Virus genome (UHGV): UHGV-1335316
Strand: one strand, 5' to 3'
DNA from: a virus
DNA length: 10,734 nt
Shown: piece by piece, positions 1 through 10,734 of the stretch
How positions within the stretch are numbered: position 1 is the stretch's first letter
How the letters are laid out: each line of letters starts with the position of its first letter
Notes under the pieces: model-generated
The model's input: the letters and a program-made list of their open reading frames with translations, nothing else
Database searches by the model: none
What the model was told of the DNA's origin: nothing
Translations under genes and position numbers: made by a program

Positions 1-157
1 GATGGTTATCTGTATGTTTTTTATATAGATTTATTTTTTGCAGGGTTGTGTGGATTGGGAAGGTGATCGAGAGATCTGAATTGCGATGTTTAGTGAGTTG
101 TATCTATTAATTTTGAAATAAATACAATTGGTTATGCGTTTTTTGGGGGGCGTTAGG

Positions 158-184
158 CAAAGAAAACCCGGCGCAGATGCCGGG
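158..184 (-). terminator. t_imm-like intrinsic terminator ending leftward cI-operon transcripts
   Basis: Hairpin cccggc(167-172)/gccggg(179-184) with a 6-nt loop; on the minus strand it is followed by a U-tract (plus strand caaagaaaa, 158-166). Position and sequence resemble lambda t_imm as recalled. Confidence 0.7.
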
Positions 185-234
185 TTGTGGTGGAGATCAA
201 TGCTTATTTGGGAGTGCTGGTTTTTTTATCGACT

Positions 235-438
235 CTAATNNNNNNNNNNNNNNNNNNNNNNNNNNNNNNNNNNAATCTTTTTGTTCCCAAGGTAATTTGG
301 CAGTTTTTCCATTGCGTAATTATCGTGTAGCCATTTTCTGAACACGCCAAGTGCCTCAATAGGATAAATCCAAGCTGTTATATGCTTATTTGCAGCTGAC
401 TGCCTGTAATTTTCGGGGAATAAATGTGGGTACTGCAC
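235..438 (-). CDS. hypothetical protein, distal ORF of the cargo in the rexAB slot; both ends uncertain
   Basis: ORF-track 67 codons with a GTG start at 438 (rc of cac 436-438) and ggggaaagg upstream. The C-terminus runs into the N-run 240-273, so the stop at 235-237 is provisional. The frame is also open upstream from 438 to a stop at 562-564, through the N-run 488-544. No recognisable motif. Confidence 0.4.
   Translation of the reverse strand: MQYPHLFPENYRQSAANKHITAWIYPIEALGVFRKWLHDNYAMEKLPNYLGNKKIXXXXXXXXXXXX
240..273. other. run of 34 N (masked bases or assembly gap)
   Basis: Directly visible; lies in the 3' end of the distal cargo ORF. Confidence 1.
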
Positions 439-466
439 CCTTTCCCCGAATTTCTCAGATAGCCCA

Positions 467-1132
467 TTAGCTGTCCAATACTTTCCCNNNNNNNNNNNNN
501 NNNNNNNNNNNNNNNNNNNNNNNNNNNNNNNNNNNNNNNNNNNNACAAAGCAAACCTCCGATCAGGTTCATGGCAATGTCAGCTATCTCTCTGAATACTG
601 CAAAATGAGTTGTCGGTATCTGATCGTTTAGCTTAATCCTTGCTCTATAGTTCTCGAATGAGATATCTATTGAAGCATTTGGGTTGTAATTTGACTTTTC
701 ATAAATCATTCGCTTAAGCGTGTACTCAGCCAAGCGAACAAAATTACCTATTGCGACTGACCTATCAAAATTGGTGGCATCTAGAGCGTAGTAACGGAGG
801 ATAGCCATGCAAACATAGTCAGGATAAGCATGAGTTTCCACGTTTGAGCTATTTAAAACGCGAGTGTATAGCTTTTCGACGTTATGAAACCCTTTCTCAG
901 CTAAATACGCAGCTACTTTTTGACCTCTGGGTTTGTTTTTCTCTGTGTTCCAGTTTGATGTGAACACCCTCAGTGGCGTGTCATCAATGCCGCATAACTT
1001 TGCGAGACCGTAGAGAGTTAGGTAAGGAGTTCCATCATTGAGAACGCCCATAGGAATATCATCAGAAACAACCTCTACTACAGGGAAAAGCTGCATTTGA
1101 TGCAGGGATTCGCTATTGCTGTTAATCGACAT
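467..1132 (-). CDS. hypothetical protein of unknown function, first gene downstream of cI (rexA position, but not RexA)
   Basis: 221-codon ORF with ATG (rc of cat 1130-1132) preceded by aagga. Same strand as cI. Translation contains no Walker A, HNH or other motif I recognise and does not resemble lambda RexA as recalled. AT-richer than cI. Contains the N-run 488-544 (19 X). Confidence 0.65.
   Translation of the reverse strand: MSINSNSESLHQMQLFPVVEVVSDDIPMGVLNDGTPYLTLYGLAKLCGIDDTPLRVFTSNWNTEKNKPRGQKVAAYLAEKGFHNVEKLYTRVLNSSNVETHAYPDYVCMAILRYYALDATNFDRSVAIGNFVRLAEYTLKRMIYEKSNYNPNASIDISFENYRARIKLNDQIPTTHFAVFREIADIAMNLIGGLLCXXXXXXXXXXXXXXXXXXXGKVLDS
488..544. other. run of 57 N (masked bases or assembly gap)
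   Basis: Directly visible; inside the C-terminal part of the 221-codon cargo ORF. Confidence 1.
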
Positions 1133-1218
1133 ATCTTAATGATTTCCTTATTTTTATTGTAGGGATCTTCTTTTTTATTTCCTACATCTAGATGCGTATA
1201 AAGTCTCTTGCTGCGGAC

Positions 1219-1938
<720 letters not shown>

Positions 1939-1945
1939 TTAAATC

Positions 1946-2011
1946 TATCACCGCGAGGGATAAATATCTAACACCGTGCGTGTTGACTATTTTACCTCTA
2001 GCGGTGATAAT
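1946..2011. promoter_or_regulatory. OR3-OR2-OR1 operators with divergent PRM/PR promoters
   Basis: OR3 tatcaccgcgagggata 1946-1962, OR2 taacaccgtgcgtgttg 1969-1985, OR1 tacctctagcggtgata 1993-2009. PR -35 ttgact 1983-1988 and -10 gataat 2006-2011, 17-bp spacing. cro ATG at 2036 with SD taaggagg. Confidence 0.9.
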
Positions 2012-2026
2012 AGTTGCATGTACTAA

Positions 2027-2236
<210 letters not shown>

Positions 2237-2243
2237 ATAACCC

Positions 2244-2275
2244 CGCTCTTACACATTCCAGCCCTGAAAAAGGGC
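2244..2275 (+). promoter_or_regulatory. nutR (boxA plus boxB stem-loop) N-utilisation site
   Basis: boxA cgctcttaca 2244-2253; boxB hairpin gccctgaaaaagggc 2261-2275 (5-bp stem, gaaaa loop). Lies immediately after the cro stop, as in lambda. Confidence 0.8.
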
Positions 2276-2334
2276 ATCAAATTAAACCACACCTATGGTG
2301 TATGCATTTATTTGCATACATTCAATCAATTGTT

Positions 2335-2377
2335 ATCTAAGGAAATACTGACATATGGTTCGTGCAAACAAACGCAA
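2335..2377 (-). promoter_or_regulatory. PRE-like promoter with CII-binding TTGC-N6-TTGC direct repeat
   Basis: Plus strand gcaaacaaacgcaa 2364-2377 is TTGCGTTTGTTTGC on the minus strand, straddling the cII start as in lambda PRE. The promoter extent is approximate. Confidence 0.6.
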
Positions 2378-2651
2378 CGAGGCTCTACGAATCGAGAGTG
2401 CGTTGCTTAACAAAATCGCAATGCTTGGAACTGAGAAGACAGCGGAAGCTGTGGGCGTTGATAAGTCGCAGATCAGCAGGTGGAAGAGGGACTGGATTCC
2501 AAAGTTCTCAATGCTGCTTGCTGTTCTTGAATGGGGTGTCGTTGACGACGACATGGCTCGATTGGCACGACAAGTTGCTTCGATTCTCACCAATAAAAAA
2601 CGCCCGGTGTGCAAGACCGAGCGTTCTGAACAAATCCAGATGGAATTCTGA
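2355..2651 (+). CDS. cII: CII transcriptional activator
   Basis: 98-aa [98 protein letters not shown], lambda CII-like. Confidence 0.95.
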
Positions 2652-2673
2652 GGTCATTACTGGATCAATCCAC
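2593..2673 (-). ncRNA. oop: oop-like antisense RNA overlapping the 3' end of cII
   Basis: Minus-strand hairpin cgcucgg/ccgggcg (plus strand 2601-2623) followed by U6 (plus strand aaaaaa 2595-2600). The 5' end is inferred near 2673 by analogy with lambda oop; the ends are approximate. Confidence 0.5.
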
Positions 2674-2683
2674 AGGAGTTATT

Positions 2684-2830
2684 ATGACAAAACAACTCAG
2701 TCCTTACCAGGACAAAATTCACAAACACATACTACGTGATCGCTTCCTGTCCAGCTTCAAGCAGCCTGGTCGATTCCGGGCTGAGTTGGAAAAAGTGAAG
2801 CTGATGCAGAAGGAGAAAGGTCATGAGTAA
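2684..2830 (+). CDS. small hypothetical ORF (48 aa) translationally coupled to the initiator gene
   Basis: ATG 2684 preceded by caggag; translation [48 protein letters not shown]. Its stop taa 2828-2830 overlaps the ATG 2823 of the next gene. It sits where lambda has the O start. Not in the ORF track because it is shorter than the cutoff. Confidence 0.35.
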
Positions 2831-3683
2831 TCTTGCAACCGTAACACATTTAAGGCCTTCACAACGGCCTGTGGAGCGTCGTGTGGCAGAAGTTGAAGAT
2901 GGTTATACCCGTCTTGCAAATGCCCTGTATGAAGAGCTTATCGGCGCAGATTTAACAAAAAATCAGAGCAAGGTTGCCCACGCCATATGCCGTAAAACAT
3001 ACGGATACGGTAAAAAGATGGATCGCATCTCTGATAGTCAGTTAGCTCAAATTACCAGGCTGCCAAGACAGAAGGTAAACAAGGCCAAGAATGAGCTTAT
3101 CGCGATGAAGGTAATCCTTCGCGAAGGCCAGCAAATCGGGCCTAACAAGAACATCGAGGAATGGCAAATCGAAGGGTGTCACTACTCTGGTGATAATGTC
3201 ACTGCATTGGTGACAAAAAGTGTCACCAAAACGGTGACAGCGCTGTCACCAAAACAGGGACACACAAAAGAAACTATTACAAAAGAAAAAAGAAATAATA
3301 AAAACACTATGTCCGAAAGTGTTCGGACAGAGTGTGAAAAATCATCTGACCGTCACGAAGAAACCGACAAGGCATTCGAGGAAATATTCTGGTGTGCAGG
3401 CATGCGGAAAGCCGGGAAAAAAAACGCAGCTTCGGCATTCAGAACACAGTTCAGGGAATGGCGTAAAACTACCAGGGGTACGGCAAGCGAGTTTGCCACG
3501 ATGCTGGCAGAAGACATCGCATGCAGGAATGGTAAGCAGTTCGGATTCGACAGGTTGTTACCATCGAGCTACTTGAACGGTCAGCGCTGGAACGACGAAA
3601 AGCCAGAAACCATTCAACCACAATCCAAACCATCATCCGCAATCACCGTATCGAAAACTGGCTACGTGTTTTTCGACAGGTGA
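2823..3683 (+). CDS. replication initiator with lambda-O-like N-terminal iteron-binding domain and a non-lambda C-terminal domain
   Basis: 286 aa. Residues about 25-110 ([56 protein letters not shown]...GPNKNIEEW) parallel the lambda O N-terminus as recalled. The gene contains iterons and an AT-rich tract in its middle, as lambda O does. The C-terminal half is unlike lambda O. Confidence 0.9.
3198..3310. repeat. replication origin: three or more inverted-repeat iterons followed by an AT-rich unwinding tract, inside the initiator gene
   Basis: gtcactgcattggtgac 3198-3214; tgtcaccaaaacggtgaca 3221-3239; ctgtcaccaaaacagggacac 3243-3263; then an A-rich tract aaaagaaactattacaaaagaaaaaagaaataataaaaacac 3266-3307. 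Confidence 0.7.
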
Positions 3684-3686
3684 ACC

Positions 3687-3794
3687 ATGAAATCAAAAAT
3701 CAAATCGCTACTGGTCGCTGGTTATAACCACGGCTGGTTAAGTATTTCGTTTGTCGATTTCTGGTTTAAAAATCTCAATCTGAGGGAATCATGA
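3687..3794 (+). CDS. small hypothetical ORF (35 aa) translationally coupled to the primase-helicase gene
   Basis: ATG 3687, 4 nt after the initiator stop; translation MKSKIKSLLVAGYNHGWLSISFVDFWFKNLNLRES. Its stop tga 3792-3794 overlaps ATG 3791 (ATGA). Shorter than the ORF-track cutoff. Confidence 0.3.
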   Translation: MKSKIKSLLVAGYNHGWLSISFVDFWFKNLNLRES

Positions 3795-5671
3795 GGCCAA
3801 GTGAACTTAGCGACCTGCTTTGGGCGCAGGTTGACAGGGTGGCTCCGCACCTGTTGCCAAATGGCAAGAAAGAGGGGCATGAGTGGGTTGCCGGTAACGT
3901 CAACGGTGACAAGGGAAACAGCCTTAAGGTCAACCTTAGCGGCAAGAAAAAATGGGCTGATTTCGCTGAGGGAGACGGCGGTGACATGCTTGATTTGTGG
4001 ATGGCATGTCGTGGAATTAACCTGCATCAGGCTATGCAGGAAGCGAAAGCATTTCTCGGTATCAAGGATGACGATCACCATTTCGATGCCAGACGTGAGA
4101 AAAAATTCTCCAGACCTGATCGCAAGAAAATCGCCCGCTACGTTACCAGAACAGAATCCCATCTTGAGTACCTGCAATCGCGTGGCATATCGCCAGAAAT
4201 CGTAAAGCGCTACGAGGTTGTCAGCGGCAAGGTGTGGAATGGAGAGCGGGAACTGGATGCTCTGGTGATTCCGTACAAACGCGATGGTGAGTTGTTGCAG
4301 GTCAAGCGAATCAGCACTGAGCGCCCGGACGGGAAGAAAGTCATTATGGCAGAAGGTGATTGCGAACCTTGCCTGTTCGGATGGCAGGCTCTGGACGCTG
4401 GCGTGAGGGCGGTTGTACTTTGCGAAGGCGAAATTGATTGTATGAGCTATGCGCAATACGGCATCTCGGCGTTATCCGTACCGTTTGGTGGAGGGAAAGG
4501 CGCTAAGCAACAGTGGATTGAGTTTGAGTATCACAACCTCGACAGGTTTGAGGAAATATTCATCTCGATGGACGTTGATGATGTTGGTCGTGAAGCCGCA
4601 AGGGAAATCGCAAGCCGACTCGGTGAACATCGTTGCCGTCTTGTTACTCTGCCGTGCAAAGACATCAACGAATGCCTGATGAACGGTGTTACCGAGGATG
4701 AAATCTGGCAGTACATCGGCACGGCATCCTACTTCGATCCTGAAGAACTCTACAGCGCGCGAGAGTTTTACCAGGACACTATCAACGCTTTCTACGGCAA
4801 GCAGCAGTATCTGTTTAATCCACCGTGGGAATCTCTGGCAGATAAATTCCAGTTCCGTGAGGCAGAGTTGACGCTGGTCAATGGTGTGAACGGTCACGGA
4901 AAAACGGAGGTTGTCGGGCATATGGCACTTGAGGCAATGCGTCAGGGTGTGAAGACGTGCATCGCGTCACTTGAGCTGAAGCCTGGTATTCTCCTTAAGC
5001 GCCTTACCCGTCAGGCGACGTGCTGCAAGATGCCGCCAGTGCTGGAAATTGACTCTGCATTTAAATTTTATGACGAAAGACTTTGGGTGTTTGGCCTGAC
5101 CGGAACGGCGAAAGCCGACAGGCTGATCGAAATATTCGACTACGCTCGCCGCCGATACGGGATCCAGTTATTCATCATCGACAGCCTGATGAAATGTGGC
5201 ATAGGCGACGATGACTATAACGGGCAGAAGGCGTTTGTTGACTCGATTTGCGACTTCAAAAACAAAACAAACTCCCACGTCATTCTCGTTACTCACTCGC
5301 GAAAAGGAGACAGCGAAGAAAAACCAACCGGGAAAATGGACGTAAAAGGCTCTGGAGCGATAACAGACCTGACAGACAACCTTTTCATCATCTGGCGTAA
5401 CAAGGCTCGCGAGAGAGCGTTACAGAGAGTTCAGAGTGGTGAAAAGATGTCAGAGAAGGACGAACAGCTACTGGCATCTCCGGCATCTGTTTTGATGCTT
5501 GAAAAACAACGTAACGGCGAAGGTTGGGAAGGTGGTGTCCCGTTGTTCCTTGACGAGCAATCGCACCAGTTCCTGCAACTTGAATCAGGATCGCCATATA
5601 GCTACATCGCCAATATGCCGAAATCGGAATATGACGAGGCGTGGCGACAGGAAAACGTGACGGAGTATTAA
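3791..5671 (+). CDS. bifunctional DNA primase/helicase-like replication protein (TOPRIM domain plus P-loop ATPase)
   Basis: 626 aa. TOPRIM signature: acidic E in VVLCEGEIDCMSY and a DxD cluster in ISMDVDDVGREAA. Walker A GVNGHGKTE and Walker B-like LFIIDSLMK in the C-terminal half. SD gaggga before the ATG. It replaces lambda P. Confidence 0.85.
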   Translation: MRPSELSDLLWAQVDRVAPHLLPNGKKEGHEWVAGNVNGDKGNSLKVNLSGKKKWADFAEGDGGDMLDLWMACRGINLHQAMQEAKAFLGIKDDDHHFDARREKKFSRPDRKKIARYVTRTESHLEYLQSRGISPEIVKRYEVVSGKVWNGERELDALVIPYKRDGELLQVKRISTERPDGKKVIMAEGDCEPCLFGWQALDAGVRAVVLCEGEIDCMSYAQYGISALSVPFGGGKGAKQQWIEFEYHNLDRFEEIFISMDVDDVGREAAREIASRLGEHRCRLVTLPCKDINECLMNGVTEDEIWQYIGTASYFDPEELYSAREFYQDTINAFYGKQQYLFNPPWESLADKFQFREAELTLVNGVNGHGKTEVVGHMALEAMRQGVKTCIASLELKPGILLKRLTRQATCCKMPPVLEIDSAFKFYDERLWVFGLTGTAKADRLIEIFDYARRRYGIQLFIIDSLMKCGIGDDDYNGQKAFVDSICDFKNKTNSHVILVTHSRKGDSEEKPTGKMDVKGSGAITDLTDNLFIIWRNKARERALQRVQSGEKMSEKDEQLLASPASVLMLEKQRNGEGWEGGVPLFLDEQSHQFLQLESGSPYSYIANMPKSEYDEAWRQENVTEY

Positions 5672-5753
5672 ATGACAATCTACATCACTGAGCTAATAGC
5701 AGGGTTATCGTTACTAATGGTTCTTACTGTATATATTATTAAGTATATTCTTT

Positions 5754-6365
5754 ATGCGAATAAAAAAAACAATTGATCACGATGAGCTTCTGTCAACATT
5801 ATCATATGACTCAGAAACAGGAATATTTAAATGGCTAAAAACAAATTCAGTAGTAAGAGTAAAAGGTAGTATTGCTGGAGGTGTTAGTGGTGGTTATATA
5901 TGCATTAGCATAAATAATGTTTTGTATTATGCGCATAGGCTTGCTTGGTTCTATGTATACAAAAAATGGCCTCCTAAGTTTATTGATCATGTAAATGGGA
6001 ACAGACTTGACAATAGGATTTCAAATCTAAGACTGGCAACAGAGGAGCAGAATGCAAGAAACATTGTAGGTAATAGGTTAAACACATCCGGTGCGATTGG
6101 AGTGTCTTGGGATAAGACAACTGGCAGGTGGAAGTCTTATGTTGGTTATAAAAATAAGACAATATCGTTAGGGTATTTCGATAGCAAAGAAGATGCAGCA
6201 TTCATAGCAGCACTAGCAAGAAAGAAACTATATGGAACTTATGCGAGTAAAGCACTTAATTGCGAGCATGAGCTTTTATCTCAATTTAATAATGATGAGG
6301 ATAAACTTGCGGAATATCTTAAGGAAAAATCTAAAAGGACTCGAAAGCGTGTTAAAAAAAGATAA
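5754..6365 (+). CDS. HNH endonuclease with C-terminal AP2-type DNA-binding domain (homing-endonuclease-like)
   Basis: 203 aa. HNH_3-type motif IDHVNGNRLDNRISNLRLATEEQNARN; AP2-like segment GVSWDKTTGRWKSYVGYKNKTISLGYFDSKEDAAFIAALARKKLYG; basic tail. The gene and its flanks are markedly AT-rich compared with the neighbouring genes. Confidence 0.9.
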   Translation: MRIKKTIDHDELLSTLSYDSETGIFKWLKTNSVVRVKGSIAGGVSGGYICISINNVLYYAHRLAWFYVYKKWPPKFIDHVNGNRLDNRISNLRLATEEQNARNIVGNRLNTSGAIGVSWDKTTGRWKSYVGYKNKTISLGYFDSKEDAAFIAALARKKLYGTYASKALNCEHELLSQFNNDEDKLAEYLKEKSKRTRKRVKKR

Positions 6366-6366
6366 A

Positions 6367-6396
6367 GGCCTGCTGGTAATCGCAGGTCTTTTTATT
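6367..6396 (+). terminator. tR2-like intrinsic terminator
   Basis: Stem ggcctgc 6367-6373 / gcaggtc 6382-6388 (one G-U pair), followed by tttttat 6389-6395. Matches the lambda tR2 hairpin region as recalled. Confidence 0.65.
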
Positions 6397-6412
6397 TGGG
6401 GGAGAGTAAATC

Positions 6413-6619
6413 GTGGCTGAGTTAATTTTCTCTGCATTGAGGCTTCTCGGTGCTATGTGGATGGTGGCGACGTTCATTGTGATTGCTGGCTGTTTTGTCC
6501 GGTTGGTAGGCGAAGGTAAAGACCTGGTGGGTGTGCTTTTCGGTAGCATTCTCCTGTGGGTGATTATCGGTGTTGCGCCTGTTGCTGTAGCAAAAATGGC
6601 GTGGCGTTTTGTTAGTTGA
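6413..6619 (+). CDS. small hypothetical membrane protein (two predicted transmembrane helices)
   Basis: 68-codon ORF with GTG start 6413 preceded by gggggagag, and an in-frame stop just upstream at 6407-6409. Hydrophobic segments LIFSALRLLGAMWMVATFIVIAGCFV and LVGVLFGSILLWVIIGVAPVAVA. Its stop overlaps the SD of the next gene. Confidence 0.5.
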   Translation: MAELIFSALRLLGAMWMVATFIVIAGCFVRLVGEGKDLVGVLFGSILLWVIIGVAPVAVAKMAWRFVS

Positions 6620-6626
6620 GGTGACA

Positions 6627-7037
6627 ATGAAGCAAACAATCTTCCTCCGAACTAAGCAACAACAGCAAGCTGCAATAAATGCCATCCTCGCAACACCACT
6701 CGATAAAGACAAGCCAGTCACCATCCGCATTACTGACTACAAGCGCAACCTTGACCAGAACGCAAAATTTCACGCGATGCTGGCGGATATCGCACGTCAG
6801 GTTCAATGGTGCGGCAAATGGTTAAAACCAGAACAATGGAAGGTTTTGTTGATTAGCGGTCATGCAGTGGCAACAAAGCAGGAAGCTGATGTTTTGTCCG
6901 GCCTTGAAGGCGAATACGTCAACATTCGCGAAAGTAGCGCGCAGATGAGTGTGAAGCGTATGGCAAGTCTGATTGAGTACACGACAGCATGGGCTATTGG
7001 TCAGGGCGTCAGATTTACCGACAGGAGGTACGAATGA
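6627..7037 (+). CDS. ninB: NinB-family recombination protein, divergent from lambda NinB
   Basis: Start chosen at ATG 6627 (MKQTIF, SD tgaggtga) rather than the ORF-track start 6609. Conserved block [33 protein letters not shown] parallels lambda NinB RSLDQNRKLWACLGDVSRQVEWHGRWLDAESWK as recalled. Confidence 0.85.
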
Positions 7038-7216
7038 GACGACAGCGACGAAGTATCACCGACATAATCTGCGAAAACTGCAAATACCTTCCAACGAAAC
7101 GCTCCAGAAATAAACGCAAGCCAATCCCAAAAGAATCTGACGTAAAAACCTTCAATTACACGGCTCACCTGTGGGATATCCGGTGGCTTAGAGAACGTGC
7201 GAGGAAAACAAGGTGA
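7034..7216 (+). CDS. ninE: NinE
   Basis: ATG 7034 overlaps the ninB stop (ATGA). 60-aa [60 protein letters not shown] matches lambda NinE as recalled. The ORF-track start 6989 is an upstream extension. Confidence 0.85.
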
Positions 7217-7383
7217 TTGACCCAAATCGAAGTTACGAACAAGGAAGTGTCGAGCGAGCTTTAACGTGCGCTAACTGCGGTCAGAAGCTGCATGTGCTGG
7301 AAGTTCACGTGTGTGAGCACTGCTGCGCAGAACTGATGAGCGATCCGAATAGCTCGATGCACGAGGAAGAAGACGATGGCTAA
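7213..7383 (+). CDS. ninF: NinF
   Basis: GTG 7213 overlaps the ninE stop (GTGA). 56-aa [56 protein letters not shown], lambda NinF-like. Below the ORF-track cutoff. Confidence 0.8.
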
Positions 7384-7987
7384 ACCAGCGCGAAGACGAT
7401 GTAAAAACGATGAATGTCGGGAATGGTTTCACCCTGCATTCGCCAATCAGTGGTGGTGCTCTCCAGAGTGTGGAACCAAGATAGCACTCGAACGACGAAG
7501 CAAAGAACGCGAAAAAGCGGAAAAGGCAGCAGAGAAGAAACGACGACGAGAGGAGCAGAAACAGAAAGATAAACTGAAAATTCGAAAACTCGCCTTAAAG
7601 CCCCGCAGTTACTGGATTAAACAAGCCCAACAAGCTGTAAACGCCTTCATCAGAGAAAGAGACCGCGACTTACCATGTATCTCGTGCGGAACGCTCACGT
7701 CTGCTCAGTGGGATGCCGGACATTACCGGACAACTGCTGCGGCACCTCAACTCCGATTTGATGAACGCAATATTCACAAGCAATGCGTGGTGTGCAACCA
7801 GCACAAAAGCGGAAATCTCGTTCCGTATCGCGTCGAACTGATTAGCCGTATCGGGCAGGAAGCAGTAGACGAAATCGAATCAAACCATAGCCGCCATCGC
7901 TGGACTGTCGAAGAGTGCAGGGCCATCAAGGCGGAGTATCAGCAGAAACTCAAAGACCTGCGAAATAGCAGAAGTGAGGCCGCATGA
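7376..7987 (+). CDS. ninG: NinG (Rap-family recombination-associated structure-specific endonuclease)
   Basis: 203 aa, lambda NinG-like. Cys-rich N-terminus ([12 protein letters not shown]...CSPECG) and CISCG...CVVCNQHK motifs. Its start overlaps the ninF 3' end by 8 nt. Confidence 0.9.
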
Positions 7988-8190
7988 CGTTCTCAGTAAA
8001 AACCATTCCAGACATGCTCGTTGAAGCATACGGAAACCAGACAGAAGTAGCACGCAGACTGAAATGTAGTCGCGGTACGGTCAGAAAATACGTTGATGAT
8101 AAAGACGGGAAAATGCACGCCATCGTCAACGACGTTCTAATGGTTCATCGCGGATGGAGTGAAAGAGATGCGCTATTACGAAAGAATTGA
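7984..8190 (+). CDS. ninH: NinH
   Basis: 68 aa [68 protein letters not shown], lambda NinH-like. ATGA overlap with ninG. Confidence 0.85.
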
Positions 8191-8833
8191 TGGCAGCAAA
8201 TACCGAAATATTTGGGTAGTTGGCGATCTGCACGGATGCTACACGAACCTGATGAAAAAACTGGAGACGATAGGATTCGACACCAAAAAAGACCTGCTTA
8301 TCTCGGTGGGCGATTTGGTTGATCGCGGTACAGAGAACGTCGAATGCCTGGAATTAATCACATTCCCCTGGTTCAGAGCTGTACGTGGAAACCATGAGCA
8401 AATGATGATTGATGGCTTATCAGAGCGTGGAAACGTCAATCACTGGCTGCTTAATGGCGGTGGCTGGTTCTTTAATCTCGATTACGACAAAGAAATTCTG
8501 GCTAAAGCTCTTGCCCATAAAGCAGATGAACTTCCGTTAATCATCGAACTGGTGAGTAAAGGAAAAAAATATGTCATCTGCCACGCCGATTATCCTTGTG
8601 ATAAATACGAGTTTGGAAAGCCAGTTGATCATCAGCAGGTAATCTGGAACCGCGAACGAATCAGCAACTCACAAGACGGGATCGTGAAAGAAATCAAAGG
8701 CGCGGACACGTTCATCTTTGGTCATACGCCAGCAGTGAAACCACTCAAGTTTGCCAACCAGATGTATATCGATACCGGCGCAGTGTTCTGCGGAAACCTC
8801 ACATTGATTCAGGTACAGGGAGAAGGCGCATGA
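8168..8833 (+). CDS. ninI: NinI serine/threonine protein phosphatase (calcineurin-like metallophosphoesterase)
   Basis: Start chosen at ATG 8168 (MRYYERIDG). Metallophosphatase motifs GDLHG, GDLVDRG, GNHE. Lambda PPase-like over its full length. Confidence 0.92.
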
Positions 8834-9453
8834 GACTCGAAAGCGTAGCTAAATTTCATTCGCCAAAAAGCCCGATGATGAGCGACTCACCACGGGCTAC
8901 TGCTTCTGACTCTCTTTCCGGTACTGATGTGATGGCTGCTATGGGGATGGCGCAATCACAAGCCGGATTCGGAATGGCTGCATTCTGTGGTAAGCACGAA
9001 CTCAGCCAGAATGACAAACAAAAGGCTATCAACTATCTGATGCAATTTGCACACAAGGTATCGGGGAAATACCGTGGCGTGGCAAAGCTTGAAGGAAATA
9101 CTAAGGCAAAGGTACTGCAAGTGCTCGCAACATTCGCTTATGCGGATTATTGCCGTAGTGCCGCTACGCCGGGCGCAAGATGCAGAGATTGCCACGGTAC
9201 AGGCCGTGCGGTAGATATAGCAAAAACAGAGCAGTGGGGGAGAGTTGTTGAGAAAGAGTGCGGAAGATGCAAAGGCGTCGGCTATTCCAGGATGCCAGCA
9301 AGCGCCGCATATCGCGCTGTAACGATGCTAATCCCAAACCTTACCCAACCCACCTGGTCACGCACTGTTAAGCCGCTGTATGACGCTCTGGTGGTGCAAT
9401 GCCACAAAGAAGAGTCAATCGCAGACAACATTTTGAATGCGGTCACACGTTAG
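8830..9453 (+). CDS. Q: Q late-gene antiterminator
   Basis: 207 aa, lambda Q-like (Zn-finger region CRDCHGTG...CGRCKGVG). ATGA overlap with ninI. Confidence 0.93.
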
Positions 9454-9495
9454 CAGCATGATTGCCACGGATGGCAACATATTAACGGCATGATA

Positions 9496-9540
9496 TTGAC
9501 TTTTTGAATAAAGTTGGGTAAATTTGACATCAACGATGGA
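9496..9540 (+). promoter_or_regulatory. PR' late promoter with qut/pause elements
   Basis: -35 ttgact 9496-9501, 17-bp spacer, -10 taaatt 9519-9524. A -10-like pause-inducing aacgat at 9532-9537, just after the inferred start site. Matches lambda PR' through the pause region as recalled. Confidence 0.8.
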
Positions 9541-9560
9541 TAAATGCACTCGTTAAATAA

Positions 9561-9595
9561 AGCCCTGAGTTAATATCTCGGGGCTTTTTGCGTTT
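9561..9595 (+). terminator. tR'-like intrinsic terminator closing a short 6S-like PR' leader transcript
   Basis: 9-bp stem agcccugag 9561-9569 / cucggggcu 9577-9585 (one G-U pair), 7-nt loop, then uuuu 9586-9589 and further U-rich sequence. Confidence 0.7.
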
Positions 9596-9866
9596 TAAGC
9601 ACGGCCTTTCTGAAAGCACATCAAACCAAATACCAGACAGACAAAAATAATCACCTTATCCGCTGTGGCTACGGTGCGGTGTGCTTTGCATAAAAGAAAA
9701 CCAGCGCAATGGCTGGCTTCGTGAAAGCGGGTGGCATGAGGTTGCCCTAACAACCTCCTGCCGTTTTGCCCGTGCATATCGGTCACGAACAAATCTGATT
9801 ACTAAACACAGTAGCCTGGATTTGTTCTATCAGTAATCGACCTTATTCCTAATTAAATAGAGCAAA

Positions 9867-9896
9867 TCCCCTTATTGGGGGTAAGACATGAAGATG
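9867..9896 (+). promoter_or_regulatory. sdi stem-loop and dual-start motif of the holin gene (S107/S105)
   Basis: Hairpin tcccc-ttatt-ggggg 9867-9881, then atg aag atg (9888-9896) giving M-K-M, as in lambda S. Confidence 0.7.
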
Positions 9897-10211
9897 CCAG
9901 AAAAAAATGACCTGTTAGCCGCCATTCTCGCGGCAAAGGAACAAGGCATCGGGGCAATCCTTGCGTTTGCAATGGCGTACCTTCGCGGCAGATATAATGG
10001 CGGTGCGTTTACAAAAACAGTAATCGACGCAACGATGTGCGCCATTATCGCCTGGTTCATTCGTGATCTTCTCGACCTCGCCGGACTAAGTAGCAATCTC
10101 GCTTATATAACGAGCGTGTTCATCGGCTACATCGGTACTGACTCGATTGGTTCGCTTATCAAACGCTTCGCTGCTAAAAAAGCCGGAGTAGAAGATGGTG
10201 GAAATCAATAA
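9888..10211 (+). CDS. S: holin/antiholin S (class I holin)
   Basis: 107 aa [107 protein letters not shown], lambda S-like. Confidence 0.95.
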
Positions 10212-10671
10212 TCAACGTAAGGCGTTCCTCGATATGCTGGCGTGGTCAGAGGGAACTGATAACGGACGTCAGAAAACCAGAAATCATGGTTATGACGTCA
10301 TTGTTGGCGGAGAGCTATTCACTGATTACTCCGATCACCCTCGCAAACTTGTCACGCTAAACCCAAAACTCAAATCAACAGCAGCCGGACGTTACCAGCT
10401 TCTTTCCCGTTGGTGGGATGCCTATCGTAAGCAGCTTGGCCTGAAAGACTTCTCTCCGAAAAGCCAGGACGCTGTGGCACTGCAACAGATTAAAGAGCGT
10501 GGCGCTTTACCGATGATTGATCGCGGTGATATTCGTCAGGCTATCGACCGTTGCAGCAATATCTGGGCTTCACTGCCGGGCGCTGGTTATGGTCAGTTCG
10601 AGCATAAGGCTGACAGCCTGATTGCAAAATTCAAAGAAGCAGGCGGAACGGTCAGAGAGATTGAGGTATGA
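10195..10671 (+). CDS. R: endolysin R (lytic transglycosylase)
   Basis: 158 aa [51 protein letters not shown]..., lambda R-like. Overlaps the S 3' end. Confidence 0.95.
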
Positions 10672-10734
10672 GCAGAGTCACCGCGATTATCTCCGCTCTG
10701 GTTATCTGCATCATCGTCTGCCTGTCATGGGCTG
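10668..10734 (+). CDS. Rz: Rz i-spanin, 5' fragment (truncated by window end)
   Basis: ATG 10668 overlaps the R stop (ATGA). Translation [22 protein letters not shown] has the N-terminal transmembrane anchor typical of lambda Rz. Confidence 0.85.
   Translation, partial: MSRVTAIISALVICIIVCLSWA

Follow-up and report, generated by a model that had tools for sequence, protein, structure and literature searches.

Gene content of the cI-to-t_imm slot

The window, the whole 10,734-nt stretch of viral DNA analysed here, has its left end within oL3 of a lambda-immunity prophage and runs from oL3 through t_imm, the cargo, cI, cro and cII to an O-like replication gene, followed by a Toprim/DnaB-like primase-helicase, NinB, NinG, a phosphatase, Q, a holin and a lysozyme. 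The features that frame the locus are as follows.

165-186, minus strand: t_imm, a Rho-independent terminator (terminator scan, 'Timm' in the CL707 GenBank record, and lambda alignment)
197-1132, minus strand: bstA coding sequence, 301 codons (906 nt) in unmasked identical relatives, with the stop codon TGA at 197-199
1219-1935, minus strand: cI, the lambda-immunity repressor gene, on the bstA strand and immediately upstream of it with 86 nt between the two genes, and including a 10-N mask at 1597-1606
1942-1970, minus strand: PRM promoter (-10 at 1942-1947, -35 at 1965-1970), within oR3/oR2, with coordinates transferred from the CL707 GenBank annotation

Both flanks of the slot align to lambda. 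On the left, positions 1-186 correspond to lambda oL3 to t_imm, and the homology ends just past the terminator hairpin; on the right, lambda and the window share 97% DNA identity from position 1212 rightwards (megablast), which bears out the first-pass annotation's reading of 1219-1935 as a lambda-type cI. Thus, a cassette of about 1 kb (roughly 188-1211) stands in for rexAB. The t_imm-like terminator that had been proposed below the cargo is indeed there: the hairpin at 165-186 on the minus strand has an 8-bp stem with 6 G-C pairs, is followed by TTCTTTGCC, lies 10 nt past the bstA stop codon, and is the 'Timm' of the identical CL707 sequence. The GC content of the cargo is below that of cI, as had also been noted (0.42 in bstA vs 0.457 in cI). 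The further claim that the slot encodes neither RexA nor RexB held up, as single-pair BLASTP comparisons gave no similarity to either protein (best E 0.056 for RexA and 3.6 for RexB).

In the lysogen, cI and bstA are presumably transcribed together from PRM. A scan placed PR at 1983-2011, at the expected offset, and found neither a promoter-like nor a terminator-like site on the minus strand of the 86-nt gap between cI and bstA, which makes co-transcription from PRM to an end at t_imm the likeliest arrangement.

The cargo is one gene. The two ORFs read by the first-pass annotation (221 codons at 467-1132, and another at 235-438) are fragments of a single 301-codon gene. In the window, N-masks at 240-273 and 488-544 and a 10-nt patch at 545-554 break this gene up and make it longer. 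The window contains only these two N runs and the one at 1597-1606, all of them within bstA or cI and all of unfaithful length: 34 N stand in place of 17 nt at 240-273, the 57 N at 488-544 plus the 10 unmatched nt after them stand in place of 54 nt, and cI is 3 nt over-long at 1597-1606. Outside the masks, and apart from the patch, every base of positions 100-1250 agrees with the prophage of E. coli STEC1587 and with phage CL707, and both of these carry a single 906-nt ORF at the slot (WP_000026554.1 / ABO40695.1). Given the unfaithful mask lengths and the single ORF in identical unmasked relatives, the two-ORF picture is a masking artefact.

Relation to the BstA family and to a tested E. coli locus

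By its sequence, the cargo is a full-length member of the BstA family, and the earlier statement that it belongs to no known family was wrong. The 301-aa protein matches the PADLOC BstA model PDLC02356 at E 1.3e-105, where residues 8-286 align with positions 4-281 of a 292-position profile. It also matches PHROG 6287, whose annotation is 'BstA abortive infection system, replication inhibitor'; here residues 5-301 align with positions 3-304 of 304 at E 6e-133. It is also 42% identical to BstA-BTP1 (130/306 residues, E 5e-84, residues 2-300 against 4-305 by BLASTP, with tblastn in agreement), and this homology covers both halves and 99% of the length. The profile search that had been suggested as a check therefore returns BstA from both PADLOC and PHROG; neither local Pfam-A nor local NCBIfam gave a match for this protein, PF26567 included. 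Precomputed PF26567 assignments (the C-terminal BstA domain) are present on 109 of 110 homologs, among them a 93%-identical cluster representative. The exact protein is called 'BstA C-terminal domain-containing' in RefSeq (several genomes) and in UniRef, where the CL707 protein is the representative. The gene also has the placement by which BstA family members are recognised: it directly follows a repressor gene, shares its strand, and ends at a Rho-independent terminator of its own.

The invariant residues of the family cluster in the C-terminal half. An AlphaFold2 model (mean pLDDT 86.5), made from the 93%-identical cluster representative (P0002) together with 60 homologs, consists of an alpha/beta N-terminal domain (~17-118) and a helical C-terminal domain. 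Structural support for a KilA-N-like N-terminal domain was weak. Beside BstA, PADLOC returned one marginal generic HTH model (E 0.0015) and no Rex model, and a Pfam scan of 62 family members gave stray weak HTH matches only.

BstA was defined by Owen et al. 2021 (Cell Host Microbe; PMC8585504), who reported abortive-infection defence from the BTP1, Klebsiella and E. coli NCTC10963 (BstA-Ec) homologs; stop-codon and heterologous-expression experiments showed direct, protein-dependent defence for the three. In their account, BstA is present in the lysogen, and infection by a sensitive phage leads to foci of BstA with the phage DNA. Replication of that DNA then fails, and lysis of the cell yields no progeny. 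P22, ES18, and 9NA are BstA-sensitive in Salmonella, and lambda, phi80, P1, and T7 are sensitive to BstA-BTP1. The carrier prophage is spared by aba, which in BTP1 is a 63-bp DNA that takes in 29 bp before bstA and the initial 34 bp of its coding sequence and carries a CCCGCC direct repeat at its ends. This element acts as DNA, is required in multiple copies in trans, is specific to the cognate BstA, and is inactivated by the change CCCGCC to CCCTCC (PMC8585504). The bstA-Ec locus placed in P22 gave immunity to BstA-Ec only, and the aba of BTP1 gave no protection against BstA-Ec (PMC8585504). The partner of BstA is a short DNA element over the start codon, not a second protein. The same paper noted the position of BstA where lambda has rexAB and cited Degnan et al. 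2007 for the cassette hotspot (PMC8585504).

The window gene is very likely the same allele as the tested BstA-Ec, with a few substitutions possible. This assignment was made from the primers, the aligned length, and the identity to BstA-BTP1. The end of the bstA-Ec forward cloning primer (GTCCGCAGCAAGAGACTTTATACG) is an exact match to window positions 1195-1218 on the minus strand, and the end of the other primer (GCGTTTTTTGGGGGCGTTAGGC) matches positions 136-158 with one extra G in a G-run, so that the primers anneal at both edges of the cargo. Most of the forward primer lies in cassette-specific DNA, left of the lambda junction at about 1212, and the tested locus thus has the upstream region of the window cassette. 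The aligned lengths are equal, and both proteins are about 42% identical to BstA-BTP1 (42.0-42.7% here, depending on the denominator, and 41.7% for BstA-Ec in PMC8585504). Like the window gene, the NCTC10963 locus lies downstream of a lambda-type cI with t_imm as its terminator; it differs in that the window copy is masked at two places. Table S1 of PMC8585504 also lists E. coli 2012C-4431 (CP024289, 382841-383737), which encodes the identical WP_000026554.1. As the family has been described and tested, and a tested E. coli locus has the same flanks, the finding is already known; the gene and the system were described in 2021, and there is no new family to claim.

A direct repeat of fixed spacing at the bstA start

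A candidate aba-Ec element spans the bstA start codon in the window and is bounded by two copies of a direct repeat.

1096-1166, minus strand: candidate aba-Ec, spanning the start codon, bounded by the two repeat copies, and equivalent in position to the 63-bp aba of BTP1
1153-1166, minus strand: repeat copy 1 (ATCCCTACAATAAA), non-coding, between cI and bstA and 34 nt ahead of the ATG, from which an in-frame TAA separates it
1141-1149, minus strand: AAGGAAATC, the bstA ribosome-binding region (from the sequence and a comparison of 85 loci)
1096-1109, minus strand: repeat copy 2 (ATCCCTGCATCAAA), starting at nt +24 of the bstA frame (23 nt after the A of ATG), codons 8-13

The coding-strand sequence around the start is ...AGATCCCTACAATAAAAATAAGGAAATCATTAAGAT-ATG-TCGATTAACAGCAATAGCGAATCCCTGCATCAAATG..., and the core of the repeat is ATCCCT(A/G)CA, present as ATCCCTACA (1158-1166) and ATCCCTGCA (1101-1109), 57 bp apart and matching at 8 of 9 positions. 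An independent repeat search recovered the same pair as 14 nt with 11 matches. Dinucleotide shuffling of the window region produced a correctly placed 8/9 repeat with a spacing of 55-58 in 68 of 5000 cases. Among the relatives nearest to the window allele, a spacing of 57 is always the best, and the similarity falls to a (G/A)ATC core in some of them; this loss of similarity leaves the window-specific repeat call at moderate confidence. We therefore treat 1096-1166 as a candidate aba-Ec with moderate confidence, on account of its architecture and position, and its immunity function would follow from the equivalence with BTP1. The motif AAGGAAATC recurs near the start of many distant homologs, either as a ribosome-binding site or as an in-frame Lys-Glu-Ile (85 loci).

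The start region of the window contains other small features. The cI-bstA gap contains a further direct repeat, AGGAAATCATTAAGA / AGGAAATAAAAAAGA, at 1134-1148 and 1169-1183 on the minus strand, with 12 of 15 matches and a spacing of 35. The hairpin CTGCATCAAATGCAG at 1091-1105 on the minus strand (CTGCAT-CAA-ATGCAG, then CTTTTCC) overlaps repeat copy 2 and appeared terminator-like in the scan. Its role as an attenuator was ruled out, as it is not conserved in close relatives, and it probably just reflects the codons for LHQMQLFP. No Rfam family reached the gathering threshold across the whole window.

A repeat of 56-57 bp straddling the bstA start recurs across the family (L004, L006-L109), extending the CCCGCC repeats of BTP1, the only one among the homologs for which a repeat is mentioned in PMC8585504; we found no later paper on aba in the literature after 2021. 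The loci comprised 80 diverse bstA from species-representative genomes and 26 close relatives from viral contigs, and the repeat was searched in the 170 nt preceding the invariant Met-Gly codons and in four control regions of equal size. The best direct repeat had a spacing of 56 or 57 in 30 of 74 non-redundant loci (binomial against uniform spacing, 3e-25), compared to 0-6 of ~70 in the control regions. The motif varies by lineage and includes CCCGCCA, GATCGCCA, GATCCC(G/A)GG, TTGGTCACCACC, AAGGAAATCA(G/C), AAGGGAATCGG, and others. The two copies resemble each other more when paired within a locus than across loci (mean 7.83 vs 6.08 of 10; permutation 0/5000), and a match of at least 9/10 was observed for 42% of loci vs 4% of cross-pairings. 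This within-locus matching is confined to spacings of 55-58. The repeat is not simply a duplicated peptide, since 16 of the 29 loci with a match of at least 9/10 have a spacing of 55 or 56, which is not a multiple of 3, and copy 1 in the window is non-coding.

GATC, the Dam site, is present in both copies of most enterobacterial alleles (L006-L008, L019, L091-L108). Dam methylation was rejected as the mode of action, as copy 2 in the window has AATC and the only mapped aba, that of BTP1, is without GATC. A general switch by methylation is thus unlikely.

E. coli ZH063 has another bstA allele below the same lambda-type cI (2597-3620, compared to 197-1218 of the window). Its protein is 99% identical to the window protein from residue 96 on, 89% identical over residues 26-95, and 36% identical over residues 1-25. 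The repeat, GATCTCAGTG / GATCGCAGGG, is also 57 bp apart, and its motif and upstream region are unlike those of the window. Lambda-immunity E. coli prophages have at least two bstA alleles that differ in N-terminus and motif. The ZH063 and window loci look like products of a recombinational swap of an aba plus N-terminus module, and the ZH063 allele possibly represents a different self-immunity group. More generally, we lean slightly towards the view that aba is no peculiarity of BTP1 and is a family-wide bipartite element, with two lineage-specific copies of 8-15 nt that co-vary within a locus, placed 56-57 bp apart across the start codon, and a motif (ATCCCT(A/G)CA in the window) that sets the cognate specificity read by the N-terminal domain. 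If this is true, the two E. coli alleles would represent distinct self-immunity groups that arose by swapping the 'aba + N-terminus' module. The location of aba-Ec, and specificity coded as a fixed-spacing repeat with lineage-specific motifs, are offered as a testable proposal.

The exclusion function, its alternatives, and related cassettes

The gene at 197-1132 on the minus strand is, with high confidence, bstA, a single-gene prophage abortive-infection defence that replaces rexAB in the cI-to-t_imm slot of a lambda-immunity region. The abortive-infection activity is carried over from the tested locus, whose primers match the same flanks. In the proposed sequence of events, cI and bstA would be co-transcribed in the lysogen from PRM (and PRE), with transcription stopping at t_imm. 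BstA made in the lysogen would gather at the replicating DNA of an incoming phage and block its replication, and the cell would lyse with no progeny. On induction, the prophage itself would escape via aba, the short DNA element over the bstA start, which is expected to work as DNA, in multiple copies, and against the cognate BstA only. Here aba-Ec would be the ~70-bp segment 1096-1166 between the ATCCCT(A/G)CA repeats, probably read by the DNA-binding-like N-terminal domain of BstA. The first-pass annotation had proposed an accessory exclusion or defence module on the cI strand between cI and t_imm, expressed in the lysogen. The match to the BstA family confirms the accessory exclusion gene, and the function, by analogy with the tested locus, is the right one; the module is a single gene and not the pair of ORFs that had been described.

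It is improbable that the window carries a decayed, non-functional bstA remnant in which the masks and patch hide an insertion or frameshift and production of the defence protein is lost. In the masked sequence, the reading frame of the 5' fragment does run into a stop at 467-469, and the patch ACAAAGCAAA (545-554) turns GGGFP into GGLLC. The patch matches none of the 113 loci fetched; together with its flank, it had no match in species-representative genomes either. The patch and masks may derive from an assembly gap artefact, from masking, or from a real variant. As they make bstA in the window unreadable through, they may conceal a real frameshift or insertion. However, all three masks are wrong in length, including the one in an otherwise intact cI, and every unmasked base except for the patch equals an allele whose exact 301-aa sequence is present, intact, on 645 contigs. 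The cI, cro, cII, replication, Q, and lysis genes are also intact, and a freshly broken cargo gene among them is unlikely.

An intact bstA could still serve mainly in host physiology or virulence rather than in phage defence, a reading that we consider quite unlikely. The BTP1 record keeps the gene name st313-td, its first name, which is tied to virulence phenotypes, and reports of both virulence and anti-virulence are cited in PMC8585504. However, no mechanism was ever put forward for those phenotypes, whereas three homologs, including the E. coli one, provide protein-dependent phage defence; the two roles are also compatible with each other. Less probable still is a regulator of the KilA-N/Ant/Bro kind, such as an antirepressor or a transcription factor, that would work in prophage regulation and not as a defence effector, as that likeness is found at the domain level only and the full-length profile matches are to BstA. 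An unclassified exclusion module of two ORFs hardly merits credence: nothing but the masked ORF picture speaks for it, and it conflicts with the single ORF in identical unmasked sequences and with the strong BstA matches.

The founding member, BstA-BTP1 of a Salmonella phage, is likewise placed after a repressor gene and has its own Rho-independent terminator, but its carrier is a P22-like phage with a repressor different from that of the window. Its start-codon direct repeat is 56 bp apart vs 57 bp here; the CCCGCC copies begin 28 nt to either side of the A of ATG, compared to 34 nt before it and 23 nt after it in the window. The repeat sequence also differs, being CCCGCC in BTP1 and ATCCCT(A/G)CA in the window, and the inactivating change CCCGCC to CCCTCC shifts the BTP1 motif towards the E. 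coli motif.

Lambda RexA/RexB share with bstA the cI-to-t_imm slot, the strand, the presumed transcription from PRM, and abortive-infection exclusion by the lysogen. Rex consists of two proteins, a sensor and an effector, and the effector is a membrane ion channel, whereas the window slot holds one ORF. Unlike Rex, BstA is a single soluble protein of two domains; it blocks replication of the phage DNA, and its self-immunity comes from a DNA element. Other cargos of the lambda-immunity slot in the set of Degnan et al. 2007 include HicAB in mEp234/HK106, gp48/gp49 in HK97, and two hypothetical genes in HK244/HK542/HK544. These share the flanks (cI, t_imm, oL) and the cassette exchange with the window, but their gene content is unrelated. 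CL707, which belongs to the same phage set, has the exact window gene. The locus is a natural lambda-immunity carrier of BstA and is handy for E. coli K-12 genetics.

The identical bstA-cI cassette occurs with different replication modules in STEC1587 and ECO3183, which demonstrates mosaicism around the immunity region. Among other genes of the window, a 158-aa ORF after the holin gene (10195-10671, plus strand) is lysozyme-like by eye, from its position and sequence, with no Pfam match at E 0.001. The replication module of the window (2823-5671, plus strand) comprises an O-like initiator and then a 626-aa Toprim plus DnaB-like primase-helicase in place of lambda P. Between the primase-helicase gene and the NinB region, a 203-aa ORF is inserted (5754-6365, plus strand); its domains, HNH_3 (E 8e-16) and AP2 (E 1e-7), make it homing-endonuclease-like.

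What the first reader, a model, noticed from the sequence alone, without database searches (positions are those of the whole stretch)
438..564. The distal cargo ORF's frame stays open through the first ORF's stop and into the masked run: hidden start, overlapping genes, or one frameshifted gene of about 300 codons
Reading the minus strand, the frame of ORF 235-438 has no stop from 438 back to 562-564 (rc TGA), so it overlaps the last roughly 30 codons of the 221-codon ORF in a different frame (the two differ by one nucleotide of phase). There is no ATG/GTG/TTG in that frame in the visible bases between 562 and 438, so the only start is the GTG at 438 unless one is hidden in N 488-544. If the N-run length is off by one or two bases, or a real frameshift exists there, both ORFs would be one protein of about 300 aa.
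Basis: seen in the sequence. Interest (0 to 1): 0.5.

Follow-up and report, generated by a model that had tools for sequence, protein, structure and literature searches.

The report
One bstA gene split by masking
The two overlapping reading frames are pieces of one ordinary, already characterised prophage defence gene (bstA, 301 codons) that only looks broken because the runs of N in the window are longer than the DNA they replace.

Summary
On the minus strand the frame of ORF 235..438 stays open back to the rc-TGA at 562-564, with no visible start other than the GTG at 438.

It is an artefact of N-run length, not gene overlap. Relatives identical at every other visible base of window 1-1596 carry one 906-nt CDS here. 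These are E. coli STEC1587 and ECO3183 and phage CL707; the product is 301 aa (WP_000026554.1).
- The stretch 488-554 holds 67 positions where relatives have 54 (+13, a shift of one phase).
- The run 240-273 holds 34 where relatives have 17.
- The run inside cI holds 10 where relatives have 7.

Filling in the real bases restores a 301-codon ORF at 197..1132 (-). GTG 438 is the internal codon Val228.

The protein is BstA, the abortive-infection protein encoded downstream of cI in lambdoid prophages (PADLOC E=1e-105; PHROG 6287; 42% identity end to end with BstA of phage BTP1). Primers published for bstA-Ec match the window's flanks.

One thing stays unexplained: visible bases 545-554 differ from every relative. 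A real lesion in this particular copy therefore cannot be excluded.

Side result: a direct repeat 56-57 nt apart straddling the start codon, as in the BTP1 aba self-immunity element, occurs in 54 of 126 bstA loci. The window has one at 1096..1167.

The parts
197..1132 (-). bstA coding sequence, 301 codons plus the TGA stop at 199..197. In the window it appears in three different phases because of two N-runs.
   Evidence: Single 906-nt CDS in relatives identical at the visible bases. Reconstruction gives 301 aa. PADLOC BstA E=1.3e-105 and PHROG 6287 E=6e-133. 42% identity over 99% of its length with BstA of BTP1.
555..1132 (-). It covers the N-terminal domain and the start of the C-terminal domain.
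   Evidence: Zero mismatches to L003 over 555-1596. Window 557-1132 matches BstA profile positions 4-181.
488..554 (-). Masked stretch: 57 N (488-544) plus 10 visible aberrant bases (545-554, ACAAAGCAAA where relatives have TGGGAATCCT). That is 67 positions where relatives have 54. It hides codons 194-211, GFPMDDTTSLDGSVGIHW, including the internal Met197.
   Evidence: The hidden peptide holds the invariant D204, S206, G208 and W211 and shows no length variation in close homologues or in BTP1.
274..487 (-). Segment B: codons 211 (last base) to 282. This is the 'distal frame'. Its upstream 16 codons (486..439) and the 67-codon ORF are continuous BstA sequence.
   Evidence: Zero mismatches to relatives. 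Translation. BstA profile positions 202-269, E=3.7e-26.
436..438 (-). GTG taken as the start of the distal ORF. It is the internal codon Val228.
   Evidence: Alignment with BTP1 BstA and 22 homologues. No spacer between the purine run and the GTG.
562..564 (-). rc-TGA that closes the distal frame upstream. In the true frame it spans codons Leu190/Ile191 (cTG Atc), so it is not a stop.
   Evidence: Translation of 565..545 reads LIGG.... Sequence.
467..469 (-). Apparent stop of the 221-codon ORF. It is out of frame in the real gene and is produced by the +13 length error.
240..273 (-). Second N-run: 34 N where relatives have 17 nt (AGCTCGGAGGCGTTACT). It hides codons 283-288 (SNASEL). The apparent stop at 235-237 is an artefact.
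   Evidence: Bases 238..197 translate to LESIKKPALPNKH*, the true C-terminus.
165..186 (-). Rho-independent terminator (Timm-like) 11 nt after the true stop.
   Evidence: Terminator scan. Annotated as Timm at the matching position of phage CL707.
1096..1167 (-). Candidate cognate aba (anti-BstA self-immunity DNA element). Direct repeat ATCCCTACAATAAA (1166..1153) and ATCCCTGCATCAAA (1109..1096), 57 nt start to start, straddling the ATG at 1132. This is inferred, not tested.
   Evidence: Same architecture as the BTP1 aba (CCCGCCA copies 56 nt apart; PMC8585504). Repeats at 56/57-nt spacing in 54 of 126 loci, against 0-6 for other spacings.
1219..1935 (-). Lambda-type cI repressor directly upstream on the same strand, so bstA is presumably co-transcribed from pRM. 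It contains a third N-run (1597-1606, 10 N for 7 real bases) that adds a spurious codon.

Best explanation
Window 197..1132 (minus strand) is a single gene, bstA.

The gene encodes a 301-residue abortive-infection protein. It sits immediately downstream of the lambda-type cI repressor, where phage lambda has rexAB, and is followed by the Timm terminator.

The apparent pair of overlapping ORFs arises because the N-runs in the window do not have the length of the DNA they replace.
- The stretch 488-554 is 13 positions too long, which moves the downstream part of the gene into another phase.
- The run 240-273 is 17 too long, which moves the last 13 codons into the third phase and creates a false stop.

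Shown here: the single-gene structure in relatives, the length errors, the restoration of the ORF, and membership of the BstA family.

From the literature (Owen et al. 2021, PMC8585504): BstA is made in the lysogen and gathers at the replicating DNA of an infecting phage. It blocks that phage's DNA replication, so no progeny are released. The resident prophage escapes through aba, a short DNA element overlapping the gene's start.

Inferred here: the 57-nt-spaced direct repeat at 1096..1167 is this allele's cognate aba.
For: 1. Ten complete E. coli genomes and phage CL707 match window 150-1250 at 99.5-100% and annotate one CDS there.

2. Against L003 the visible bases 1-239, 274-487 and 555-1596 have zero mismatches. 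All three N-runs differ in length from the real DNA (34 vs 17, 67 vs 54, 10 vs 7), while the roughly 2,250 visible bases contain no indel.

3. Putting the real bases back gives a 301-aa ORF.

4. The window's own pieces map colinearly on one BstA profile, at positions 4-181 and 202-269.

5. The full protein scores PADLOC BstA 1.3e-105, PHROG 6287 6e-133, and 42% identity gap-free across the masked part with BstA of BTP1.

6. Of 110 homologue clusters, 103 are at least 285 aa. 81 of 81 IMG/VR loci and 79 of 80 genome loci give one HSP in one frame.

7. The published bstA-Ec cloning primers match window 1195-1218 exactly, and 136-158 with one extra G. E. coli 2012C-4431, which is 99.6% identical to the window here, is in the paper's list of BstA homologues.
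Against: The ten visible bases 545-554 (ACAAAGCAAA) differ at 9 of 10 positions from every relative. If read in frame they would change the conserved G194-F195-P196 to L-L-C.

The 30-mer containing them is absent from IMG/VR, the GTDB species genomes and the JGI metagenomes, and none of the listed best E. coli complete-genome matches (15 of 43 records) extends into 545-554. The aberrant bases (as their 12-nt reverse complement) are also absent from the 85 loci fetched by then.

This particular copy may therefore carry a real local lesion, and the masked bases cannot be inspected. Why the N-runs have the wrong lengths is not known.
Confidence: 0.88

Rival explanations
1. The gene is bstA, but this particular copy is genuinely damaged. 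A small insertion or replacement around 488-554, of which 545-554 is the visible edge, frameshifts it and leaves a truncated N-terminal fragment: a pseudogene.
For: - Bases 545-554 mismatch all relatives at 9 of 10 positions and are not found in any collection searched.
- The aberrant-plus-masked stretch is 13 nt longer than the native DNA.
- Truncated or split alleles exist elsewhere. P0025 is a 241-aa cluster with 17 members. Salmonella phages S137, S135 and S107 annotate the homologue as two overlapping CDS.
Against: All three N-runs have wrong lengths, including one inside the essential cI gene and one with perfectly native flanks. The rest of the 2.2 kb has two substitutions and no indels.

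Three insertions landing exactly under three masks, with no other divergence, is not how natural divergence looks. It points instead to N-runs that do not preserve length, such as assembly gaps or a masking procedure.
Confidence: 0.1
2. There are two real genes: a 221-codon gene, and a separate small gene that overlaps its 3' end in another frame. The small gene would start at GTG 438 or at a start hidden under the mask.
For: Only the ORF picture in the masked window, plus the fact that relatives do have an ATG (Met197) under the mask in the distal frame.
Against: - The two pieces are consecutive parts of one profile and one protein.
- No relative has a stop between them.
- The tail of the 221-codon ORF, GKVLDS*, is out-of-frame reading of BstA codons.
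- There is no spaced Shine-Dalgarno sequence before GTG 438.
Confidence: 0.01
3. Programmed ribosomal frameshifting joins the two frames in a gene that is genuinely out of phase.
For: None beyond the one-nucleotide phase difference seen in the masked window.
Against: In unmasked relatives the frames are simply continuous. No homologue among 161 loci needs a shift at this position.
Confidence: 0.01

Closest known systems
BstA of Salmonella prophage BTP1 (STMMW_03531, st313-td; Owen et al. 2021, PMC8585504)
   Same: - Full-length colinear homologue: 42% identity, 301 vs 307 aa, no gap across the masked motif.
- Same position directly downstream of the prophage cI-type repressor.
- Same repeat architecture across the start codon, 56 vs 57 nt spacing.
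   Different: Only 42% identical. The repeat sequence is ATCCCT... rather than CCCGCC. Per the paper, aba elements are cognate and not interchangeable. The host is E. coli and the immunity region is of the lambda cI type.
BstA-Ec of E. coli NCTC10963 (E4V89_RS07420), tested experimentally by Owen et al. 2021
   Same: The primers used to clone it with its native ribosome-binding site and terminator match window 1195-1218 exactly, and 136-158 with one extra G. The locus therefore has the same flanks and the same size class; the aligned region is 897 nt in the paper's table. A strain 99.6% identical to the window here (2012C-4431) is in the paper's homologue list.
   Different: E. coli carries at least two alleles. 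One group is about 93.6% identical and matches only window 150-1079, so its 5' end differs.
CL70704 hypothetical protein of phage CL707 (EF120459; per the Owen et al. 2021 reference list, Degnan et al. 2007) = RefSeq WP_000026554.1
   Same: The DNA is identical at every visible base except 545-554, and the 301-aa product is identical to that of the E. coli relatives. It has the same lambda-immunity context, with annotated Timm, pRM, oR and oL.
   Different: None in sequence apart from the window's N-runs and bases 545-554. That record predates the naming of BstA.
Lambda RexAB
   Same: Same slot between cI and the Timm terminator, transcribed with the repressor in lysogens. It is also an abortive-infection system (PMC8585504 discussion).
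   Different: The proteins are unrelated and the organisation is two genes. The window's protein matches only BstA in PADLOC apart from one marginal HTH hit. According to the literature the mechanism also differs: membrane depolarisation versus a block of phage DNA replication.
Split bstA homologues in Salmonella phages S137, S135 and S107
   Same: In these deposited records a BstA homologue downstream of cI really is annotated as two overlapping CDS (L004 1489-2256 and 2223-2411), the same picture as in the masked window.
   Different: The break lies near codon 245-255, not codon 194-211. It occurs in unmasked sequence, so it is either a real frameshift or a sequencing error, not a masking artefact.

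Membership tests
BstA abortive-infection proteins | Full-length sequence similarity to the BstA family | tested here: met
   PADLOC PDLC02356 E=1.3e-105, residues 8-286 on profile 4-281/292. PHROG 6287 'BstA abortive infection system' E=6e-133. 42% identity over residues 2-300 with BTP1 BstA. Homologues carry the precomputed Pfam PF26567.1, and two sources name theirs 'BstA-like C-terminal domain' proteins.
BstA abortive-infection proteins | One polypeptide of about 300 aa; both window ORFs belong to it | tested here: met
   The window pieces hit profile positions 4-181 and 202-269. 103 of 110 homologue clusters are at least 285 aa. 160 of 161 loci give a single HSP.
BstA abortive-infection proteins | Two-domain build with an N-terminal KilA-N-like DNA-binding domain | tested here: inconclusive
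BstA abortive-infection proteins | Encoded directly downstream of, and co-oriented with, a prophage repressor gene | tested here: met
   cI lies at 1219..1935 (-), 86 nt upstream. A terminator lies at 165..186 (-).
BstA abortive-infection proteins | Cognate aba DNA element overlapping the start codon, bounded by direct repeats | tested here: met
   The sequence architecture is present: an 11/14 direct repeat 57 nt apart across the ATG. The spacing is enriched across the family, 54 of 126 loci against 0-6 for other spacings. Whether it confers immunity was not testable.
BstA abortive-infection proteins | Blocks replication of superinfecting phage (abortive infection) | not testable with these tools
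   Shown for BstA-BTP1, BstA-Ec and BstA-Kp by Owen et al. 2021 (PMC8585504). The window's flanks match the bstA-Ec primers.
BstA abortive-infection proteins | Intact reading frame in this very copy | not testable with these tools
   Codons 194-211 and 283-288 are under N. Bases 545-554 are aberrant.
Lambda RexA/RexB | Sequence similarity to RexA or RexB, and a two-gene organisation | tested here: not met
   The PADLOC scan returns only BstA and one marginal HTH hit. Similarity to lambda begins only at window 1212, in cI.

The most novel reading that the evidence does not exclude
The 72-bp stretch 1096..1167 (-) is the cognate anti-BstA (aba) self-immunity element of this allele.

More generally, aba elements throughout the BstA family would follow one rule: a pair of direct repeats, specific to each locus, 56-57 bp apart, with one copy about 30-40 nt upstream of the start codon and the other in codons 6-11.

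Evidence for the rule:
- The spacing is found in 54 of 126 dereplicated loci, from Enterobacteria to Alphaproteobacteria, against 0-6 loci for any other spacing.
- The repeat sequence changes between clades while the two copies stay matched.

In the library searched, only the BTP1 element had been mapped, and no family-wide rule was reported.
Probability: 0.55. Interest if true: 0.45.

Novelty: already known. Interest (0 to 1): 0.15.

Why it matters
For the scan, this is a warning. N-runs in these windows do not preserve length, so any argument about reading frames, stops or overlaps that crosses a run of N is unsafe. All three runs here are too long, by 17, 13 and 3 positions.

Biologically the locus is an ordinary example of a known arrangement: a lambda-immunity prophage carrying the BstA abortive-infection gene in the rexAB slot.

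The only part that could add knowledge is the side observation. The repeat architecture of the BTP1 aba element recurs at the same spacing across the family, which would allow cognate self-immunity elements to be predicted from sequence and then tested.

Tried and rejected
- **Protein family scans with no result.** Local Pfam-A and NCBIfam scans of the 301-aa protein returned no family. This is probably a matter of library version, because homologues carry the precomputed PF26567.1.
- **Tracing the aberrant bases 545-554.** An exact 30-mer scan of IMG/VR, the GTDB species genomes and the JGI metagenomes found nothing, and in a blastn search none of the 15 listed best E. coli complete-genome matches covers 545-554. 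The 12-mer occurs once in the window and in none of the 85 loci fetched by then. No homologue carries GGLLC. The origin of these bases stays unexplained.
- **No exact match to the whole window.** The best complete-genome relative covers 80% of it, so the unmasked source was not recovered.
- **Identity to BstA-Ec.** Identity between the window allele and BstA-Ec of NCTC10963 could not be measured. Only primers and coordinates were available.
- **Rejected readings.** Hidden start, overlapping genes and programmed frameshifting are rejected (see the rival explanations).
- **A conserved GGAAATCA box.** I looked for this as a second conserved element upstream of the start. It is present in only 36 of 126 loci at 1 mismatch or fewer, and it sits at the ribosome-binding-site position, so I did not pursue it.

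Full report
**Context.** The window is the early region of a lambdoid prophage. It holds a lambda-type cI at 1219..1935 (-), cro at 2036..2236 (+) and cII at 2355..2651 (+). After these come an O-like initiator, a primase/helicase, an HNH endonuclease, nin genes, Q, holin and endolysin. The finding lies between cI and the leftward operators, where phage lambda carries rexAB.

**Checking the observation.** The description is exact.
- The ORF listing reports 467..1132 (-) at 221 aa and 235..438 (-) at 67 aa with a GTG start.
- The N-run 488-544 is 57 bases, a multiple of three. The frame of the distal ORF therefore carries through it to the rc-TGA at 564..562.
- The visible codons of that frame have no stop and no start (GKYWTANGLSEKFGER for 486..439; TCG GAG GTT TGC TTT for 561..547).
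- Twenty-one visible sense codons without a stop is not remarkable by chance (about 0.37 by my arithmetic), so the observation needed outside evidence.

**What unmasked relatives show.**
- Megablast of window 150-1250 finds ten complete E. coli genomes and phage CL707 at 99.5-100% identity. Each has a single CDS under the match plus cI.
- In ECO3183, STEC1587 and CL707 that CDS is 906 nt and 301 codons. RefSeq calls it 'BstA C-terminal domain-containing protein' (WP_000026554.1).
- The matched stretch in those records is 1071 nt for 1101 nt of query, so the window is 30 positions too long.

**Where the extra positions are.** Anchoring on exact flanks shows where:
- 240-273 has 34 N, against 17 real bases.
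- 488-544 has 57 N plus ten visible bases that do not match, against 54 real bases.
- 1597-1606 inside cI has 10 N, against 7 real bases.

Against STEC1587 the visible bases 1-239, 274-487 and 555-1596 have zero mismatches, and 1607-2357 have two. There are no indels outside the masks. The cI of the relatives is the normal 237 aa; the window's N-run adds a spurious codon.

So the length errors sit exactly under the three N-runs and nowhere else. An excess of +13 shifts the phase by one and +17 shifts it by two. That produces the three apparent phases of one gene.

**Reconstruction.** Replacing the masked stretches by the relatives' bases gives one 301-aa ORF from the ATG at 1132 to the TGA at 199..197. 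Replacing only the N and keeping 545-554 also gives 301 aa, with G194-F195-P196 changed to L-L-C. Several features of the masked picture then resolve:
- The GTG at 438 is Val228.
- The rc-TGA at 562-564 spans codons Leu190/Ile191.
- The stop that ends the 221-codon ORF (467-469) and the stop at 235-237 are out-of-frame artefacts.
- The true C-terminus LESIKKPALPNKH* is readable at 238..197.
- A terminator follows at 186..165 (-), annotated as Timm in CL707.
- The relatives do have an ATG under the mask (Met197), but it is internal.

**Evidence from the window's own bases.** The visible part of the first ORF (557-1132) matches PADLOC's BstA profile at positions 4-181 (E=8e-65). The 71 codons 486..274 match positions 202-269 (E=4e-26). 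That includes the 16 codons upstream of the GTG. The two ORFs are therefore consecutive parts of one family profile.

**Identity of the gene.**
- The full protein scores E=1.3e-105 on PADLOC BstA and E=6e-133 on PHROG 6287 'BstA abortive infection system, replication inhibitor'.
- It aligns end to end with BstA of Salmonella phage BTP1 (42% identity), with no gap across the masked part.
- Of 110 homologue clusters, 103 are at least 285 aa.
- All 81 viral loci examined, and 79 of 80 loci from species-representative genomes, encode it as one HSP in one frame.
- The masked peptide GFPMDDTTSLDGSVGIHW contains the invariant D204, S206, G208 and W211 of the family.

**How it works (from the literature).** Owen et al. 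2021 (PMC8585504) showed the following:
- bstA is expressed with the repressor in lysogens.
- The protein localises to the replicating DNA of an infecting phage and blocks that phage's DNA replication, so the infection is aborted.
- The prophage protects itself through aba, a 63-bp DNA element covering 29 bp upstream and the first 34 bp of the gene.
- The terminal CCCGCC direct repeats of aba are required for its function.
- Homologues from E. coli NCTC10963 and from Klebsiella have their own cognate elements, which were not mapped.

The primers used to clone bstA-Ec match the window at 1195-1218 (exact) and at 136-158 (one extra G). Strain 2012C-4431, which is 99.6% identical to the window here, is in the paper's list of homologues. 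The window's gene is therefore this known E. coli BstA or a very close allele.

**What stays open.** The ten visible bases 545-554 (ACAAAGCAAA) differ at nine positions from all relatives. I could not find them next to this gene in IMG/VR, the GTDB species genomes, the JGI metagenomes or the 85 loci fetched by then, and none of the listed best E. coli complete-genome matches extends into them. No homologue has the resulting GGLLC.

They may be the edge of whatever caused the N-run, such as an assembly gap with a poor contig end or a masking procedure. They may also be a real lesion in this copy. Truncated and split alleles do exist elsewhere: the P0025 cluster, and phages S137, S135 and S107 with two overlapping CDS. 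I give the real-lesion reading about 10%. Three insertions placed exactly under three masks, one of them in cI, in otherwise identical DNA, is much better explained by N-runs that do not preserve length.

**Side result.** In the window the minus strand carries ATCCCTACAATAAA at 1166..1153 and ATCCCTGCATCAAA at 1109..1096. These match at 11 of 14 positions, lie 57 nt apart and straddle the ATG. The CCCGCCA copies of BTP1 lie 56 nt apart in the same position.

| Set of dereplicated bstA loci | Exact repeat of 6 nt or more at 56 or 57 nt spacing | Other spacings 30-90, each | Pseudo-start controls |
|---|---|---|---|
| 56 loci: BTP1 plus IMG/VR | 23 | 0-2 | 0-2 |
| 73 loci: species genomes | 31 | 0-4 | 0-4 |
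| 126 loci: combined | 54 | 0-6 | not run |

In each set the first copy was required to begin a short way upstream of the start codon: -50 to -15 for the first set, -60 to -5 for the other two.

The repeat sequence differs between clades while the two copies of a locus match each other. That is the pattern expected of a functional, locus-specific element. The paper, its supplements and later papers in the searched library describe the repeats only for BTP1. I therefore propose 1096..1167 as the candidate cognate aba of this allele. This is an inference and needs the plasmid rescue test.

**Verdict.** The feature as flagged is a masking artefact over an already known gene. Interest is low, apart from the untested aba rule.

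Noticed in passing
window 1096-1167 (-); L005 1464-1526; loci L006-L165: Direct repeats 56-57 nt apart straddle the bstA start codon, as in the BTP1 aba element. In the window they are ATCCCTACAATAAA and ATCCCTGCATCAAA. An exact repeat of 6 nt or more at this spacing occurs in 54 of 126 dereplicated loci, against 0-6 for any other spacing from 30 to 90. The repeat sequence differs between clades.
   Followed up: yes
window 545-554: Ten visible bases next to the N-run (ACAAAGCAAA) mismatch every relative at 9 of 10 positions. They would turn the conserved G-F-P into L-L-C. They were not found in IMG/VR, the GTDB species genomes, the JGI metagenomes or the 85 loci fetched by then, and none of the listed best E. 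coli complete-genome matches extends into them. Their origin is unknown.
   Followed up: partly
window 1597-1606: The N-run inside cI is 10 N for 7 real bases (GGCTTGA). It makes cI look 238 aa instead of 237 aa. This is independent evidence that N-runs in this window do not preserve length.
   Followed up: yes
window 235-273 and 197-239: The stop that ends the 67-codon ORF (235-237) is an artefact of the 34-N run, which replaces 17 real bases. The true C-terminus and the TGA stop are at 238..197, followed by the Timm-like terminator at 186..165.
   Followed up: yes
L004 1489-2256 and 2223-2411 (Salmonella phage S137; also S135 and S107): In these deposited phage genomes the BstA homologue downstream of cI is annotated as two overlapping CDS, and tblastn needs two pieces to cover it. 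This is a frameshift in unmasked sequence, either real or a sequencing error.
   Followed up: partly
window 1080-1250 compared with E. coli hits H11-H25 and locus L006: A second E. coli allele group (about 93.6% identity) matches only window 150-1079. In locus L006, whose protein is about 93% identical from residue 9 on, the first 8 or so codons differ and the repeat pair is different (GATCTCAGTG / GATCGCAGGG). This suggests that the aba-bearing 5' module is exchanged separately from the body of the gene.
   Followed up: partly
loci L006, L014, L019, L020, L025, L028, L029, L034, L035, L037, L038, L043, L089: In the enterobacterial clade closest to the window allele, both repeat copies usually contain GATC, the Dam methylation site (for example CCGATCG / CGGATCG, and CCGATCCCGG / TGGATCCCAG). 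In the window the upstream copy has GATC and the downstream copy has AATC. Any significance is unknown.
   Followed up: no
window 1091-1105 (-): A small hairpin, CTGCATCAAATGCAG, overlaps the second repeat copy at codons 10-14 of bstA. The terminator-like scan flagged it.
   Followed up: no
window 3791-5671 and 5754-6365: The replication module is not lambda's O/P. An O-like initiator is followed by a 626-aa primase/helicase and an HNH endonuclease. The right part of the window is closest to phages Sf101 and mEp043.
   Followed up: no
protein of window 197-1132 (-): Local Pfam-A and NCBIfam scans return nothing for this protein. Yet its homologues carry the precomputed Pfam PF26567.1, and RefSeq names it a BstA C-terminal domain protein. 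This looks like a library-version gap and should be kept in mind for other findings.
   Followed up: no

Follow-up and report, generated by a model that had tools for sequence, protein, structure and literature searches.

The free-standing homing-endonuclease genes (HEGs) of T-even phages, seg and mob (e.g. mobE), spread by "intronless homing", in which a break is repaired with the donor as template and the flanks are co-converted. Seg proteins are GIY-YIG enzymes, and Mob proteins are HNH enzymes without an AP2 domain. I-HmuI, from Bacillus phage SPO1, is an HNH nickase. HNH proteins combined with an AP2 domain are a recognised homing-endonuclease architecture, at least in the account given in PMC10448857, which cites Magnani et al. 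2004 on this point. In the Vibrio phage ICP1, such "IPA-HNH" HEGs are free-standing, and lie at boundaries of genetic exchange (Barth et al. 2023, PMC10448857).

In this study, a stretch of 10,734 nt from a virus genome (UHGV-1335316, hereafter the window) was analyzed. It covers the immunity and early-right region of a lambda-like prophage, with cI, cro and cII genes that, starting at position 1212, are nearly identical to those of lambda. An O-type initiator gene is followed, as in Sf101 and mEp043, by a gene for a 626-aa Toprim primase-helicase, which is the last gene of the replication module; the nin region, Q and the lysis genes come further downstream. Between the primase-helicase gene and a terminator resembling tR2 of lambda lies a one-gene cassette, which on the basis of its sequence is best read as an ordinary gene of the free-standing homing-endonuclease type. 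Features of the locus are listed in Table 1.

Table 1. Features of the cassette and its surroundings in the window.
Feature	Position	Strand	Evidence
Upstream neighbour, 626-aa Toprim primase / DnaB-like helicase gene	3791..5671	+	Pfam Toprim_2, AAA_25, DnaB_C
Left linker, first 32 nt of the ninA ORF	5672..5703	+	BLAST hits in phages whose upstream genes are unrelated begin at 5672
Chimeric ninA' ORF, 34 aa	5672..5776	+	Translation MTIYITELIAGLSLLMVLTVYIIKYILYANKKNN followed by a stop; annotated HK022_56 in AF069308
Inserted cassette, 665 bp, GC 0.34	5704..6368	+	Alignment to empty sites, composition, repeat scan
HNH-AP2 endonuclease gene, 203 aa plus stop	5754..6365	+	Pfam HNH_3 and AP2; phrog_99 "HNH endonuclease", E 3e-72
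HNH_3 nuclease domain, residues 58-102	5925..6059	+	Pfam PF13392; alignment to I-HmuI 1u3e
AP2 DNA-binding domain, residues 114-161	6093..6236	+	Pfam AP2 PF00847; Foldseek
tR2-type intrinsic terminator, 10-bp stem, 8-nt loop, T-run	6364..6397	+	Terminator scan; RNA fold -15.3 kcal/mol, z -3.0
Right linker, 38 nt (3' part of ninA, tR2 hairpin and T-run)	6369..6406	+	BLAST hits in phages that differ in their downstream genes stop at 6406
Downstream neighbour, 68-aa hydrophobic ORF, first gene of this nin-region variant	6413..6619	+	phrog_1165, E 4e-35, unknown function

The original prediction, made from the sequence of the window, had placed an AT-rich island at 5704-6366, between the replication module and a tR2-like terminator, and had described it as a precise insertion into a conserved linker whose two flanks are adjacent in lambda. 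A discrete block of low GC content, 665 bp long, was indeed found at this place. Its GC content is 0.340 over 5704-6368, compared with 0.48 and 0.489 in the adjacent 665-bp blocks and 0.466 in the rest of the window, and only 0.06% of 665-bp windows are as low. At third codon positions, the GC content of the HNH-AP2 ORF drops to 0.255, against 0.48-0.57 in the neighbouring genes. Together, the GC content of 0.34 and the GC3 of 0.255 indicate that the cassette is of foreign origin. The flank sequences that had been quoted, at 5690-5703 and from 6367, are present at these coordinates, and the left edge stands as given; alignment to empty sites moves the right edge 2 nt further, to 6368. The presence of AGG at both junctions makes the placement ambiguous by 3 nt, 5701-6365 being equivalent to 5704-6368.

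The cassette is exactly 665 bp long in 25 of the 26 full-length copies from IMG/VR and phage records, the odd copy having a +1 frameshift in an A8 run, and in all 12 of the E. coli genome copies that were read. Checked in this way across copies, it is a discrete block with a defined empty site, and not a piece of a larger foreign block. A repeat scan of the junctions detected no terminal inverted repeats in the cassette, and no target duplication above 3 nt, i.e. AGG only. An insertion sequence or transposon was rejected on these grounds, and also because the sole gene of the cassette is HNH-AP2, with no transposase. In phage 1717, an ISEc8 copy sits inside the island with an 8-bp duplication, which contrasts with the edges of the island itself. 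A gene encoded in an intron or intein was also rejected: no Rfam family, group I and group II introns included, reaches threshold anywhere in the window, and the ORF is separate from ninA', in a different frame. The gene is therefore free-standing.

The empty joint, ...CTAATAACAGG/CCTGCTGGTAATCGCAGGCC..., with its flanks directly joined, was found in lambda, Sf101, mEp043 and more than 100 IMG/VR lambdoid contigs. In lambda, the flanks are contiguous as predicted (...gagctaataacagg/cctgctggtaatcgcaggcc..., or, read over a longer stretch, ...ATGACCATCTACATTACTGAGCTAATAACAGG/CCTGCTGGTAATCGCAGGCCTTTTTATTTGGGGGAGAG...), and they are so as well in Sf101, mEp043 and about 139 further lambdoid loci of the IMG/VR and phage sample. 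Alignment to the three phages defines the exact empty allele, which bears out a precise insertion into a conserved linker. Sf101 and mEp043 have the same primase-helicase gene in front of the empty site, and over more than 30 nt leading up to the junction region their sequence is that of the window; judging from these alignments, they are near-isogenic empty sites.

The joint is located inside the 26-codon ninA ORF (annotated NinA in Sf101) and, at the base of the tR2 hairpin, inside the 5' arm of its stem, two features that were not part of the original prediction. Among lambdoid phages, the left linker is conserved irrespective of the upstream replication gene (180 loci were anchored on its sequence), and the right linker is likewise conserved, the downstream genes diverging straight after it. 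The two linkers make up the left and right homology arms of the cassette, and are candidates for the two halves of a target. A precise one-gene indel in a conserved linker is the pattern of HEGs, and speaks for homing.

As a result of the insertion, the first 10 codons of ninA are joined to a hydrophobic tail encoded by the first 50 nt of the island, which gives the ninA' ORF (the NinA translation of Sf101 is MTIYITELVTGLLVIAGLFIWGRGKS followed by a stop). This ORF overlaps the start of the HNH ORF by 23 nt, in a different frame. At the opposite end, the first stem bases of the terminator (AAAGG) come from the 3' end of the island, and the stem is rebuilt and slightly lengthened, to 10 bp; RNA folding shows the same hairpin in lambda. 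The early right operon of lambda has the order pR-cro-O-P-ren-tR2 (PMC3640518), and the terminator after ren is tR2. A scan of the + strand of the island detected no sigma-70-like promoter, so that the island would depend on transcription coming through from pR, with tR2 serving as terminator. No Shine-Dalgarno sequence was found for the HNH-AP2 ORF.

The ORF that had been predicted with an HNH motif is present, and contains IDHVNGNRLDNRISNLRLATEEQNARN. Its nuclease domain matches HNH_3 (PF13392) with 57.9 bits, for a cutoff of 24.8. The AP2-like motif, also part of the original prediction, is marginal by the Pfam profile (PF00847, E 1e-7), with a score of 32.6 bits that is 0.7 bit under the gathering threshold of 33.3, and the point was settled by fold comparison. 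With an AF2 model of the 203-aa protein (pLDDT 89.8), Foldseek returned the AP2 domains of TEM1 (48 columns, rmsd 1.1 Å) and AtERF1 (51 columns, 1.4 Å), as well as I-HmuI (106 columns, rmsd 3.8 Å, prob 1.0). Conserved columns were read from alignments of 13 and 116 homologues. In the alignment of 116 sequences, H79, N87 and N103 are invariant, and D78, N91 and N100 reach at least 90% conservation, the codon of the catalytic His79 being at 5988-5990. An inactive HNH motif would have spoken against the predicted endonuclease; the catalytic residues D78-H79, N91 and N100 are in fact kept across the 116 homologues.

Both I-HmuI (PDB 1u3e) and the island protein have an N-terminal beta-sheet DNA-binding region and an HNH core of the beta-beta-alpha-metal type, the DH...N...N motif of I-HmuI aligns with the island protein, and both are extended monomeric multi-domain phage DNA binders. 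Sequence identity between them is about 20%. I-HmuI is encoded in a group I intron and ends with a helix-turn-helix, whereas the island gene is free-standing and its product ends with AP2 and a basic tail. This tail (about residues 168-203) is helical, lineage-specific, and missing in homologues. The homologue family is large, with 1783 hits, most of them HNH_3+AP2 proteins of about 165 aa. The lineage of the island itself comprises 521 members, tightly clustered at about 99% identity; the nearest relatives outside it have 62%, and further ones about 50%. The HNH-AP2 HEGs, including the IPA-HNH genes of ICP1, have the same domain order, with the HNH domain N-terminal and AP2 C-terminal, and are free-standing in phages as well. 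The ICP1 genes are however too divergent to be recognised by the HNH_3 Pfam profile (PMC10448857), which the island protein matches strongly. The island lineage further differs from these HEGs in being confined to E. coli lambdoid phages and prophages, with at most 62% identity outside its own cluster, and in having a single defined insertion site, in the linker of a transcription terminator.

Translation of the 26 full-length copies from IMG/VR and phage records gave an intact ORF in 25 of them. Among 38 full copies, 15 distinct ORFs were counted, with a dN/dS of about 0.26, and this ratio shows, at the sequence level, that the nuclease ORF is under purifying selection, i.e. maintained. A role as defence system was rejected: PADLOC gave a marginal "homing endonuclease" (HEase) hit and no defence family, and NCBIfam gave nothing. 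Public records already carry an annotation of the gene ("HNH/homing endonuclease"), which is otherwise uncharacterised. In the literature searched, there was no paper characterising this protein, by a cleavage assay or otherwise; the genome paper on HK97 and HK022 (Juhala et al. 2000), which falls outside that scope, may already comment on it.

We then come to the distribution of the island. It is present in HK022, with 97.7% identity, and in the Stx phages PA28 (where it is annotated "homing endonuclease"), 1717, WGPS4/6 and SH2026Stx1. In 5426 complete E. coli genomes, it was found at 138 places in 126 genomes. A 70-nt linker query matched about 3000 places in 2052 genomes of the same collection, which gives an occupancy of approximately 5%. 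This low occupancy speaks against homing, a very efficient drive being expected to be commoner; the number of places exceeds that of genomes, and this multi-copy excess may be due to chance, which also speaks against homing. A sample of 120 IMG/VR contigs, taken on the start of ninA, contained about 110 empty and 3 filled sites. Among the GTDB species representatives, E. coli is the only carrier. The same junction was found in all 28 IMG/VR contigs holding an edge of the island, and in every E. coli copy read.

The sequences around the island are highly variable, and the 38 full copies fall into 23 combinations of upstream and downstream genes. At least 6 unrelated genes precede ninA at filled sites (ren, the HK022 P/DnaB type, an HK97 gp55-type helicase, the Toprim primase-helicase and two others), and about 7 different genes follow. 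Identical sequence types of the island are found in different contexts, and the island of the window is 100% identical to the one in E. coli ECO20, whose downstream gene differs. The neighbours in the window are both outside the island; the 68-aa ORF on the downstream side also follows the island in HK022, as HK022_58, and it follows empty sites too. Only the 32-bp left and 38-bp right linkers are common to all contexts, and the target, if the enzyme acts near its own gene, should thus lie in the linker. The T-even free-standing HEGs resemble the island in being single-gene cassettes between conserved genes, present or absent among close relatives. Their targets are in the neighbouring conserved genes, unlike the island, whose neighbours are not conserved, which would leave the 70-bp linker as the only possible target. 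Another difference with the T-even HEGs is that the host of the island is a temperate phage, so that the element also persists silently in prophages. At empty sites, the combinations of upstream and downstream genes are equally shuffled. This makes the ninA/tR2 linker a mosaic joint of a general kind, and the diversity of contexts by itself is no proof of homing. Within the island, diversity is at most about 3%, with a gap from 99% to 62% identity before the next relative.

Nucleotides next to the junction were examined as markers. At position -5 (ATAGCAGG/), a G is present in all filled sites from IMG/VR and phage records (31/31 copies), and an A in about 98% of the empty sites from the same sources. 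Of 36 filled sites, 30 have G and 6 have A, the latter occurring in E. coli genomes and belonging to at least two island lineages. G was also found in 28 IMG/VR empty sites, in the three haplotypes that filled sites show as well. G-bearing empty sites are as common as filled sites in IMG/VR, and the empty haplotype GTTAATAA matches one of the A-bearing filled sites. All four combinations between the island, present or absent, and the G/A marker 5 bp away were thus observed, and more generally the markers in the flanks, at 5-11 bp, are shuffled with respect to the island. An obligate role of the G at -5, as an allele conferring immunity or hitch-hiking with the island, was therefore rejected. 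The pattern is more easily explained by gain and precise loss of the cassette at a specific site than by crossovers within 4 bp, and the AGG microhomology would permit the cassette to be deleted exactly; the pattern could also result from recurrent mutation or from patchy repair of mismatches.

Some E. coli genomes harbour several copies. Among the Z1323CEC strains, isolated from chicken, 1, 2 or 3 copies were counted per strain. Strain Z1323CEC0006 has three copies, and the two that were read are 100% identical islands in different prophages, followed in one case by ninB and in the other by a gene for a DUF7301 protein. The two loci are 100% identical for 1.2 kb upstream, over the shared primase-helicase gene, and 96-98% identical further upstream; on the other side, identity is lost as soon as the 38-bp right linker ends. 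Such a pattern is expected from conversion that starts at a break and is limited by heterology, and equally from ordinary conversion between prophages. No isogenic gain event was found among the Z1323CEC sister strains, where those with fewer copies are devoid of the whole prophage rather than having an empty site. No co-conversion gradient could be read in the Toprim context, where filled and empty loci are identical over the 300 bp upstream.

We infer homing from these sequence comparisons, and give a probability of roughly 60% to the reading that the island is a free-standing HEG cassette of the HNH (I-HmuI-like)-AP2 type, which targets the ninA/tR2 linker, of about 70 bp, and spreads by break repair. 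Its gene would be transcribed from pR as part of the early-right transcript, ahead of tR2, and its translation is probably poor, given the lack of a Shine-Dalgarno sequence and the overlap of its start by the ninA' ORF. During co-infection or induction of a polylysogen, the enzyme would nick or cut cassette-less lambdoid DNA in the intact linker, with a candidate cut within or next to ...CTAATAACAGG/CCTGCTGG.... Repair of the break by phage (Red, RecET, Erf) or host recombination would use the cassette-bearing genome as template, across the 32-bp and 38-bp linkers or across longer homology where the neighbours are shared, and the cassette would thereby be copied. Insertion would split the target, hence self-immunity. 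The AGG at the 3' end of the cassette would rebuild the terminator stem, so that regulation of the early operon would be left undisturbed.

The main rival, though we regard it as rather unlikely, is that the island is a passive cargo, which entered a linker once, by whatever mechanism, and has since been reshuffled, like other nin-region modules, only through ordinary recombination, homologous or with short homologies, in the two conserved linkers. Lambda Red recombineering works with arms of the length of these linkers (32 and 38 bp), which would suit such reshuffling. Empty sites being as shuffled as filled ones, the linker must recombine without the nuclease, and the cassette occupies only about 5% of sites. 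A single acquisition also fits with the low diversity of the island (at most about 3%) followed by the gap from 99% to 62%, and the rare G at -5, common to 30 of the 36 filled sites, is what hitch-hiking from one founder would leave. Yet the A-bearing filled sites, in two lineages, and the G-bearing empty sites, in three haplotypes, would then need exchanges within 4-5 bp of the junction. A passive cargo also accounts poorly for an exact insertion at the only sequence common to all contexts, for identical copies in two or three prophages of one genome, and for the fact that proteins of this class are known almost only from homing elements. The maintenance of the ORF, with its dN/dS of about 0.26, also argues against passive carriage. 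On this reading, the nuclease would be kept because it brings another advantage, for instance by attacking host DNA or competing phages or by a general stimulation of recombination, or would simply not have decayed yet.

Two further explanations give the protein a different function. As a domesticated DNA-binding protein, it would bind a phage or host site through its AP2 domain, whether or not the nuclease is active, and act as a regulator, an anti-defence or an exclusion factor, the cassette being then a moron-like accessory gene. AP2 domains do serve as sequence-specific repressors in the phage CasPR anti-CRISPRs (bioRxiv 10.64898/2026.02.23.707548), the basic C-terminal tail is particular to the lineage, and a location in the early operon would time expression for host takeover. 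CasPRs, however, are without HNH, whereas here the catalytic HNH residues are all conserved and the N-terminal half matches I-HmuI; the marginal PADLOC hit is to homing endonucleases and to no defence family, and the insertion has the one-gene pattern of an HEG in an intergenic linker. We consider domestication very unlikely. The protein might also be a partner of the terminase needed for cos cleavage, like gp74 of HK97, with which it shares membership of the HNH superfamily and occurrence in HK97/HK022-like phage, HK022 being an HK97-like cos phage. HNH proteins are widespread as terminase partners, according to Kala et al. 2014 as cited in PMC12315714. The island protein nevertheless differs from the gp74 type in HNH subfamily (HNH_3 with AP2), in size, gp74 being short, in genomic position and in distribution. 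In the window, HK022, PA28 and 1717, its gene lies between the replication and nin genes and not beside the terminase or other packaging genes; its carriers, such as the Stx Sepvirinae and HK022, have unrelated packaging modules; and about 95% of otherwise similar phages or linker sites are without it. A packaging function is thus extremely improbable.

If the enzyme does cut the ninA/tR2 linker, as the homing reading supposes, it would offer a natural and experimentally convenient homing system of the lambda type with a target of about 70 bp, in which lambda would be the empty-site recipient and HK022 the natural donor. It would also make it possible to test in a concrete case whether nucleases have a part in shaping the boundaries between modules by which lambdoid mosaicism is defined. 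Concerning annotation, the cassette can be treated as a harmless and well-delimited accessory gene, a one-gene insertion that splits ninA.

A bolder proposal, which we find doubtful, is that breaks made by the enzyme at the ninA/tR2 linker actively drive the exchange of whole modules, across 32/38-bp arms of recombineering length, part of lambdoid mosaicism being then driven by nucleases. The rare linker alleles, i.e. G at -5 and the haplotypes, would in this case be traces that earlier gain, loss or resistance left during a homing cycle. An origin of the C-terminal half of the chimera P0004 in mEp043 gp61, a short HNH gene upstream of rusA, was rejected, the two having no similarity. Finally, a second HNH-AP2 gene, 33% identical to the one in the window, was found at the ninB/dam junction, and one chimeric copy of the island has deleted the entire nin region. 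On the bolder proposal, these two observations would suggest a small guild of such enzymes at different joints.

The CAGG position at which the AT-rich HNH-AP2 island enters ninA is also a joint in loci lacking the island. In about 7 of 120 sampled IMG/VR contigs, a different terminator hairpin, GGCTATTTACACAGTAGCCCTTTTTTAT, replaces CCTGCTGGTAATCGCAGGCC directly after ...AACAGG, which makes this position a mosaic breakpoint in the absence of the island as well. Across this alternative hairpin the ninA ORF remains open and hydrophobic. The ninA ATG (window 5672, and its equivalents in all loci) directly adjoins, or shares bases with, the stop codon of whichever replication gene comes before it, so that the module joint coincides with a translational-coupling signal at the start of the predicted 26-aa NinA peptide.

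The single chromosome of E. coli Z1323CEC0006 (NZ_CP148466.1) carries two island prophages, L185 and L187, at 1.997 Mb and 4.274 Mb. They are 100% identical over a stretch that begins 1.2 kb before the island and runs through the whole 38-bp right linker, and unrelated past it; the same genome holds a third copy of the island. In the window, the right linker is followed, 7 nt further, by the GTG start of a strongly hydrophobic ORF. This phrog_1165 ORF is found downstream of filled sites (HK022) and of empty sites alike, and so constitutes an independent module of the nin region.

Features of the window and of the loci compared, with coordinates in the locus named
Feature	Locus	Coordinates	Strand	Remark
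Alternative terminator hairpin	L040, L044, L064, L071, L075, L085, L115 (IMG/VR)	+33 from ninA ATG
Stop/ninA-start overlaps	Loci compared			TAAATG, ATGA, TGATG
Hydrophobic ORF	Window	6413-6619	+	68 aa, phrog_1165
Chimeric HNH-AP2 gene	L153 (Logan SRR10380363 contig)	5920-6520		171 aa (P0004)
Second HNH-AP2 gene	L186 (E. coli prophage)	4086-4613		175 aa
Second HNH-AP2 gene	L187 (E. coli prophage)	4119-4646		175 aa
ISEc8 in island	L003 (Stx2 phage 1717, NC_011357)	59-2500		Insertion point ~ window 5703-5710
666-bp island	E. coli MS 196-1 (NZ_CP146681.1)	3160934-3161599		+1 base
BstA homologue	Window	235-1132	-	GC ~0.34
BstA part 1, ORF	Window	467-1132	-	PADLOC BstA profile positions 4-181, E 8e-65
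BstA part 2, ORF	Window	235-438	-	PADLOC BstA profile positions 219-270, E 2e-18

Other HNH-AP2 genes were met in nin regions. Prophages L186 and L187 (E. coli Z1323CEC0001 and Z1323CEC0006), which also carry the island, have a second free-standing one between ninB and a dam methylase gene; its product and the window protein share 33% identity (E 2e-19). In the Logan contig the gene is chimeric: its left junction is identical in position to that of the island, and residues 1-66 of its product nearly match the window protein, after which a changeover at the conserved HRLAWF motif leads into a different, GC-richer HNH-AP2 gene, adjoined by rusA. The entire ninB-ninF region is missing from this contig, and the arrangement has the appearance of a deletion that arose when two paralogous endonuclease genes recombined. 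Judging from these sequences, several HNH-AP2 genes may occupy different joints of lambdoid nin regions.

Some island copies are altered. In Stx2 phage 1717, ISEc8, accompanied by an 8-bp duplication (GGTTATCG), lies immediately within the left edge of the island, between ninA and the HNH gene, which is thereby cut off from the pR transcript; IMG/VR locus L149 has the same arrangement. Copies of 666 bp were found in MS 196-1, where the gene is annotated as two proteins, 'HNH' and 'AP2', and in IMG/VR locus L133, where the extra base falls within an A8 run at codons 4-6 (~ window 5763-5770) and the ORF ends at 7 aa. Such copies reflect either decay or homopolymer sequencing errors.

Left of cI, in the place occupied by rexA/rexB in lambda, the window carries an AT-rich sequence homologous to the abortive-infection gene BstA. 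The homologue is divided into two ORFs, and is probably a pseudogene produced by a frameshift or nonsense mutation, or else a sequencing error.
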